Shown one piece after another: positions 1 to 64,000 of a stretch of 64,000 nt of DNA (the first letter of the stretch is position 1; every line of letters begins with the position of its first letter). The notes under the pieces are model-generated. The model searched no databases. It saw nothing but the letters and a program-made list of their open reading frames with translations, and was not told where the DNA came from. This stretch comes from Mageeibacillus sp. UBA5436. GTDB lineage: Bacteria > Bacillota > Clostridia > Saccharofermentanales > DTU023. The stretch spans positions 12,383-76,382 of the forward strand of contig DIRM01000046.1 in the NCBI GenBank assembly GCA_002427545.1. Reading direction: 5' to 3'. The translations under genes and the position numbers were made by a program.

Positions 1-868
1 GAAAATCACTACCTGCAGTGAAGAATAAATTGTTTTCCTCTGCACATTGCCATAAGAGAATTTGTTGCTCGAGTGATGCATCGCTATGAAAAACTTCTAT
101 ACCAAGTTGAGTTATTTTTAATAGATGTTGAATCTTTTGATTCAATAATTCTTGACTTTGACACCAACCATATTGATGCGGATGTGCAATTACGGGAAAA
201 CCATTCGCCTCATCTATTACTTGTAACGCTTCTTCTATTTTAACTTTTTCACGTGGTACATAGGCAGCTTTATTATCACCGAGATAAAAATCAAATGCCT
301 CTTGTATGGAGTTTACATAATCATTCTTGACTAACCATTTAGCTGTTTTTACACGACCAGGCACAGGTTCTGAAAAAGTTGGATCTAAAGTGTTTGAAGG
401 AATAGGGATATTTAATTCCTGTAATTTATTTATCATCTTTTTATTTCGTTCAAAACGATTTTTTCTTTGCAATTTTAAAAAGCTATTTAAATTTTTAATT
501 TGATAACCAGAAAAATAGGCTAATAAATGAACGTTTTGTTTTTCAAATTCAACATTCAATTCGATTCCGGGGATAATTAAAGGAGATTTTAGCAAATTCT
601 GAGATTCGATTTGTTTTGATAATTTCCACAAATTCATTTGTTGATCTTGCATGTATTGATCAAGGCTAACATGATTGTCCATTAATTCTAGAACACCCTC
701 ATTAGTGTCATGGTCGGTCAATGCCAAACAATTTAATTGATTTTCTTTGGCTAAAATAAAGACTTCCTCAGGCGAAAAACTACCATCTGAAGCCGTAGAA
801 TGCACATGTAAATCAATACTACCTTGCTTGGTTAAATTATTTAAAAAACTTCCTAATGCTATATTCAT
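1..868 (-). CDS. PHP-domain metal-dependent phosphoesterase (TrpH/YciV-like); the 3' end runs off the window start
   Basis: Absent from the supplied ORF track because it is open at the window edge. Reverse-strand ATG at 868-866. My translation begins MNIALGSFLNNLTKQGSIDLHVHSTASDGSFSPEEVFILAKENQLNCLALTDHD. The HVHSxxSDG and LTDHD motifs are typical of the PHP domain. Confidence 0.75.
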   Translation of the reverse strand, partial: MNIALGSFLNNLTKQGSIDLHVHSTASDGSFSPEEVFILAKENQLNCLALTDHDTNEGVLELMDNHVSLDQYMQDQQMNLWKLSKQIESQNLLKSPLIIPGIELNVEFEKQNVHLLAYFSGYQIKNLNSFLKLQRKNRFERNKKMINKLQELNIPIPSNTLDPTFSEPVPGRVKTAKWLVKNDYVNSIQEAFDFYLGDNKAAYVPREKVKIEEALQVIDEANGFPVIAHPHQYGWCQSQELLNQKIQHLLKITQLGIEVFHSDASLEQQILLWQCAEENNLFFTAGSDF

Positions 869-1036
869 GATTATATATTATATATTATAAACTACTTTTA
901 TTTTATAATTCTTCACTCTGCTTATTCTATTAAGATCGTCCATTATATTTGTCAATAACTTATAATCGATATACAATAATATAAGTTAATTACAAATAAT
1001 TGTAACACAATTTATTTAGATGATAAGGGGAAAATT

Positions 1037-2977
1037 ATGGCCGTAAGAAAGAAAAACATTGAAGATGTAAATGTCAAAGACAAGAAAGTGTTAGTACGTG
1101 TCGACTTTAATGTTCCAGTCGATAAACAAACAAATGAAATTACAGATGATAAAAGAATTAGAGCCGCTTTGCCAACTATTCAATATTTAGTTGATCAAGG
1201 AGCAAAAGTTATTCTCATGTCTCATATGGGCAGACCAAAAGGTGTAGATCCAAAATTATCAATGTCAATCGCGGCAAAACGTTTATCTGAATTGATTAAT
1301 AAAGATGTTATTTTGTCTGATGATGTTGTAGGTGAAGATGCCAAAACAAAAGCCGAGAGCTTAAAATCTGGTGAAATCTTAATGCTAGAAAATCTTCGCT
1401 ATCATGCTGAAGAAACAAAAAATGACCCTGCTTTTGCACGTGAATTAGCTTCATTAGCAGAAATTTATGTAAATGATGCTTTTGGAACAGCCCATAGAGC
1501 TCATGCTTCAACTGCAGGTGTAGCTAATTATTTACCAGCTTATGCAGGATATTTAATTCAAAAAGAAATTGATGTCATGGGTGGAGCAATTTCTGATCCA
1601 AAACAACCATTTGTTGCTATTTTAGGTGGAGCAAAAGTTTCTGATAAAATTGGTGTTATTCGCAATCTGTTAAATAAGGTTGAAACATTGATTGTCGGTG
1701 GTGGTATGGCTTTTACTTTCTTAAAAGCAAAAGGCTATGAAGTTGGAACATCTTTATTAGAAGAAGATAAAATCGAATTAGCAAAAATTTTATTAGAAGA
1801 AGCTGAAGCTAAGAATGTTTCTTTATTATTACCAGTTGATATTGTAGCAGCAACAAAATTTGCAGCTGATGCTGATTATGAAATTGTTGATGCTGACAAA
1901 ATGCCTGCTGACCGCATGGGCCTCGATATTGGACCTAAAACAATCGAACTATTTTCTAATACAGTTAAAAATGCTGGTACAGTAGTTTGGAATGGCCCAA
2001 TGGGCGTTTTTGAATTTGAAGAATTTGCTAAAGGTACAAAAGCAGTGGCAGAAGCTTTGGCCAATTCAGATGCTATTAGTATTGTTGGCGGTGGTGATTC
2101 TGCAGCAGCTGTTGAATTATTGGGCTATGCAGATAAAATAACTCATATTTCTACTGGAGGCGGAGCTTCTTTAGAATTATTAGAAGGAAAAGTTTTGCCT
2201 GGTATTGATGCAATTCAAAATGCTGGTGCTAGACGAACAATGGCAGCTGGTAATTGGAAAATGAATGCTGGTGTTCCAGCTGATGCTGAAAAATTATTAA
2301 CGGAATTATTACCATTGGTAAAAGATGCTGCTAATGAAATTGTAATTGGTGTTCCATTTACAGCAATTAGTAAAGCATTAGAAGTAACAGCCTATTCAAA
2401 TGTTAAAATTGCAGCAGAAAATTGCCATTATGAAGATAAAGGTGCTTACACTGGTGAAGTATCTGCCAAAATGTTAGCTGAAATGAAAGTGCCTTTTGTT
2501 ATTATCGGCCATTCAGAACGCAGAGAATATTTTAATGAAACAAATGAAACTGTTAATTTAAAAGCAAAAGCAGCATTAAATTGGGGCGTTAGACCTATTG
2601 TTTGTTGTGGTGAAACACTTGAACAAAGAGAATCTGGTCAAACATTTGATTGGATTAAGGAACAGATAACAGAAGGTTTAAAAGATATTCCAGCAGAAAA
2701 AATGAGCTTCATTACTATTGCCTATGAACCTATTTGGGCAATCGGTACTGGAAAAACAGCAAGTGATGAACAAGCTCAAGAAGTTTGTGCTTATATCAGA
2801 AAACTGGTAGCTGAATTATATGATCAAGAAATCGCGGATGCCTTAAGAATATTATATGGTGGTTCTGTTAATGCCAAAAATGCTGAAAGCTTATTTGGTC
2901 AACCAGACATTGACGGCGGTTTAGTTGGAGGCGCATCCTTAAAACCAAATGATTTCAAAGTAATTTGTTTTGCATAA
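1037..2977 (+). CDS. pgk/tpiA: Fused phosphoglycerate kinase / triosephosphate isomerase (bifunctional PGK-TIM, 646 aa)
   Basis: The N-terminal ~396 aa match PGK ([39 protein letters not shown]). From M402 onward the sequence matches TIM ([33 protein letters not shown]). One continuous reading frame with no stop at the junction. Confidence 0.93.
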
Positions 2978-2991
2978 ATGTATCGACATAA

Positions 2992-3026
2992 CATTAGGCT
3001 CAAGTTAACTTGAGCCTAATGTTTTT
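2992..3026 (+). terminator. Rho-independent terminator after pgk/tpiA
   Basis: Perfect inverted repeat cattaggctcaagt / acttgagcctaatg (2992-3021) followed by a TTTTT run. Confidence 0.8.
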
Positions 3027-3216
3027 AATCATTTATAATTAAAGTAATTTCAAACAAAAAATAGAAATCTAAAAACTTTTCATAATAGATATAAAATCAT
3101 AGGGTGATTATAGCTCTTTTTGTGGATATTCATATAAAAAGGGTAAAGTTATGCTATAATTAAAAATACTAAATTAATAAAAAAACCGTTTTATTTTTCA
3201 GTAAAAGGAGAGAAAT

Positions 3217-6200
3217 ATGACAAAAAACAAAAAGTTTATGACGATGGATGGAAATACAGCTTGTGCGTATACTTCTTACGCATTTTCAGAAGTTGCTGGT
3301 ATTTATCCAATTACTCCATCATCACCGATGGCTGACTATGTTGATCAATGGTCACAAGAAGGAAGAAAAAATATTTTTGGACAAACAGTCAATGTTATTG
3401 AAATGCAATCCGAAGCAGGTGCTGCAGGATTTGTGCATGGTTCTTTAGCAACAGGAGCATTAACAACTACTTATACCGCTTCTCAAGGTTTGCTGTTAAT
3501 GATACCAAATATGTATAAAATTGCTGGTGAATTATTGCCAGGCGTTTTCCACGTTTCAGCTAGAGCTGTTGCTGGCCAAGCTTTATCCATATTTGGGGAT
3601 CAATCTGATGTTATGGCTTGCCGACAAACTGGTTTTGCTATGTTAGCTTCATCTAGCGTACAAGAAGCTCATGAAGTAGCAGCAATCGCGCATTTAGCAG
3701 CCATTAAAGGTCGTGTCCCTTTCCTACATTTCTTTGATGGATTTAGAACCTCTCATGAAATTCAAAAAATTGAAATCATGGACTATGAAGATCTCAAAGA
3801 ATTAGTTGATATGGATGCAATTGAAGCTTTCCGCAAACGTAGTTTGAGTCCAAATGATCCAGTTATTCGCGGTACGGCTCAAAATCCAGATATCAATTTC
3901 CAAGCAAGAGAAGCATCAAATCCTTTCTATGATAATTTATTACCTATTATAGAAGATTATATGGCAAAGATTAGTGATTTAACCGGTCGCGAATATAAAC
4001 CATTTGGATATTATGGTGCAGAAGATGCAGAAGAAATTATCATTTGTATGGGTTCTGTTTATGAAACAGCGCGCGAAACAGTTGACTATTTAAATGCACA
4101 TGGCCGTAAAGTTGGTGTTATCCATGTTTACTTATATCGTCCATTCTCGATTGAGCGCATTCGTGAAACTATCCCATCTACTGTTAAAAAAATTGCAGTC
4201 TTAGATCGTACTAAAGAACCTGGTTCACAAGGTGAGCCTTTATACTTAGATGTTATTAGTGCTTTTAAAGGCGATCCTAATGCTCCAATTATTGTTGGTG
4301 GACGTTATGGTTTAGGTTCAAAAGACACGACTCCAGATCAAATTAATGCCGTCTTTACTAACTTACATAATGATCAACCTTTAGAAAGATTTACGATTGG
4401 TATTAATGATGATGTTACTCATTTATCATTACCTCTTGGTGATTCTATCGATGTTACCAAAGAAGGCACAGTAGCTGCTCGTTTCTGGGGTTTAGGCTCA
4501 GATGGTACAGTTGGTGCTAATAAAAACTCTATTAAAATTATTGGTGATCATACAGACATGTATGCACAAGCATATTTCAGCTATGACTCTAAAAAATCTG
4601 GTGGTATCACTATTTCTGACTTGCGTTTTGGCCATCAACCAATTCGTGCACCATATTTAGTTGATAAAGCAGACTTTATCGCTTGTCATAATCAATCATA
4701 TGTTGATAACTACGATATGTTGGCTCCATTAAAAAAGGGTGGTTCATTCTTATTAAATACGCAATGGAATGCTGAAGAATTAAATGAACATTTACCTAAC
4801 AAAATGAAACGCTTTATTGCCCAAAATGATATTAACTTTTACACAATTGATGCGGTTGATTTAGCTGGTGAAATTGGCTTAGGTTCAAGAATTAATACCA
4901 TTTGCCAAGCAGCTTATTTCAAAATTACAGAAGTTATGCCTGTTGATGAAGCAGTCAAATATATGAAAGAAATGATTGTTAAATCTTATGGTAATAAGGG
5001 GCAAGATATCATTGACATGAACTATGCTGCTGTTGATACAGGTGTAGAAAATGTTGTAAAAATTGATGTTCCGGCAGAATGGGCAAATTTAGAAGATGAA
5101 GCTTTACCAGTTCGTGAAGCACCTGATTTCATTAAAAATATTGCTGATATAATGAATCGTCAAGAAGGTGACAGTCTACCAGTATCTGCTTTTGTAGATC
5201 GTGAAGATGGTCATATTCCTTCTGGAACCGCTCAATATGAAAAACGTGGTATTGCAATCAATATTCCTTCTTGGAAACCAGACAAATGTATTCAATGTAA
5301 TCAATGCTCTTTTGTATGTCCACATGCTGTCATTAGACCAGTACTATTAGATGACGAAGAAGCAGACAAAGCACCAGAAGGCTTTATTACAATTGGTGGT
5401 TCAAAACCTTATGATAAATTCCAATATCGTATTCAAGTTTCAATTTTAGACTGTACTGGCTGTGGTTCATGCGCCAATGTATGTCCTAAAGATGCTCTTG
5501 AAATGGAGCCAATTGAAAATCATATGGTTGAAGCTGAATATTGGGACTTTGCACAAAAAGAAGTTAAACCAAAAGCTAATCCAATGAAGAAAACAACAGT
5601 AAAAGGTTCACAATTTGAAACACCATTACTCGAATTCTCAGGAGCTTGTGCAGGTTGTGGTGAAACACCATATATTAAACTATTAACACAATTATTTGGC
5701 GATAGAATGCAAATCTCAAATGCTACTGGCTGTAGCTCAATTTGGGGCGCCTCATCACCATCCACTCCATATACTAAGAACCATGATGGTCATGGTCCAG
5801 CTTGGTCAAATTCATTATTTGAAGATGCTGCTGAACATGGAATGGGCATGCATATGGGTGCAAAACAAATTCGTGAGAGAGCTTCTCATACGCTAAAACA
5901 ATTACTTGATCTGGATGTTGATGCCAAGATTAAAGAAACAGCTGATGCTTGGTTCGCTGATTATGAAAATGGCGAAAAATCTCGTGCATTGTCTGATGAT
6001 TTAATTGCCGCATTATCTGATTACTCAGGTGATAATGCTGAAGCTAAAAAATATATTGAGTCTATCTTAGATTTAAAAGATTATTTGATGAAACGTTCAT
6101 CATGGATTATCGGTGGTGATGGTTGGGCATACGATATCGGTTATGGTGGATTAGATCATGTTCTAGCCTCTGGAGAAGATATTAATGTCTTTGTCTTAGA

Positions 6201-6762
6201 TACAGAAATTTATTCCAATACAGGCGGTCAGGCTTCAAAATCAACACCACTTGGTGCGATTGCAGAATTTGCTGCTGGTGGTAAACCAGTCAAGAAAAAA
6301 GATCTTGGCTTAATGGCAACGACTTATGGCTATGTATACGTTGGTCAAATTGCTATGGGTGCAAATCAAGCACATACCTTAAGAGTTATTGCAGAAGCAG
6401 AAGCTTATAATGGTCCATCTATTATTATCGCTTATGCTCCATGTATTTCTCATGGTATTCGTGGTGGCTTAACGATTTCTCAAACCAGAGAGAAAGACGC
6501 AGTTGAAACAGGTTACTGGCATCTTTGGAATTTTGATCCAAGAAAAGCCGAAAAAGGTGAGAATCCATTTACCTTAACATCCAAACCACCAACAAGAGAT
6601 TATAGAGAATTCTTAGAAAAAGAAGTGCGTTATACTTCCTTAAAGAGAAAATATGATCAAGAAAAAGTTGATGAAATTTATGCTAAGAGTGCTGAAGCGG
6701 CGAAAGAACGTTATGAGAATTATATTCGTTTGTCTGAAGCAAAATATGGTGATGAAGAATAG
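3217..6762 (+). CDS. nifJ: Pyruvate:ferredoxin (flavodoxin) oxidoreductase, single-chain PFOR
   Basis: 1181 aa. Opens with the typical MDGNTAxAxxxYAFSEVAxIYPITPSS. Two ferredoxin-type clusters (CIQCNQCSFVCPH and CTGCGSCANVCP). C-terminal TPP-binding GGDGWAYDIGYGG motif. Confidence 0.96.
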   Translation: MTKNKKFMTMDGNTACAYTSYAFSEVAGIYPITPSSPMADYVDQWSQEGRKNIFGQTVNVIEMQSEAGAAGFVHGSLATGALTTTYTASQGLLLMIPNMYKIAGELLPGVFHVSARAVAGQALSIFGDQSDVMACRQTGFAMLASSSVQEAHEVAAIAHLAAIKGRVPFLHFFDGFRTSHEIQKIEIMDYEDLKELVDMDAIEAFRKRSLSPNDPVIRGTAQNPDINFQAREASNPFYDNLLPIIEDYMAKISDLTGREYKPFGYYGAEDAEEIIICMGSVYETARETVDYLNAHGRKVGVIHVYLYRPFSIERIRETIPSTVKKIAVLDRTKEPGSQGEPLYLDVISAFKGDPNAPIIVGGRYGLGSKDTTPDQINAVFTNLHNDQPLERFTIGINDDVTHLSLPLGDSIDVTKEGTVAARFWGLGSDGTVGANKNSIKIIGDHTDMYAQAYFSYDSKKSGGITISDLRFGHQPIRAPYLVDKADFIACHNQSYVDNYDMLAPLKKGGSFLLNTQWNAEELNEHLPNKMKRFIAQNDINFYTIDAVDLAGEIGLGSRINTICQAAYFKITEVMPVDEAVKYMKEMIVKSYGNKGQDIIDMNYAAVDTGVENVVKIDVPAEWANLEDEALPVREAPDFIKNIADIMNRQEGDSLPVSAFVDREDGHIPSGTAQYEKRGIAINIPSWKPDKCIQCNQCSFVCPHAVIRPVLLDDEEADKAPEGFITIGGSKPYDKFQYRIQVSILDCTGCGSCANVCPKDALEMEPIENHMVEAEYWDFAQKEVKPKANPMKKTTVKGSQFETPLLEFSGACAGCGETPYIKLLTQLFGDRMQISNATGCSSIWGASSPSTPYTKNHDGHGPAWSNSLFEDAAEHGMGMHMGAKQIRERASHTLKQLLDLDVDAKIKETADAWFADYENGEKSRALSDDLIAALSDYSGDNAEAKKYIESILDLKDYLMKRSSWIIGGDGWAYDIGYGGLDHVLASGEDINVFVLDTEIYSNTGGQASKSTPLGAIAEFAAGGKPVKKKDLGLMATTYGYVYVGQIAMGANQAHTLRVIAEAEAYNGPSIIIAYAPCISHGIRGGLTISQTREKDAVETGYWHLWNFDPRKAEKGENPFTLTSKPPTRDYREFLEKEVRYTSLKRKYDQEKVDEIYAKSAEAAKERYENYIRLSEAKYGDEE

Positions 6763-6801
6763 TCAATAGACTGAAATCATTTTAAACTATATGTTATAAT
6801 T

Positions 6802-6834
6802 AATCCCCGTAGAGAAATTTACGGGGATTTTTTA
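6802..6834 (+). terminator. Rho-independent terminator after PFOR
   Basis: Stem aatccccgt (6802-6810) pairs with acggggatt (6821-6829), followed by a T-run. Confidence 0.8.
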
Positions 6835-6879
6835 ACTATACCAAATCTGATCTCACATAAATAATAAAAGGAGAATGGC

Positions 6880-7893
6880 GTGAAATTAAATCATAATTTG
6901 ACTTTACATTTATCAGATACATTGGTATCAGATGTATTTATTTCGAATTATATTAATCGCTTAAGCGGTCATGCTATTCGATGTTATTTAATTTTATTGC
7001 AAACTTTTCAACATGGAAATCGTAAAATTAATGTGACGGAAATAGCACAAAGGCTTGATAGTAATGAATCCGAAATCCAAAAAGCTTTAAGTGAATTGCA
7101 ACAATTACAATTAATTGTGATACAAAGTGGGCATCTCGATATAGCAGATCTAAAATTTTTAGAGATAAAAAGACATTATAATGATAATGCATTTAATCAA
7201 GATTCAGAAAAAGAAGATGAAAAAACGGTTTCACAGCGCGAAACAATCGTTAAACAAATCAATGATACATTTTTTCAAGGCGTGATGGGACTTGGTTTCT
7301 ATACGAAAATAGATGAATGGTTCCATAAATATCAATTTGAGCCAGAAGTGGTTTATGCTATTTTTTCTGAAGCTGCTGGAAATGGAAAATTGGCAAATAC
7401 AGGATATGTCAATGGCATTGCCGATAATTGGGGCCGTGCAGGCATTAAAAATTATCAACAATTAAATCAATATTATAAAGAATTTGAAAAACGAAAAGAG
7501 ATTATTTTCAAAATAAAACAAAAATTAAATATAAAATCAAATTTTACTTCATATCAGGAAACGCTTGTTAATAAATGGATTAATGAATTTCAATTTGACT
7601 TTCCAATTATTGAATTAGCTTTAAAAGAAACCATCAATATTAATTCTCCTAATCTAAAATATATTGATAAAATTTTAGAGGACTGGCATCAAAATAATTT
7701 ACAAACAGTAGATGAAATAAAACAATATAAAAGAGAATATCAAGAACAAAAGAAAAAGAAATCACATTCGAGTTCCAAAAGTTCGAAAACAAAAAAATTT
7801 AAAAGTGATGCGCAAGCTAAATTAGATGTGCCTGAAGAAGATTTATATAATATTGATCTCATTCAATATTATGCTGAACAAGAGGATGAATAA
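6880..7893 (+). CDS. DnaD/DnaB_2-domain replication initiation / primosome protein (B. subtilis DnaB/DnaD-like)
   Basis: GTG start 6 nt after AGGAG (6869-6873). Two DnaD-type repeats (FEPEVVYAIFSEAAGNGKLANTGYVNGIADNWGRAGIKNYQQL and PIIELALKETININSPNLKYIDKILEDWHQNNLQTVDEI). Sits directly upstream of a DnaI-like loader, as in Bacillus. Confidence 0.7.
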   Translation: MKLNHNLTLHLSDTLVSDVFISNYINRLSGHAIRCYLILLQTFQHGNRKINVTEIAQRLDSNESEIQKALSELQQLQLIVIQSGHLDIADLKFLEIKRHYNDNAFNQDSEKEDEKTVSQRETIVKQINDTFFQGVMGLGFYTKIDEWFHKYQFEPEVVYAIFSEAAGNGKLANTGYVNGIADNWGRAGIKNYQQLNQYYKEFEKRKEIIFKIKQKLNIKSNFTSYQETLVNKWINEFQFDFPIIELALKETININSPNLKYIDKILEDWHQNNLQTVDEIKQYKREYQEQKKKKSHSSSKSSKTKKFKSDAQAKLDVPEEDLYNIDLIQYYAEQEDE

Positions 7894-7895
7894 AG

Positions 7896-8930
7896 ATGCG
7901 CAGCTTAGATGAAAATATCAAAAAACGCTTGCAAAGATATTATGAACTGAAAAGAACAATAGCTGAAAAAAAACATGCTCAGTATTTAGAAGGATTATAT
8001 CAAGACTATCCTGAAATTAAGGATTTTGAAAATAAGAGAACAGAATATAGCTTGAATAAAATTAGAGCTAATATTAAACGTGAAAATCAAAAAGTCCAAT
8101 ATTACACGGAACAAATTCTTGAGATTGATCAGCAATTAAATATATTTTTACAAGAGAATAATATTCCTTTAGATTATGAAAAAATAAAATACGAATGCTC
8201 TTTTTGTCAAGATACAGGCTGGTATCATAATGATTATTGTGTATGCACAGAAGCTGCTTTGAAAATTTTAAATCAACAAGATAATCCTTTTGCTCCACCA
8301 GAAAACATGGTTTTTTCTGCTTTTGATGCAAGTATATTTTCGGATAAAAGAGAAAAAGAGTTTTTTTCTGGTAATATTTCACCAAACGAGGCGATCAAAG
8401 GCATAAAAAAAATGTTTACGGTTTTTATTGATAATTTTGATCAAAATTTTAAAAATTTTTATTTGTTTGGAAGTCCAGGTACAGGAAAAACATTTATGAT
8501 GGCTTGCGTAGCAAATGCTTTACGCGAAAAAGGTATAAATGTTATTTTTATCAAAGCGGTTCAGTTATTTGAAATTATGGCTAAAAGACGTATTTTGCTT
8601 AATAGTTTTAATCCAGATCCAGTTGAACAAGACACGGTTCGACGGATAATAGACTTGATTTGGAAATCAGAAATTCTATGTATTGATGATTTAGGTTTAG
8701 GAGCCAAAGGTATATCAAATACTTATGCAGACTTTATTGCGCTTTTAGACGAACGCTTAAACTCTGGCTTATCAACGCTCATAACATCAAATTTAAAACC
8801 AAAGGAATTAGCAAACGAATATGATGAAAGAATAGGTAGCAGAATTACTGGAAATTATGATTTAACTCCATTTGAAGGTAAGGATGTTCGTAGAGAAATG
8901 GCGCAGACGCGAAAAAATAAAAGGCCGTAA
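7896..8930 (+). CDS. dnaI: DnaI/DnaC-type replicative helicase loader (AAA+ ATPase)
   Basis: Cys-rich N-terminal region (CSFCQDTGWYHNDYCVC). Walker A GSPGTGKTF and Walker B LCIDDLG. Starts 2 nt after the DnaD-like gene. Confidence 0.75.
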   Translation: MRSLDENIKKRLQRYYELKRTIAEKKHAQYLEGLYQDYPEIKDFENKRTEYSLNKIRANIKRENQKVQYYTEQILEIDQQLNIFLQENNIPLDYEKIKYECSFCQDTGWYHNDYCVCTEAALKILNQQDNPFAPPENMVFSAFDASIFSDKREKEFFSGNISPNEAIKGIKKMFTVFIDNFDQNFKNFYLFGSPGTGKTFMMACVANALREKGINVIFIKAVQLFEIMAKRRILLNSFNPDPVEQDTVRRIIDLIWKSEILCIDDLGLGAKGISNTYADFIALLDERLNSGLSTLITSNLKPKELANEYDERIGSRITGNYDLTPFEGKDVRREMAQTRKNKRP

Positions 8931-8931
8931 A

Positions 8932-9309
8932 ATGAAAATATACAGCGGTGTTGATATCATCGAAATAAATAGATTTAGTGAAAAACTAATAAAAAAAGGG
9001 GATAGTTTCTTGGAATTTTTTTTGGATGAACAAGAAATTGAAACAGCTAAACAAAGGACACAAAGCTTAGCAGCCTTATTTGCAGCAAAAGAAGCTATTT
9101 CTAAAGCACTTGGTACAGGTATTTGGCAAAAAAAAATAGAATGGCATGATTTTTGCATAAGTCATAATGATCTAGGTAAGCCAGAAGTTGAATTGAAAAA
9201 TGAGGCGAAGGTCAAATTTGAAGAAATGCATGGTATTGATATTGATATTAGTATTTCACATGAAAAAAAATATGCCATTGCTTTTTGTGTTATCTTAGCA
9301 GAAAATTAA
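8932..9309 (+). CDS. acpS: Holo-[acyl-carrier-protein] synthase
   Basis: I take the start as the ATG at 8932 (MKIYSGVDIIEINRF...), one nt after the dnaI stop. The track ORF start at 8872 overlaps dnaI. The GVDIIEI, AAKEAxSKALGTG and ISHEKKYA motifs are typical of AcpS. Confidence 0.88.
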   Translation: MKIYSGVDIIEINRFSEKLIKKGDSFLEFFLDEQEIETAKQRTQSLAALFAAKEAISKALGTGIWQKKIEWHDFCISHNDLGKPEVELKNEAKVKFEEMHGIDIDISISHEKKYAIAFCVILAEN

Positions 9310-9312
9310 AAA

Positions 9313-10398
9313 ATGAAAAAACAAAATGTATTTGTAAAAAATCAAAAGGACAAAGATAAAAATTTAGATTTTGTTAAGTCTGAATATAATATTAATGAAA
9401 TAGACAAAAAAAAGGTACCAGCTTGGTTATTTCCTTTATTTTTTATTTTGCTGATTTTAGCTTTGTTAATTTTCCTTTTGCCCAAATATATTAATATTTA
9501 TCAAACAAAATCAGAAGAACAAAATTCTATACAAAATGATTTTTTGATAAATGCAAATTCTGTTGTTCAGAGTAAATATGCTAGAATTTATAATAACCCC
9601 TCTGTGGAAGGCAATACAATAATTACTGTTTTATTTAATGAACCGCTTAAATTAATTTCAGAAAAAAAAGAAAACGGATTTTATGCTGTTAAAACCTATG
9701 ATGGCATAGAAGGATATATTCAAGAAAAGAATATAACATTTGATCTTAATTCTATTCAATCAGATAGCATTACAAATCAGGTGATTGTTGTAAATGGGGA
9801 TAAATCAATTTTATCGGATGCATCTAATGGTAATATTATGGCTGTTGCACCGATGGGAAGTATACTTTATGCAGATTATGTAACGGAACAAGTTGTACGA
9901 GTTGTTTTACCAGATAATCAAATTGGTTGGCTCAATCGAGAAAATGTAGTCGTTTTTTCCATAAATGAAAAAATTCCAGCCGCTGAAGAAAAACAAGCCG
10001 ATATTTTTACATCTAGTGCACTCAAGTTTCTTAATGTGCCATATATACCCTTTGGATTGAGTTTAGACGGCATTGATATGCCAGGTGTTATTTATCTTGC
10101 TGCTTATACTAATGGGCTGGATATGCCCCGTTTAATCGAAGAACAGGCCGAATCTGGATATCAAATTTCTTTTGAAAGAGATACAGATAATTTCCCTTAT
10201 ATTGAAGGTTTTAAAGTTGGTGATTTACTTTTCTTTTCGGATTCATCTGGTAAAAAAATAGAATCGGTTGGTGTTTTTTTGGGAGAAGATAATATTCTGT
10301 ATGGCTTTGGTAATCAGAGTAAAATTGAAATTGTTAGTTTGAATAGTAATGAAAAATTATTTAAAGAATTACAAGTTGTCCGCAGATTATTTGAATAA
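9313..10398 (+). CDS. Membrane-anchored SH3b-repeat protein with a C-terminal NlpC/P60-like domain that appears to lack catalytic residues
   Basis: N-terminal TM segment (WLFPLFFILLILALLIFLL). Two SH3b-like segments (e.g. GFYAVKTYDGIEGYIQEKNI). The C-terminus aligns by eye to NlpC/P60 (LNVPYIPFG..GIDMPGVIY...VGDLLFF...ESVGVFLG). Confidence 0.65.
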   Translation: MKKQNVFVKNQKDKDKNLDFVKSEYNINEIDKKKVPAWLFPLFFILLILALLIFLLPKYINIYQTKSEEQNSIQNDFLINANSVVQSKYARIYNNPSVEGNTIITVLFNEPLKLISEKKENGFYAVKTYDGIEGYIQEKNITFDLNSIQSDSITNQVIVVNGDKSILSDASNGNIMAVAPMGSILYADYVTEQVVRVVLPDNQIGWLNRENVVVFSINEKIPAAEEKQADIFTSSALKFLNVPYIPFGLSLDGIDMPGVIYLAAYTNGLDMPRLIEEQAESGYQISFERDTDNFPYIEGFKVGDLLFFSDSSGKKIESVGVFLGEDNILYGFGNQSKIEIVSLNSNEKLFKELQVVRRLFE

Positions 10399-10463
10399 GT
10401 TATATCTGAAGATTAGATTTCCAAAAATAACAAAAAAAGAAGTCAAGTAAATCAAAAAAAGAT

Positions 10464-10492
10464 TTGACAAGACTTGATTTCATTGGTATTAT
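10464..10492 (+). promoter_or_regulatory. SigA-type promoter for the tRNA-Met/tRNA-Glu unit
   Basis: TTGACA (10464-10469), 17-nt spacer, TATTAT (10487-10492), about 30 nt upstream of the tRNA 5' end. Confidence 0.6.
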
Positions 10493-10521
10493 CATTAAGC
10501 GTTTTAAAAATGCATAGGCAC

Positions 10522-10598
10522 GGCGGCGTAGCTCAGCTGGCCAGAGCACTCGGTTCATACCCGGACGGTCGTAAGTTCAAATCTTACCGCCGCTACCA
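10522..10598 (+). tRNA. tRNA-Met (anticodon CAT; a lysidine-modified tRNA-Ile2 cannot be excluded)
   Basis: Cloverleaf read by hand: acceptor ggcggcg/cgccgct, D-arm gctcagctggccagagc, anticodon loop ttCATac, T-arm gtaagttcaaatcttac, encoded CCA. No C1:A72 mismatch and no GGG/CCC anticodon stem, so it is not an initiator. Confidence 0.85.
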
Positions 10599-10602
10599 AA
10601 AT

Positions 10603-10677
10603 GGCCCGTTGGTCAAGAGGTTAAGACACCGCCCTTTCACGGCGGAATCAGGGGTTCGATTCCCCTACGGGTCACCA
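10603..10677 (+). tRNA. tRNA-Glu (anticodon TTC)
   Basis: ggcccgttggtcaagaggttaagacaccgccctTTCacggcgg...ggggttcgattcccctacgggtcacca. Closely resembles Bacillus tRNA-Glu. Encoded CCA. Confidence 0.92.
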
Positions 10678-10681
10678 ACTA

Positions 10682-10720
10682 ATAGCCTGTACGCCTTGTG
10701 TAATACAGGCTATTTTGTTT
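10682..10720 (+). terminator. Rho-independent terminator after the tRNA pair
   Basis: 10-bp stem atagcctgta (10682-10691) / tacaggctat (10704-10713), followed by TTTTgTTT. Confidence 0.8.
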
Positions 10721-10771
10721 GACTATTAAGAAAAAACTACTTTTTGAATATATGGAGTGGAGGTGGAATAA

Positions 10772-10969
10772 ATGGCTAAATGTGAGATATGCCAAAAAGA
10801 TATTAATTATGGTAGAAAGATAAGAATTACACGTTCTCAAATTTCACGTCGTGCACTTAGACAACAACATGCCAATGTTAAGCGTGTTAGCGTCATGGTA
10901 GACGGTACACCACGTAAAATGAATGTATGTACTCGTTGCCTCCGTTCTGATAAAGTTGAACGTGCATAA
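10772..10969 (+). CDS. rpmB: 50S ribosomal protein L28
   Basis: 65 aa, MAKCEICQKDINYGRKIRITRSQISRRALRQQHANVKRV. Typical L28 length and sequence, with a strong GGAGGTGG RBS. Confidence 0.93.
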   Translation: MAKCEICQKDINYGRKIRITRSQISRRALRQQHANVKRVSVMVDGTPRKMNVCTRCLRSDKVERA

Positions 10970-10990
10970 TTTATTTTATTGAATTTCTTT

Positions 10991-11020
10991 AGCTCGGTAC
11001 CATGGTATCGAGCTTTTTTT
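10991..11020 (+). terminator. Rho-independent terminator after rpmB
   Basis: agctcggtac / gtatcgagct stem (one G-U pair), followed by T7. Confidence 0.75.
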
Positions 11021-11139
11021 GTTTAGACATTCTAACTTCCTTTCTGTCATCTAGAATTAATCCGTAAAATTAGGTAAAATATGTTTTCATTATGGAATCA
11101 TTTAAGATTAAAATAACTTTCATGAAAGAAGGCAAATTT

Positions 11140-11808
11140 ATGAATATATTAAAACTAAAAAACACAATTAATGTCAGAAGACTTAGCTTGCTCTTTATAA
11201 CATTAATTTTGTGTTTTAGTTTAGTTGCATGTAGTAAAGAAAAATCTGATAGTATTGAATCTAATCCATCGGAACAAAATCAAGAAAGTGATTCAGCTGA
11301 CTTGATACCTCAAGAAAAAAAATTGGATACACAAGTTGAGCCAATTGATACCGTTAAAGAAATCACGGATGCTGATATGATTGATTCAATAATAAGGGAT
11401 CAAACCGAAATAGGTGATTTAGAAAAAAGTAAAGACAATAAAGGGATCCATTTAATTTTGAAACAAGATAAAGAATTGGTATCTGTTCCTATGGACTATC
11501 CTTTTGCAAATTGGCTTTCAGAACAAAAAAAACCTGTTTTGTTTGAATGTATAGCAGATTATTCAAAACCTGCACAAGAATCATTGCCCTATTTATACGG
11601 CATTGCGGATCATTATCAAGATAAACTTCTGGTTTGCGTAGTAGATGTTACTGAAGCAAAAGATTTAATTGACATGCTGGAATTAAAATACGTTCCTTCA
11701 TTTTTCGTCTCTAAAGATTTAAATGTTTTTCAAATAGCCACAAGCTTTGATCTCTATGCCAATCCAAGCTTAATAGATAATATTGAGCAAGTATTAAATA
11801 AAGAATAA
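11140..11808 (+). CDS. Lipoprotein with a thioredoxin-like C-terminal domain lacking the CXXC motif
   Basis: Start chosen at the ATG at 11140 (MNILKLKNTINVRRLSLLFITLILCFSLVAC), which gives a signal peptide plus an LVAC lipobox. The C-terminus (KKPVLFECIADYSKPAQESLPYLYGIADHYQDKLLVCVVDV...KYVPSFFV) follows the thioredoxin pattern, but the WCGPC position reads DYSKP. Confidence 0.6.
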   Translation: MNILKLKNTINVRRLSLLFITLILCFSLVACSKEKSDSIESNPSEQNQESDSADLIPQEKKLDTQVEPIDTVKEITDADMIDSIIRDQTEIGDLEKSKDNKGIHLILKQDKELVSVPMDYPFANWLSEQKKPVLFECIADYSKPAQESLPYLYGIADHYQDKLLVCVVDVTEAKDLIDMLELKYVPSFFVSKDLNVFQIATSFDLYANPSLIDNIEQVLNKE

Positions 11809-11835
11809 ATACATTATTTTTTAACATGTTTTATT

Positions 11836-13629
11836 ATGAAAACTTGTATAAATCGATTAAAACCATATCATGGCAGAATAATATTGGGCCAAATTTTTAA
11901 GTTTACAGAGGTTATCCTAGAATTAATTGTTCCACTTTTAATAGGTAAAATGGTTGATTTAGGAATTAGCAATCGTGATCAAAATTTAATTATCAAATAT
12001 GCATTTATCTGCCTTGGATTAGCCATATTAGGATTATGCTCAGCTCTCGTTTGCCAATATCAGGCTTCTGTTGTTTCTCAATCTTACGGTACTGAATTAA
12101 GAAATGATCTTTTTTCTCACATTTTAAAAATGCAAGTAAAAGATGTTTCTAAAATGGGACGTTCATCTTTAATTACTAGATTGACATCTGATATTCAAAC
12201 GCTACAACAGGGCGTGGCCATGTTGATTCGTCTCGTGCCACGTACGCCTTTCCTTTGTATAGGAATCATTATCATGGTTGGCTTTATTAATCCTAAATTT
12301 ATTTGGGCTTTTTTACTGGCTGTTCTAATTTTTGTTTTTATTATTATTTTAATTACGAGAAAAATGTTGCCTTTAATTAAAACATCACAAAAGCAAACGG
12401 ACGGTTTGATTAATCGTGTGATTGAATTATTGTCTGGTATTAAAATTATTCGTGCCGTTGTCAAAAGTGAAGAAAAAGGCAAACAATTTTATGATTTGAA
12501 TGATGAGATAGCAGCGATTATGGAAAAAATCGGTTTTTATTCTGCTTTACTTAATCCATTGACATTATTAGCATTGAATTTAATCGGTGTATTTATTTTA
12601 TGGATGTCAGGCTATCAGATGCGAATAGGTAATTTACGAAGTGGTGATATTATTGCTTTGATTAATTACTTGACTATGTTATTGACTGCTTTAACAGTAT
12701 TTTTGAATTTGGTCTTACTTTATACAAGAGTTTTTGCTAGTTCTGCTCGTTTAGAAGAAGCTTTGTTAACTGTAGAAAGACCGAGTTTTGATTTAGAAGA
12801 ATCTTCAGAACCAAAAGAAACATCTATTCAAGAACCATTTGAGAATAGTATAAAATTTACAAATGTAAATTTTGCTTTTCCTGATAGCCCTGAGTTTTTG
12901 TTTGAAAACTTTTCTTTTACTTTGCCTGCAGGTAAATCATTAAGTATAATCGGTCCGACTGGTTCTGGTAAATCAAGTTTGGCTTATATATTAGAAAGAC
13001 AATATGATATTCAATCTGGTGCCATAGATATTCTGGGCAAAGAAATTCGTCAATATACGGAAACCGAATTATTGAATACCATTCAAATTGTTCCACAAGC
13101 TTCTTATTTATTTTCAGGTACATTAAGAGAGAGTTTGTGTTTAGGTATGTCCGATATAGAAGATGAACAAATATGGCAGGCCTTAGAGATTGCGCAGGCG
13201 GCTGACTTTGTTAAGAAAGATGTTTCTGGCTTAAACAAAGTCGTTCAAAGAGGTGGTAGCAATTTTTCGGGAGGTCAAAAACAACGATTAGCGATTGCCA
13301 GAGCTTTATTAAGAAAAACAAAAGTAATTGTATTTGATGATACGTCGAGTGCATTGGACTTAGCAACAGATGCAGCTCTTCAAAAAGCTTTGCGTAACAG
13401 TCCGCAATTTAAGGATTATTGTTTTATTACCATCACACAAAGAATTTCAACTGCCAGACGTTCAGATCTCATTTTATTGTTAGATAATGGTGAAAAGGTT
13501 GGCTTTGGCAGTCATCAGGAATTATTAGAAAATAATACTTTATATCAAGAAATTTATGATTCTCAAATTGCACAAGAAAAAAATTATGATGAAAATATAG
13601 TGGAGTTGGCAAATGCAAAAAGAAAATAA
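11836..13629 (+). CDS. ABC exporter permease/ATPase fusion, degenerate-site half of a heterodimer
   Basis: Six-TM N-terminal domain. Walker A GPTGSGKSS and signature FSGGQKQRLAIARA. Walker B is VIVFDDTSSALD, with Asp where the catalytic Glu is expected. Confidence 0.88.
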   Translation: MKTCINRLKPYHGRIILGQIFKFTEVILELIVPLLIGKMVDLGISNRDQNLIIKYAFICLGLAILGLCSALVCQYQASVVSQSYGTELRNDLFSHILKMQVKDVSKMGRSSLITRLTSDIQTLQQGVAMLIRLVPRTPFLCIGIIIMVGFINPKFIWAFLLAVLIFVFIIILITRKMLPLIKTSQKQTDGLINRVIELLSGIKIIRAVVKSEEKGKQFYDLNDEIAAIMEKIGFYSALLNPLTLLALNLIGVFILWMSGYQMRIGNLRSGDIIALINYLTMLLTALTVFLNLVLLYTRVFASSARLEEALLTVERPSFDLEESSEPKETSIQEPFENSIKFTNVNFAFPDSPEFLFENFSFTLPAGKSLSIIGPTGSGKSSLAYILERQYDIQSGAIDILGKEIRQYTETELLNTIQIVPQASYLFSGTLRESLCLGMSDIEDEQIWQALEIAQAADFVKKDVSGLNKVVQRGGSNFSGGQKQRLAIARALLRKTKVIVFDDTSSALDLATDAALQKALRNSPQFKDYCFITITQRISTARRSDLILLLDNGEKVGFGSHQELLENNTLYQEIYDSQIAQEKNYDENIVELANAKRK

Positions 13630-15370
13630 ACAACAGTCAACTGCGCTTAACTTTTTAATGAAGAGAATGTTTAAATACCCATTTAAACTTTTTTCTATAA
13701 TATTATTTGCTTTATTAGGAAATATCCTCATACTTTTAGGCCCTAAATTAATGGGTGATGCTATAGATATGCTAGCTCAAGATAAAGGGTATATTTCCAA
13801 TGAGCTTTGGAAATTATTGGGCATATTAATTATTATTTATGTATTGGCTTCCTTTTTTCAATGGTTACTTGGACATATTAGTAGTTTAATATCTGCAAAT
13901 GTTATAAAAGATTTGAGAAAAGAAATATACTATCATCTAAATTATCTTTCACTTAATTTTTTCCATCATACGTCATATGGCGATATAACGGCTATGATGA
14001 GTACGGATATCGATCAAGTTAATGATGGCTTAATTAATGGATTACCTCAACTTTTTTCTGGTATTGTAAGTTTAATTGGCTCTATCTATTTTATGTTTAG
14101 CATAAGTTGGAAAGTTGCTTTGGTCATCATTTGCTTAATTCCAGCCATTTCTTTTGTTTCTGAAATGATTAGTAGGAATTCCTTTAATATGTATCGACTT
14201 GAGGCCGAACAAAGAGCAAGGCTAAATGGTTTTTCTGAAGAAATTATTACAGAACATAAATTAGCAAGAACTTTGCAAGCTTCAAAAGACGTTATACCCC
14301 AATATAAAGAAATGAATGAAGAACTTTATACCTATGGACAAAAAGCGCAATTTTATTCTGCTTTAGTTAATCCGTCAACTCGCTTAATTAACGCTATTTC
14401 TTATATTTCATGTGGTAGTTTTGCAGCGATTTTGGCTATTCGTGGCGAATTGACAGTCGGTCAAGTTGGTAGCTTATTATTTTATACAAATCAATTTTCT
14501 AAACCCATTAATCTTATTACAGAAATTATTTCACAAGTTCAAGCTTCTTTGGCTTCTGCTTATAGAATCTATGAATTATTACAAGTTGAACCAACAGAAA
14601 TAGAAAATAAAGAAACACCGAAATTTCAATTTGAAAATGGCGAGATTGATTTTGAACAAGTTTATTTTTCTTATATACCAACTGAGCCCTTGATTAAGAA
14701 TTTAAATATTAAAATCCCGGCCAAATCAAAAGTCGCTATTGTTGGACCAACAGGGGCGGGTAAGACAACATTAGTTAATTTATTAATGCGCTTTTATGAG
14801 CTTGATCAAGGTCAAATTATTGTTGACGGTCAATCCATTTCGAATGTAACTAGAGATAGTATCCGAAAATCTTTTGGTATGGTTTTACAAGAAGTTTGGC
14901 TTTTTGAAGGAACTGTTTTTGAGAATTTAACATTTGCTAATCCGGATGTCCCAAGAGAAAAAGTTATTCAAATCTGTAAAGATATGGAAGCAGATTCCTT
15001 TATTCGCCGCTTAGAGAATGGTTATGATACTGTTATTAATGCCAAAACATCTTTATCACAAGGGCAAAAGCAATTATTGACTGTGGCTCGTGTCATGATT
15101 CAAAATCCTAAAATGGTTATTTTAGATGAGGCAACATCAGCAATTGATACAGTGACAGAGATGCGTGTTCAAAAAGCTTTTGATAAAATGATGCAAAATC
15201 GCACTAGCTTTATTATTGCTCATAGACTTTCCACAATCTTGGATGCAGAAATAATCCTTGTGATGAATGAAGGAAATATTGTTGAAAAAGGCAATTTCAA
15301 ATCTTTAATGCAAAAGGATACTTTGTTTAAACATATTTATAACAGTCAATTTAAAGATGAATTGATTTAA
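13613..15370 (+). CDS. ABC exporter permease/ATPase fusion, consensus-site half of a heterodimer
   Basis: Overlaps the upstream ABC gene by 17 nt. Walker A GPTGAGKTT and Walker B VILDEATSAID (catalytic Glu present). Signature is the non-canonical LSQGQKQ. Confidence 0.88.
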   Translation: MQKENKQQSTALNFLMKRMFKYPFKLFSIILFALLGNILILLGPKLMGDAIDMLAQDKGYISNELWKLLGILIIIYVLASFFQWLLGHISSLISANVIKDLRKEIYYHLNYLSLNFFHHTSYGDITAMMSTDIDQVNDGLINGLPQLFSGIVSLIGSIYFMFSISWKVALVIICLIPAISFVSEMISRNSFNMYRLEAEQRARLNGFSEEIITEHKLARTLQASKDVIPQYKEMNEELYTYGQKAQFYSALVNPSTRLINAISYISCGSFAAILAIRGELTVGQVGSLLFYTNQFSKPINLITEIISQVQASLASAYRIYELLQVEPTEIENKETPKFQFENGEIDFEQVYFSYIPTEPLIKNLNIKIPAKSKVAIVGPTGAGKTTLVNLLMRFYELDQGQIIVDGQSISNVTRDSIRKSFGMVLQEVWLFEGTVFENLTFANPDVPREKVIQICKDMEADSFIRRLENGYDTVINAKTSLSQGQKQLLTVARVMIQNPKMVILDEATSAIDTVTEMRVQKAFDKMMQNRTSFIIAHRLSTILDAEIILVMNEGNIVEKGNFKSLMQKDTLFKHIYNSQFKDELI

Positions 15371-15523
15371 TGTTTTTTCTTTTTATATTGTCGTAATTTC
15401 ATTAAACTGTTAAATTAATAAGTATGATTATTAATTAGCTAACTTAAAATATTTTCAATTAGACAATAGTCTTTTTTTGCTAGGGCTATTGTTAATAGCA
15501 TGTCAAATAGTTAGAGGTTTATT

Positions 15524-16561
15524 ATGACAAAAAAATTAATTTTTAAAACAAATCAAAATGAAGAAGTTTATCAGTACACTTTAAAAAATCAAAATGGAAT
15601 GCAAGTTGATCTCCTGAATCTTGGAGCCTGTTTACTATCTATTTATGTTCCCGATAAAAATGGAAATTCAATTGATGTTATTTTAGGACATGAAAAAGTT
15701 GAAACATACGAACAAAACCCAACTTATCAAGGGGCGATTATAGGACGTTATGCCAATCGAATTGGAAATGCAACCTTTGATTTTCATGGTAAAAAAATTG
15801 AATTAGAAAAAAATTCAGTTAATCATCATTTGCATAGTGAATCGGTAGGGTTTAATTATCGTGTATGGCAAGAACTACAGTTTAATACAGATAGCATTAC
15901 CTTTGGAATTCAAGCGCCAGACGGTGAAGGAAATTATCCAGGTGATATTGATTGTCAGGTAACCTATCAATTGACAGAAAATAATGGATTAATTATAGAA
16001 TATTCTGCAAAAACAAAAACAGAAACTGTTGCTAATCTGACCAATCATTCTTACTTTAATTTAAATGCTTCAAATAATTCGAATATTCTAAATCATATTG
16101 TAAAAATCAATTCAAATAAAATTACGGATGTCGATGCAGATTCTATACCAACAGGTGAAATTAAAGATATTACTGGCACAGCATTTGATTTTACTCAGCC
16201 TAAAGCGATTGGACAAAATATTGATGATGATAATTATCTTTTGAAAAATGCAGGAGGCTACGATCATAATTATGTTTTAGATGCAAGTGATGAAGCACAA
16301 ATAACGGTTTATTCTCCTGAAACAGGCATTGAAATGGACGTATTTACGAATAGTCCAGGAGTACAATTTTATACAGGCAATGGTATAAATGGGCAATTTG
16401 TGGGAAAAGAAGGTTATGCATATCCACATAGAGCAGGTGTTTGCTTTGAAACACAATTTTACCCAGATGCTGTTAATCATCAAAACTTTCCAAGTCCTTA
16501 TTTAACAGCAGATAAACCACAACATTTTGAAACCGAATATCGATTCTCAGTTAAAGAATAA
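15524..16561 (+). CDS. galM: Aldose 1-epimerase (galactose mutarotase)
   Basis: 345 aa. The GRYANRIGN, NHHLHS, LTNHSYFNL, YDHNYVL and CFETQ motifs are typical of the mutarotase family. Confidence 0.85.
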   Translation: MTKKLIFKTNQNEEVYQYTLKNQNGMQVDLLNLGACLLSIYVPDKNGNSIDVILGHEKVETYEQNPTYQGAIIGRYANRIGNATFDFHGKKIELEKNSVNHHLHSESVGFNYRVWQELQFNTDSITFGIQAPDGEGNYPGDIDCQVTYQLTENNGLIIEYSAKTKTETVANLTNHSYFNLNASNNSNILNHIVKINSNKITDVDADSIPTGEIKDITGTAFDFTQPKAIGQNIDDDNYLLKNAGGYDHNYVLDASDEAQITVYSPETGIEMDVFTNSPGVQFYTGNGINGQFVGKEGYAYPHRAGVCFETQFYPDAVNHQNFPSPYLTADKPQHFETEYRFSVKE

Positions 16562-16586
16562 GTTAATATTATTTAAGTTAACAAAT

Positions 16587-16618
16587 AAAGCCGAAAGAAT
16601 TTTCTTTCGGCTTTTTGT
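16587..16618. terminator. Bidirectional terminator between the convergent galM and glnS
   Basis: aaagccgaaag (16587-16597) / ctttcggcttt (16604-16614), with A-run and T-run flanks on both sides. Confidence 0.8.
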
Positions 16619-16633
16619 TAGTAAAAATTTTTA

Positions 16634-18340
16634 TTATTTATTGGGTTTATAAGTTTCTCTTAGGGAAACAGCCCGATTAAATACGGGTTTATCTGGAGTA
16701 GAGTCTTTATTATCTTCAATAAAATAACCTTGTCTCATAAATTGGAATGCCTTGCCTTTGTTTTCTTCATTTAAAATCCATGGTTCAATTTTAGCATTTT
16801 GAATAATAGTTAAGGACTCTGGATTAATCAATTCATGATAATCTTGATCTGAACTACCGGGATCTGCAACAGAAAACAGATTTTCATAAATGCGAATTTC
16901 TGAATCAACAGCATCCTCTGTGCCAACCCAATGAATAGTACCTCTGATTTTTCGACCATCAGTTGCCTTACCACCTTTTGATTCAGGATCATATTCAGCT
17001 GTTACAGCTACAATATTACCAGAATCATCTGTGATATGGCCTGTACATTTAACGATATAAGCACCGCGTAAACGAACTTCATTACCTTCATAAAGACGAT
17101 GATATTTCTTTGGTGGATCAATCGCATAGTCATTTTTTTCAATCCAAATCTCTTTTGAGAAAGTCATTTCATGGCTTCCAAGCTCAGGTTTATAAGGAAA
17201 GTTTTGTACTTCTACAGATTCCTTTTGCTCTTCTGGATAATTGGTGATAATTAATTTAATAGGATCGAGTACAGCAGAACCACGTAAAGCATGATCATTT
17301 AAATCTTCACGTAAACAAAATTCTAAAAAGTCATGACTGACCATAGAATCAACTTTAGAGATACCAACTCTTTCACAAAAATTACGAATCGATTGTGCTG
17401 TATAACCACGGCGACGCAAACCACCAATGGTTGGCATACGTGGATCATCCCAACCATTGACTATATTTTCTTCAACTAAAGTACGCAATTTTCTTTTGCT
17501 CAGAACTGTATTTTCAATATTTAAACGAGAAAATTCAATTTGGCGTGGTTTATAAGGAACGCTACAATTTTCTACAAACCAATTATATAAAGGACGATGA
17601 TCTTCGAATTCTAATGAACAAAGTGAATGCGTAATTCCTTCAATGGCATCTTCAATAGGATGAGCAAAATCATACATAGGATAGATGCACCAGGTATCGC
17701 CAGTACGATGATGAGTTTCATGGGCAATACGATAAATGACAGGGTCACGCATATTCATATTACCAGCAGACATGTCAATTTTGGCTCGTAAAGTCATTTT
17801 GCCATTTTCAAATTCACCAGCACGCATACGTTTAAATAAATCAAGATTTTCAGCGATTGATCGATCACGATAAGGGCTATTGGTACCTGGCTCTGTCAAA
17901 GTACCACGCGTTTCTCGAATTTGATCAGGAGTTAATTCGCAGACGAAAGCAAGACCTTTTTCAATTAATTCTACTGCATATTGATACATATCTTCAAAAT
18001 AATCAGAAGCAAAGTAAAAACGATCATCCCAGTCATAACCTAGCCAATGAACATCTTCTATGATGGCATCAACATATTCCACATCTTCACGAATAGGGTT
18101 GGTATCATCCATACGTAAATTACAAATTCCATTATATTTAGCAGCAGTAGCAAAATCTATGTAAATGGCTTTAGCATGACCAATATGTAAATAACCATTT
18201 GGTTCTGGGGGAAATCTAGTATGAACAGTTCGTCCTTCGTATTGACCACCCTCGGCAAGATCTTCATCAATAAAATCATGAATGAAATTACCAGGCATTT
18301 CAGAAGGATTTTCTAATTGATTTATTTTATTTTCAGACAT
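16634..18340 (-). CDS. glnS: Glutaminyl-tRNA synthetase
   Basis: 568 aa. FPPEPNGYLHIGHAKA (HIGH motif), VLSKRKL (KMSKS motif) and a C-terminal beta-barrel anticodon-binding region typical of GlnRS. Confidence 0.92.
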   Translation of the reverse strand: MSENKINQLENPSEMPGNFIHDFIDEDLAEGGQYEGRTVHTRFPPEPNGYLHIGHAKAIYIDFATAAKYNGICNLRMDDTNPIREDVEYVDAIIEDVHWLGYDWDDRFYFASDYFEDMYQYAVELIEKGLAFVCELTPDQIRETRGTLTEPGTNSPYRDRSIAENLDLFKRMRAGEFENGKMTLRAKIDMSAGNMNMRDPVIYRIAHETHHRTGDTWCIYPMYDFAHPIEDAIEGITHSLCSLEFEDHRPLYNWFVENCSVPYKPRQIEFSRLNIENTVLSKRKLRTLVEENIVNGWDDPRMPTIGGLRRRGYTAQSIRNFCERVGISKVDSMVSHDFLEFCLREDLNDHALRGSAVLDPIKLIITNYPEEQKESVEVQNFPYKPELGSHEMTFSKEIWIEKNDYAIDPPKKYHRLYEGNEVRLRGAYIVKCTGHITDDSGNIVAVTAEYDPESKGGKATDGRKIRGTIHWVGTEDAVDSEIRIYENLFSVADPGSSDQDYHELINPESLTIIQNAKIEPWILNEENKGKAFQFMRQGYFIEDNKDSTPDKPVFNRAVSLRETYKPNK

Positions 18341-18376
18341 TTTATACCTCGAAATTTTCTTGTTTTTTTGTTTATC

Positions 18377-19849
18377 TCAAGCTTCATCTTTAATTTGATT
18401 TTTATTATAGGAATCTAATTCAACTATGATTTTTTGAATTCTTAGTATTGATTCTTCTTTTCCTAAGAGCAATAATAATTCGATGGAACCTCCAGGCGTA
18501 ACTTGACGTCCAGATAAAGCAATGCGAATCGGATTCATAATAGTACCTGTCTTTAATTCCAACTTTTTGCCTAAATCCATCAATGCTGTGTGAATCGTAT
18601 CATGATCAAATTCAAGTGATTGTATTTCATTGAGTACGGCTTCCAAAACTTTTTGAGCTATTTCTGGATTCAATTTACTGCGTTTATGCCAATACATTTC
18701 TGGATTAAATGCATCTGGTGTTTTAACAAAATCAAGCATTTGGGGCAAATCGCTTTTTTTCGTTATTCTGGATTGCAACATTTCAGCAATCAAATCTAAA
18801 TCGTATTCTTTTCCTTCAAAAAATTTGTCAGCTTCATCTTTGATCCAGGCTTTAAAATCGTCAACAGATAACTTGCGAATATATTGTTCATTATACCAAT
18901 CAAGTTTATCATAATCGAAAACTGCTGGTGATTTACTTATTCCAGAAATTGAGAAAATTTCGATTAATTCATCTAAACTGAAAATTTCTCTTTCATCTTT
19001 GCTTGGAGCCCAACCTAAAAAGGCAATATAATTGATGATGGCTTCAGTTAAATAACCTTGTTCAACTAGAGCTTCAAAAGTTGTTGCACCATGTCTTTTA
19101 GATAATTTAATGCCATCTTTACCTATGATTAAAGGTAAATGAATATATTTAGGAATTTCCCAACCCAATGCTTCATAGAGTAAATTGTATTTTGGTGTGG
19201 AGGATAAATATTCGGAACCTCTAATGACATGCGTAATATGCATTTCATGATCATCGATAACATTCGCAAAATTATAAGTTGGATAACCATCTGATTTGAT
19301 TAAAATCTGATCTTCTAATTCTTTATTCTCTACTGAAATATCACCAAAAATTTCATCATGAAAAGTTGTTTTGCCATCTAAAGGCATCTTTTGACGAATA
19401 ACATAAGGCTTGCCTAAATCAAGATTTTCTTTGATTTCAAAATCACTTAAATTACGACAATGACGATCATAGCCAGAAAATTCACTGTTTTCATGTAAAG
19501 AGCTTAAGCGTTCTTTTGAACAAAAACAATAATAAGCTTTATCTTCTTCAATCAATTGTTTAGCATATGGTAAATAATGGTCAAGACGCTCACTTTGTAT
19601 ATATGGAGCATAAGGGCCGCCTACATTGGGTCCTTCATCAGCCAGCAAATTAACTTGTTCTAATGTTTGATATATTCTGTCTGTGGCACCTTCTACCAAT
19701 CTTTCTTGATCAGTATCTTCAATACGTAAAACAAATTGCCCACCTTGGCTTTTAGCTACTAAAAATTCGTATAGGGCAGAACGAAGATTTCCAACATGCA
19801 TAAAACCAGTTGGACTTGGCGCAAATCTGGTTCGAATAATTGTATTCAT
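18377..19849 (-). CDS. gltX: Glutamyl-tRNA synthetase
   Basis: 490 aa. RFAPSPTGFMHVGNLRSAL (HIGH-type motif), KLSKRHG (KMSKS motif), bacterial GluRS length. Confidence 0.93.
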   Translation of the reverse strand: MNTIIRTRFAPSPTGFMHVGNLRSALYEFLVAKSQGGQFVLRIEDTDQERLVEGATDRIYQTLEQVNLLADEGPNVGGPYAPYIQSERLDHYLPYAKQLIEEDKAYYCFCSKERLSSLHENSEFSGYDRHCRNLSDFEIKENLDLGKPYVIRQKMPLDGKTTFHDEIFGDISVENKELEDQILIKSDGYPTYNFANVIDDHEMHITHVIRGSEYLSSTPKYNLLYEALGWEIPKYIHLPLIIGKDGIKLSKRHGATTFEALVEQGYLTEAIINYIAFLGWAPSKDEREIFSLDELIEIFSISGISKSPAVFDYDKLDWYNEQYIRKLSVDDFKAWIKDEADKFFEGKEYDLDLIAEMLQSRITKKSDLPQMLDFVKTPDAFNPEMYWHKRSKLNPEIAQKVLEAVLNEIQSLEFDHDTIHTALMDLGKKLELKTGTIMNPIRIALSGRQVTPGGSIELLLLLGKEESILRIQKIIVELDSYNKNQIKDEA

Positions 19850-19989
19850 CTATGCCTCCTGCATATTTATTAAATAATTTACTATTTATCTTATCATAGA
19901 TAGTATAATATTGAATTAGCTTATTTTGAAATTTTATTCATCTTTTTTAGATGATTGCAGGTGGATATTAAAAAGGTTAAAATAAGATT

Positions 19990-21309
19990 ATGAAAATGAA
20001 ACAAAAAAATCTATTGATTATAGTAAATATTGTCCTCATATTTTGTTTTTTCCTAACTGCTTGTGATCAAGAAGTAGATGATGATTCTAATTTACCTGCG
20101 AGATATGGCGAATTTGGTAGAAACATAGCTAATGAATTGGCAGAAAAATTTCCTGAAAGATTTCCTGGTTCAGATCAAGAAGAACAAGCTGCTAATTGGC
20201 TTGTCTCAGAATTGGAGGATTTAGGTTATGAACCACAAATACAGAACTTTTCTGCAATAGATTCAGATGGTAATGGCATTGAATCACAAAATGTGATAGT
20301 TGAAATTGCAGGTATGGGATTTCACTTAGATGATGAAGATGAAAATTCCGAATCAACCATGACGCAATCAGACAATACAGAGTCAAAGTCGATTGAACAA
20401 GATGTGAATAAAAATTACATTATCATTGGTGCACATTATGATACTCCAATTAAAACTAATGTGATTCAGGAATCAGGTGATGGAGATGGTATCCATAATA
20501 ATGCGGCTGGTGTAGCGAGTTTAATAACTTTAGCCCAACAAATGAAAGATTTACCACCCGGCTATACAACCAAATTAATTTTCTTTGGTGCAGGTGAAGC
20601 AAACTTTGCAGGCTCAATAGCTTATTTTGAGAATATGACAGAAGAAGAAAAAAGTTCCTTGGAAGTGATGTACAATGTTGATCGAATTTACGCTGGGGAC
20701 AAAGTTTATGCTCATTCTGGTGTGAATTCGATAATAAGTGAATATGAAAAAGATTATGAAAAAAGACAAAAATTATATGAAATGACAGATGTTTATTATA
20801 ATAATCTTTTATTGACTAATAATGATTTTGCGCTTTATACAAATCAAAACATATTCTCAGTAGATTCTCCAGCAACAGGTGAATCAGCACTTTTTCGTGA
20901 ATGGACAACCCATATAGGTGATCATACTGTATTTGATGAAGCAGACATTCCAATTGTCTTTATTGAATCATTTGAATATGATGTCGATAGTTATGCTGAA
21001 TTAGGTAAAGAAACAACGGACTCTTATTTTGCAAATGTAAATGGGATCATTGATTTTTCGAATTTGGATTCAAGTAATTATCTGAATACTTATTTTGAAG
21101 CAGCTGAATTAGAAGAAACCGAAGAGGTGTTTGTCGATTCTTCTGAAAGTCAAGAAGATACAGAATCTGGAGTTACTCAAATTATTTCGCTTGAAAATTT
21201 GAAGCAAAATAAAAATATCGATCGTCTAGAAAGGCGCGTTAATAATGTCGCTTTTTTATTATTAGAATGTTCTCGTTATGCTGGATCAGATTATGATTTA
21301 AATGATTAA
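19990..21309 (+). CDS. Lipoprotein, M28 (aminopeptidase)-like domain with atypical metal-ligand positions
   Basis: Signal peptide plus lipobox (FLTAC). IIIGAHYDTP, HNNAAGVASL, FFGAGEANFAGS and IGDHTVF align by eye to the M28 motifs GAHxDS, DNxSGVA, EExGLxGS and DHxxF. Confidence 0.5.
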   Translation: MKMKQKNLLIIVNIVLIFCFFLTACDQEVDDDSNLPARYGEFGRNIANELAEKFPERFPGSDQEEQAANWLVSELEDLGYEPQIQNFSAIDSDGNGIESQNVIVEIAGMGFHLDDEDENSESTMTQSDNTESKSIEQDVNKNYIIIGAHYDTPIKTNVIQESGDGDGIHNNAAGVASLITLAQQMKDLPPGYTTKLIFFGAGEANFAGSIAYFENMTEEEKSSLEVMYNVDRIYAGDKVYAHSGVNSIISEYEKDYEKRQKLYEMTDVYYNNLLLTNNDFALYTNQNIFSVDSPATGESALFREWTTHIGDHTVFDEADIPIVFIESFEYDVDSYAELGKETTDSYFANVNGIIDFSNLDSSNYLNTYFEAAELEETEEVFVDSSESQEDTESGVTQIISLENLKQNKNIDRLERRVNNVAFLLLECSRYAGSDYDLND

Positions 21310-21373
21310 TTATCTTAATCATATTCGAATATCAGAATAAAATTTCATTTAAGAACATAGAAATGAGGTGACA

Positions 21374-21811
21374 ATGGCTTGGCTATATTGGCTTATTGCA
21401 ATCATATTTTTTACTATTGCTGAAGCTTTAACGGTTAGTATGATTTCGGTTTGGTTTATCGTAGGCTCTTTAGTAGCAATGTTTGTATCTTTATTTGGAG
21501 GTACGGTAACTTGGCAAATTATCTCTTTTATCGTTATTTCTACTATCGGTTTAATCATTTATTTGGTTTGGATTAAGCAAAGGTTGACCCGCAATGATAA
21601 AATTATAGAAAGAACTAATGCAGATCGAATTTTAGAACAAGAGGGTATTGTGATACAAACCATTAATCCAATTGAAAATACAGGCTTGATCAAAGTTAAA
21701 GGTCAAACATGGAGTGCAAATTCTTATGAAGAACAAATTATCGAAAAAGATACGATCATAATAGTAAAAGAAATCAAAGGTGTGAGGGCAATTGTTATTC
21801 CCAAAAACTAA
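21374..21811 (+). CDS. NfeD-family membrane protein
   Basis: Start taken as the ATG at 21374, after GAGG (the track uses GTG at 21368). Three TM helices, then a C-terminal OB-like soluble domain (GLIKVKGQTWSA...). Immediately upstream of an SPFH gene, which is the canonical NfeD-SPFH pairing. Confidence 0.8.
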   Translation: MAWLYWLIAIIFFTIAEALTVSMISVWFIVGSLVAMFVSLFGGTVTWQIISFIVISTIGLIIYLVWIKQRLTRNDKIIERTNADRILEQEGIVIQTINPIENTGLIKVKGQTWSANSYEEQIIEKDTIIIVKEIKGVRAIVIPKN

Positions 21812-21831
21812 TAACTAAAGGAGAATTTTTT

Positions 21832-22791
21832 ATGTTTAATCCATATATACTTCAATTAACCGTTTTATCTAGTGTAGCAATTATGATACCATTCGTTATT
21901 CTCATTTTTCTCATCTTATTATTGATTATTCGCAATGTCATTGTTGTACCGCAAGCCCATGTTTTTGTTTTAGAAAGATTGGGTGGCTTTAAAGTTGCCT
22001 GGGGAACAGGCTTGCATTTAAAAGTTCCTTTTATTGATCGCATTTCTCGCAAAATTTCTTTGAAAGAAAAGGTTGCCGATTTTGCACCTCAATTTGTTAT
22101 CACAAAAGATAATGTAACCATGCAAATTGATACGGTTCTCTTCTATCAAATAGTTGATCCTGTACTTTATTCATACGGCATAGAAAATCCAATTAATGCA
22201 ATTGACAATTTATCTGCAACGACATTACGTAATATTATTGGTGACTTGGAATTAGACGAAACCCTAACATCAAGAGATACCATAAACACGCAAATGCGTA
22301 TCTTATTGGATGAGGCAACTGATCCTTGGGGCATCAAAGTAAACCGAGTTGAGCTCAAAAATATTATTCCACCCCAAGATATTCAAAATGCGATGGAAAG
22401 ACAGATGAAGGCAGAACGTGAAAAACGTGAAAGTATTTTGATTGCAGAAGGAAAAAAAGAATCTCAAATTCGTATAGCTGAAGGTGAGAAAGAAGCCGCT
22501 ATTTTGAGAGCCGATGCTAAAAGAGAACAGGCCATTCGTGAAGCTGATGGTGAGGCACAAGCAATTTTAAAAATTCAAAAAGCAAAAGCAGATGGCTTAG
22601 CCATGATTAAAGCGGTTGCTGCTGATAAAAATGTTATTACTTTGAGAGGCCTAGAAGCGATGGAAAAAGTCGCGGATGGAAAAGCAACAAAAATAATTAT
22701 ACCAAGTGAGTTACAAAGCCTTGCTACAGCTGGTATTACTTTAAAAGAAATGTTTTCAGATACGCCAGATAATACAAAAAGTGAAAAATAG
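21832..22791 (+). CDS. SPFH/band-7 (stomatin/prohibitin-like) membrane protein
   Basis: N-terminal TM segment. SPFH core (VVPQAHVFVLERLGGF...FVITKDNVTMQIDTVLFYQIVDP...). C-terminal Ala/Glu/Lys-rich coiled coil. Confidence 0.9.
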   Translation: MFNPYILQLTVLSSVAIMIPFVILIFLILLLIIRNVIVVPQAHVFVLERLGGFKVAWGTGLHLKVPFIDRISRKISLKEKVADFAPQFVITKDNVTMQIDTVLFYQIVDPVLYSYGIENPINAIDNLSATTLRNIIGDLELDETLTSRDTINTQMRILLDEATDPWGIKVNRVELKNIIPPQDIQNAMERQMKAEREKRESILIAEGKKESQIRIAEGEKEAAILRADAKREQAIREADGEAQAILKIQKAKADGLAMIKAVAADKNVITLRGLEAMEKVADGKATKIIIPSELQSLATAGITLKEMFSDTPDNTKSEK

Positions 22792-22829
22792 ATTGAGAAT
22801 GAACAATTAAATAATTAGAAAGGAATCAA

Positions 22830-24023
22830 ATGTTAATAGGCGTAAAAATCAAAAACTTTGGCTTATTGCAAGAATTTTCATTAGGTCTTGATTTGCAAGA
22901 TCTTCTTGGTCTTACAAATTTGAAAGAAAGGCGAAAATTACCTGCCTTAAATCCATTAAGTGTTTTTATTGGTAAGAATGCTAGTGGTAAGTCTACTTTT
23001 TTTGAAGCCTTAAGGTTTTTATCTGAAGCAATATCTTTAAATGTTCATATTGCGAGCAATCAATCTAAACAAGGCAGTTATTCTGATTTAATTTTTAATT
23101 ATCAACCTGAAGAATATGATTTAGAATTTGATCTTATTTATGAAAAAAAATTAGGAGAATGGCTAAATTATTATCTGAAAATATCATCAGATGAATTTTC
23201 ACGCCCATATTTTGCCAAAGAAAAATTAACAAAATATGTTTTTAATAAAGCTCAAATGCATGAACAATTATTATTAGAAATAGAATCTAAAGAAGGAAAA
23301 ATTTTACAAGTTGATAGTTTAAACAAACAATTCTTTAAGCCTATTCAATTAACTGAAAGAAAAGTTTCTGCCATCAATATTTTTGGAAGACAAAAAGAAT
23401 ATGAGGATATTGGATTTTTATATTATCAAATCTCCCATTTTTATTATGCAGATTATAAACAATTACCAAGAAAAGTGAGTAAAACTCAAAAAACTGGTGG
23501 ACATAAACACTTAAATGCCAGTTATTCAAATGTCGAAAATGTAATTTACTATTTAAAAAAGCGAAAACCGAAAGAGTATAAAGATTTACAAAAAAGACTT
23601 AATCAAAACTTACACAATCACAATAGTATTGATTTAAATCAATTAGATAAGCTAGACAATGAAGCGCAAATTAGATATTTAATTTCTTATTTAATTTTGT
23701 CTGATGATAAACCTTTAATTGCTTTCGATAATCCAGATAATGGACTATATTATGAAATGAGTGATTCACTAGCTTTAGAATTTCGAGACTATACATTACG
23801 CAATGAAAATCCTCAAATTTTTATTGCAACTCATAATACAAATATGTTAGAAAATTTTTCTCCTTATGAAGTTTGGTCGTTTGATCGCATTCAAAATGAA
23901 CAAGGCATTGATCAAATTAAAACACGATATTTAGGATTTAATTCAGTTATTACCGCCATGTATCAGGAGGGGATTGGATTAGGCTCTTTATTATATAGTG
24001 GATATTTGGATAAAAATAAATAA
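22830..24023 (+). CDS. SMC/ABC-type (AAA_21/OLD-like) ATPase with a non-canonical Walker B; candidate defence ATPase
   Basis: MLIGVKIKNFGLL lead strand. Walker A GKNASGKST (residues 48-56, nt 22971-22997). A ~240-aa insertion, then KPLIAFDNPDNGLYYE (Walker B/D-loop position) and FIATHN (H-loop position). Confidence 0.7.
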   Translation: MLIGVKIKNFGLLQEFSLGLDLQDLLGLTNLKERRKLPALNPLSVFIGKNASGKSTFFEALRFLSEAISLNVHIASNQSKQGSYSDLIFNYQPEEYDLEFDLIYEKKLGEWLNYYLKISSDEFSRPYFAKEKLTKYVFNKAQMHEQLLLEIESKEGKILQVDSLNKQFFKPIQLTERKVSAINIFGRQKEYEDIGFLYYQISHFYYADYKQLPRKVSKTQKTGGHKHLNASYSNVENVIYYLKKRKPKEYKDLQKRLNQNLHNHNSIDLNQLDKLDNEAQIRYLISYLILSDDKPLIAFDNPDNGLYYEMSDSLALEFRDYTLRNENPQIFIATHNTNMLENFSPYEVWSFDRIQNEQGIDQIKTRYLGFNSVITAMYQEGIGLGSLLYSGYLDKNK

Positions 24024-24028
24024 TAATT

Positions 24029-24724
24029 ATGTTGCTTGAAGTTTTATGCGAAGACAAATCATCAGTTCCTGTTTTAAATCATATTTTGCAAAAAATATTG
24101 CAAAATTATCAATTTGTTAATCAAATACATATTTATCCGCATCGTGGCAAGGGAAAATTACCTGATAATATTAAGGAAAAGCCAAAATCTTCCACGAGTT
24201 CTTTGCTTGATCTTTTACCTGCTAAAATTAGAGCCTATGATAAATCGTATAAAGATGAAGAAATCATTTTTATTGTTGTTTTAGATCTCGATGATCAAAA
24301 TCTCAGTGAATTATATAAGAGCATTGAATATGTTTTTCGTAGTGAATCCCCTAATAAATATTTCGTTATTGGTATTTGTATTGAAGAGATGGAAGCCTGG
24401 CTATTGGGCGATAAAGAGGCCTTATTGAGTGCATATCCTAATGCTAATCAAAATGTGTTAAATCAATATCAACAGGATGGTATAGGACATACATGGGAAA
24501 TTTTGGCAGAAGTTATTTTAGACCAAAAGGCAGATAATTTAATAGAAGCAGGTTATCCAGCTGTAGGAATTTATAAATATCATTGGGCAGAAAAGATAGC
24601 TCCATATATGCAAATACATCATAATAAATCACCAAGCTTTCAAGACTTTGTCAAAAGAATGTGTCAAGTCTTAAATTGGGTAGAAGAGAAAAGGCAAAAT
24701 GTTAAAATTGCAGAAAAATCCTAA
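24029..24724 (+). CDS. Small TOPRIM-like protein (DUF4276/RloB-like by memory); candidate nuclease partner of the upstream ATPase
   Basis: Starts 5 nt after the ATPase stop. LLEVLCEDKSS (E8) and IIFIVVLDLDDQN (D86/D88/D89, nt 24284-24295) give an E...DxD pattern. CIEEMEAWLLGD acidic helix. No TM segment or signal peptide. Confidence 0.5.
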   Translation: MLLEVLCEDKSSVPVLNHILQKILQNYQFVNQIHIYPHRGKGKLPDNIKEKPKSSTSSLLDLLPAKIRAYDKSYKDEEIIFIVVLDLDDQNLSELYKSIEYVFRSESPNKYFVIGICIEEMEAWLLGDKEALLSAYPNANQNVLNQYQQDGIGHTWEILAEVILDQKADNLIEAGYPAVGIYKYHWAEKIAPYMQIHHNKSPSFQDFVKRMCQVLNWVEEKRQNVKIAEKS

Positions 24725-25868
24725 TATAGATGATCCCATTGAAAATTTATATATTCATGTACCTTTTTGTCATAAAAAATGTGGTTATTGTGATTATTAC
24801 TCTATTGTAAGTCAAACTGCAGATTATGAATCTTTTTTAGAGGCCATTAAAAAAGAATGGAAAATAACAAAGAATTATCTTGAAAAAAATCATAATCCAT
24901 TACGTCCACTTAAAACATTGTACTTTGGAGGCGGAACGCCTTCTGTTTTGTCTCCTCAAATCTTGACTCAACTGATTAATTATTTTGAATCTGAGATTGG
25001 TTTTGCTTCAGATATTGAAATAACAATGGAAGTTAATCCAGAACCAATCGGTCAAGAGACAGTTTTAGCTGGGATAAAAACTGGAGTCAATCGAATTTCA
25101 TTAGGTTTTCAGGCTAAACAAGATCATTTATTAAAAAAAATCGGTCGATTACATTCTTATCAAGATTTTTTGAGAATGTTAGATTTAATTAGAGAACAAG
25201 GTATCAAAAATATAAGTTGTGATTTAATGTTTGGTTTACCTGATCAAAATATAGAAGAAGCGCTAATAAGTGCTCAAACGTTAATTGATTTGCAAATTCC
25301 TCATATCAGCTTTTATTCTTTAATTTTGGAAGAAAACACATTGTTTTATAAAAAATATGCCAAACATCCAGAATTATTACCCAGTGAAGATTCAGAAAGA
25401 GAGATGTATCGTCAGCTCTTAAATATATTTGAATCTAATCAATATCAATATTATGAATTATCCAGTGTGGCCAAAGACAATTACTTTTCTCGCCATAATT
25501 ATAATTATTGGTCAACAAAACCTTATTTAGGTTTAGGCCCAGGTGCTCATTCATATTTTAATGGTATACGTAAAGGTAACATACGTTCCATTAAAGATTG
25601 GGCATTAGATCCTTGGAAAAGTGCAGAAATAGAAGAAATTGATTTTGATTTAGCGATGCGTGAATACGCTATGTTAGCTTTTCGCCTAAATGAAGGATTT
25701 TCTGTGGAAAAATTTGAAAAGCGTTTCTTAATAAAAAATCCTTTTGAAAAAGAACTTAAAAACCTAATAGAACAGGGACTAATTGTTAAAGATCAGCAAT
25801 TTGAACAATATTATTTAAATCCCAAAGGTCTTGATTTTGCAAATCTTGTTTTCATGGAATTTCTCTAA
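24699..25868 (+). CDS. hemW: Radical-SAM heme chaperone HemW (HemN-like, oxygen-independent coproporphyrinogen oxidase family)
   Basis: LYIHVPFCHKKCGYCDYY (CxxxCxxC), GGGTPS, and a HemN C-terminal domain. Conserved position upstream of hrcA, as in Bacillus. Confidence 0.9.
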   Translation: MLKLQKNPNIDDPIENLYIHVPFCHKKCGYCDYYSIVSQTADYESFLEAIKKEWKITKNYLEKNHNPLRPLKTLYFGGGTPSVLSPQILTQLINYFESEIGFASDIEITMEVNPEPIGQETVLAGIKTGVNRISLGFQAKQDHLLKKIGRLHSYQDFLRMLDLIREQGIKNISCDLMFGLPDQNIEEALISAQTLIDLQIPHISFYSLILEENTLFYKKYAKHPELLPSEDSEREMYRQLLNIFESNQYQYYELSSVAKDNYFSRHNYNYWSTKPYLGLGPGAHSYFNGIRKGNIRSIKDWALDPWKSAEIEEIDFDLAMREYAMLAFRLNEGFSVEKFEKRFLIKNPFEKELKNLIEQGLIVKDQQFEQYYLNPKGLDFANLVFMEFL

Positions 25869-25955
25869 TGTTTTTATAAATTCAAAATTTCTATCTTTGA
25901 AATTATATGCTTGCATATCGTTCACATTTTGTCATAATTTTTCGTTTTCATTTGG

Positions 25956-25984
25956 TTGACAGTCAATGACGTGAATGCTAAAGT
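25956..25984 (+). promoter_or_regulatory. Putative SigA promoter of the hrcA operon
   Basis: TTGACA (25956-25961), 17-nt spacer, TAAAGT (25979-25984), immediately upstream of the CIRCE element. Confidence 0.5.
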
Positions 25985-25988
25985 TGTT

Positions 25989-26015
25989 TTAGCACTCGGA
26001 ATGATTGAGTGCTAA
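25989..26015 (+). promoter_or_regulatory. CIRCE operator (HrcA binding site)
   Basis: TTAGCACTC-ggaatgatt-GAGTGCTAA. Exact match to the consensus TTAGCACTC-N9-GAGTGCTAA. Confidence 0.95.
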
Positions 26016-26026
26016 AGGAGAAAAGA

Positions 26027-27169
26027 TTGTTAACAGAACGTCAAAAACAAATACTTAAAGCCATAGTAGATGACTATGTTACTACAGCTGAACCGGTTGG
26101 TTCAAAAGCTTTGGTAGAAGGACATAATCTTCATATCAGCTCGGCTACAGTCCGCAATGAAATGAGCGAACTGGAGGAGCTTGGTTATTTAGATAAAACA
26201 CATACTTCTTCCGGCAGAATACCATCGGATAAAGGCTATCGTGCTTATGTTGATTATTTGTTACAAGTAAAGCCAATTAGTGTCAATGAACAAAAAGAAA
26301 TAGAGAGTTTCTTTAATGATCATATGTCCGAAATAATGACTTTAATTAAACGTTCGGTCAATGTTTTATCAGAGCAAACTAGTTTTCCAGCAATGATGGT
26401 ATCTCCTTATCATAAAGAATCCAGCCTCGAACAAATCAAATTTTTGATGATTGAGCCAGGTAAAGTTCTCATTGTAGTTGTCTTATCACCAGGTATTGTT
26501 AAAGATCGTTTAATTCGAGTTCCAACTGTCTTGAATCAGTCTCAATTATCATTAATTAATCAGATGATTGAAGAACAATTGACAGGGAAAAAAGTTGAGC
26601 AAATAACCCTAATATCAGTTTCTGCTGCCGCAGAGAATGCTCCTATTCCGGAACCTATATTAAATCAAATCTTATTTGAAGCATATATTTCTATTAAACA
26701 GGCAGAGAATATAGAATTCTATATAGAAGGTACCCATCGTTTACTTTCACAACCAGAATTTAAAGAAATAAGTACCGCTCAAAAATTTTTAGAAACCATG
26801 CATCATAAAGGCGTGGTAGCTGGTTATATGAGTGAATGGGATAACGACAAATTATTAGCATCAATTGAACCAAAATTTCAAAATGATCAAGAAAAAACCA
26901 ATTATTATGAAGAAATTAATAAAAGACCATCCTATATGGTAAGAATTGGTCAAGAGATCGCTTTGCAGGGTTTAGAGGATTGTAGCTTTATTACCGCGAC
27001 TTATAAAGTTTCAGATAAAATTACTGGCCGCATAGGTGTTGTTGGTCCTAAAAGAATGTCCTATGACAAGATAATTGCTCAAATTAATTTTGTTAATCAT
27101 ACATTAGACAAGGAAATTTTAGAATTAACACAAACTTGCGATCCAGAGGAGGATAAGAATGTCAAATAA
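26027..27169 (+). CDS. hrcA: Heat-inducible transcription repressor HrcA
   Basis: I prefer the TTG start at 26027, 6 nt after AAGGAG (26015-26020). The track GTG at 26009 lies inside CIRCE. LTERQKQILKAIVDDYVTTAEPVGSKAL is the typical HrcA N-terminus. Confidence 0.93.
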   Translation: MLTERQKQILKAIVDDYVTTAEPVGSKALVEGHNLHISSATVRNEMSELEELGYLDKTHTSSGRIPSDKGYRAYVDYLLQVKPISVNEQKEIESFFNDHMSEIMTLIKRSVNVLSEQTSFPAMMVSPYHKESSLEQIKFLMIEPGKVLIVVVLSPGIVKDRLIRVPTVLNQSQLSLINQMIEEQLTGKKVEQITLISVSAAAENAPIPEPILNQILFEAYISIKQAENIEFYIEGTHRLLSQPEFKEISTAQKFLETMHHKGVVAGYMSEWDNDKLLASIEPKFQNDQEKTNYYEEINKRPSYMVRIGQEIALQGLEDCSFITATYKVSDKITGRIGVVGPKRMSYDKIIAQINFVNHTLDKEILELTQTCDPEEDKNVK

Positions 27170-27794
27170 TAAAAAACAAAGCAAAAAGGCGCAAACAGAA
27201 CAATCTCAGAATAATGACGATTTAAAGCAAGATATAAAAACTGAGATAGATGAAGAACAAACTGAAATTAACAATGAAACGGATTTTGAACAAGCAGCAA
27301 ATTGCTCTGAAGAAAGTAAAGAAGAAGATCTTAAACAAATAAGTCCAGAGCAAGAATCAAATGAAGCATATTCAGATTTACAAGATAAATATATTCGCTT
27401 AGTAGCTGAATATGACAACTTTAGGAAACGGACACGTAAAGAAAAAGATATGCTCTATAATTCATCTTTAATTGACGTTTGCAAAGTTTGGTTACCCGTT
27501 TTAGATAATTTAGATCGTGCCGTTGAGGCTTTAGATAAATTGGAAAGTTCTGAAAGCGAACAAATGTCAGAAGGTCTAGCCATGGTGCAAAAGCAAGCTA
27601 ATGATGCTATGGAGCAATTAGGAGTTAAGGAAATCAAGAGCCTTGGAGAACGCTTTGATCCACAATATCATGAAGCCATTGCTCATGTAGATAATCCTGA
27701 ATATGGCGAAGATGAAATTTTTGAAGTTATAAAAAAAGGCTATATCAAAGGTGACACAGTGATTCGTCATAGCGTTGTTTGTGTAGCAAATTAA
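27159..27794 (+). CDS. grpE: Nucleotide exchange factor GrpE
   Basis: Acidic N-terminus, then YIRLVAEYDNFRKRTRKE and FDPQYHEAI motifs. Lies between hrcA and dnaK. Confidence 0.93.
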   Translation: MSNNKKQSKKAQTEQSQNNDDLKQDIKTEIDEEQTEINNETDFEQAANCSEESKEEDLKQISPEQESNEAYSDLQDKYIRLVAEYDNFRKRTRKEKDMLYNSSLIDVCKVWLPVLDNLDRAVEALDKLESSESEQMSEGLAMVQKQANDAMEQLGVKEIKSLGERFDPQYHEAIAHVDNPEYGEDEIFEVIKKGYIKGDTVIRHSVVCVAN

Positions 27795-27872
27795 ACAGAA
27801 ATATTAAATAAATTGAAGTATTATAAAAAAATAAACAAAATAAATTTTTGAATAAATAATCGGAGGGACATT

Positions 27873-29711
27873 ATGTCTAGAGTAATAGGAATTGATTTAG
27901 GAACAACAAATTCATGTGTAGCAGTATTAGAAGGCGGAGAGCCAGTTGTCATACCCAATCCAGAGGGTGCCAGAACAACACCATCCGTAGTAGCATTTAG
28001 TAAAGACGGCGAACGTTTAATTGGCGCTATTGCCAAACGTCAAGCAACCAGTAATCCAGATCGTACGATTACATCTATTAAACGTGAAATGGGTTCAGAT
28101 TTTCGTGTGAATATTGATAATAAACAATATTCACCACAAGAAATCTCCGCAATGATTTTACAAAAAATGAAATCAGATGCAGAAGAATATTTAGGTGAAA
28201 CAGTAACACAAGCTGTTGTTACCGTACCTGCTTATTTCAGTGATGCGCAAAGACAAGCAACACAAGATGCTGGTAAAATTGCTGGCTTAGAAGTACTTCG
28301 TATTATCAATGAACCAACAGCAGCTTCATTAGCTTATGGACTAGATAAAGAAAGTGATCAAAAAATTGTTGTCTTTGACTTAGGTGGTGGTACATTTGAT
28401 GTATCTGTAATGGAAATTGGTGATGGCGTTTTTGAAGTTTTAGCTACATCAGGTAATAATCGTCTAGGTGGCGATGATTTTGATGAAAGAATCGTTCAAT
28501 ATTTAATCGCTGAGATGAAACGTGATCAAGGTATTGATTTGAGTAAAGATAAATTAGCTTTACAAAGATTAAAAGAAGCGGCTGAAAAAGCTAAAATTGA
28601 ATTGTCAGGCGTTAACTCGACAAATATCAACCTACCTTATATTACAGCGGGTGCTGATGGTCCAAAACATTTGGATGTTACTTTGACCAGATCAAAATTT
28701 GATGAATTAACAGATGATTTAGTTCAAAAAACAATGGACCCTTTAAAACAAGCTTTAAAAGATGCAGATTTAAAACCATCCGAAGTAGGAAAAATTCTCT
28801 TGGTAGGTGGTTCAACTAGAATTCCTGCCGTTCAAGATAATGTAAATAAATATTTTGGTAAAGAACCATTCAAGGGCATTAATCCTGATGAATGTGTTGC
28901 CATGGGTGCAGCTATTCAAGCAGGCGTTTTATCAGGTGATGTCAAAGATTTACTATTACTTGACGTGACACCATTATCTTTAGGAATTGAAACCTTAGGC
29001 GGCGTGATGACAAAAATCATCGATCGAAATACAACCATTCCAACCAAGAAAAGCCAAGTTTTCTCAACGGCTCAAGACGGTCAAACTCAAGTTGAAGTTC
29101 ATGTCTTACAAGGTGAAAGAGAATTTGCCAAAGATAATAAAACTTTAGGTAATTTTGTTTTAGACGGTATTGCTCCTGCAGCAAGAGGCATTCCTCAAAT
29201 TGAAGTTACTTTTGATATTGATGCTAATGGTATTGTTAATGTATCAGCTATAGACAAAGGTACGAATCGCGAGCAAAAGATTACAATCACAGCTTCTTCT
29301 AATTTAAATGAAGATGAAATTAATAAGGCTGTTCAAGATGCAGAAAAATTTGCTGAAGAAGACAAGAAACGTAAAGAAAAAATTGAAGTGAAAAACCAGG
29401 CAGACAGTACGGTTTATCAAACAGAAAAAACCTTAAATGAATTAGGTGATAAGATTGATGCGTCAGAAAAAGAATCCGTCGAAAAAGAAATTGAAGTATT
29501 GAAAAAAGCGATTGAAAAAGATGATACAGATGAAATGAAAACAGCAATGGAATCTGTACAACAAGCCTTTTATAAAGTTTCAGAGAAATTATATCAAGAA
29601 CAGGCGCCAGAAGCTGATGTACATCAAAATGCTAACCCTGATCAAAGCGGTGGAAATCCAGGCGGAACTTATGAAGCTGACTTTAAAGATGCTGGTTCTG
29701 ACGACGAATAA
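27873..29711 (+). CDS. dnaK: Chaperone DnaK (Hsp70)
   Basis: [24 protein letters not shown] and [11 protein letters not shown]-type motifs. 612 aa. Confidence 0.98.
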
Positions 29712-29806
29712 TTAATAGTAGAAGAATAAATAAAAAATATAAAAAGCTGAATAGTTGAAGAAGAAAAGCTTAAAATGCTACAATACTAATTCAGTGAGAT
29801 TTTAAG

Positions 29807-29832
29807 CCCGCTATTCGGCAACGGATAGCGGG
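29807..29832 (+). other. Stable hairpin with a GCAA tetraloop in the dnaK-dnaJ spacer (possible attenuator or processing/stabiliser element)
   Basis: cccgctattcg-gcaa-cggatagcggg, about 11 bp. It is followed by atttatc, which is a poor T-run, so it is not a strong terminator. Confidence 0.4.
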
Positions 29833-29869
29833 ATTTATCAGCCAATACATAATAAGGAGGTTATGATCA

Positions 29870-31021
29870 GTGTCGGCTAAACGAGATTATTATGAAGTTT
29901 TAGGTGTCCCAAAAGACGCTGATGAAAACCAAATTAAACGAGCCTTTTGGAAACTTGCAAAAAAATATCATCCAGATGTTAATCAAGACGATCCAGATGC
30001 TGAAAAAAATTTCAAAGAAGCGAATGAAGCTTATGAAGTATTAAGCGACAAAGAAAAACGTCAAAGATATGATCAATTTGGTCATGCTGGCGTTGATGGT
30101 CAAGGATTTGCTGGTGATGGATTTGGTTTTGACATTAATCTAGAGGATATCTTTAACTCGATTTTTGGTGATTTCGGTATGGGTGGCTTTGGTGGTAGAA
30201 CGAGCGGTAGGCAAGGTTCTATACCAGGAGCAAATTTACGATATCGTATGAACTTAGACTTTATGGAAGCTGCTTTTGGAACCGAGCGTGAAATTAAGAT
30301 CAGAAAAGAAGATCTTTGTACACGCTGTCATGGCAATGGAACAGCAGATGGGTCTGAAGCTCCAATTTGTGAAACCTGTCACGGTTCTGGCCAAGTAATG
30401 GGTGTACAAAGAACGATGTTTGGTCAGGTTAGAACCAATCAAACATGTCCCACTTGTCACGGTTCAGGCAAAAAAATAACGGATCCATGCTCTGTATGTA
30501 AAGGTACTGGCAGAAAGATGATTAACAAAAAGTTAAGTGTTAAGATTCCAGCTGGTATCAATGAGCGAGAAATGCTCACATTATCTGGTGAAGGTGAACC
30601 AGGGACTCAAGGAGCACCTTATGGGGATTTATATGTAGAAATCCATATTAAACCACATCCTATCTTTTCCAGACAAGGAAATACGACCTTTTGCACTGTG
30701 CCTGTAACTTTTGCCCAAGCTGCTTTAGGCCTTGAAATAACGGTACCTACAATAGATGGAAGTGAAACTTATAAATTAAAAACAGGTACGCAGCCAGGCG
30801 ATATTATTACCATACGCAATAAAGGAATTCCTTATATAAATCGTCCTAATTTACGTGGAGATCATAAATTACAAGTTGAATTAGAAGTCCCTCAAAACCT
30901 CAATAAGGAGCAAAGCGAATTATTAGAAAAATTTGAGGCTAGTATGAATGAAGATAATTATAAAAAGAGAAAAGGCTTTTTAAATAAGTTGAAAAATTTA
31001 TTTAAAGATGCGGAAAGATAA
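29870..31021 (+). CDS. dnaJ: Co-chaperone DnaJ (Hsp40)
   Basis: GTG start after AAGGAGG. J-domain (DYYEVLGV...KYHPD), Gly/Phe-rich region, and four CxxCxGxG zinc-finger repeats. Confidence 0.96.
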   Translation: MSAKRDYYEVLGVPKDADENQIKRAFWKLAKKYHPDVNQDDPDAEKNFKEANEAYEVLSDKEKRQRYDQFGHAGVDGQGFAGDGFGFDINLEDIFNSIFGDFGMGGFGGRTSGRQGSIPGANLRYRMNLDFMEAAFGTEREIKIRKEDLCTRCHGNGTADGSEAPICETCHGSGQVMGVQRTMFGQVRTNQTCPTCHGSGKKITDPCSVCKGTGRKMINKKLSVKIPAGINEREMLTLSGEGEPGTQGAPYGDLYVEIHIKPHPIFSRQGNTTFCTVPVTFAQAALGLEITVPTIDGSETYKLKTGTQPGDIITIRNKGIPYINRPNLRGDHKLQVELEVPQNLNKEQSELLEKFEASMNEDNYKKRKGFLNKLKNLFKDAER

Positions 31022-31022
31022 T

Positions 31023-32045
31023 ATGGACGAAAATAAAAAATGGATTATTTTCAGTTTTTCTACCAATCATGAATCTGCTTATGCGATTGAGCAGTTTTTA
31101 CAAATGCAAGGGGCAGAAGGAATTACGGTAGAAGATAAAGCCGATTTTTTAAAAACATTTGAAGAACAAAAGAGACCGGATGTTATTATTGCTGATTATC
31201 TAGAAAATTTAAGCTTTGATGTAAAAATTGAAGCTTATTTTTTATTTGAAAACAATCAATTACAAGTGAATAAGGATCCTCTTATAACTGAATTTGGTCA
31301 AATTAATTCTGAAAAATGGATTTCTATTTCAGAATTTGAACAGATTATAAAAAATACACTTGAGAATATAGCTGAAATTTCACCAATAGGAAAAGGGTAT
31401 TTGTCTTATCGTATTTTACAAAATGAAGATTGGCAAAATAATTGGAAAGAATATTATAAAACACAAAAATTTGGCCGGATTATTATTAATCCCAGCTGGA
31501 TAGATTATGAAGCCAACGACGATGAAATCGTTCTAAATCTTGATCCAGGTTCAGCTTTTGGAACTGGTACGCATGAATCTACTTCCCTTATATTAAAAAT
31601 TTTGAGTGAATTTGACCAAATTGATTTGCCTGGTAAAAATATACTTGATTTAGGGACAGGAAGCGGTATCTTGGCTATTACAGCTAAAAAAATTTTTACG
31701 GACAGTCAAATCACCGCTATTGATATTGACGAACATGCTATTGAGGTCGCGAGAGAAAATGCGGTAAAAAATAATTGTAAAATTCATTTTGAAACAGCTG
31801 AACTGAAAGATTTAAACCAAAAATATGATTTGATTTTAGCTAATTTAATAGCAGCGATTCATTTGGATCTAAGCTCTTTATACACAGAAAAATTGAATGA
31901 AAATGGTCTTTTAATTGTTTCAGGCATTATTGCAAGTCGCGAGGCTGAAGTAAAACAAGCATTTAAACAACAAAATTTAAAACTAATCGAAGAATATCAT
32001 GAAAATGATTGGGCTGCTTTGATTTTTCGAAAAAATCAACAATAA
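31023..32045 (+). CDS. prmA: Ribosomal protein L11 methyltransferase
   Basis: Start taken as the ATG at 31023, 1 nt after the dnaJ stop. DPGSAFGTGTHESTSL and LDLGTGSGILAI motifs. Conserved position after dnaJ. Confidence 0.9.
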   Translation: MDENKKWIIFSFSTNHESAYAIEQFLQMQGAEGITVEDKADFLKTFEEQKRPDVIIADYLENLSFDVKIEAYFLFENNQLQVNKDPLITEFGQINSEKWISISEFEQIIKNTLENIAEISPIGKGYLSYRILQNEDWQNNWKEYYKTQKFGRIIINPSWIDYEANDDEIVLNLDPGSAFGTGTHESTSLILKILSEFDQIDLPGKNILDLGTGSGILAITAKKIFTDSQITAIDIDEHAIEVARENAVKNNCKIHFETAELKDLNQKYDLILANLIAAIHLDLSSLYTEKLNENGLLIVSGIIASREAEVKQAFKQQNLKLIEEYHENDWAALIFRKNQQ

Positions 32046-32122
32046 GTTATTATAATGCGTTGAATAAAAAAATTACATAAAATTACAATAATATAAATAA
32101 ATATACATAAAAATACGAAAAT

Positions 32123-32170
32123 AAAGGTGTCTGATAACCAAATTCCAATTTGGTAGCAAACACCTTTTTT
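32123..32170. terminator. Long hairpin terminator between the convergent prmA and the CBS gene
   Basis: Outer stem aaaggtgt / acaccttt and inner stem accaaatt / aatttggt, followed by T6. Confidence 0.7.
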
Positions 32171-32181
32171 AACAAGATAAG

Positions 32182-32679
32182 TTAAATAGCTTGATGCTTA
32201 GCATAAAGCAAATCTTCTTTAGGAATAAGTTCAAAGTGATTATCTATTTCATGTATCAAATGATTCATTTTTTGCATGATTGTTTTTCTGGTAATAATAC
32301 CTTTAAAAACGTTATTCTCGTCTACAACAGAAACATAATTATGGTCAATTAAATTTCTCATAATTTCTTCTATATCGCTGCCTTCTAAACAGGTAGAATA
32401 ATCGCGACAAACAATCTCTTCAACTGTTTTTTCTCCTAGTAAATCCCAATTATAACAAACTTGATCTTTTATACCCTCAACAATATTTGGGATGGAAGCG
32501 GTTCCTAATAAATGATGCTGATTATCAACAACGGGGATAGAGCTATAACCAACATTTGATAAGATCATCATCGCATGTATTAGACTATTCTCGCCTCGTA
32601 CCGTTGCCACATTTTCTGATGAAATCATGATTGGATTTTCATGATCCAGCAGAATTTTTTTAATCTGTTTATTAATCAT
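32182..32679 (-). CDS. CBS-domain pair protein (YkuL/CbpB-like)
   Basis: 165 aa. Two CBS repeats (HAMMILSNVGYSSIPVVDNQHHLLG and NLIDHNYVSVVDENNVFKGIITRKTI). Confidence 0.7.
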   Translation of the reverse strand: MINKQIKKILLDHENPIMISSENVATVRGENSLIHAMMILSNVGYSSIPVVDNQHHLLGTASIPNIVEGIKDQVCYNWDLLGEKTVEEIVCRDYSTCLEGSDIEEIMRNLIDHNYVSVVDENNVFKGIITRKTIMQKMNHLIHEIDNHFELIPKEDLLYAKHQAI

Positions 32680-32844
32680 TAGACAAAACTCCTAACTATT
32701 AAATATTTTTCAGATTCTATTAATAGAATAGTTGAGGAATACGAATTAGACAAGAAGGAAATATTACAATATCAATAAAAAAGTTCATAATTAACAAATG
32801 TTCTTCAAAAATATCTCATAAAGAAAATGAAATTAAGTTTTAAA

Positions 32845-34443
32845 TCATAAATCTTTCTGAACAAAAGAATCACGAGCAATCCAAATTAATGCTAATGACA
32901 GAAAAATCCAATAAAGAAAAGGGATCCATATCGGAACCTGAAAAGTAAAGAAATTTTGATTTGTATCAAGCAAATAAGAATTAGACAAAAATTTTGGCAA
33001 ATCTTCAATTAAATAATTGGATAAATCTAGATACTCCATAGGTAAAAAAGCAAAAATAGCATGTATATTATTAGTTATTAATTTAATAAAATGATATATT
33101 CCCCAAACGCCAAATTGTAGAATCATTGAAAAACCAACTGCTATTGAAGTATTTCTAGTGATTGCAGACAAACATAGTGCAAAAAAACCAGCAATCCAAA
33201 TAAAAGGTAATTTAGATAAAGCTCGAAACAATAAATAAATGGGGAAACTAAAATTGCCATATGGAAAATTATTGGGAATATGAAGGAGAGTCAAAGAGCT
33301 AATCAAAGTGATAAAATAGACAAACAACATTCCCACCAGGCCAATAAGCATGGTGTTAAATAATTTTGCAAAAAAGATTTTAGACCTTTTGACTGGTGCT
33401 ATTATTAAACCCTTAATTGAACCGCTTGAAATTTCATGAGCTATGGCACCACCTGCTAAAATGATTATTAAAAAGATAATCATATAAGTACCATAATCCA
33501 GACAAAAATAACTGATACTGTAATTGGATGTAAATGCAGTTTGATCATTTAGTATGGTTTCATCCAAGTATGATAAGACAATATTTAAATCGTTTTCTGC
33601 TTTTTGCATTTGTTCTTGATTTAATGGTTCAAAATTTTGATTGTAACCTAATGCTAAAGATTGCCTTGATTCATCTCTTATGTTTTTCCAATTTGAGATT
33701 TGTTCAAACCCAGGATAATAATTTAAACCATTAGGGTTTGTTTTTAATTTGAGATCAAGATCAAACAATTGATCCTGTTTCTGCATTTCAGATAGCAGAG
33801 AGTTTTCTAAAATATGCTTTTTTTCTAATGAAATGTATTTCGAATAATTAGGTTGTTCTAATAATTGAGTAACTTGATTTATTCGAGTTTTTATTTGCTC
33901 TTCATTTAAATAACCAAAATTATTCATTGGAAAACTGCCATATTCTAATAAAAAGTCAGATTCTAAATTATCAATAAAGTTATCAGATTCAGAATTAGGA
34001 GCCATCTCTTGAGATTTTAATGCAAGAATCAAATCTTTTAATTCATAAATTAAATCACTTAAATAATCTTGATTATAAATATTGACTTGATTTTCAATAG
34101 CTAATTGATAAGTCATTAATTCACTTTTATTGTATTGCCATTCTAACTTCATATCTAAAAAATCATCATTTTCCTGATTTAAGCCGTTTTCAGATGCTTT
34201 TTGAATCTTTTTTTCTAAAGCATCAATTCGATTGATTAAATCAGTTTGATTGTCCTCTATTTCTGATTGCACCTCAGAAAAATTTCGTATTTCATAATTT
34301 TGTTGATTAGAATTGTTAATAACTCGATAAATAGAAGCAATACCCAAAATACCAAGTAAAATAAAAAGTAATATAACATAAACAATTATATGATGAATTG
34401 TTTTTGTCCATTCATTTCTTGATAAAGCAATAAGTTTATTCAA
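32845..34443 (-). CDS. ABC-2-type transporter permease with a ~290-aa extracytoplasmic coiled-coil insertion
   Basis: One N-terminal TM helix, then a long polar helical region rich in Asn, Gln and Glu, then about 5 C-terminal TM helices. Overlaps the upstream ABC ATPase gene by 8 nt. Confidence 0.7.
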   Translation of the reverse strand: MNKLIALSRNEWTKTIHHIIVYVILLFILLGILGIASIYRVINNSNQQNYEIRNFSEVQSEIEDNQTDLINRIDALEKKIQKASENGLNQENDDFLDMKLEWQYNKSELMTYQLAIENQVNIYNQDYLSDLIYELKDLILALKSQEMAPNSESDNFIDNLESDFLLEYGSFPMNNFGYLNEEQIKTRINQVTQLLEQPNYSKYISLEKKHILENSLLSEMQKQDQLFDLDLKLKTNPNGLNYYPGFEQISNWKNIRDESRQSLALGYNQNFEPLNQEQMQKAENDLNIVLSYLDETILNDQTAFTSNYSISYFCLDYGTYMIIFLIIILAGGAIAHEISSGSIKGLIIAPVKRSKIFFAKLFNTMLIGLVGMLFVYFITLISSLTLLHIPNNFPYGNFSFPIYLLFRALSKLPFIWIAGFFALCLSAITRNTSIAVGFSMILQFGVWGIYHFIKLITNNIHAIFAFLPMEYLDLSNYLIEDLPKFLSNSYLLDTNQNFFTFQVPIWIPFLYWIFLSLALIWIARDSFVQKDL

Positions 34444-35374
34444 TGGTAGTACCTCCTCCAGTTACTGAAATGTAGACTTCTTCCAGATTGGTTTGATAGG
34501 GGCAAATAGATAAAATTGCTAAATGTGCTTGACTTAAACGAAATATGATTTCGGGTATTTGTTTTTCTTCAATTGCCAGAATTAAGCTTGCTTCTTGATA
34601 TGGAGTTAATTTAAATTCAGAATTAATATCAAGTAATTCCATTGCTTGTCGTCTTGTTTTTTGATCAACAAACTTAATTGAAGTTAAATTTTTTTCGTTT
34701 TGTTTAATCAAATGATTTATTGATTGATTGTCTATTAGAATTCCTTTGTTAATAATAATAACTCGATCACATATTTTTTGGATTTCACTTAATTGATGGC
34801 TTGAAATTAAAATGGCCATACCTTTTTCATGTGACAAATCAATTAGTAAATCTCGTAATTCAAGAATACCTGAAGGGTCAAGACCATTAGTAGGTTCGTC
34901 TAAAATTAGAACTTTGGGTTTATGCAATAAAGCTTGTGCAATGCAAATTCTTTGCTTCATACCAAGCGAATAATTTTTGACTTTTTCATTAGCTCGTTTT
35001 TCTAAATGCAATAATTTGAGAACTTCATCAATACGAGATATAGGGACATTAGGGTGTAAGCGGCGATACATTTCTAAATTTAAACGTCCTGACAAATTAA
35101 AATACATTTCTGGATTTTCAACAATTCCGCCAATTTCTGCCATGGCTGCTTCATAATTTTTTTGATGATCTTTTCCTAAAATAGTAATACTGCCATGATC
35201 AACTGAAAGAAAGCCCATAATCATTTTAATAGTAGTGCTTTTGCCAGCACCATTTGGACCAAGAAAGCCAAGTATTTCACCACTATGTATATCAAAAGAT
35301 AAATCGTGAATGACTTCTTTTTCTCCGAAAAATTTATAAAGATTATTTACAGAAAGATAAACTTCTTTTTCCAT
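34436..35374 (-). CDS. ABC transporter ATP-binding protein (ABC-2 / DrrA-like subfamily)
   Basis: Walker A GPNGAGKST, signature YSLGMKQR, Walker B LILDEPTNGLD, H-loop SSH. Confidence 0.9.
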   Translation of the reverse strand: MEKEVYLSVNNLYKFFGEKEVIHDLSFDIHSGEILGFLGPNGAGKSTTIKMIMGFLSVDHGSITILGKDHQKNYEAAMAEIGGIVENPEMYFNLSGRLNLEMYRRLHPNVPISRIDEVLKLLHLEKRANEKVKNYSLGMKQRICIAQALLHKPKVLILDEPTNGLDPSGILELRDLLIDLSHEKGMAILISSHQLSEIQKICDRVIIINKGILIDNQSINHLIKQNEKNLTSIKFVDQKTRRQAMELLDINSEFKLTPYQEASLILAIEEKQIPEIIFRLSQAHLAILSICPYQTNLEEVYISVTGGGTTIE

Positions 35375-35435
35375 ATTACACCTGAGCTAAATAATTCTTC
35401 TCTTCTCTATAAGCATTGTACTGAATAGATCGTAC

Positions 35436-36053
35436 TCAATAGCTTTTACCATAATAATTCCAGAATTCATCTGGAATTATTATGGGAGATTGTACAATTT
35501 TCCAATTATCATTAGACTTTATCCAATAAATTTCTGATTGATTATAATAAGATCCATTAGAAGTGTAACCAACATCTTCATCAAAGATAAATTCAATATC
35601 AGCATTATTTGTTACTTTGATTCGTCCCAAGAGATTCCAATTAATTTCAGAGCCAAGACTTTCATAATTATAATTGACGATGTATTTTTGACTTAATATT
35701 GATTTTTCAATTAAGGCTTTAAGAGATTTTTTTTGATTTTCAAGTAATGTTTCATCAGCCAACATAGGTTTAATTTCTGATGATAGCTTTCGCCAATGGT
35801 TTTCGGCCATGTCATCAATAATTTCATTTAATAACTTTTCATCTCCTTCAGCATTTTGAATTTTACTAATTTCATCAGAGCTAAAAATCAATGCTTCAAT
35901 CGTTTTTTTCTGAAATTGTTGACCTTGTTTTCCTAAGGTTGAATGTATTTGATTTACTTGATTATTTTTAATACAGAAAATGGCTAATAAGATAGCAATA
36001 AAACTTAATAGAAAAATAAAACCAAAGTTTATTTTCTTCTTCCTTTTAATCAT
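35436..36053 (-). CDS. Membrane-anchored hypothetical protein
   Basis: N-terminal TM helix (FGFIFLLSFIAILLAIFCI). No motif I can assign. Co-directional with the ABC-2 genes, 61 nt upstream of them. Confidence 0.5.
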   Translation of the reverse strand: MIKRKKKINFGFIFLLSFIAILLAIFCIKNNQVNQIHSTLGKQGQQFQKKTIEALIFSSDEISKIQNAEGDEKLLNEIIDDMAENHWRKLSSEIKPMLADETLLENQKKSLKALIEKSILSQKYIVNYNYESLGSEINWNLLGRIKVTNNADIEFIFDEDVGYTSNGSYYNQSEIYWIKSNDNWKIVQSPIIIPDEFWNYYGKSY

Positions 36054-36287
36054 AAATTTTAATGCCTTTCATGTTTTTTAATATCTCAATAATTAAAAAA
36101 TTTGTATTGAAAAATTAAAATTTATTATAGTCTCAGATATGATCATTAACTATAAAAGTAATATAAAAATATATTATAAGTATAACATTATTAAAAACAG
36201 ATAAAATTGAGAAAACTTTAAGATATATAGTAAAGTTTTAACTTTTATTAAAAATCATGAAAATGATAACTTTAATTTTCAAGAGTA

Positions 36288-36318
36288 ATAAAAAACCGTT
36301 TGAGAAAGCCAAACGGTT
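36288..36318 (-). terminator. Rho-independent terminator after cysE
   Basis: aaccgtttg / caaacggtt stem. The plus-strand A-run at 36290-36295 supplies the T-run on the minus strand. Confidence 0.75.
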
Positions 36319-36365
36319 TAAATAAATAATTATGTTTTGAATAGTCAACGAAATTTTACTATGTT

Positions 36366-36920
36366 TTATTCAACTGAAATACGTTCTCCGTTTTTATCAC
36401 GAATGATATTTCTGGCTGAAACTCCGACTGCTGTAGCTCCTTCTGGTACATCATGAATCACAACGGCACCGGCACCAACTTTAGCATTATCGCCAATTAT
36501 AATAGGTCCAAGCATTGTAGAGCCTGCTCCCAAAATACAATTATTACCAACTGTTGGATGCCTTTTACAATCTTTTTCTTTTCCTGTTCCGCCTAAAGTA
36601 ACTCCATGAAAGATAGTAACATTGTCTCCAATAATAGCAGTTTCACCGATAACGACACCCATGCCATGATCAATAAAAAGATTATCACCAATCACCGCAC
36701 CTGGATGAATTTCAATTCCAGTTTTTTTTCTATTTCTTTGAGAAATCCAACGAGCTAGGGTATTATGGCCGCTTTTGTAAAGTTGATGTGCCCTGTTATG
36801 GCTCAATAAAGCACTGACCATTGGATACATAAACATAGCTTCAAATAAGGTTTTACAGGCAGGGTCTTCTCTTAAAATATGTTTACCAATGGTTACTCTT
36901 TTTTGCCAATTTTTTAACAT
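36366..36920 (-). CDS. cysE: Serine O-acetyltransferase
   Basis: Hexapeptide-repeat left-handed beta-helix (GIEIHPGAVIGDNLFIDHGMGVVIGETAIIGDNV...). Adjacent to cysK. Confidence 0.9.
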   Translation of the reverse strand: MLKNWQKRVTIGKHILREDPACKTLFEAMFMYPMVSALLSHNRAHQLYKSGHNTLARWISQRNRKKTGIEIHPGAVIGDNLFIDHGMGVVIGETAIIGDNVTIFHGVTLGGTGKEKDCKRHPTVGNNCILGAGSTMLGPIIIGDNAKVGAGAVVIHDVPEGATAVGVSARNIIRDKNGERISVE

Positions 36921-36923
36921 GTA

Positions 36924-37817
36924 TTAATCCTCAAAAAGGACAGTTGATAAATATCTCTCTGCCGTATCTGGTAAAACGGTCACTATTTTGCCAGATACTT
37001 CTTTAGCCATCTGTAGAGCAGCCACAACATTGGCTCCAGATGAAATACCAACTAATAGACCTTCTTCTTTTCCTAATCTTTTTGTCATCTCAATAGCATC
37101 ATCACTGCTTACAGTAATGGTTTTATCTATTATACTCAAATCAAGATTTTTTGGAATAAAATTGGCGCCAATACCTTGAATTTTATGTGCTCCAGCTTTG
37201 CCTGTAGTAATCAAAGGGGATTCAGCAGGTTCCATAGCCCAAACTTTAACTTGATCATTGTATTTTTTTAAGGCTCTTCCGATACCCGTGACTGTTCCAC
37301 CTGTACCAACACCTGCTACAAAACCAGAAATATCTGGTAAAGCATCGATGATTTCTGAACCAGTACCTTTTTCATGACTGAGTGGATTAGCAGGATTATT
37401 AAATTGATTGGGCATATAATAATTACCTTCAGATAATAATTCAGCAGCTTTATCATTTGCGCCTTTCATACCTTCAGAACCTGGAGTCAAAATAATTCTT
37501 GCTCCATAAGCTTCCATGAGTTTTCTTCTTTCTATACTCATTGTATCAGGCATGATTAATACAACTTCATAATTTAATTGAGAACCAAGCATGGCTAAGG
37601 CAATACCCATATTGCCTGAAGTTGACTCAACGATTTTCATACCAGGCCTTAATTCACCGTCATCAATAGCAGTTTTGAGCATAGTATAAGCAGGTCTATC
37701 CTTGATACTTCCAGCAGGATTCGTTTTTTCAATTTTGACATAAATACGCCCCGCACCAATTTTATTCAAATTGATTAATGGTGACTTGCCAATCGTATCA
37801 ATAATATTTTTATTCAT
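36924..37817 (-). CDS. cysK: Cysteine synthase A (O-acetylserine sulfhydrylase)
   Basis: Start taken as the ATG at 37817, 8 nt after AGGAAG (the track GTG at 37826 abuts the RBS). PLP-lysine motif NPAGSIKDR, plus TSGNMGIALA and GVGTGGT. Confidence 0.93.
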   Translation of the reverse strand: MNKNIIDTIGKSPLINLNKIGAGRIYVKIEKTNPAGSIKDRPAYTMLKTAIDDGELRPGMKIVESTSGNMGIALAMLGSQLNYEVVLIMPDTMSIERRKLMEAYGARIILTPGSEGMKGANDKAAELLSEGNYYMPNQFNNPANPLSHEKGTGSEIIDALPDISGFVAGVGTGGTVTGIGRALKKYNDQVKVWAMEPAESPLITTGKAGAHKIQGIGANFIPKNLDLSIIDKTITVSSDDAIEMTKRLGKEEGLLVGISSGANVVAALQMAKEVSGKIVTVLPDTAERYLSTVLFED

Positions 37818-38075
37818 AATAAACACTTCCTTTTATATAATAAACTATTGAAAAAGCAAAAATATGTTTTAAGTGCGTATAATTATTACTTTAAATTAAT
37901 TTATATTAACTGAAATAATAACATAGAAAAATGTTAACATACTAATTTAAGGAAAAGAATATTCGATTGTTACAGATTGTGATAAAAATTTCTTTAATTT
38001 TTAAATCTTGATATTATGATAATAATTAAGTATTTACTTCTTAGCTATAATTTTTTAAAAGATTTAAAAACTAGT

Positions 38076-38105
38076 TTGACTTATTCTTTTGTAAAATGCT
38101 AATAT
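38076..38105 (+). promoter_or_regulatory. SigA promoter with an extended -10, for the rplU operon
   Basis: TTGACT (38076-38081), 18-nt spacer containing TG (38097-38098), TAATAT (38100-38105). Confidence 0.55.
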
Positions 38106-38111
38106 ACCAAG

Positions 38112-38190
38112 GCGACCGCACGAAGACGGGTTATTTCAAGTGCTTAAAAGCCACCCTCAAAGGCGAGACTGATTTCAGGGAGGAAAATGA
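38112..38190 (+). promoter_or_regulatory. Candidate ribosomal-protein L21 leader RNA
   Basis: A locally GC-rich ~80-nt leader (ggcgaccgcacgaagacggg...aagccaccctcaaaggcgagac) between the promoter and the rplU RBS. A structured L21 leader is known upstream of rplU in Firmicutes. I could not verify the fold by hand. Confidence 0.4.
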
Positions 38191-38499
38191 ATGTACGCAA
38201 TTATTAAAACCGGTGGTAAACAATATAAAGTTACCGAAGGCGATGAGATTTTTATTGAAAAACTTGAAGGTGAAGCTGGAGATACAGTAAACTTTAATGA
38301 AGTATTAGCTGTTTCTAAGGACGAGGGATTATCGATTGGCTCACCATTTGTTGAAAATGCAACAGTGAGCGGTGAGATTGTTAAACATGGTAAAGGTAAA
38401 AAGATTGTTATCTTTAAGTATAAACCTAAAAAAACATACCGTAATAAAACAGGTCATCGTCAACCTTATACCAAAGTTAAAATCAATAGTATAGGATAA
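38191..38499 (+). CDS. rplU: 50S ribosomal protein L21
   Basis: [18 protein letters not shown]... is the canonical L21 N-terminus. 102 aa. Confidence 0.96.
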
Positions 38500-38505
38500 T
38501 ATACG

Positions 38506-38859
38506 ATGATAAAGGCAAGGTTTTGTTTTGATGAAAAACAAAGAGTTAATGATTTTCATTTGACAGGCCATGCAGATTTTTCAACCATAGGAAAAGATAT
38601 CTATTGTAGTGCGATATCAGCCATTGCTCAAACAGTGATTGGAACTTTGACAGAATTTTTAAAACCAGGAAAAGAATTTATTTATACATTAAATTCTGGT
38701 GAGATAGAATGTCAGATTTTAAATTATCACGAATTATCAAAAGAAAAACAGATTAGAGCAGAAAGTTTAATGTTATCAGCCTATATAGGTTTAAAACAAA
38801 TTGAGATGATAGAAGGACAAAAATATTTGTCCGTTTTGAAAGAAGAGGAATATTCATGA
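38506..38859 (+). CDS. prp: Ribosomal-processing cysteine protease Prp (YsxB family)
   Basis: Lies between rplU and rpmA. LTGHADF (His) and DIYCSAISA (Cys) give the catalytic dyad pattern. Confidence 0.88.
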
Positions 38860-39137
38860 TTAGAGTTAATTTACAATTATTAGCCAGTAAAAAAGGTGTT
38901 GGAAGTACAAAAAATGGTCGTGATTCAAGATCCAAACGTTTAGGTGCTAAACTTGGTGATGGACAATATTGCTTAGCCGGAAATATTATCTATCGTCAAC
39001 GTGGTACCAAAATCCATCCAGGAGAAAATGTTGGCAAAGGTAAAGATGATACTTTGTTTGCTACGATTGATGGTCAAGTACGTTATGAAAGAATGGGACG
39101 CAAACATACAAAAGTTAGCGTATATCCAGCTGAATAA
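38856..39137 (+). CDS. rpmA: 50S ribosomal protein L27 with an N-terminal propeptide
   Basis: MIRVNLQLL followed by [15 protein letters not shown]. This is the Firmicute-type L27 precursor. 4-nt ATGA overlap with prp. Confidence 0.95.
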
Positions 39138-39172
39138 TTCACTAAAACAAATAAATTAATTTAAACAAGATC

Positions 39173-39199
39173 ACCCGGCTTTTTTAGTCGGGTTTTTTA
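39173..39199 (+). terminator. Rho-independent terminator after rpmA
   Basis: acccggct / agtcgggt stem (one G-U pair), followed by T6. Confidence 0.75.
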
Positions 39200-39246
39200 T
39201 TATGAAAAGTTAGCATAATAGATTATCTATTATTGACAGAAAGTAG

Positions 39247-40530
<1,284 letters not shown>

Positions 40531-40736
40531 AAAGAAAAGATTTTTGGGTGTAAAGATCTATTTCTTTTAAAATGATTTTTGATTATTCAATACTAGAAAA
40601 ATTCGGAAATGATATTATTGAAAGTATCCGTAAGAATTTCCGATACCTTGATAAGGTTGAAGTTTTTAATATGAGATGATAGAATTCTCTAAGAATATAA
40701 GCAAAAGCTTAATAAACATGTGGAAGGAACTAAATT

Positions 40737-40898
40737 ATGAAATCTTATGTATGTGACGTTTGTGGCTATATCTATGATCCTGCAGAAGGAGATCCAGATA
40801 ATGGAGTAAAACCAGGTACTGCTTTTGAAGATGTACCAGCTGATTGGTTATGCCCATTATGTGGTGCTGGCAAAGAAGATTTTTCAGTTGTTGATTAA
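40737..40898 (+). CDS. rd: Rubredoxin (53 aa)
   Basis: Missing from the ORF track because it is under 60 aa. My translation is [53 protein letters not shown], with two CxxCG knuckles. GGAAGGA RBS 8 nt upstream. Confidence 0.93.
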
Positions 40899-40933
40899 TT
40901 GATTTGTAAAAAACACGATTTAAGACTTAAAAT

Positions 40934-40965
40934 GACTCTAAAGATGATTCTTTAGGGTCTTTTTA
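40934..40965 (+). terminator. Terminator after rubredoxin
   Basis: gactctaaag / ctttagggtc stem (one mismatch/wobble), followed by T5. Confidence 0.65.
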
Positions 40966-40979
40966 TTTCTGAAAATAAA

Positions 40980-41516
40980 TTAATCTTCAATTAATAGTTG
41001 AAATATTTCTTGATAGATCGTATTAGCTTCATTTTGCCATTTCTGACATATTTGTTTTGCCATTTGTTCGGTTGGAACAGTTAAAGTCAATGATATTACT
41101 TTTTCCCTATTATTTTCCTGTCCTAAAGTAATAATAAAATTATGATTTGCATTAATTTCATATTTAGCAATTAATTGCTCTTTTTTGGCTTTCTTTTCAC
41201 TTAATTGAGTTAAAAATTCAAAGACCTGTTTGGGAATTGTATTCTTAAGAGCTTTGAGAATGGCATGTCCTTCATTTGTGATGTTTAAACGATAAACAGG
41301 TTTGCCTGAGGCTGTTGTTTCAGCTTCTCCTTTATTGATTGAAGCATGCACTAAATTATGCTTAAGTAAACTTTCTAATGTCTCTGCCGCTGAAAAATAA
41401 TCTAGATATAATGAATTGATAGAACTGTCAATAATAGATTCACGAGTCGAATTAGGCAACATCTCAATAATAGCTAACATAATTAAACTAGCATCAGAAT
41501 AATTTTCTTGATTCAT
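40980..41516 (-). CDS. PadR-like winged-helix protein (DUF4364-like, by memory)
   Basis: 178 aa. N-terminal wHTH-like segment (LIMLAIIEMLPNSTRESIIDS...LESLLKHNLVHASI...YRLNITNEGHAILKAL). Last gene of a co-directional run after two ABC exporter genes. Confidence 0.45.
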   Translation of the reverse strand: MNQENYSDASLIMLAIIEMLPNSTRESIIDSSINSLYLDYFSAAETLESLLKHNLVHASINKGEAETTASGKPVYRLNITNEGHAILKALKNTIPKQVFEFLTQLSEKKAKKEQLIAKYEINANHNFIITLGQENNREKVISLTLTVPTEQMAKQICQKWQNEANTIYQEIFQLLIED

Positions 41517-41589
41517 TTCTATCCTTCTCCTTTTGATAAAAATACTACTTTATAATATTAATCTAGATTGCAAATAAAATCTTAAGAAC

Positions 41590-43419
41590 CTAAATATTTT
41601 TATCTATAATAAATTGACCAGTATATAAATTAAAATATTGACCTTTTTTCTCAATTAATTCTTGATGTGAACCCTGTTCAATAATTTTACCATCTTGCAT
41701 GACAAGAATTCGGTCGGCATTTTTTACAGTTGAGAGACGATGAGCAATAATCAAGGAAGTTCTATCTTTAAGAACTTCTTCAATTGCTTTTTGAATCTGC
41801 TTTTCGGTTTCTGTATCGATAGAAGAAGTGGCTTCATCCAAAACAAAAATAGCTGGATCAGCAATAAAAGCTCTAGCAAAAGAAATTAATTGCTTTTCTC
41901 CAGTTGATAAACGATTACCGCCTTCTCCGGCTGGTGTATCATATCCTTTTTCTAATTTTTGAATGAATTTATCAGCATGCACCAATTTAGCTGCAGCCTC
42001 AATTTCCAGCTTTGTTGCGTCAAGACGTCCATAACGAATATTGTCAGCAATGGTACCACTGAATAGATATGGTGTTTGTAAAACATATCCTAAATTTTGA
42101 TATATAAAAGCTTGAGGTAAATTTTGTATATCAATACCATCAAGGAGAATTTGACCTTTTTGAGGTTCATAAAACCGACAAGCCAAATTGACTAAAGTAG
42201 TTTTACCTGCACCAGTTTCACCTACAATAGCAATGGTCTCTCCTGCTTTAATTGTTAAATTTAAATTTTCGATAATAGGTTCATTTTCATTATAAAAGAA
42301 GCTGACATTCTTAAACTGTATTTCTCCTTTTAAAATAGGCCAACGTTTTTCCCCTTCACCATCTTTGAGCCCATATTCTTTAATGACATCTTCACTATCA
42401 GTGATTTCTACAGGCTGATTAATTAGGGTAATGACTCTTTCAGCTGCAGCTTGTGCAGACTGTATTTCACGAAAAACATTTGCCACTTGACGAATCGGAT
42501 CCCAAACCCTTAAAGCATAAGTGAAAAGGGCATATAAAGTCCCGATTTCTATAAGATTCTGTTGATAATTTTCACCACCAATGGTGAGGATGAGAGCCGC
42601 AACGACAATGCCAATTAAGGAAACAATTGGTAAAAAGAAAGCAGAAGCTTTAGCAGCTTTCATGGAACTTATTTTCATTTTGTGAGCAGTATCAAAAAAT
42701 TCCACTTCATTTTCTTTTTCTCTTAATAATGTTTTTGTGGTTTTCGCTCCGGTAATGCCTTCCGTAAATTCGCCTGTTATTTCAGAGTTTAGGCGCCTGA
42801 TTTCTCTTTGTGTATGTAATAATTTCTTTTGAAAAAAAACGGTGATAGCAACAATAAGTGGTATTGCAACAATGGCTATTAAAGCTAATTTATAATTTAA
42901 GATGAGCATAGCGATTAAGGTGAAAATAATTGAAAAACCGCCCCAAGTTAAATCAATTAAACTAGCAGAGATTACTTCACTTAATCTGGTAACATCGTTA
43001 ATCATACGTGATAATAGCCAACCAATTGGCCATTTATCGTAAAAACTAAAAGATAAATTCTGTAAATGCTCAAAACCTTTTTTTCGAACATTATAAGAAA
43101 TTTCAGATTCAAAATATCCAGACATAATTAACCAATGTCTCGTATTAAAAGCAATTGCAATTATAATAATAAAATAAATGGCAGAAAAGAGTACAAGACC
43201 ATCCGTGATATTACCTTCAATAAAATAATCGATAGCAAATCGGATCATCAGTGGAGAAATATTTTCTAAAACAGATAAAATAGTAAGGGAAATAAACAAA
43301 CTCCAAAATACACCCTTGGGTGGTGCTGATAATTTAATAAAATTAACCCAGGTACTAAAGTGAATTTTTTGATCTTGCTGATCGATTTTTTTTGTTGTTT
43401 TTGTATTTTTAGAACTCAT
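41590..43419 (-). CDS. ABC exporter permease/ATPase fusion, consensus-site half of a heterodimer
   Basis: Walker A GETGAGKTT and Walker B FVLDEATSSID (Glu present). Non-canonical signature LSTGEKQ. Confidence 0.88.
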   Translation of the reverse strand: MSSKNTKTTKKIDQQDQKIHFSTWVNFIKLSAPPKGVFWSLFISLTILSVLENISPLMIRFAIDYFIEGNITDGLVLFSAIYFIIIIAIAFNTRHWLIMSGYFESEISYNVRKKGFEHLQNLSFSFYDKWPIGWLLSRMINDVTRLSEVISASLIDLTWGGFSIIFTLIAMLILNYKLALIAIVAIPLIVAITVFFQKKLLHTQREIRRLNSEITGEFTEGITGAKTTKTLLREKENEVEFFDTAHKMKISSMKAAKASAFFLPIVSLIGIVVAALILTIGGENYQQNLIEIGTLYALFTYALRVWDPIRQVANVFREIQSAQAAAERVITLINQPVEITDSEDVIKEYGLKDGEGEKRWPILKGEIQFKNVSFFYNENEPIIENLNLTIKAGETIAIVGETGAGKTTLVNLACRFYEPQKGQILLDGIDIQNLPQAFIYQNLGYVLQTPYLFSGTIADNIRYGRLDATKLEIEAAAKLVHADKFIQKLEKGYDTPAGEGGNRLSTGEKQLISFARAFIADPAIFVLDEATSSIDTETEKQIQKAIEEVLKDRTSLIIAHRLSTVKNADRILVMQDGKIIEQGSHQELIEKKGQYFNLYTGQFIIDKNI

Positions 43420-43433
43420 ATTTTTCTCTTTAA

Positions 43434-45239
43434 TTATTCAGTATCATCTAACCAATTATATTGGATTTCATAAACTCTTTGATATAAGCCAGATTCTTTA
43501 ATCAAATCTTGATGTTTTCCAGATTGAGTGATTTTTCCATCTTCCATAACATAAATTTGATCTGCTTCATAAAGACTCGAAATTCGATGTGAAACAATAA
43601 TTGTTGTGGTATCAGAAGGCCGATTACTTAGAGATTTTCTAATCTCGCGATCAGTTTCTGTATCAACAGCTGAAAGAGAATCATCAAAAATTAAAATCGG
43701 ACAATCTCGAATCAAGGTTCTCGCTATGGCCAATCTTTGTCTTTGACCTCCTGACAAGGTCACACCTCTTTCACCAACTACAGTTTCATAACCTTGACTA
43801 AATTCCTTAATATCTTCATCTAAATGAGCGATTTTGGCATATTGCTGAATTCTTTTTTCAGAAGCATTTGGTTTAGAAATGCGGATGTTTTCTGCAATAC
43901 TTCGTGAATAAATATAAGATTCTTGCAAAATAAGACCGACTTGTCTACGTAGGCTATAGCGATTAATTTTTTCTACAGGAATATCGTCAAAAGTTAATTC
44001 ACCAGAATCTGGTTCATAAAGTTTTTGTAATAATAGTAAAAGACTTGATTTTCCAGAACCAGTTGGACCTAAGATTCCAATCGTTTGCCCAGCTTTTATT
44101 TGCATCTTGATATTTTGAATAACGGGTTCATTACCATCAGGATATTGAAAGGTCACATCATTAAAACAAATATTACCCGTTAATTCTGGTTCTAATAAAC
44201 CTTTATCATCTGGCTCGGGTTCGGCATCAAGGATTTCTTTTAATCGATTAAAAGAAATTTGTGCTTTACCAACATCAGCTAAAACTCTGGCTAAAATCCT
44301 TAAATGAACGAGCAAACGATCTGCATATGATATGAAAATAATAAGAACGCCAATACTCATGCCATATTTGATCACTCGTATTGTGCCAATGATAACAATT
44401 AAAGCCAATTCACCATTTGATAATAAATCGGAAAGAAACCAAAAATTTCCCATGACACGATATTGCTTAATGCTATAATCAAATAATGTTCGATGGCTTT
44501 TTTCTAATTGTTCTAATTCATATTCTTTTCTACCAAAGGCTTTAATGATGCGCATACCAGATAAATTTTCTTGTAAACGATTAGATAATTCTCCTTCGGT
44601 TATATCCCACAATTCAAAACTACTTCTTCTTTTTCTAAAATAAATTAATGAGGCTATGAAGAGAATAGGAGTTACAGAAAGAGCGACACCACTAAGCGGC
44701 AGGTCTAAATTAACCATAACGATAACCGATGTCAGAACGACAGTAATACAGCTAACAATTTGTAAAAATTGTACTTGTAAAAAGCGTCGGATTACCTCTA
44801 CATCACTAGTACATCTTTGAACTAAATCGCCAGTTTCGGCTTTTGCATGCCAAGCATATGGCAGCTTTTGTAAATGAGAAAAAAGCGTGCGACGCATTTT
44901 TTCTGCTCCGTTTTCAGCTGTTTTAGCTATACAAATATCAGAGATTAACTCGCATAATCCCTGTAAAGCAGTAACTGCAATTAAGACAATGCCAACAATT
45001 ATTAAATTTTTTAAAAGATATTCGCGGTCACCAAAATGAGCAAAAAACTTCATGACTATGTTTGAAGTTTGGGAATCTTCGCCAAGCAAAAGATTATCAA
45101 CGGTATAACCGATGATTAAAGGTAATAGCATTGCAATTAGAGCAGCGAGGATAATCGCAATAATTGCGCTAAAAAAAAGAAATCTTTCATCGCGATAAAA
45201 ACTAAAAAAATGTTGAAATGTTTTTTTCTTTTTATTCAT
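43434..45239 (-). CDS. ABC exporter permease/ATPase fusion, degenerate-site half of a heterodimer
   Basis: Walker A GPTGSGKSS and canonical signature LSGGQRQRLAIAR. Walker B is ILIFDDSLSAVD, with Asp in place of the catalytic Glu. Confidence 0.88.
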   Translation of the reverse strand: MNKKKKTFQHFFSFYRDERFLFFSAIIAIILAALIAMLLPLIIGYTVDNLLLGEDSQTSNIVMKFFAHFGDREYLLKNLIIVGIVLIAVTALQGLCELISDICIAKTAENGAEKMRRTLFSHLQKLPYAWHAKAETGDLVQRCTSDVEVIRRFLQVQFLQIVSCITVVLTSVIVMVNLDLPLSGVALSVTPILFIASLIYFRKRRSSFELWDITEGELSNRLQENLSGMRIIKAFGRKEYELEQLEKSHRTLFDYSIKQYRVMGNFWFLSDLLSNGELALIVIIGTIRVIKYGMSIGVLIIFISYADRLLVHLRILARVLADVGKAQISFNRLKEILDAEPEPDDKGLLEPELTGNICFNDVTFQYPDGNEPVIQNIKMQIKAGQTIGILGPTGSGKSSLLLLLQKLYEPDSGELTFDDIPVEKINRYSLRRQVGLILQESYIYSRSIAENIRISKPNASEKRIQQYAKIAHLDEDIKEFSQGYETVVGERGVTLSGGQRQRLAIARTLIRDCPILIFDDSLSAVDTETDREIRKSLSNRPSDTTTIIVSHRISSLYEADQIYVMEDGKITQSGKHQDLIKESGLYQRVYEIQYNWLDDTE

Positions 45240-45264
45240 TAAATTGGCCTTGCTAGTTATAATG

Positions 45265-45341
45265 TGGTGGGCGATGAGGGATTTGAACCCGCGACCTCTC
45301 GCATGTGACGCGAGCGCTCTAACCAGCTGAGCTAATCGCCC
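45265..45341 (-). tRNA. tRNA-Val (anticodon CAC)
   Basis: Reverse complement: gggcgattagctcagctggttagagcgctcgcgtCACatgcgagaggtcgcgggttcaaatccctcatcgcccacca. Val-like acceptor and D arm, A73, encoded CCA. One C-U mismatch in the T stem and G at position 32. Confidence 0.8.
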
Positions 45342-45592
45342 GAAAAAAAGATTTAGAAATCTTTAAAAACGATATATATGATAACATAAAAATACATTCA
45401 ACTAAATAAAGATTCAAGAGCTTTAATCACAAATTGCCTAAGATTATATTTAAAACTATTCTAGATTAGCTAAATAAGATAGCATTAATAAGGACTAATC
45501 AAAAATATAGAAAATTTGTTGTATAATTATAATGTTTAATTTAGACAAGTTTTAAATTCATTTAACTTATTTGAAGTAGGTGAAAGGACAAA

Positions 45593-46675
45593 ATGTTTAC
45601 TGCATTTATAACGATTCCTGATTTTTTTAAATATACATTTTTTGATCATAGTTTAATTAGCTGGATTTTAGCTGTTTTGCTCATTGTTTTAGCTTTTTCA
45701 ATAAAAAATTCTTTGGCTAAATTTTTTGTGTATATTTTAAAGAAAACATTGTTCAAGCATATTGGATTAAAGACAGAAGATAAATTAAAAAAGACTCTTT
45801 CTTGGATATTTCCATTGCTAGCGATAAGGCTTGTAAGCTTACTTTGGTTTAAAACGGATGTAGCTTTTTATCAAATTATTAATCCGATATTGCTCTCATT
45901 AACTATTATTTGGTTATTAATTTTCAGTGAAATTATCATTCATGAGTTTATCCATTATTTGTCACAAAGAAAATCAGAATATATTAATGAGACAATTTAT
46001 TCTGCTTTGATGCAAATTATTCGTGGCTGTTTGATTATGTTAGGAATCATCATGGTTTTGAATTCCTTTAATATCAATGTTGCAGCCTTGATTACGGGTC
46101 TTGGTATTGGTGGTTTAGCTGTTTCAATGGCAGCAAAAGATATCATTGCTAATTTGATTGGTGGATTTACCATTATGACCGAGCAAATTTTTGAAATAGG
46201 TGACTATATCGCAAATCCAGAGATAGAAGGAACCGTAGAAGATATTAAATTTCGTCAATCTAAAATAAGAGCAGGAAATGAAAGCCTTATTATTGTACCT
46301 AATTCAAAATTAACAGAAAATTATGTCATTAATTATTCTAGGATGGGTAAACGTAGAGTAGATCTTTATGTTTATTTACCACTTTCAATTAAAAATGAAA
46401 AGATTGAGCAATTGTCTGAGTATATTAAAGATTACTTGAAGCAGGCAGAAAACATTCTACCAGAATCCCAATATTTATCGATTGAGTCAATAGAAAAAGA
46501 TTTTATTAAATATTATGTCCGTTATTATATATCGAATACAACTTATAGCTTTTTTATGGAAGAAAGAGATCGTATCTATAAGCTGATTCGACAATTTCTG
46601 ATGAATCATCATTTGGAGCAACCTTATGCAAAAATTGAGTTTATTCCAGAGAAATTTCCCATTAAAAAAGAATAG
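45593..46675 (+). CDS. Mechanosensitive ion channel, MscS family
   Basis: Several TM helices, then GIGGLAVSMAAKDIIANLIGGFTIMTEQIFEIGDYI, which is the conserved MscS pore helix and beta-domain junction. Confidence 0.85.
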   Translation: MFTAFITIPDFFKYTFFDHSLISWILAVLLIVLAFSIKNSLAKFFVYILKKTLFKHIGLKTEDKLKKTLSWIFPLLAIRLVSLLWFKTDVAFYQIINPILLSLTIIWLLIFSEIIIHEFIHYLSQRKSEYINETIYSALMQIIRGCLIMLGIIMVLNSFNINVAALITGLGIGGLAVSMAAKDIIANLIGGFTIMTEQIFEIGDYIANPEIEGTVEDIKFRQSKIRAGNESLIIVPNSKLTENYVINYSRMGKRRVDLYVYLPLSIKNEKIEQLSEYIKDYLKQAENILPESQYLSIESIEKDFIKYYVRYYISNTTYSFFMEERDRIYKLIRQFLMNHHLEQPYAKIEFIPEKFPIKKE

Positions 46676-46868
46676 AATAAATAAAGATAGTCAAATTAAG
46701 AAACAGACTAATTAAATGCGATAATTTCAAAATTCTGTTTTAATAAAGTTAAGGTTTCTTGCTAAAATATGACGAATCTAATAAAATCAAAGTTTAAGAA
46801 TAAAAGGATACGAATAACAGCTTAATAATTTAAGTTGAGATAAATAAAAAGAGGAATATTTTATAAAA

Positions 46869-48182
46869 ATGAAAATACCTTTCTATAAACAACCATGGTT
46901 TGCAGCTATATCAATCGTTTTAGCTTTTGTTATGATTTTATCATTTAGTGTGAATGCTCTATGGCAAAGTACTTTTGGACAAATAAATCGGCTTAATGCA
47001 AAGGCTAATACTAATATTAAAGATAGTGATATTAATGTTCTAGAAAAAGAAATATCAAAAAATCCAATTTCTTATGATAAAGAAATAACCAATATTTTAT
47101 TATTGGGTATTGATTCACGAGATCCAGATGAGATTAATACACGTTCTGATACGATAATGATTTTAACCGTAAATCAAAAACAAAAGAAACTTAAATTAAC
47201 TTCCTTGCAAAGAGATATGCTTGTACCATTGCCTGATACAGATGAAATGGATAAATTAACACATGCTAATGTCTATGGTGGACCAGAATATATGATACAA
47301 ACGATTAATGATATTTTAAGATTAGATATTGATCGTTATGTTGTTGTAAATATGAGAAATCTAGAAAAAATTATTGATAAACTTGATGGAATAGAAATTG
47401 ATGTTCCTGAAGAAGCATATGGATTTCTTGATCCCATTATTGATGAACAAAATAATGTTTTTTCAGATACACCAGCTTCTCCTTATGTTACAAAATCAGG
47501 TTTACAAGTTTTAAATGGACGTCAAAGTGTTGCATATGCACGTAATCGTTCCACTGCAGGTTCAGATTATGATCGTATGGGCTATCAAAGAGAGGTAGTA
47601 CAAGCAATGCTTACGAAATTTTTGGATGTTAATTTAACCCAAAAATTAGAAGTTGTAAAAGAAGGAATGAGCTGTGTTACTACCAATTTAAGTGAGACTG
47701 AAATATTAGGTATGATGCAATCTGTTTTACCAATTGTGGATGAGGAAATAGAGACTTTAACTGTTCCAATTGAAGGATATAATACAGAATACAGTGGTGA
47801 GGTTTGGCTTAATTTATGTGATTTTAATGGCATGATTCCACTGATTCAAGAATTTATATATGGTAAAACATTTGACTTTGATCCCGTTCCTGAAATTCCA
47901 GGTGCACCTAATAGTTCAAGTGAAATTGATGATGTTCCAGTTGATGAATGGGTAACAAATCCAGAATATTATGAAGAATACTATGGACCAACAGAGTATT
48001 ATGAACCAACGCAATATTATGATCCAAATCAAAATTTACCATTAGAGACGACATATGATGCTCCAAATTATTATCCAACAGAAAATGTGACAGATCCTGT
48101 TATTACAGACCCTCTGCCAACAGAAGCACCTGCTATTGAAAATACGGTGGCCGATCAACCGATGGACGGACCCGTATATTAA
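46869..48182 (+). CDS. LytR-CpsA-Psr (LCP) family cell-wall glycopolymer transferase with a Tyr/Pro/Glu-rich tail
   Basis: N-terminal TM helix. ILLLGIDSRD....RSDTIMILTV and NGRQSVAYARNR motifs. Confidence 0.85.
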   Translation: MKIPFYKQPWFAAISIVLAFVMILSFSVNALWQSTFGQINRLNAKANTNIKDSDINVLEKEISKNPISYDKEITNILLLGIDSRDPDEINTRSDTIMILTVNQKQKKLKLTSLQRDMLVPLPDTDEMDKLTHANVYGGPEYMIQTINDILRLDIDRYVVVNMRNLEKIIDKLDGIEIDVPEEAYGFLDPIIDEQNNVFSDTPASPYVTKSGLQVLNGRQSVAYARNRSTAGSDYDRMGYQREVVQAMLTKFLDVNLTQKLEVVKEGMSCVTTNLSETEILGMMQSVLPIVDEEIETLTVPIEGYNTEYSGEVWLNLCDFNGMIPLIQEFIYGKTFDFDPVPEIPGAPNSSSEIDDVPVDEWVTNPEYYEEYYGPTEYYEPTQYYDPNQNLPLETTYDAPNYYPTENVTDPVITDPLPTEAPAIENTVADQPMDGPVY

Positions 48183-48227
48183 AATTAAAGTAAGGCATCA
48201 TGATTTAATTAGGAAAAGGATATCTTA

Positions 48228-48647
48228 ATGTTTGATATTGTAGTAATTCTTTATTTTATTTATCAAATTATCTTTGGCTGGCGCCAAGGTTTTGTTGATG
48301 TACTTTTGCGTTTCATTATTAGCATTATTTCCTTAATTTTGATTTTTGTGATATTCACCTTTTTTAAAAAAGTTTTTTTGCAAAACATAGTTTATATTCT
48401 TTTGATTTGGCTTTTGTTTATTGTGTCTAAGTCAATTTTGTATTTTATAATCAAGAATCTCACAAAAATTTTACATAAAATACCAATCATTGGCTTACTT
48501 AATCGAATTTTAGGTAGTACTTTAGCAGGCTTATTGGCCATCATTGTGATTTTTGCTGCCATTAGCCTTCTTAAGGCATTTGCGCCCTTATCTACTGAAA
48601 TTAAAATGATTTTAGAGAAATCAATATTATTTCATTCAAAATTTTAA
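48228..48647 (+). CDS. CvpA-family small membrane protein
   Basis: 139 aa, four TM helices. The N-terminal FDIVVILYFIYQIIFGWRQGFV resembles CvpA (colicin V production protein family). Confidence 0.55.
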   Translation: MFDIVVILYFIYQIIFGWRQGFVDVLLRFIISIISLILIFVIFTFFKKVFLQNIVYILLIWLLFIVSKSILYFIIKNLTKILHKIPIIGLLNRILGSTLAGLLAIIVIFAAISLLKAFAPLSTEIKMILEKSILFHSKF

Positions 48648-48705
48648 TTAATAATTAATTTCATATTTTCTTCAAATTTGGTCATAATTCTTCTTTTTAA
48701 ATTTC

Positions 48706-48734
48706 TTGACAAAAGAATAACAAGAATTTATATT
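48706..48734 (+). promoter_or_regulatory. SigA promoter of groESL
   Basis: TTGACA (48706-48711), 17-nt spacer, TATATT (48729-48734). Confidence 0.6.
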
Positions 48735-48738
48735 AGCT

Positions 48739-48765
48739 TTAGCACTCGGATGTAAAGAGTGCTAA
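48739..48765 (+). promoter_or_regulatory. CIRCE operator (HrcA binding site) upstream of groES
   Basis: TTAGCACTC-ggatgtaaa-GAGTGCTAA, an exact consensus match. Confidence 0.95.
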
Positions 48766-48794
48766 AATAATCAAAAAATAAATTATATATATGA

Positions 48795-49094
<300 letters not shown>

Positions 49095-49116
49095 ACGATC
49101 AGAACATAAAATTTAG

Positions 49117-50742
<1,626 letters not shown>

Positions 50743-50779
50743 TAGATTTTAATAAATTTGTTCTAAATAAACAAAAGAG

Positions 50780-50811
50780 ATGGCTTTATCCTTATGATAA
50801 AGCCATTTTTT
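50780..50811 (+). terminator. Rho-independent terminator after groEL
   Basis: atggctttatc / gataaagccat 11-bp stem, followed by T5. Confidence 0.85.
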
Positions 50812-50867
50812 ATATTGGTTTTGCTAAAAGATTGAATTTAAATGCATCACCAATTATACTGTTACAG

Positions 50868-52124
50868 ATGAAAAAGGATAAAGATAATCGAATACAAAAT
50901 TTTGGCTTTGATACAAAAAATGATAATAATAAATCTGATGATTCGCAAAAGAATATTCTAAATCCTAAAATTGCGAAATCAAAGAAAAAAATGAAAAGCA
51001 ACAAAAATCAAAAAATTAGTTTGATGATTATTGCTTTATTAATTTTGTTGTTTTTTATTCTTCTTATTATTGTGATTATTAAAATACCCGATCAGCCCAA
51101 AATCGCATTAAACGGAGAAAACGAAACAATTGCGATAGCGGATTATCAGGCAATCATGACTTTTAATAATAATGAAGGAAAAAATTATTATCCTTTTGAT
51201 AATCAATTTGTATATTTATCTCAAAACCGCATTCAATTATTAAATCAAAAAAATGAAAATATATATAATGAAAATCTCGATTTTAATCGACCAGTTAATA
51301 TTCAAAATAATGAATACTTTTTAGCTTCTGATCGAGAATCAGGCAAAATTATTGTTTTATCTCATCAAGGCAAACAATTTTCTCTAGATCTTGATGGTGT
51401 TTTTGCAGGAGCCTATTTTGCAAATGAAAAATATATAGCAATCATTGAAGAGAATTCGAATAAATCAGGTTTTGTTCATATTGTTTCCGTAGATGATGGA
51501 CAAGTTTTATTAACTTTACAGTTTTTTGAATCAGGTTATCCTTTGAGTATTGTCTTTGATAAAAATCTAGAATACTTTGATGTTTTATTATCAAATACAT
51601 CTGGGTCTAATTTACAAACGATCATCAATCGTTATGATTTTTCAGGAAAACAATTGGGACAAATTAAATTAACGGAATATCCTAATCTTTATGCTCAAAT
51701 TTATTATGATAAAAATGAAAATCTTATATTAGCGGGACCAGGCAGTCTTTTAGTTTTAGATTTTAATAAAAATGAAGTCTTAGCTGAATACAATGTTGGC
51801 CGAATTATTCAAATGATACCAGGGGATAAAATTGATATTTTAGTATCAGATCGTATTGATGATGGAAATTTTCTAATAGAATGGTCAGAAAGTGAACAAA
51901 AATTTATTGAGAATGATTTAACCTTATTAAGTCAAATTGATCAATTTGCATACAATGATTCTTTTATTGCAATGAGTCAAAACAACCATATTCTATTAAT
52001 TAATAAAAGTGAAAAAAGTATTATATTAGATCAATATATTGATACAGATATATTAAAAATGAATATTTTAAATAATAAATTGATATTAATAACGGATAAT
52101 AGTATAAAGAGCATTAGTTTTTAA
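50868..52124 (+). CDS. Membrane-anchored hypothetical protein (possible extracytoplasmic beta-rich/propeller-like domain)
   Basis: Start is ambiguous: TTG at 50832 in the track, or ATG at 50868, with no clear RBS for either. Lys-rich N-terminus, one TM helix (ISLMIIALLILLFFILLIIVII), then about 340 aa with no motif I can assign. Confidence 0.45.
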   Translation: MKKDKDNRIQNFGFDTKNDNNKSDDSQKNILNPKIAKSKKKMKSNKNQKISLMIIALLILLFFILLIIVIIKIPDQPKIALNGENETIAIADYQAIMTFNNNEGKNYYPFDNQFVYLSQNRIQLLNQKNENIYNENLDFNRPVNIQNNEYFLASDRESGKIIVLSHQGKQFSLDLDGVFAGAYFANEKYIAIIEENSNKSGFVHIVSVDDGQVLLTLQFFESGYPLSIVFDKNLEYFDVLLSNTSGSNLQTIINRYDFSGKQLGQIKLTEYPNLYAQIYYDKNENLILAGPGSLLVLDFNKNEVLAEYNVGRIIQMIPGDKIDILVSDRIDDGNFLIEWSESEQKFIENDLTLLSQIDQFAYNDSFIAMSQNNHILLINKSEKSIILDQYIDTDILKMNILNNKLILITDNSIKSISF

Positions 52125-52158
52125 TTGTTATTCAAATAAATCTTTATGAGGAAGAAAT

Positions 52159-52842
52159 ATGGAAGCAGAATTAAAGTTCAAGTACAAAGAAGGCTTTTCA
52201 CAATTCGATATTATTAATGCCTCTTTCATTGCTAATAATTTATTAAAAGCAGGAAATATGTCATATGCAATGCGCTCCTCTTACTATGATACGAGCGACG
52301 AATTTTTTAGACGCAGAATGGCTGTTTTACGTTTACGACGTCAAAATGAGCGCTTCTATGTCACTTTAAAAATGCCGATTTTAAAACCTTTAGAACATAG
52401 TGAAGGATATTTTGAACGACAAGAATATGAATTTGAATTACAGGAAAGAGATAAAGCAATTGATCTAAGTCTTGGTTTAAATTCGAACTGGTTTTTGCAA
52501 CGTTTAAATGAAAATGGCATAGATACTTACAGTCAAGATTTAATACAATTACTTAAATTGGCAGAAAAACAGCCATTACATGAAGTTTGCGTAGCCGATT
52601 ATACGAGAACTTCTTATGCTTTTGCATTTAGAACTAGCCATTTTGAAATTTGTTTTGATGAAGGTTATTTAGGTACTTCTGAAAAGATAGAGCAATTCTC
52701 TGAATTAGAATTTGAACTATTATCTGGCAAGGGTGAGGATTTAGTGGCCTTAAAAGGAATATTATTAGAACATCTTCCTTTGGTTCCCATGCGTCAGAGT
52801 AAGTACGGAAGGGCGATAGCAATAGCGGATCAATTAAAATGA
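52159..52842 (+). CDS. CYTH-domain protein (triphosphate tunnel metalloenzyme family)
   Basis: N-terminal ExExK signature (MEAELKF). Later acidic strands (RQEYEFEL, ELEFEL) fit the CYTH tunnel. Confidence 0.65.
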   Translation: MEAELKFKYKEGFSQFDIINASFIANNLLKAGNMSYAMRSSYYDTSDEFFRRRMAVLRLRRQNERFYVTLKMPILKPLEHSEGYFERQEYEFELQERDKAIDLSLGLNSNWFLQRLNENGIDTYSQDLIQLLKLAEKQPLHEVCVADYTRTSYAFAFRTSHFEICFDEGYLGTSEKIEQFSELEFELLSGKGEDLVALKGILLEHLPLVPMRQSKYGRAIAIADQLK

Positions 52843-54128
52843 ATTATTATGATATTGTAGTTGTTGGTGCAGGTGCATCAGGGGTGATGGCCGCAATTTC
52901 TGTAAAATTACATCACCCAGAAAAAAAGGTTCTTCTACTGGATAGGCAAGACAAGATATTAAGCAAAGTCCGAGCCTCAGGTAATGGACGTTGCAATCTT
53001 TCAAATAAAAATTTATTTCCAAGTAATTTTTATTCAATTCAATCTTCAGAAAAACAAAAAAATAAATTTGTACAAACATCAATCAATCAATTTAATTTTC
53101 AAGATACAAAAGACTTTTTTTCAGATCTCGGCTTATTTTTAAGAATAGATGAAGAGGGTAGAGCTTATCCATATGCTGAACAAGCAGAATTAGTGATTGA
53201 TTTTTTATCAGCGTATTTGGATCAATTAAAAGTTAAAGTTTTACTTAATTCAGATTTAGATGAAATTAAAATGATTGAAGAAAATCCTATAAAAACGGAT
53301 CAAGATAAAAGGACAAACTTTAAATTACACTTACAGAAAAGATTACCAAAATCTCAAAAAAATAAAAATTTAAAATCTAAATTTGATCAAACAAATATTG
53401 TTTGTGAAAAACTGATTTTAGCTTGTGGAAGTAGTGCCGCAAAAAAATTAGGTGGTAGTCATGCTGGTTATGAATTATTGCATCAATTAAATGTGAAAAT
53501 AACTGATTTGCGTCCAGCTTTAGTGCCTTTGATTTTAGCTAAAGAAGAAAAATTGAAAACTTTAAAAGGGCAACGTTTCAAAGGTCAAGCTATATTATAT
53601 AAAAATCAAAAATTGATTTTTAAAACAGCTGGTGAATTTTTATTTACTGAAAAAGGCCTTTCAGGTATTGCAGCTATGGAAATAGCCAGATATATTGAAA
53701 AAAATTCTAAATATCACATTACCATTGATTTTATTCCTGATTTAAATGAACAAGAACTCAAAGAATTCATTTTAAGACAATCTGAGAAAATAAAAGAAAA
53801 AGATTTTTCAAGTTTGGCAAAAGGATTTGTTCGTAAAAATATTGCAGAATATATCGCTGAAAATACAAATTCTTATCAAGAATTAATTGAAAATTTAAAA
53901 GCCTTGAAATTCGAAGTAATAGGGACATTATCTGCAGAAAAAGCACAAATTATGGCGGGTGGCGTAATTTTAGAACAAATAGATTTTCCTAGCTTTAGTC
54001 TCAAAAAAAATCCTAATATATATATTTGTGGTGAATTGCTAGATATTGATGGTAAAACTGGCGGCTTTAATTTGCAATGGGCTTGGACAAGTGGCTATTT
54101 AGCAGGACAATTAAAATCAGCCTATTAA
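52839..54128 (+). CDS. HI0933/YhiN-family FAD-dependent oxidoreductase
   Basis: YDIVVVGAGASGVMAA dinucleotide-binding motif, SGNGRCNLSN, and C-terminal GELLDIDGKTGGFNLQWAWTSG. Confidence 0.8.
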   Translation: MNYYDIVVVGAGASGVMAAISVKLHHPEKKVLLLDRQDKILSKVRASGNGRCNLSNKNLFPSNFYSIQSSEKQKNKFVQTSINQFNFQDTKDFFSDLGLFLRIDEEGRAYPYAEQAELVIDFLSAYLDQLKVKVLLNSDLDEIKMIEENPIKTDQDKRTNFKLHLQKRLPKSQKNKNLKSKFDQTNIVCEKLILACGSSAAKKLGGSHAGYELLHQLNVKITDLRPALVPLILAKEEKLKTLKGQRFKGQAILYKNQKLIFKTAGEFLFTEKGLSGIAAMEIARYIEKNSKYHITIDFIPDLNEQELKEFILRQSEKIKEKDFSSLAKGFVRKNIAEYIAENTNSYQELIENLKALKFEVIGTLSAEKAQIMAGGVILEQIDFPSFSLKKNPNIYICGELLDIDGKTGGFNLQWAWTSGYLAGQLKSAY

Positions 54129-54170
54129 ATTGAAATCAGAAATCATTATTAATATTAATTTTAACAATGA

Positions 54171-56270
54171 TTAAAGATTATTAATTTGTTCTTGAATTTC
54201 GAGAATTTTTAAATACAAGGTTTCATAATTTTGCAATAAATTAAGTAATTGCTGATATTCAGTATATATTTTATTATCTTTAGCCTCACTAAAATTAGCC
54301 TCATATTCCAATTTCTTTGCTTCACAAATTTCCATCTTATTTTCTATATCTGATATGGATTGTTCAGAGACTGCCTTAAAACGTCTAATTTGAATAGGAT
54401 TAATCGGAAATTGATTGATCGTCTTTAATCCGTTTTGTAATTTAATTTCTTGTTCGGTGAACAAAAATTCAAATTTTTGATCATAGCCATTTTCTTTATC
54501 TTTTACTAAATTTTGTTGCTTTTGAGAAGAACTTAAATTAGAAAAATCATTTTCCGACTGTGCCGTTTGAAGTTTAGAGTTTTTCTCTTTATCATTCATC
54601 CTGTTATTTTCTAATGGAGAGTTAACTTGATAGCCTGTTTTAATCAAATTAGCTTCTTTTTCAGCAAGACGAAAATTTTTATAATTAGGATAGGTTTTAA
54701 TTTCACGATCAATAAAACCAAGGATGGATTGTCCGATTTTTTCAATAAAATAACGATCATGGCTAACCGCTAAAATAGCTCCTGTATAGTTTAATAAAGC
54801 ATTTTCTAAAATTTCACTTGAGTTAATATCTAGATGATTGGTTGGTTCATCTAAAAATAAAATATCTGGTTTTTCTGTTAATAAATGACATAAATATAAA
54901 CGCCGTCTTTCACCACCTGAGAGCGTATTTAATCTTTTAAAAACATCGATATTGCGAAAACCATATTGTGCAAGTAAATTTCTAGCATAAGCATCTGTCA
55001 AATGTGGATCGACACATTGTAAACTTTGGATAACCGTTTGATTTTCATCTTGAAATTCAACTAATTGATGCAAAACACCATATTGTATATCTTTGGTTAA
55101 TTGTACGATGCCGCTGGCATTCTTTTCTTCACCTAATAAAGCATTAATTAAAGTTGTCTTACCACATCCATTTTGACCAGCAATAATAATTTTTTCTTTG
55201 CCTCTTAAAGAAAATGAAAATGGTTTAAATAAGGGCTGATCCTGTCCAGGAAAAGAAACACTCAAATCCTTAACGTTCAATATGATTTTATTTGGATCCC
55301 CTAAATCTATGCCTTTTAATATATTAAATTTTAAAGCGGTAGGATCTTTTTGCTTCTTACTTTTTAAATTCTTTAATCTATTTTCTAATTTTTCAGATTT
55401 CTTTTGGCTAGAATGATATGAGCTTATCTTTCGATGTGAAAGCATCGTTTGTGTAATCTCATTTTGTCTTTTAACTTGATTTTCTAATTTATGTATTTCT
55501 TTTTTTACAAAATTATCACGTTCTTTTTTTAAAGTTAAATAATTAGAAAAATTACCATTGTAAATATTTAATGTGCCATGTTCTAATTCAGCAGTTTTAT
55601 TAGCTATGCGATTGATAAAAGCACGATCATGAGAAATCACTAAAACAGTAGATTTTGTTGAAATCAAAAAATCTTCTAGCCACTCTGTAGCAATATAATC
55701 GAGATGATTTGTTGGCTCATCTAAGAGCATGACATCAGGCTCTTTCAAAAGTAGCCTGGCTAATGCAACACGCATTCTTTCTCCGCCTGATAAATCACTT
55801 AAATTTAGATGCGCAGTTTTTTCTGAAATACCTAAACCAGACAATATGGATTTTAATTTATGACGATAATGATAACCATCCAGACTTTCAAATTTAGCTG
55901 TTAATTCAGTATATTCTCTTAATAAATTTTGATAATTATCATTCCTTTTAGAAATTTGTTCTAATAAATCATTCATTTCAGCTTCTATTTTATAAATTTC
56001 AGCATCATAAAGCGCATCATTCTCACCAGGATCAATACTTAATTCTTGATTGAGATAACCAATGATGATATTTTTGGCGATTATAATTTCAGCATTTTCA
56101 GAATCAGGTTTTTCTAATCCAAGAATAATACGAAATAAAGTGGTTTTACCTGCACCGTTTTCACCAATAATGGCAATTTTATCGCCTGCATTGATTTGTA
56201 ATTCCACATCATTCAGTACTGCTTTTTCATAATAAGATTTATCAATATGTCTTAAACTTATTTGACTCAT
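54171..56270 (-). CDS. ABC-F family ATPase (two ABC domains, no TM segments) with a ~170-aa C-terminal extension
   Basis: Start taken as the ATG at 56270 (MSQISLRHIDKSY, the typical ABC-F N-terminus). Walker A GENGAGKTT and GQNGCGKTT. Signatures LSGGERMR and LSGGERRR. Walker B LLDEPTNHLD and FLDEPTNHLD. Confidence 0.88.
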   Translation of the reverse strand: MSQISLRHIDKSYYEKAVLNDVELQINAGDKIAIIGENGAGKTTLFRIILGLEKPDSENAEIIIAKNIIIGYLNQELSIDPGENDALYDAEIYKIEAEMNDLLEQISKRNDNYQNLLREYTELTAKFESLDGYHYRHKLKSILSGLGISEKTAHLNLSDLSGGERMRVALARLLLKEPDVMLLDEPTNHLDYIATEWLEDFLISTKSTVLVISHDRAFINRIANKTAELEHGTLNIYNGNFSNYLTLKKERDNFVKKEIHKLENQVKRQNEITQTMLSHRKISSYHSSQKKSEKLENRLKNLKSKKQKDPTALKFNILKGIDLGDPNKIILNVKDLSVSFPGQDQPLFKPFSFSLRGKEKIIIAGQNGCGKTTLINALLGEEKNASGIVQLTKDIQYGVLHQLVEFQDENQTVIQSLQCVDPHLTDAYARNLLAQYGFRNIDVFKRLNTLSGGERRRLYLCHLLTEKPDILFLDEPTNHLDINSSEILENALLNYTGAILAVSHDRYFIEKIGQSILGFIDREIKTYPNYKNFRLAEKEANLIKTGYQVNSPLENNRMNDKEKNSKLQTAQSENDFSNLSSSQKQQNLVKDKENGYDQKFEFLFTEQEIKLQNGLKTINQFPINPIQIRRFKAVSEQSISDIENKMEICEAKKLEYEANFSEAKDNKIYTEYQQLLNLLQNYETLYLKILEIQEQINNL

Positions 56271-56405
56271 AAGAATTATTATACACATTTTTTTGTTGTT
56301 TATGCCTTTTGCTCATTTTTATATTAAATTGACTGATGTTTGAATGCTTGTATGTTAAAATTAAAAATAAATGAAATTTTTAACAAAAAGAGAAAGTTAA
56401 GGAAA

Positions 56406-57065
56406 ATGAAGATTAAATACGCAATCTTTGATTTAGATGGCACATTATTAAATACAATTGAATCTTTAATAAAGACAGGCAATGCGATGCTGAATGATTT
56501 GGGATATGCCTCAAGAGAAAAATCCGAATACCAACAGTTTGTTGGTTACGGTGCTAAAAATTTGGTTAAAAGTTTATTGATTGCATCCGGGGACGAAAAG
56601 GCTCAACAATTAGAGGAAGCTTATCAAATATATATGAAGTATTTTGAGGATTATTGTGTCTATAATGTGGAACCATATCCTGGTATTTTAGAATTACTAA
56701 AAAACATGAAAGAAAAAAACATTCAATTAGCCGTATTAACGAATAAACCACATCAAGTAACAGGCAAAGTTTTGGACACTTCATTTGATAAAGATACTTT
56801 TGCCTTCATTCAAGGACAAAATTCAGATTTTCCTAGAAAGCCAGATCCGACAGCTGCTCTTCATATTGCAAAAATTCTTGGGGCAGAAAATACAAGAGAG
56901 GTTATTTTTATGGGAGATAGCGATGCTGATATGCAAACTGCCAAAAATGCCAATATGGTTTCTGTAGGGGCATCTTGGGGATTTCGAAATAAAGAAGAAT
57001 TAATTGCTAATGGCTGTGAAATTCTATTAGAAAAACCATTAGACTTAATTCCTTATCTTTCATAA
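56406..57065 (+). CDS. HAD-superfamily hydrolase (phosphoglycolate phosphatase / PpaX-like)
   Basis: Start taken as the ATG at 56406, after AAGGAAA. AIFDLDGTLLNT (motif I), LTNK (motif II), GDSDADMQ (motif IV). Confidence 0.8.
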   Translation: MKIKYAIFDLDGTLLNTIESLIKTGNAMLNDLGYASREKSEYQQFVGYGAKNLVKSLLIASGDEKAQQLEEAYQIYMKYFEDYCVYNVEPYPGILELLKNMKEKNIQLAVLTNKPHQVTGKVLDTSFDKDTFAFIQGQNSDFPRKPDPTAALHIAKILGAENTREVIFMGDSDADMQTAKNANMVSVGASWGFRNKEELIANGCEILLEKPLDLIPYLS

Positions 57066-57082
57066 AAAAGAGAAAAATAAAA

Positions 57083-58468
57083 ATGGCAAAGAAGAAAACG
57101 ATTTATATTTGTTCAGAATGTGGTTATGAATCAACTGGTTGGCTGGGAAAATGTCCCAATTGCCAATCTTGGAATAGCTTTCAAGAATTTCAAATGGATA
57201 AAACAACCAATGGCTCCAATAGATCTTGGCTTGATTCTAATCAAAAAATTGAGAAAAATGAAATTGTTAATTTAGAAGAAATTTCTGGACAAAGCCAAGA
57301 TCGTTTGCAGACAGGTATCAAAGAATTAGATCGCGTATTAGGTGGAGGTTTTGTTAAAGGTTCTTTAGTTTTAGTTGGCGGCGATCCAGGTATTGGTAAA
57401 TCAACTTTACTTTTACAAGTTTTAGGCAAGTTAAATTATCAAAACGAGACATTATATATCTCTGGTGAAGAATCTCCTGCCCAAATAAAAATGCGAGCAG
57501 ATCGTTTGGGCGAAAATACAAATACGGCCAGAATATTTACAGGAACTTCATTTACCGATATCGCTCAAGTTTTAAGCAAAGAAAAGCCTGATTTTGCCGT
57601 TATTGATTCGATACAAACTATTTATGATGAAGATTTGAGCTCAGCTCCTGGTACGGTTTCACAAATTCGTGAGACGACGGCAGGCTTATTGCGATTAGCA
57701 AAACGTCTAAACATTGCCATTGTTTTAGTTGGACATGTTACAAAAGAAGGGGGTATTGCAGGGCCTAGAATATTGGAACATATGGTAGATGCTGTTCTTT
57801 ATTTCGAAGGCGAAAGATCTGGCCAATATCGTATTTTACGCTCAGTTAAAAATCGGTTTGGAACAACTGATGAAATTGGTATATTTGAGATGACACAAAG
57901 TGGTCTTCAATCCGTAAAAAATCCGGGTGAAGCTTTACTTATAGGTAGACCTTTAAATGTACCTGGTACAACCATAACCGCATGTCTCGAAGGGACAAGA
58001 GTCATTCTTTTAGAAATTCAAGCTTTACTCAATTTAACGGATTTTAATCAACCGATTCGCAATACACAAGGCATTGATCGACTCAGATTGATTATGTTAT
58101 TAGCCATTTTGCAGAAATCTTGTCAAATAAAAACAGGCCTTTACGATGCTTATGTCAATGTGACTGGTGGAATGAAAATTAATGAAACGGCTGCAGATTT
58201 AGCTGTCGTCATGGCAATCGTATCTAGCATTCAAGAAAAACCAATTGATCCTAATCTAATTTTAATTGGTGAATTAGGACTCTCAGGCGAAATTCGCAAT
58301 GTTCCCAATATTGAAAAACGTGTTTTAGAAGCCATTAGTTTGGGTTGGAGAAAATTTATTGTTCCTGCTAGTTCGCAACAAAATCTTAAAATTCTTGATA
58401 TTCCTAAAGATTGCGAAATAATATATGCAGGACTTTTGCAAGAAGCTCTAGATATTATGTTTTTTTAG
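57083..58468 (+). CDS. radA: DNA repair protein RadA/Sms
   Basis: N-terminal zinc finger CSECGYESTGWLGKCPNC, Walker A GGDPGIGKSTL, KNRFG motif, and a C-terminal Lon-like domain. Confidence 0.95.
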   Translation: MAKKKTIYICSECGYESTGWLGKCPNCQSWNSFQEFQMDKTTNGSNRSWLDSNQKIEKNEIVNLEEISGQSQDRLQTGIKELDRVLGGGFVKGSLVLVGGDPGIGKSTLLLQVLGKLNYQNETLYISGEESPAQIKMRADRLGENTNTARIFTGTSFTDIAQVLSKEKPDFAVIDSIQTIYDEDLSSAPGTVSQIRETTAGLLRLAKRLNIAIVLVGHVTKEGGIAGPRILEHMVDAVLYFEGERSGQYRILRSVKNRFGTTDEIGIFEMTQSGLQSVKNPGEALLIGRPLNVPGTTITACLEGTRVILLEIQALLNLTDFNQPIRNTQGIDRLRLIMLLAILQKSCQIKTGLYDAYVNVTGGMKINETAADLAVVMAIVSSIQEKPIDPNLILIGELGLSGEIRNVPNIEKRVLEAISLGWRKFIVPASSQQNLKILDIPKDCEIIYAGLLQEALDIMFF

Positions 58469-58527
58469 TCAGGCTTTAAAATTTGATTATTTCATGTAAA
58501 TGAATAAAGAAAGAAAAGTTGATATTT

Positions 58528-59253
58528 ATGAATAAAACAATTGCCCTTATCACTGCCGCAGGCAATGGTCAAAGGATGAATCATACAGAAAATAAATTAT
58601 TCCTAAAGATAAAAGGGATGAGCATTATTCAACGTACGGTTCAAACTTTTTTGAAAATTAATTCAATTGAAAGGCTTTATCTTACAGTACAATCTCAAGA
58701 ATTAAATAAAATGCAAGATGAATTAAAGAATCTTGATGGTTCAAATAAATTAAGATTTGTGATTGGTGGTCAAACAAGACAAGAATCCATTTTAAATGGA
58801 TTAGAAAAAATTGCTCTGGATTTTAAAGAAGTAACAAAATCTGTAAAAAATGAAATGATTTGTTTGATTCATGATGGAGCTCGGCCTTTAATTGAGAAAT
58901 CAACCATTCAACAATGCATTGAGGAAATAAAAACAAACCATTGTGGTATTGGTGTTGCCGTTCCAATTAATGATACGATTCATATGATAGATCAAAATCA
59001 AAATATTATTAATACTCCAGATAGAGCCAATCTTATTGCCATTCAAACACCACAAGGGGCTTTGTTTGAACAATTATTATTCGCACATCGCTTGGCCAAA
59101 GCAAACAACTTTCAAGCAACAGATGATATTTCTGTATTACGATATGCAGAAATTCCAGCTAAAATCTATTTTGGACATATTAATAATATTAAAATAACTC
59201 TACCTCAAGACCGTCTCATAGCTGAGCGAATTCTTGATACAATGAATAAATAA
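58528..59253 (+). CDS. ispD: 2-C-methyl-D-erythritol 4-phosphate cytidylyltransferase
   Basis: Start taken as the ATG at 58528. ALITAAGNGQRM, GGQTRQESI, IHDGARPL and TDD motifs. Confidence 0.88.
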   Translation: MNKTIALITAAGNGQRMNHTENKLFLKIKGMSIIQRTVQTFLKINSIERLYLTVQSQELNKMQDELKNLDGSNKLRFVIGGQTRQESILNGLEKIALDFKEVTKSVKNEMICLIHDGARPLIEKSTIQQCIEEIKTNHCGIGVAVPINDTIHMIDQNQNIINTPDRANLIAIQTPQGALFEQLLFAHRLAKANNFQATDDISVLRYAEIPAKIYFGHINNIKITLPQDRLIAERILDTMNK

Positions 59254-59316
59254 TATGTTATAATATAGATTAACTAAAATGAAATATAGTAAATATTTAC
59301 TATATGGGAGGATAAT

Positions 59317-61176
59317 ATGGCAAAAGTTTCACGTTTTGCAACAACTAGAATATCAGCTAGTCTCATTGCTGATTATAGAAAGAATGATGATGTACAAGAT
59401 TCTTTTTATCTAGACGGCAGATTAGCCAAAAAACGAGAAGAAAACGGTGCTGATGTTACCAATATAGGTGAGGATCGAGGTTTCTTTTTTTCGATTTTTG
59501 CAAATAATTCTATAGATACTTCAGAAGGTTCAGCCACATCAACAGTTTTGAATAAAATGCTGGAAGCCGTTAAATTAGGAAATGATAAAATTGACGATGA
59601 AATTAATGATTTAGCGGATTGTGCAGTGGAAGTCGGTGGACGTGCTACCATTGCTAGAGAAGGTGTCAGACAATCTTATTTTGCGGGAATTATACTTAAA
59701 GAATCTGAAATTGCGGCTGTTACAAGAGGTGGAGCCTGTGCTTTTTTATATAGAAATAATGCACTTTTCCCTTTAACAACTTGTGATACTGATCTAGTTA
59801 ATGCAGATTATCACGGTAATCCAGTTGAACATATGACAGATTTTGCTGCAGGTATTGCAGGTACGATTCGTTATTCTAATATTGCACAAGTTCAGACTCA
59901 AGACATTTTAATTATTTGTAATAAAGAAGTTTTTGATGCAATAGGTCAAAGAGATTTAATTAAAATACTCTATGAAAATGATGATATTGGTGAAGCAGCC
60001 AGTGAAATTATTGACAATGCCAGAGAAAATAATTCAAATGATTCATTGCAAATTCTTTTAGCTCACATAGATGATGTCATTCCAGCTGATCGAACTGGAC
60101 GTTTAAATCTGGGTTTATTTCAGAATCAAAATGATCCTTTAACTCAAGAAACAACGAGATATCAACCAATCAGTTCAGCTAACCAAAATGACTATAATGA
60201 ACATATATCTAAAACTAAAGATACTGATCATGATGCTGATGCTGCCTTTAAACCACAATATCCTTCTACCAGCTTTGAGGATGAACCAAAAGAAGAAATT
60301 ATCAGCTCGAAAACAGAATCTGATTCCACAGATATGCCTTTCAAACAAGGCGAAAATGAAATCACGGAAAATGATAATCAAAGTTTTGAAAAAGCTTCAG
60401 ATGATTTTAAGCATATTGATTTGTCGGATTTAGAAGATAAGAAAATAACTTCTGCCGACAATACAGAATTTAATCAAGTCGAAGATCTTGACGACATACC
60501 AATCTTTGAGCCTGTTGTGCCAACATCAAAACAAAATAGCGAAGCATTTGATGCTGGACATCATTATGCAGATGAGGATTTTGGTGATGTTGTTGATGAG
60601 AGTTTTCATGATCAAACAGATTGGCATAATGATGATAACGATTATGATGCATCTTATGATGAAGATGATGAATATGACGAAGATGAAGATTATTACGAAG
60701 ATAATAAATCATCAAATGTAAAAAGAAATATTCTGTATGTTATCTTGATTTTAATTTGTTTAGTATGTATCTATGCATTAGTACGTATGTTCGTTTCTAA
60801 AGGAGATTCTAAGAAAGCAATTGAATCAGAAACAAATACAACAATTGCAGAAATAGTAAATACAACAGATGAATCTAATGTTCGTACACCAATTCAAAAT
60901 ACTACAGCAGATCCTAGTGGAAAGACGGATACCGAACCAACTGAGAGTTCAGATGGAGATAAAAATACAACAGATGGTTTACAAGTTGGTGATATTGGAA
61001 CTGTTAATATTGAAGTCTTGAATATTCGTTCTGTAGCGAGTGCAGAAGGGGACTTGATGGGTCAATTAGCACAAGGTTCACAAGTTGAAATTATAGATAC
61101 GGATACGGATGGTTGGTATGAAATACGAACAGATGATGGTATTCAAGGTTATGTTTCAGCTGAATATTTAGATTAA
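59317..61176 (+). CDS. Bitopic membrane protein: cytoplasmic PP2C-like domain lacking the metal-binding Asp residues, acidic linker, TM helix, extracellular SH3b domain
   Basis: Residues ~25-252 follow the PPM/PP2C motif order, but with FANN, TRGGA and CNKE at the DGxGG, GDSR and SDG positions. Acidic low-complexity region at residues 290-465. TM helix at residues 471-493 (nt 60727-60795). SH3b domain (VNIEVLNIRSVAS...GWYEIRTDDGIQGYVSAEYL) at the C-terminus. Confidence 0.6.
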   Translation: MAKVSRFATTRISASLIADYRKNDDVQDSFYLDGRLAKKREENGADVTNIGEDRGFFFSIFANNSIDTSEGSATSTVLNKMLEAVKLGNDKIDDEINDLADCAVEVGGRATIAREGVRQSYFAGIILKESEIAAVTRGGACAFLYRNNALFPLTTCDTDLVNADYHGNPVEHMTDFAAGIAGTIRYSNIAQVQTQDILIICNKEVFDAIGQRDLIKILYENDDIGEAASEIIDNARENNSNDSLQILLAHIDDVIPADRTGRLNLGLFQNQNDPLTQETTRYQPISSANQNDYNEHISKTKDTDHDADAAFKPQYPSTSFEDEPKEEIISSKTESDSTDMPFKQGENEITENDNQSFEKASDDFKHIDLSDLEDKKITSADNTEFNQVEDLDDIPIFEPVVPTSKQNSEAFDAGHHYADEDFGDVVDESFHDQTDWHNDDNDYDASYDEDDEYDEDEDYYEDNKSSNVKRNILYVILILICLVCIYALVRMFVSKGDSKKAIESETNTTIAEIVNTTDESNVRTPIQNTTADPSGKTDTEPTESSDGDKNTTDGLQVGDIGTVNIEVLNIRSVASAEGDLMGQLAQGSQVEIIDTDTDGWYEIRTDDGIQGYVSAEYLD

Positions 61177-61213
61177 TAGACCATTGATTAATCAAATTGA
61201 TAGATTATAATTT

Positions 61214-61255
61214 AAAGCTGAGTTCTGTTAATTTTTTAAAGACTCAGCTTTTTTA
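61214..61255 (+). terminator. Rho-independent terminator upstream of alaS
   Basis: aaagctgagt (61214-61223) / actcagcttt (61242-61251), followed by a T-run. Confidence 0.8.
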
Positions 61256-61310
61256 AAATGATTATGATATTCATAATTTATAATATTTTTTCTAATTAAG
61301 GAGAACCCGT

Positions 61311-63965
61311 ATGAAAGCAATGGGCTTAAATGAAATACGTACAAAATACTTGGAATTTTTTGAATCAAAACAGCATTTAATCATGCCTAGTTTTTCTCTA
61401 ATCCCTAAAAATGATCCTTCTATTTTATTAATTAATGCTGGAATGACACCCTTAAAGCCTTATTTTACAGGTGCTGAGACTCCGCCTGCTAAAAGAGCAA
61501 CCACTTGTCAAAAATGTGTCAGAACTCAAGATATAGAAAATGTTGGTTTAACAGCTAGACATGCTACTTTTTTTGAAATGCTAGGTAATTTTTCATTTGG
61601 TGATTATTTTAAAGAAGAAGCTATTACTTGGGCTTGGGAATTTTGTACAGAAGTTTTGAATATGCCTACTGAACGACTTTATGTCACTGTCTATTTAGAT
61701 GATGATGAAGCCTATGATATTTGGCATAAAAAAATTGGCTTACCCGAAGAAAAGATTTTCCGTTTTGGAAAAGAAGATAATTTTTGGGAGCATGGAACCG
61801 GCCCTTGTGGACCTTGCTCAGAGATATTTTATGATCGTGGTGAAAAATATGGCTGTGGCAAAGAAGATTGCACCGTTGGCTGTGAATGTGATCGCTATAT
61901 TGAATTTTGGAATTTAGTTTTTACACAATTTGAAAAAGATGAAGAAGGAAATTATCATCCTTTAAAACAAAAAAACATCGATACAGGCTGCGGTCTGGAA
62001 AGATTGGCTAGTATCATGCAAGATGTTGCTACTATATTTGAGGTAGATACCATTAAAGCTGTTATCGAAGCGGTTTGCCAAACGGCAAATGTGGAATATG
62101 GTAAAGATGCAGAAACGGATATTGCAATTCGAGTCATAACAGATCATATTCGAAGCACCGTATTTATGATTAGCGATGGTATAGAACCTTCAAATGAACG
62201 TCGTGGCTATGTTCTAAGACGATTGATTAGGCGTGCTTCACGCTATGGAAGAAAACTGGGTGTAGAGAATATCTTCTTGGCAGATTTAGCAAAAGTCGTC
62301 ATTGAACAATCAAAAGAGGCTTATCCAGAGTTAGCAGAACGTTCAAATTCGATTATTCGTGTTATTGTGCAAGAAGAAAAAGCTTTTGCGAATACAATCA
62401 AACAAGGCTCACAAATTCTAGCAGATTATCTGACAGAGAGTAAAAAAACAAAATCTAAAGAATTGAGCGGGGAACAAGTTTTTAAATTACATGATACATA
62501 TGGTTTTCCAGTAGATTTAACTCGTGAAATTGCAGCAGAACAAGATATAGCTATTGATTTAGATGGCTTTAATAAATTGATGCAAGAACAAAAAGCAAGA
62601 GCTAGGAAAGCAACCTTAGAGAATACAGATTCGGCTTGGGATGCCAATAGTCTGCCAGATACGATTGATCAAAGTCAGCCGACAAAATTCTTAGGATATG
62701 AACAATTAGAGGCAGAAAGTCAATTGCTTTATATTTTACAGAATACAGGTAATGGTTTAGAAATTGTTGAGTCAGCAGAAGCAGGAGAACCAGTTTTAAT
62801 TATAAGCAATCAAACACCTTTTTATGCTGAATCAGGTGGTCAAGTTGGAGATCAAGGTTGGATTAAAAATGATTATAGTAAAGTCGAAATCCATACTGTA
62901 AGCAAAAACGGTTCGAATATTTATTTACATCAAGGCAAAGTTGTAGAAGGGACCATTCATAGCGGCGATCAAATGCATTTCATAGTTGATCATGAGCTTC
63001 GGATGGCAACTCAACGCAATCACACAGCGACACATGTTTTACATCAAGCACTTTATCAAGTCTTAGGCGATCATGTTGAACAAGCAGGCTCTTTAGTTGA
63101 ACCAAATCGCTTACGCTTTGATTTTAAGCATTATCAACCAATCAATCGAAACGAGCTGGATCAAATTGAGAAGATTTGTAATGATGCTATCTTAGAAGAT
63201 TTACCAGTTACAACTCAAATTATGGATTTGGAAGAAGCAAAAGAATCTGGTGCTCGAGCTCTATTTGGCGAAAAGTATTCAGATCGTGTTCGTGTTGTTT
63301 CAATTGGTAATTTCAGTAAAGAATTATGTGGTGGTACACATTTAAAATATAGTACTCAAATTGGTAGTTTGAGAATTTTGTCAGAAACAGGTATTGCAGC
63401 AGGAGTGCGCCGAATTGAAGCAGTAACAGGAACAGCAGCTTATGATTATGCTGTTAAAGAAAATAATATTTTATTGAATTTATCAGATCAATTAAAAACA
63501 AATCCAGATAAAATTTTAGATCGGATTGAACAATTACAAGATAAGCAAAAAGAATTAGAAAAAGAAATGTCTGCTTTCAAATCAAAGCAAGCTGCTAATA
63601 TAGCTGATGAATTGCTGAAACAAGTCGAAACTATAGGTGAGATCAAAGTGACTTTTTCTAAATTACAAAATGCTGAATCAGATCAATTACGACAAACAGG
63701 CGATCAAATGCGTGATTATTTTCAAGATGAACCCTATATGATTGTCCTTGCTTCTGAAAATAAAAATAAAGTAATATGGCTGATTATGGCTAATAAAGAG
63801 GCCATAAATCATGGCGTACATGCTGGTAATTTAATTCGAGAAGCAGCTAAAATCACTGGCGGTGGTGGTGGTGGTCGTCCTGATATGGCACAAGCTGGCG
63901 GTAAAGATGCCCAAAAAATAGAACAAGCTTTTGCTTCAATCAGAGATAAAGTTAAAGAATTATAA
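61311..63965 (+). CDS. alaS: Alanyl-tRNA synthetase
   Basis: 884 aa. FFEMLGNFSFGDYFK, editing-domain HTATHVLH...CGGTH, and C-terminal DHHA1 with GGGGGGRPDMAQAGG. Confidence 0.97.
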   Translation: MKAMGLNEIRTKYLEFFESKQHLIMPSFSLIPKNDPSILLINAGMTPLKPYFTGAETPPAKRATTCQKCVRTQDIENVGLTARHATFFEMLGNFSFGDYFKEEAITWAWEFCTEVLNMPTERLYVTVYLDDDEAYDIWHKKIGLPEEKIFRFGKEDNFWEHGTGPCGPCSEIFYDRGEKYGCGKEDCTVGCECDRYIEFWNLVFTQFEKDEEGNYHPLKQKNIDTGCGLERLASIMQDVATIFEVDTIKAVIEAVCQTANVEYGKDAETDIAIRVITDHIRSTVFMISDGIEPSNERRGYVLRRLIRRASRYGRKLGVENIFLADLAKVVIEQSKEAYPELAERSNSIIRVIVQEEKAFANTIKQGSQILADYLTESKKTKSKELSGEQVFKLHDTYGFPVDLTREIAAEQDIAIDLDGFNKLMQEQKARARKATLENTDSAWDANSLPDTIDQSQPTKFLGYEQLEAESQLLYILQNTGNGLEIVESAEAGEPVLIISNQTPFYAESGGQVGDQGWIKNDYSKVEIHTVSKNGSNIYLHQGKVVEGTIHSGDQMHFIVDHELRMATQRNHTATHVLHQALYQVLGDHVEQAGSLVEPNRLRFDFKHYQPINRNELDQIEKICNDAILEDLPVTTQIMDLEEAKESGARALFGEKYSDRVRVVSIGNFSKELCGGTHLKYSTQIGSLRILSETGIAAGVRRIEAVTGTAAYDYAVKENNILLNLSDQLKTNPDKILDRIEQLQDKQKELEKEMSAFKSKQAANIADELLKQVETIGEIKVTFSKLQNAESDQLRQTGDQMRDYFQDEPYMIVLASENKNKVIWLIMANKEAINHGVHAGNLIREAAKITGGGGGGRPDMAQAGGKDAQKIEQAFASIRDKVKEL

Positions 63966-63974
63966 AGAGGAAAC

Positions 63975-64000
63975 ATGGATAATTGTATTTTTTGTAAAAT
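63975..64000 (+). CDS. 5' end of an unidentified CDS (MDNCIFCK...); the N-terminus resembles HIT-family proteins
   Basis: ATG at 63975, 5 nt after AAGAGG. Only 8 codons are visible before the window ends. Confidence 0.3.

Follow-up and report, generated by a model that had tools for sequence, protein, structure and literature searches.

What is a small protein with conserved acidic motifs doing between an ATPase gene and hemW? In the window analysed here, a stretch of 64,000 nucleotides from Mageeibacillus sp. UBA5436, such a protein is encoded by the second of two adjacent genes, and the initial annotation took it for a minimal TOPRIM nuclease whose activity would be gated by the upstream ATPase. 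The locus thus raises the question of whether the two genes form a nuclease module, and in which role such a module is kept at this site. The following features are central to this question:

22830 to 24023, + strand: ABC-type ATPase partner (HEC-01A; Pfam AAA_21/AAA_15), 397 amino acids, identified with Pfam and PADLOC
24029 to 24724, + strand: DUF4276/HEC-01B protein, 231 amino acids, identified with Pfam PF14103 and PADLOC HEC-01B
24699 to 25868, + strand: hemW, coding for a radical-SAM haem chaperone; its first 26 nt are shared with the end of the DUF4276 gene

Family membership of the DUF4276 protein

The DUF4276 open reading frame starts with an ATG, 5 nt past the stop codon of the upstream 397-codon frame. 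Its product matches Pfam DUF4276 (PF14103) with an E-value of 1.2e-11 (45.7 bits versus a cut-off of 30.2), residues 7 to 211 aligning to profile positions 1 to 191 of 192, and the PADLOC model HEC-01B (PDLC04205) with an E-value of 6.9e-67, residues 1 to 212 covering model positions 1 to 210 of 213. The predicted isoelectric point is 5.7, and a transmembrane segment is not expected, because the highest 19-residue Kyte-Doolittle mean is only 0.75. The initial annotation had described a small acidic-motif protein that lacks a transmembrane segment, and this description holds: the open reading frame is real, its product is soluble with conserved acidic motifs, and E8, D86-L-D88-D89 and EEMEAWLLGD (residues 119 to 128) are all found in its translation. 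It had also been anticipated that the gene would be annotated only as hypothetical or DUF, and its labels are indeed 'DUF4276 family protein' or hypothetical. Judged by its profile matches, the gene is an ordinary member of the named candidate anti-phage system HEC-01 and not an isolated novelty. Likewise, the core idea that DUF4276 proteins are Toprim nucleases is not new: published work places DUF4276/HEC-01B in the Toprim superfamily and ascribes an OLD-like metal site to it (10.1101/2024.01.29.577857; PMC12065111). No biochemical data for any DUF4276 protein were found in the literature searched.

Genomic position and regulation

In 80 of 80 related species genomes of the order Saccharofermentanales, the gene pair is located directly upstream of hemW. 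The ATPase gene directly precedes the DUF4276 gene in all of these loci, with a median gap of 12 nt, and the DUF4276 stop overlaps or abuts the hemW start in 67 of the 80 (median gap -1); the pair is probably co-transcribed and translationally coupled with hemW. Five of six relatives chosen by their hemW, an unbiased sample, bear the pair. A general association of the pair with hemW was rejected, as only 1 of 46 random hemW loci has it among the matches listed, in a metagenome scan that returned mostly distant hemW genes and is used as a background control only. The neighbours in the window are glnS, gltX, an M28 peptidase gene, NfeD, Band_7, hemW, hrcA, grpE, dnaK and dnaJ; the pair is neither within nor beside other defence systems, and the context is alike in 80/80 relatives. 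Two of the neighbouring features were considered further:

21368 to 22791, + strand: NfeD and Band_7/SPFH genes, context only, outside the conserved module (upstream in 23/80 related loci)
25989 to 26015, + strand: perfect CIRCE operator (HrcA site), at the start of a separate hrcA-grpE-dnaK-dnaJ unit

A functional tie to NfeD/Band_7 was rejected, since these genes lie upstream in so few of the loci, whereas hemW lies downstream in every one. Heat-shock control of the pair by HrcA/CIRCE was also rejected, since the CIRCE site and the best σ70-like promoter, which precedes it at 25956 to 25984, are located past hemW; scans for promoters and terminators around the pair gave background level.

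Inheritance and evolution of the gene pair

In a neighbour-joining tree, all 83 hemW-linked sequences form one clade, with the copies from Selenomonas and Vibrio and some 140 further representatives falling outside it, and no sign of mobility was seen within this clade. Its closest relatives outside are found in a type I restriction-modification operon, a genomic island and a conjugative plasmid; the DUF4276 pair of Selenomonas, for instance, sits between hsdS and hsdR. The divergence of the pair follows that of hemW (Mantel r = 0.90), hrcA (0.84) and dnaK (0.78), and the distance matrices of the ATPase and the DUF4276 protein correlate with each other (r = 0.93). Both genes are under strong purifying selection, with a dN/dS of about 0.08 (medians of 0.080 for the ATPase gene and 0.081 for the DUF4276 gene versus 0.116 for hemW). 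The hypothesis of an essential or lineage-wide universal pair was rejected, since L190, a genome nested in the clade, has an empty site: it cleanly lacks both genes, and its DnaK is 88-93% identical to that of pair-positive genomes. The module is thus dispensable.

The hemW-linked clade is therefore not a mobile island; the pair was captured once upstream of hemW, in the ancestor of the Saccharofermentanales-wide lineage, and has been inherited vertically since then, although it was lost secondarily at least once. For a defence system, such vertical descent throughout a lineage is unusual.

The ATPase partner has lost hydrolytic residues

The 397-amino acid protein matches Pfam AAA_21 (4.6e-19) and AAA_15 (1e-13) and, encoded by a co-oriented adjacent gene, the PADLOC model HEC-01A (PDLC04182; 1.2e-55). 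Weaker PADLOC matches were obtained with AriA models (6e-20) and AbiLi (1e-18), and weak ones with mad3 and NsnB. Two motifs of its nucleotide-binding site are:

22971 to 22994, + strand: Walker A, G48-K-N-A-S-G-K54-S55 (G-x-N-x-[ST]-G-K-[ST] in 79/79 aligned orthologues)
23718 to 23738, + strand: Walker B region, I297-A-F-D300-N301-P-D303, with Asn in place of the catalytic Glu (orthologue alignment)

The acidic D/E of Walker B is retained in 81/81 orthologues and the H-loop histidine H335 in 79/81. The position of the catalytic Glu, by comparison, is occupied by E in 12 of the 81 orthologues, T in 47, N in 12, Q in 6, S in 2, and Y and A in one each. The S-x-G of the signature (C-loop) is absent in the window ATPase, which reads 'LDNEAQ' where outgroups have 'MSDGTL', and the signature is degenerate across most of the clade. 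In contrast, HEC-01A proteins of the outgroup (Selenomonas, Vibrio and a Pseudomonas plasmid) have a canonical EEPE and MSDGT signature. Pairs of the 'ET' type show ω values of 0.015-0.04 for the ATPase.

Part of the proposed gating by the upstream ATPase is consistent with these data, namely the presence of an adjacent ABC-type ATPase in 80/80 loci. However, canonical ATP hydrolysis as the gate is ruled out in the window because of the D300-N301 pair, with Asn at the Walker B Glu, and the degenerate signature. Since Walker A and the H-loop are kept, while the catalytic Glu and the signature are lost in most species, the ATPase probably acts as a nucleotide-binding switch or scaffold rather than as a hydrolysing motor.

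Conserved residues and candidate active site of the DUF4276 protein

Four elements of the DUF4276 protein make up the candidate catalytic layout:

24050 to 24055, + strand: E8-D9, candidate Toprim glutamate, directly after β1 (residues 2-7), kept in 81/81
24284 to 24292, + strand: D86-L-D88 (DxD), at the end of β3 (residues 79-86), invariant in 81 orthologues and 82 family representatives
24383 to 24412, + strand: E119-E120-M-E122-A-W-L-L-G-D128, immediately past β4, candidate site of a second metal (cf. T506-x-E508 of Bp OLD)
24575 to 24577, + strand: K183, a helical-domain residue invariant in 82 representatives, candidate equivalent of K562, the catalytic lysine of OLD

Among 81 species-level orthologues, E8, D9, R39, G40, G42, D86, D88, E119, E120, E122, W124 and D128 are 100% conserved, and D86, D88, E122 and K183 are invariant across 82 diverse representatives of the DUF4276 family; E8, D86, D88, E120, E122 and K183 are (near-)invariant in DUF4276 proteins. 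With conservation of this extent, the motifs are not fortuitous. The EEMEAWLLGD helix had been called conserved-looking, and its residues E119, E120, E122, W124 and D128 are kept in 81/81 orthologues. Two other motifs fared less uniformly: in D86-L-D88-D89, the first and second aspartates are conserved, but D89 is not (D in 37/81), and the 'basic Ser-rich stretch' from H34 to S58 (HIYPHRGKGKLPDNIKEKPKSSTSS) is present, but its Ser run is not conserved. This stretch is modelled with high confidence as a loop (block-mean pLDDT 93-97), the conserved part of which is P-H-R-G-x-G..P. Missed by the initial annotation were the invariant K183 and two conserved motifs of the helical C-terminal half, Y147-x-Q-D150...T-W-E157 and N199-x-S-x-S203.

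The catalytic set of Bp OLD consists of E400, D455xD457, T506xE508 and K562 (PMC6755086), and the set E8, D86/D88, E120/E122 and K183 matches it in order and spacing. E8, D86xD88, E120xE122 and K183 are thus candidate counterparts of the OLD catalytic residues, a correspondence that rests on motif order and non-significant alignments.

Predicted fold of the DUF4276 protein

An AlphaFold model (AF2) of the DUF4276 protein was obtained with a pLDDT of 95.5 and a pTM of 0.91. Its secondary structure runs β1-α1-β2-α2-β3-α3-β4, followed by a helical domain; the α/β Toprim-like core comprises residues 1-117 and the helical C-terminal domain residues 122-230. In the model, E8, DxD and ExE lie at the C-terminal ends of β1, β3 and β4, respectively.

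Structure prediction and superposition on TOPRIM domains had been suggested as a check on the fold. The structure searches run here did not return a Toprim fold: Foldseek runs with the full model against PDB and BFVD and with a separately predicted 138-amino acid core against PDB gave nothing at E<=1e-3, and their 50 best matches included no Toprim entry. No independent structural proof of a Toprim fold is therefore claimed, as the matches were all non-significant and of a generic α/β type (Arf6, flavodoxin-like folds, ORC/RFC AAA+ lobes and ExoVII). DUF4276 profiles of 41 and 209 sequences were further compared by hhalign with P2 Old, YbjD and a 12-sequence OLD/GajA Toprim alignment made from plasmid matches; none of these comparisons with Toprim sequences and profiles was significant (Prob <=1.4%). 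The registers looked sensible, but carry no statistical weight: a non-significant alignment puts E8-D9 on the 'LLVEGKTE' motif of P2 Old, and a low-confidence path puts K183 on the OLD motif 'GKGrfAqrlA'. HMM searches of PDB sequences with both profiles yielded no match, the Toprim fragment of P2 Old, used as a query for homologues, retrieved only 5 near-identical fragments, and tblastn of this fragment against phages found P2 itself only.

Secondary, weak Pfam matches of 82 diverse DUF4276 proteins were also tallied. Three OLD-type Toprim families, DUF3226 (9), OLD-like_TOPRIM (6) and RloB (4), are among the five commonest sub-threshold families, and two more such families, DUF4435 and OLD-like_TOPRIM_1, were matched once each; the other families with at least two matches are GH43_C (2) and GD_AH_second (2). 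Taken together, the full catalytic layout on a confident model and the repeated weak Pfam matches support an OLD-like Toprim domain. The idea of a minimal TOPRIM nuclease is hence backed by the modelled layout and by the literature, but our own Foldseek and hhalign comparisons were non-significant.

Relation to known systems

The closest known system is HEC-01 (Hma-embedded candidate 01; PADLOC-DB; Payne et al., 10.1101/2024.01.29.577857), which consists of the same two proteins in the same order, with strong full-length HMM matches. The copies from which HEC-01 was defined are embedded in Hma and other defence loci, whereas the window copy is part of a housekeeping operon and vertical across the order; moreover, mobile HEC-01A keeps the catalytic Glu and the signature, both of which are missing from the window ATPase. 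Published defence tests disagree: the representative tested by Payne et al. provided no defence (10.1101/2024.01.29.577857), whereas in E. coli B one HEC-01 representative conferred protection from one or more of the phages T4, T5 and T7.

PARIS, which is composed of the ABC ATPase AriA and the DUF4435 Toprim nuclease AriB, likewise pairs an AAA_15/21 ATPase with a separate small Toprim-type effector in two genes, and suggests how the module is likely to work, with a scaffold or sensor from which a nuclease is freed. The window effector, however, belongs to DUF4276 and has no AriB or DUF4435 match. PARIS also requires a competent AriA ATPase site (K39A, E393A), while the window ATPase has Asn at the position equivalent to E393. 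A PARIS-like hydrolysis cycle is unlikely in the window module, because the equivalent Walker B Glu mutant E393A is ATPase-defective and PARIS defence requires ATPase activity.

Members of the OLD family (P2 Old, Bp/Ts OLD, GajA of Gabija and E. coli YbjD) also combine an ABC ATPase with Toprim, and the DUF4276 protein matches their order E / DxD / (T/E)xE / K. In OLD proteins both parts belong to one polypeptide, whereas the window has two open reading frames separated by a stop codon and a 5-nt spacer, and no significant profile or Foldseek similarity between the OLD family and DUF4276 was obtained. YbjD is an example of an OLD nuclease encoded by a stable chromosomal gene. The AbiL and RloA-RloB pairs of type I restriction-modification loci similarly join an AAA ATPase to a small Toprim-like partner. 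The window ATPase resembles AbiLi, some DUF4276 members have weak Pfam matches to RloB, and the Selenomonas pair is placed as RloAB is; nevertheless, the window DUF4276 protein matches neither the RloB nor the AbiLii model. Finally, in MADS Mad3/Mad4 and Menshen NsnC, a C-terminal DUF4276 is the predicted effector beside an ABC ATPase (PMC12065111). The window ATPase is not a MAD3 equivalog, as it scores 38.9 bits with the NCBIfam model versus a cut-off of 420, and there is no methyltransferase or other MADS/Menshen gene near the window pair.

Possible functions of the module

On balance, it is somewhat probable that the two genes encode a HEC-01-type module made up of an ABC-fold NTP-binding protein and a likely divalent-metal-dependent OLD-like Toprim nuclease. 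In such a module, E8 and D86/D88 would coordinate metal A and E120/E122 metal B, and the helical domain would contribute K183, which would point at the scissile phosphate. If PARIS, OLD and Gabija are taken as a guide, the ATPase could serve as the sensor that binds, restrains or positions the nuclease, and a trigger would then release or activate cleavage of nucleic acid, with tRNA/RNA or DNA as possible targets. The position among housekeeping genes, outside any defence island, counts against this reading.

It is tempting to speculate that a mobile ABC-ATPase/Toprim defence module was domesticated once, in the Saccharofermentanales ancestor, where it took the first two places in the hemW operon, and that, with a non-hydrolysing ATPase, it now has a cellular nucleic-acid function (RNA/tRNA processing, quality control or repair) instead of phage defence; we regard this as rather unlikely. 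A housekeeping role of this type, for instance in RNA maturation or decay, ribosome or tRNA quality control or DNA repair, would be kept for its benefit in every generation and, although similarly doubtful, would agree with the fixed position in 80/80 genomes, the co-divergence with hemW, hrcA and dnaK, a dN/dS below that of hemW, the stop/start overlap with this housekeeping gene in 67/80 loci, and an ATPase that has been remodelled yet is constrained. RNase M5, RecF/RecR and the conserved enterobacterial OLD homologue YbjD are possible parallels; the YbjD Toprim region lies beside ybjX in E. coli and Yersinia and is 47-89% identical in Klebsiella, Proteus and Vibrionaceae replicons. However, both genes were lost in the nested L190, the nearest relatives outside the clade reside on mobile or restriction-modification loci, no tie to a particular cellular substrate is visible, and the heat-shock neighbourhood gives no regulatory tie, because the pair is outside the CIRCE-controlled unit.

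The generic Foldseek matches and the non-significant comparisons with OLD Toprim would also suit a DUF4276 protein that is not a nuclease but a three-layer α/β protein (flavodoxin/Rossmann-like), whose acidic residues bind metal or nucleotide and which might, for instance, regulate the ATPase or act as its adaptor. This is improbable given the complete OLD-type constellation, including an invariant Lys in the helical domain, in the right order, the recurrence of OLD-type Toprim families among the sub-threshold Pfam matches, and the structural matches to Toprim and OLD described in two independent publications (10.1101/2024.01.29.577857; PMC12065111). Even less credit is given to an addictive cassette of the toxin-antitoxin kind, in which the ATPase restrains a toxic nuclease and the pair persists since loss of the ATPase alone is lethal and not because it is useful. 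Pfam describes AAA_21 as 'putative AbiEii toxin, Type IV TA system', PARIS AriB is toxic on release, and the two genes co-evolve tightly; yet addiction leaves unexplained why both genes show an ω of about 0.08 over order-level divergence and occupy one fixed location, joint loss of both is possible, as in L190, and no mobility is apparent inside the clade.

Taken alone, the gene adds one member to a candidate defence family that already has a name; what is useful is the natural experiment that its locus provides. The new result concerns evolution: the pair is inherited vertically in the hemW operon, and its ATPase has lost the hydrolytic residue in most species. A mobile module with canonical motifs, found in restriction-modification operons, islands and plasmids, can thus be compared with an order-wide, constrained form in the hemW operon whose hydrolytic residues are replaced. 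This contrast bears on the questions of whether ABC-ATPase/Toprim systems need ATP hydrolysis or ATP binding alone to control the nuclease, and how often defence modules are retained in the long term or exapted; the domestication, if true, would document that an immune effector pair was exapted for housekeeping. The clade includes cultivable hosts, the rumen isolates YAD3003 and KHP2, in which a DUF4276 protein could be studied in its native setting.

Identity of the pair

Across the order Saccharofermentanales, the DUF4276 gene and its upstream ATPase gene form the leading cistrons of the hemW operon, and the catalytic Glu and the signature motif of the ATPase have been systematically lost under strong constraint. 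In the literature searched, no description was found of the order-wide fixation in the hemW operon, the co-divergence with core genes or the constrained loss of these ATPase elements. The relevant features of the window are:

22830..24023, plus strand: ATPase gene, 397 aa, stop codon 5 nt before the DUF4276 start
24029..24724, plus strand: DUF4276 gene, a real open reading frame of 231 aa
24699..25868, plus strand: hemW, whose start overlaps the last 26 nt of the DUF4276 gene
25956-25984: best σ70-like promoter of the region (TTGACA-17-TAAAGT with TG extension), in the hemW-hrcA gap
25989-26015: perfect CIRCE operator, in the hemW-hrcA gap

The 231-aa protein is a full-length member of the Pfam family DUF4276, which comprises 1,992 representatives of 50%-identity clusters (E≤1e-3), and matches the PADLOC model HEC-01B (6.9e-67). 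Its upstream partner is an ABC-type ATPase (AAA_21/AAA_15) that matches HEC-01A (1.2e-55) and, more weakly, the AriA, AbiLi, Mad3 and NsnB models. A candidate defence system called HEC-01, 'an ATPase associated with a TOPRIM protein', is already in the literature. In the original study, it protected against none of the phages tested (10.1101/2024.01.29.577857); in a later study, one representative shielded E. coli B from at least one of T4, T5 and T7 (10.1101/2024.09.26.614923). The authors of the Menshen study explicitly put DUF4276 and RloB forward as additions to the Toprim group and also point to the MADS Mad4 homolog (PMC12065111), and DUF4276 is listed among the partners of AAA15/21 ATPases in the PARIS paper (PMC11464382). 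The gene thus belongs to a known candidate system that already has a name, and the proposal of the initial annotation that it encodes a stand-alone TOPRIM nuclease is essentially the published annotation of the family and is not new. As anticipated there, public sources name the relatives only 'DUF4276 family protein' or 'hypothetical'.

Conserved residues and Toprim-like layout

Translation places E8, D86-L-D88-D89, the stretch H34-S58 and EEMEAWLLGD (119-128) where they had been reported, and all hydrophobic runs are too short for a membrane helix, in agreement with the predicted lack of transmembrane segments. E8, G40, G42, D86, D88, E120, E122 and W124 are invariant in an alignment with 40 homologs and, together with D9, R39, E119 and D128, 100% kept in 81 species-level orthologues; D86, D88, E122 and K183 are invariant across 82 diverse representatives of the whole family. 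With this degree of conservation, the sequence motifs are not due to chance. Of the proposed metal-binding residues, E8, D86 and D88 are accordingly conserved, but D89 is variable; the serine run of the Ser-rich stretch is not conserved, and the invariant K183 had been overlooked.

The AlphaFold2 model, calculated from a 41-sequence alignment, is very confident (pLDDT 95.5, pTM 0.91) and predicts an α/β core followed by a helical domain.

Secondary structure elements of the AlphaFold2 model (residues)
2-7: β1
12-24: α1
32-37: β2
38-58: ordered loop
59-73: α2
79-86: β3
92-106: α3
111-117: β4
122-230: all-helical C-terminal domain

In this model, E8 lies just past β1, the DxD motif at the end of β3 and E120/E122 past β4. 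In Bp OLD, a member of the OLD family of ATPase-Toprim nucleases, metal A is bound by E400 and D455/D457 and metal B by E404 and T506/E508, the latter pair opening the helical domain, from which K562 reaches the scissile phosphate (PMC6755086). The candidate counterparts E8, D86xD88, E120xE122 and K183 are invariant and occur in the same order, so that the predicted layout is that of an OLD-type Toprim catalytic region. P2 Old likewise has the four motif blocks of DUF4276: VLLVEGKTE pairs with LLEVLCEDKSS, IVAVDGKG with IYPHRGKG, RILADCD with IVVLDLDD, and DIEAVYG with IEEMEAWLLG.

However, the relationship was not confirmed statistically. Foldseek searches with the full model against PDB and BFVD, or with a separately predicted 138-aa core (pLDDT 88.7) against PDB, returned nothing at E≤1e-3 and no Toprim protein among the top 50; HMM searches of PDB sequences gave no match. 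Alignment of DUF4276 profiles with P2 Old, YbjD and a 12-sequence OLD/GajA/YbjD Toprim alignment by hhalign reached a probability of at most 1.4%, along paths in which E8, the GxG loop, DxD and K183 coincide with their OLD equivalents. In contrast, comparison of 82 diverse DUF4276 proteins with all 24,736 Pfam models gave an independent signal that points to Toprim: the commonest secondary matches were DUF3226 (9 members, best 5.9e-4), OLD-like_TOPRIM (6, best 2.8e-3) and RloB (4, best 6.6e-4), with one match each to DUF4435 and OLD-like_TOPRIM_1 and two each to the unrelated families GH43_C and GD_AH_second. In fold and chemistry, the protein is most likely an OLD-like Toprim nuclease, as judged from motif architecture, convergent weak matches and the structure comparisons of other groups, with no significant match here.

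Linkage to hemW

The neighbours in the window are housekeeping genes, namely glnS and gltX (minus strand), an M28 peptidase, NfeD, Band_7/SPFH, the pair, hemW, hrcA, grpE, dnaK and dnaJ, and DUF4276 homologs with 73%, 58% and 49% identity have the same gene context. A scan with one genome per species returned 588 relatives, the best 80 of which (39-73% identity) are MAGs and isolates labelled Mageeibacillus, Fastidiosipila, Saccharofermentans, 'Oscillospiraceae', 'Ruminococcaceae' or 'Saccharofermentanales'. Among these best 80, pairing with the ATPase is obligate: the ATPase gene lies directly upstream and hemW directly downstream in 80/80, hemW being inverted in one locus and 1.6 kb off in another. 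NfeD and Band_7 are found upstream in only 23/80 loci and were therefore rejected as parts of the conserved unit, which is ATPase-DUF4276-hemW. The pair is fused with hemW in an operon-like manner: in 67/80 loci, the stop codon of DUF4276 and the inferred start of hemW overlap (median gap −1 nt; starts are homology-assigned and approximate); the median gap is 12 nt between ATPase and DUF4276 and 170 nt between hemW and hrcA. In the window, the CIRCE operator and the best promoter lie in the latter gap, which leaves the pair outside the heat-shock regulon proper.

Vertical inheritance and loss

DUF4276 distances correlate with those of the ATPase (r = 0.93), hemW (0.90), HrcA (0.84) and DnaK (0.78; Mantel p = 0.001 each). 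In a neighbour-joining tree of 234 family members, the 83 sequences linked to hemW all group in one clade, marked by the motif P-H-R-G after β2; the copies from Selenomonas and Vibrio fall outside it, as do about 140 further representatives. Between closely related genomes, the ATPase and DUF4276 have median dN/dS values of 0.080 and 0.081, respectively, whereas hemW reaches 0.116 and both hrcA and dnaK about 0.03. A general association with hemW was ruled out: among the matches listed, only one of 46 hemW loci taken at random from metagenomes, with 2.5 kb or more of sequence upstream, carried the pair, and that one is a relative.

Six relatives were also picked by hemW irrespective of DUF4276; five carry the pair, the contig end cutting the DUF4276 gene in two of them. 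In the sixth, L190 (ENA ERZ22666190 contig, 1204-4027), hemW directly follows rsmD-coaD and a small ORF of 157 aa, whereas the related locus L188 reads rsmD-coaD-169-aa ORF-HAD hydrolase-ATPase-DUF4276-hemW; this comparison documents the loss of the module and marks its approximate deletion boundaries. The DnaK of L190 is 88-93% identical to that of pair-positive genomes, whose own DnaK is only about 74% identical to that of the window. Secondary loss is the simplest reading. The hemW-linked pair arose once, was passed on vertically under purifying selection and has been lost in one case; the module is therefore ancient, widespread and constrained in the order, yet dispensable.

Remodelling of the ATPase

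Of the orthologues, 79/79 have an intact Walker A (G-x-N-x-[ST]-G-K-[ST]), 79/81 the H-loop His and 81/81 the Walker-B acidic residue. The catalytic Glu that follows is present in only 12/81, and the hydrolytic residues have been replaced, by Thr (47), Asn (12), Gln (6), Ser (2), Tyr (1) or Ala (1) at this position; the window ATPase has D300-N301. The signature S-x-G motif is degenerate ('LDNEAQ' in the window). Three mobile homologs from Selenomonas, Vibrio and a Pseudomonas plasmid have canonical 'EEPE' and 'MSDGTL'. A further motif between Walker A and the signature, G-G-H-K-H-L-N (residues 223-229; 23496-23516), is found in about 75-79 of 81 orthologues and recognisable as 'GPQKHLN' in the mobile homologs. 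The remodelled ATPases remain under strong purifying selection (ω 0.015-0.04 in 'E-T' pairs); this remodelling is not decay and looks like a change to binding nucleotide without hydrolysing it efficiently. In the PARIS system, mutation of Walker A (K39A) prevents both the binding of the trigger and the release of AriB, mutation of Walker B (E393A) makes the ATPase defective, and defence needs ATPase activity; the mechanism in the clade probably differs from such a hydrolytic cycle.

Proposed mechanism and alternatives

DUF4276 would act as a two-metal nuclease, to which the ATPase would bind, thereby controlling substrate access; in the hemW-linked clade, this control would probably depend on nucleotide binding rather than turnover, and activation would lead to cleavage of nucleic acid. 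A HEC-01-type nuclease module in a fixed form, with a defence or defence-like function such as constitutive immunity throughout the lineage, is the reading that we favour with some reservation. That the pair was exapted for housekeeping is rather unlikely; little weight is given to a non-nuclease role of DUF4276, set against its OLD-like residue layout, or to an addiction cassette. The clade is a good system for asking whether control of a Toprim effector needs ATP hydrolysis, and suits the study of long-term retention or exaptation of defence modules.

Relatives outside the clade and neighbouring elements

Outside the hemW clade, the family looks mobile. In Selenomonas ruminantium, the pair is part of a type I R-M operon, where it is found between hsdS and hsdR (locus L090; 1116-2612, 2787-11812: hsdM, hsdS, 324-aa ORF, nucleotidyltransferase, ATPase, DUF4276, hsdR); a flotillin-like Band_7 gene just upstream echoes the Band_7 neighbour in the window, probably by coincidence. 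The Vibrio spartinae pair is located in a variable island near mnmE, and that of Pseudomonas on a conjugative plasmid, where T4SS genes and the relaxase flank it. Among 50,697 phage records, the sole match is an unannotated record from human faeces (MT836340.1, 'UNVERIFIED Bacteriophage sp.'; 2743-4593), which may not be viral; it carries an ATPase-DUF4276 pair whose DUF4276 protein shares 36% identity with that of the window.

In two relatives, AAA_14/DUF4143 ATPase genes follow hemW in place of hrcA, at the loci L185 (6018-9904; several copies) and L186 (10038-10185; one, at the end); what lies downstream of hemW thus varies, with ATPase-DUF4276-hemW intact. An IS110-family transposase separates hrcA and grpE in L005 (11291-12475), from one assembly of the species carrying the protein P0015, and is missing from the otherwise identical locus L004. 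In the ATPase gene (23001-24000), GC falls to 26.5% versus roughly 30-35% in neighbouring genes, a dip that persists despite residence since the origin of the lineage. The GTG called mechanically as the hrcA start (26009) falls within the CIRCE palindrome, and the true start is therefore probably a codon further downstream. A second perfect CIRCE element (48739-48765; TTAGCACTC-N9-GAGTGCTAA), approximately 360 nt upstream of a 538-aa ORF (49126-50742), is presumably the groES-groEL operator.

Follow-up and report, generated by a model that had tools for sequence, protein, structure and literature searches.

The open reading frame at 59317..61176 on the forward strand of the window (the whole stretch of 64,000 nucleotides that was analysed) probably encodes a single-pass membrane protein with its N-terminus inside the cell and a pseudophosphatase head of the PPM/PP2C fold. 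Taken as a whole, the explanation that we favour with moderate confidence is that this dead PP2C head, carried on a tether, is a docking or sequestering module in envelope Ser/Thr signalling and not an enzyme. Eukaryotes are well known to use PPM-fold pseudoenzymes such as TAB1 and PHLPP as regulators, but to our knowledge such proteins are essentially undescribed in bacteria, as the literature searched also indicated; nothing relevant was found there on bacterial PP2C pseudophosphatases or PP2C-LysM proteins. The protein is laid out as follows.

59317..61176, forward strand: open reading frame of 619 amino acids plus stop, with pseudo-PP2C, acidic tether, transmembrane (TM) helix, stalk and SH3b domain
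59338..60084, forward strand: PP2C/PPM-fold domain, residues 8-256, predicted to be catalytically dead (AF2, Foldseek, and hhalign via the sister clade)
60091..60726, forward strand: acidic, disordered, predicted cytoplasmic tether, residues 259-470, ending in DYDASYDEDDEYDEDEDYYED (composition, AF2)
60727..60795, forward strand: single TM helix, residues 471-493, N-terminus inside (hydropathy, AF2)
60796..61014, forward strand: predicted extracellular Thr/Ser/Asp-rich stalk, residues 494-566 (composition, AF2 disorder)
61015..61173, forward strand: SH3_3/SH3b domain, residues 567-619 (Pfam PF08239)

Fold and homology of the cytoplasmic head

The family of the window protein is referred to here as clade A, and its sister clade, made up of PP2C-TM-LysM proteins from other Clostridia, as clade B. 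An AF2 model of residues 1-258 (pLDDT 82.7, pTM 0.85) was compared with PDB structures using Foldseek, and the best 50 matches were without exception PP2C/PPM phosphatases (E down to 1.3e-8, probability 1.00, TM 0.5-0.6), with PstP structures at ranks 2, 4 and 6 and SpoIIE (5mqh) at rank 21. Profile comparison reached the same superfamily by way of clade B. The clade A profile aligned with clade B over 252 columns in hhalign (probability 99.7%, E 2.3e-26), and a clade A profile search retrieved clade B members with E between 1e-17 and 1e-8. Clade B members themselves exceed the Pfam PP2C/PP2C_2 gathering scores (PF13672, PF00481) and match PppA (E 1e-14) and PstP (E 2.5e-12) among PDB sequences, and the DGMGG, LLC(S/T)DGL and DN(I/V)TV motifs line up across the alignment of clade B with PppA and PstP.

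Direct sequence searches with the head were largely empty. No Pfam PP2C family matched the window protein, even at E <= 10, or any of 18 clade A domains, phmmer and hmmsearch of PDB sequences with the N-terminal domain found nothing, and the sole direct match was a weak one to NCBIfam Stp1_PP2C over residues 189-249 (E 0.0034; 16.9 bits, cut-off 230). When 119 clade A sequences were aligned directly with the single PstP sequence, hhalign gave a probability of just 30%, with the same register at motifs 5 and 8. The case for homology therefore runs through structure prediction and the sister clade, and on these two lines the N-terminal domain is predicted to be of the PP2C fold, as had been proposed in the first-pass annotation from the order and spacing of its motifs. 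With respect to the PP2C superfamily (PF00481, PF13672, PF07228), both the fold and the profile homology were found, with scores under the gathering thresholds of the curated models.

The metal-binding site

The motif register was set by profile-profile alignment through the PP2C-TM-LysM relatives and was the same in three alignments. PstP served as the reference; its metal ligands, which we take from the published structure to be D25, D38, G39, D118, D191 and D229, agree with the aligned motifs. The corresponding codons of the window protein are listed below, with counts from 109 non-redundant clade A N-terminal domains.

59398..59400, forward strand: codon of D28, the retained motif-1 Asp (PstP D25); D in 97/109 relatives and E in 5
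59500..59505, forward strand: codons of A62-N63, replacing the motif-2 Asp-Gly (PstP D38-G39); A, S, G or T and never D in the 109 relatives
59923..59928, forward strand: codons of K203-E204, replacing the motif-8 Asp-Gly (PstP D191-G192); placed by the register alignments
60040..60045, forward strand: codons of D242-S243 in motif 11 (PstP D229-N230); Asp retained here and not family-wide

Motif 2 is represented by FFFSIFANNS, in which Asp is replaced by A62 and Gly by N63, and motif 5 by AAVTRGGACAFLY, in which the third-metal Asp is replaced by G139. Motif 8 reads ILIICNKEV, with K203 for Asp and E204 for Gly, and motif 11 reads SNDSLQ, with D242 retained and S243 for Asn. These four registers had been assigned from the sequence alone, and the profile alignments reproduced all of them. 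The associated claim, that every alignable metal-binding Asp but one had been substituted, held for A62, G139, K203 and the retained D242, but motif 1 had been overlooked and D28 is present, so that two of the four canonical Asp residues (motifs 1, 2, 8 and 11) are kept, D28 and D242, and the ligand set is not full. The clade A/B alignment, read against the PstP sequence, shows no conservation at the motif-1 position of the phosphate-binding Arg.

As read from the alignments, the binuclear Mn/Mg centre of the head is incomplete, through the A62 and K203 replacements and the substitution of the third-metal Asp by G139. A single metal ion may be bound, as in TAB1 or PHLPP2, given D28, E204 and D242. 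Rescue of a metal site by D242 was considered and rejected, since family members have V, T or A at this position and Pro or Ser where the neighbouring Asn would be. A triad of H63, D28 and E204 was also considered; position 63 is His in just 40/109 relatives.

Conservation in the family and the sister clade

Loss of ligands is a property of the whole of clade A. Among the 109 domains, a single canonical Asp is kept in 96, none in 11 and two in 2. The motif-8 position is Lys or Arg in 86/109 (79%) and is followed by Glu or Asp in 90/109, while motif 11 reads V, T or A followed by P or S, with D solely in P0001 and the window protein. In 85/109 domains position 28 is acidic and position 203 basic; Lys or Arg is found at 203 in one of the seven sequences lacking an acidic residue at 28. 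The remainder of the head is highly constrained, with 50 invariant columns in a set of 18 sequences each 40-48% identical to the window protein and a mean column identity of 68%; it is by far the most conserved part of the protein, and the tether is not alignable across relatives. Clade A comprises at least 95 clusters at 50% identity (E below 1e-30) and occurs in Saccharofermentanales and related Clostridia, where at least 114 species-representative genomes carry it; among the carriers are the human-associated, cultivable genus Amygdalobacter and MAGs assigned to Mageeibacillus. Because the loss of ligands is fixed across the clade and the rest of the domain is strongly conserved, the clade A head is probably a selected pseudoenzyme, predicted to be inactive, and not a product of decay. 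It shares with the pseudophosphatase class, as defined in PMC12002173, a PPM fold and an incomplete ligand set conserved in evolution.

Clade B spans a wider range of active sites, with all four Asp residues intact in 9/38 members and none in 5/38, and apparently includes intact PP2C-TM-LysM enzymes, to judge from their motifs; one example, P0140, was named a 'PPM family protein phosphatase' by JGI. The two clades share a family-specific insertion after an NFYxxGR motif. They differ in the flap, which is helical in clade B (KKAERLLKMGIIT) and remodelled in clade A, where it reads AG(T/A)xRYSNIA, and also in the tethers, which are short in clade B and long and acidic in clade A. The ectodomains of clade B are LysM only.

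Tether, membrane helix and ectodomain

The tether of the window protein contains 27.8% Asp plus Glu and 7.9% Lys plus Arg, giving a net charge of -43, and the AF2 pLDDT is below 50 at residues 259-464 (tether) and 498-588 (stalk region). An acidic linker had been described from the letters of the sequence, and it is indeed present and disordered, but at about 212-216 residues it is longer than the 175 or so then estimated. The TM helix was likewise placed correctly at nt 60727-60795 (residues 471-493), where hydropathy peaks at 2.93 over residues 475-493 and AF2 models a helix at 466-493 with a pLDDT of about 87. Several weak matches on the TM/low-complexity segment, all far under their cut-offs, were rejected as compositional, namely IcmG/DotF, PknB_PASTA, SecE and FliL in NCBIfam and Prominin, New_glue and SARAF in Pfam; the PknB_PASTA match covered residues 411-546 in the low-complexity/TM region (E 0.0016, cut-off 450 bits).

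Clade A proteins are uniform in layout. Each has one TM helix and no more, an ectodomain of 105-185 residues and a tether (D+E typically 15-35%) whose length ranges from 54 to 804 residues, a spread of about 15-fold. The positive-inside rule points to a cytoplasmic head, Lys plus Arg being higher on the N-side than on the C-side flank of the helix in 90/112 proteins, and no N-terminal signal peptide is evident by hydropathy, the top 12-residue Kyte-Doolittle mean in the first 36 residues being 1.1. The layout is that of a PstP-like receptor, with an N-terminal, predicted cytoplasmic PP2C domain, one TM helix and a C-terminal ectodomain.

Outside the membrane, the ectodomain without its last 60 residues contains 20% Thr and 11% Ser. 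The C-terminal SH3b domain named by the first-pass annotation was recovered by Pfam as SH3_3 (PF08239) at residues 567-619 (53/54 model positions, E 7.4e-14; 52.1 bits, cut-off 27), rising to 56.2 bits when the C-terminus was searched in isolation. Among PDB sequences it matches clostridial SH3 domains (2krs, 2kq8) and, at E 6e-7, the SH3 repeats found in an autolytic lysozyme (4krt). Among 49 sampled clade A C-termini, LysM was found in 26 and SH3_3 in 4, and by these counts LysM is the usual module and SH3b a minority swap. The combination of PP2C-like domain, TM helix and SH3b that had been singled out thus occurs, but it does not define the family. From its homologues in wall hydrolases and from the presence of LysM at the same position, we infer that the SH3b domain is a putative peptidoglycan or wall binder. 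The view that this architecture is not a characterised family was upheld, the proteins having no functional annotation and no counterpart in the literature searched.

Gene and genomic context

The gene appears monocistronic, with its own ribosome-binding site and a terminator-like hairpin.

59306..59311, forward strand: ribosome-binding site GGGAGG, seen in the sequence itself, 5 nt upstream of the ATG
61214..61254, forward strand: possible intrinsic terminator, a hairpin with a short U run between the gene and alaS

The hairpin folds at -14.7 kcal/mol (z-score -3.5), and none of 200 shuffled sequences was equally stable; it received no call from a consensus terminator scanner because its loop is too long. 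Rfam and tRNA scans found no RNA elements around the reading frame. The DNA of the tether contains GAT/GAA low-complexity repeats at 60629-60702. Four further open reading frames, on both strands, overlap the gene at 60175-60721 within GAT/GAA-rich low-complexity DNA, in keeping with the earlier remark that the acidic repeat generates overlapping frames. The identical sequence exists in NCBI/ENA/Logan assemblies, and a mate in the 90% cluster is named by NCBI only as 'SH3 domain-containing protein'.

Gene context was compared across 82 clade A and 3 clade B loci. The commonest neighbours were ispD, a cca-type nucleotidyltransferase, serC, alaS and DUF2298; radA-ispD recurred upstream in about 25 loci and alaS downstream in about 21, and an alternative context, with a cca-type gene upstream and serC downstream, was seen in about 23. 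No kinase, sigma factor, STAS or FHA gene was a conserved neighbour in the 82 clade A loci, and no sigma factor gene accompanies the reading frame in the window either. Inference of partners from operons was rejected, as just housekeeping neighbours recur. By regex search, the 64-kb window contains neither Hanks-kinase motifs (HRDxKxxN, DFG) nor the PP2C motif DGxGG.

Proposed function and alternative explanations

In the favoured reading, the protein would have originated from an active, membrane-anchored PP2C-LysM phosphatase. The Lys or Arg of motif 8 probably pairs with the retained D28 and with E204 in a predicted salt bridge that fills the old metal site. The remodelled flap would adjoin the cleft, and cleft and flap together probably form a surface on which another protein docks; the likeliest partner would be a phospho-Ser/Thr protein or else a Hanks-type kinase. 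Since a disordered tether of 200-800 residues is unfit to convey a conformational change and either of two unrelated wall-binding folds can fill the same place, the ectodomain would be an anchor that most likely holds the protein at certain sites of the wall, and the cytoplasmic head would concentrate or shield its partner near the membrane, acting neither as an allosteric receptor nor as an enzyme. A more specific extension would make the protein the bacterial equivalent of the pseudophosphatase signalling of eukaryotes, in which SH3b or LysM fixes the protein at defined wall sites and the dead head, on its long acidic 'fishing line', catches the phospho-Thr substrates of a Hanks/PASTA kinase, or the kinase itself, shields them from soluble Stp and so sets the local phosphorylation of wall synthesis or division; this we hold to be tentative and rather doubtful.

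The interchangeable wall-binding modules, a tether that is extremely variable in length yet always acidic, and the housekeeping gene context would all fit a structural envelope protein, which tethers membrane to wall or buffers cations and whose head is a stable cap without specific partners. Such a role is unlikely, as the head is the most conserved part (50 invariant positions, 68% mean column identity) above a tether that cannot be aligned; a passive cap would not stay so constant, and it is to the old active-site cleft and flap that the invariant motifs map. The first-pass annotation had suggested, besides a putative signalling scaffold, an anti-sigma-like or partner-switching adaptor. In such a model the head would bind either a sigma factor or a STAS anti-anti-sigma factor in its phosphorylated form and free it when the wall-bound ectodomain senses envelope damage, in the manner of RsgI or of RsbU/SpoIIE. 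STAS proteins are the typical targets of PP2C domains in Firmicutes (SpoIIE, RsbU, RsbP), and single-pass anti-sigma factors have a similar topology. This suggestion fared poorly and is now decidedly improbable: the 82 loci hold no conserved sigma, STAS or anti-sigma kinase neighbour, Pfam and NCBIfam detect no anti-sigma domain of the RsgI or zf-HC2 type, the gene is apparently monocistronic, and a disordered tether of 54-804 residues is ill-suited to signal transmission.

Could the head still be an enzyme, a PPM phosphatase or other hydrolase with a non-canonical site, for example a mononuclear one built from D28, E204 and D242, with His63 in many relatives? The frequencies of D28 (97/109), Glu or Asp at 204 (90/109) and His63 (40/109) speak for it, as do the cleft, which is among the best-conserved regions of the head, and the D242 retained in the window protein. 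We consider it very unlikely nonetheless. The Asp of motif 2 bridges the two metals of PPMs and is absent from 109/109 domains, and the cationic Lys or Arg at motif 8 in 79% would repel a metal; these counts strengthen the original reading of the protein as a non-enzyme. D242, H63 and the motif-1 Arg position are moreover not conserved, and all known PPM enzymes require two or three metal ions, whereas PPM-fold TAB1 and PHLPP2, in which ligands are missing and a single metal is bound, are inactive (PMC12002173). That the resemblance to PP2C is spurious and the motif order coincidental is barely credible. It would account for the lack of Pfam matches other than SH3_3 in the window protein and 17 close relatives, for the empty profile search of PDB sequences and for the 30% hhalign probability against the single PstP sequence, but not for the 50/50 Foldseek matches at probability 1.00, for the 99.7% hhalign chain through clade B, which is PP2C by Pfam and PDB, or for a register that is identical in three alignments.

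Significance

Clade A is a candidate for a missing part of envelope Ser/Thr signalling in Gram-positive bacteria. The strongly conserved cytoplasmic domain is unseen by Pfam, and the proteins are annotated just as 'SH3' or 'LysM domain protein'; an entry of its own for clade A in Pfam or InterPro, within the PP2C clan, could improve annotation. Between them the two clades span the range from active to dead PP2C domains, a natural series within one fixed architecture, including the recurrent exchange of Asp for Lys or Arg in the metal site, which may be of use for studying how pseudoenzymes arise. If the pseudophosphatase-signalling reading is true, clade B would provide snapshots of the transition from enzyme to pseudoenzyme, from intact to fully degenerate sites.

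Comparison with known systems

The clade B PP2C-TM-LysM proteins are true homologues of the window protein and have the same architecture. Among characterised proteins, PstP of Mycobacterium tuberculosis (PDB 1txo, 2cm1) has the same layout of N-terminal cytoplasmic PP2C domain, juxtamembrane linker, one TM helix and ectodomain. PstP is active and has all ligands, whereas in the window protein D38 is replaced by A62, D118 by G139 and D191 by K203; the PstP ectodomain is neither SH3b nor LysM, and the tether of the window protein is much longer and acidic. An analogous design is found in the PASTA Ser/Thr kinases (PrkC, PknB, StkP), in which a single TM helix joins the signalling domain in the cytoplasm to a peptidoglycan-binding ectodomain. 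Both the cytoplasmic fold (kinase against PP2C) and the wall-binding fold (PASTA against SH3b/LysM) differ, and there is no homology between the two. SpoIIE, RsbU and RsbP share the PP2C fold with the window protein, and SpoIIE is likewise membrane-bound; these proteins are active, have intact Asp residues and adjoin or act on STAS/anti-sigma modules, none of which applies to the window protein, and SpoIIE has 10 TM helices N-terminal of its PP2C domain, whereas the window protein has one, C-terminal of the head.

In the state of the active site there is a likeness to TAB1 and PHLPP2, which share with the window protein a PP2C fold and an incomplete metal site whose loss is fixed and conserved in evolution. 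They are not orthologous to it, its nearest structures and sequences being bacterial PP2Cs; they are soluble, eukaryotic, multidomain proteins with one metal, whereas the window protein is bacterial and single-pass, with a wall-binding-type ectodomain and Lys or Arg in the site. TAB1 serves as a kinase-binding or scaffold protein (PMC12002173).

PP2C fold of the N-terminal head

The 619-aa product of the gene at 59317-61176 is very probably a membrane-tethered, wall-anchored pseudoenzyme of the PP2C fold. Direct sequence comparison of its head yielded a single match, to NCBIfam Stp1_PP2C (residues 189-249, 17 bits); Pfam PP2C gave none even at E ≤ 10, nor did the PDB sequences when searched with the family profile. 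An AF2 model of the head built from 18 family sequences (pLDDT 82.7, pTM 0.85) was compared with the PDB using Foldseek, and all of the best 50 matches were PP2C/PPM phosphatases, including Streptococcus agalactiae Stp1, PstP, tPphA, PppA, SpoIIE, and plant and human PP2Cs (E from 1.3e-8, probability 1.00, TM 0.5-0.6). An exhaustive HMM search over 1.84 billion representative proteins returned 194 clusters, about 95 of which scored below E 1e-30 and define the protein's own group, clade A. A second group, clade B (P0135-P0184; E 1e-17 to 1e-8; about 420-480 aa), has the same layout, bears LysM and passes the Pfam PP2C_2 and PP2C gathering scores. Its member P0140 aligned with the solved phosphatases PppA (E 1.4e-14) and PstP (E 2.5e-12) such that the DGMGG, LLC(S/T)DGL and DN(I/V)TV motifs line up, and hhalign joined the clade A and clade B profiles over 252 columns (probability 99.7%, E 2.3e-26). 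The PP2C-like N-terminal domain proposed in the first-pass annotation is thereby shown at the level of predicted structure and transitive homology, which are decisive here. By fold and profile homology the protein belongs to the PP2C superfamily; by catalytic definition it falls outside that superfamily, and no curated model captures it.

Loss of the metal site

The register was obtained by chaining the P0140-PppA/PstP alignment to the clade A-clade B hhalign alignment. Residues of PstP are numbered along its sequence, in agreement with the P0140-PstP alignment.

Metal-site positions of PstP and their counterparts in the window protein
Motif 1 Asp: PstP D25; window D28
Motif 2 Asp-Gly: PstP D38-G39; window A62-N63
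Third-metal Asp: PstP D118; window G139
Motif 8 Asp-Gly: PstP D191-G192; window K203-E204
Motif 11 Asp-Asn: PstP D229-N230; window D242-S243

A direct hhalign comparison of 119 clade A sequences with PstP was weak (probability 30%) and placed motifs 5 and 8 in the same register. The four motif placements made earlier by eye were correct in this profile-profile register; the accompanying statement that every alignable Asp is substituted had overlooked motif 1, whose Asp is kept as D28. Across 109 non-redundant clade A domains, which are related so that the counts are not independent, 97 have D and 5 have E at position 28, motif 2 shows A, S, G or T and never D, and at motif 8 a K or R stands in 86; the residue after it is E or D in 90 of the 109. 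The motif-11 position is V, T or A, then P or S, with D confined to the window protein and P0001, the relative closest to it. No canonical Asp is retained in 11 domains, one in 96 and two in 2. An acidic residue 28 and a basic residue 203 occur together in 85/109, and K/R at 203 is found in one of the seven sequences lacking an acidic residue at 28; this co-occurrence suggests a salt bridge occupying the old metal site. PPM catalysis depends on these aspartates to bind two or three metal ions, and TAB1 and PHLPP2, which have the PPM fold with ligands missing, are inactive (PMC12002173); on these grounds the clade A head is predicted to be catalytically dead.

The 18 model sequences are 40-48% identical to the window protein, with one at 81%. 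In their heads 50 columns are invariant and column identity averages 68%; the acidic tether is not alignable across relatives. Conserved blocks of the head comprise DxFYLDGR, NIDxEINxLAD, RQPYFAG, ExAAVTxGxGCAYLYR, LYPLT, DDCxIxCN(K/R)E, the Gln of the last strand, and the family-specific AG(T/A)xRYSNIA, which stands where clade B has a helical flap (KKAERLLKMGIIT). Such strong conservation of the head despite 40-48% identity argues that loss of the metal site was selected and is not decay. Both clades also carry, after the FYxxGR (FYLDGR) hairpin, an insertion of about 20 residues that is absent from canonical PP2Cs such as PstP, with R40, E41, D46, T48, E52 and G55 conserved and low-confidence modelling (pLDDT 52-59):
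59433-59481, + strand: insertion, residues about 40-55, from alignments read against PstP

Some clade B proteins (e.g. P0141, 'LLCNRELV') acquired the clade A-typical CN(K/R)E motif independently.

Architecture and topology

Pfam recognised one domain in the window protein, the C-terminal SH3_3 (residues 567-619, E 7.4e-14; 52.1 bits, cut-off 27), in keeping with the SH3b domain annotated earlier; by sequence, its PDB relatives are SH3 modules from wall hydrolases of clostridia (4krt, 2krs, 2kq8). In the full-length AF2 model the N-terminal domain is confident (block pLDDT mostly 80-95), a helix at 466-493 (pLDDT about 87) overlaps the only hydropathy peak (475-493), and 259-464 and 498-588 have no confident structure; the SH3 region is weak, owing to the few SH3 sequences in the alignment. 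Segment 259-474 is acidic (D+E 27.8% vs K+R 7.9%; net charge -43) and terminates in a GAT/GAA low-complexity run. K+R is higher on the N-side than on the C-side of the TM helix in 90/112 family proteins (mean 3.1 vs 1.6), and the first 36 residues are of modest hydrophobicity (top 12-residue Kyte-Doolittle mean 1.1), with no signal peptide evident from this hydropathy. Together with the presumed wall-binding C-terminus, these features predict a single TM helix in N-in/C-out topology.

Every full-length clade A member follows one plan: an acidic tether, 54 to 804 aa long (D+E usually 15-35%, K+R 2-16%), joins the head (about 258 aa) to a single TM helix, beyond which lies an ectodomain of 105-185 aa. 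Among 49 sampled C-termini, Pfam LysM was found in 26 and SH3_3 in 4 (the window protein, P0053, P0057 and P0064), the remainder mostly resembling diverged LysM (GYRTWWDLF...LLPP). The PP2C-like, TM and SH3b combination described in the first-pass annotation is thus present in the window protein; LysM is commoner in the family, and on these counts SH3b is a minority replacement of it, not a family hallmark. The modules outside the membrane are interchangeable (SH3b/LysM) and are putative peptidoglycan binders. Long forms (P0084, P0100, P0107, P0112 and others) reach 1000-1223 aa solely through a 560-804-aa tether, have (L/Q)(W/C)SN for RYSN, and carry the diverged LysM-like 'GYRTWWDLF...LLPP' ectodomain without a Pfam match.

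In clade B (38 non-redundant sequences) four canonical Asp are kept in 9, three in 6, two in 9, one in 9 and none in 5; judged by these residues, one PP2C-TM-LysM architecture covers active-looking to dead-looking heads.

Genomic setting

58519-59253: ispD, upstream neighbour
59317-61176, + strand: ORF, 619 aa (translation of the window)
5 bases upstream of its ATG, + strand: GGGAGG
60175-60381 (-), 60188-60433 (+), 60470-60715 (-), 60488-60721 (+): small overlapping ORFs in other frames, 68-81 aa
61184-61211: promoter-like site TTGATT-16-TATAAT, ahead of alaS
61214-61251 (element to 61254): stable hairpin (-14.7 kcal/mol, z -3.5), with a few Us after it
61311-63965: alaS, downstream neighbour

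With its own GGGAGG site, a 3' hairpin and a promoter-like site before alaS, the gene looks like a separate unit. Rfam found no RNA family in the spacer at 61184-61254, and the 135 nt ahead of alaS are too few for a T-box leader. The four overlapping ORFs, already suspected to be spurious, do occur on both strands within the low-complexity region coding for the acidic linker, coincide with GAT/GAA repeats (60629-60702) and are most simply explained by the biased composition there. G+C at the gene (about 32-34%) is ordinary for the window, and the exact protein sequence was found in public assemblies; its 90% cluster mate NLZ71774.1 is annotated solely as 'SH3 domain-containing protein [Clostridiaceae bacterium]'.

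Among species-representative genomes 114 loci were found, the best 80 of which come from MAGs labelled Mageeibacillus, Saccharofermentans, Saccharofermentanales, Fastidiosipilaceae, Oscillospiraceae or Clostridiaceae and from Amygdalobacter indicium; identity to the window protein is 67-71% at nine loci and 81% at one. Across 82 loci there are two recurrent neighbourhoods: radA-ispD upstream (25-26), with alaS in the 6-kb downstream flank (21; directly downstream in 12), and a cca-type nucleotidyltransferase upstream (24) with serC on the downstream side (22), frequently accompanied by serA or DUF2298. The order radA-ispD-pseudo-PP2C-alaS (57083-63965) persists in relatives to about 42% identity. 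Both neighbourhoods consist of housekeeping genes and so suggest that this gene is core to the lineage, not accessory. Three clade B loci have unrelated neighbours. A motif scan of the 64-kb window found neither Hanks-kinase nor DGxGG motifs.

Elsewhere in the window, tandem tRNA-Met(CAT) and tRNA-Glu(TTC) genes (10522-10677, + strand) and tRNA-Val(CAC) (45265-45341, - strand) were located, and Rfam at gathering threshold found no RNA family beyond these three. Upstream of radA, 54171-57065 encodes two proteins that are syntenic in the closest relatives. Read from translation, one (705 aa, - strand) has two Walker A motifs like those of ATP-binding cassettes, and the other (241 aa) has near its N-terminus a DxDGT motif, as is typical for HAD phosphatases.

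Proposed function and alternatives

A conformational relay would not be possible through a disordered tether of 15-fold length range, and since two unrelated wall-binding folds are also interchangeable, the ectodomain more likely serves as an anchor or address than as a sensor of ligands. A partner probably binds at the conserved old active-site cleft and the new flap. Analogy with TAB1-type pseudophosphatases and descent from a membrane PP2C make a Hanks kinase or a phospho-Ser/Thr protein of envelope signalling the most plausible partner, which the protein would concentrate or shield close to the membrane. This specific docking or sequestration mechanism is tentative; the explanation as a whole is the best available and reasonably probable.

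A mainly structural envelope tether would account for the wall-binding modules and is unlikely in view of the extreme conservation of the head. An anti-sigma or partner-switching adaptor, as suggested in the first-pass annotation, is quite unlikely and is disfavoured by gene context: the conserved neighbours at the 82 clade A and 3 clade B loci include no gene for a kinase, phosphatase, STAS, FHA or sigma protein. Residual or non-canonical enzyme activity is very unlikely: the earlier claim of a dead phosphatase, a prediction, has the clade-wide loss of metal ligands for it and the retained D28 against it. A spurious PP2C resemblance is scarcely credible beside the structural and profile matches.

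Comparison with known systems

In the literature searched, neither PP2C pseudophosphatases of bacteria nor PP2C-TM-LysM/SH3b proteins were described, consistent with the earlier remark that the architecture is not recognised as a characterised family. Clade A emerges as a 'dark' family that is solidly supported, sharply bounded and of considerable size; there is a clear hypothesis for it, its function being inferred. The pseudo-PPM concept is already established in eukaryotes, and the window protein is predicted to work as a PPM-fold pseudophosphatase in the manner of TAB1 and PHLPP2, with no orthology to them; its layout is like that of PstP and, by analogy, that of the PASTA kinases.
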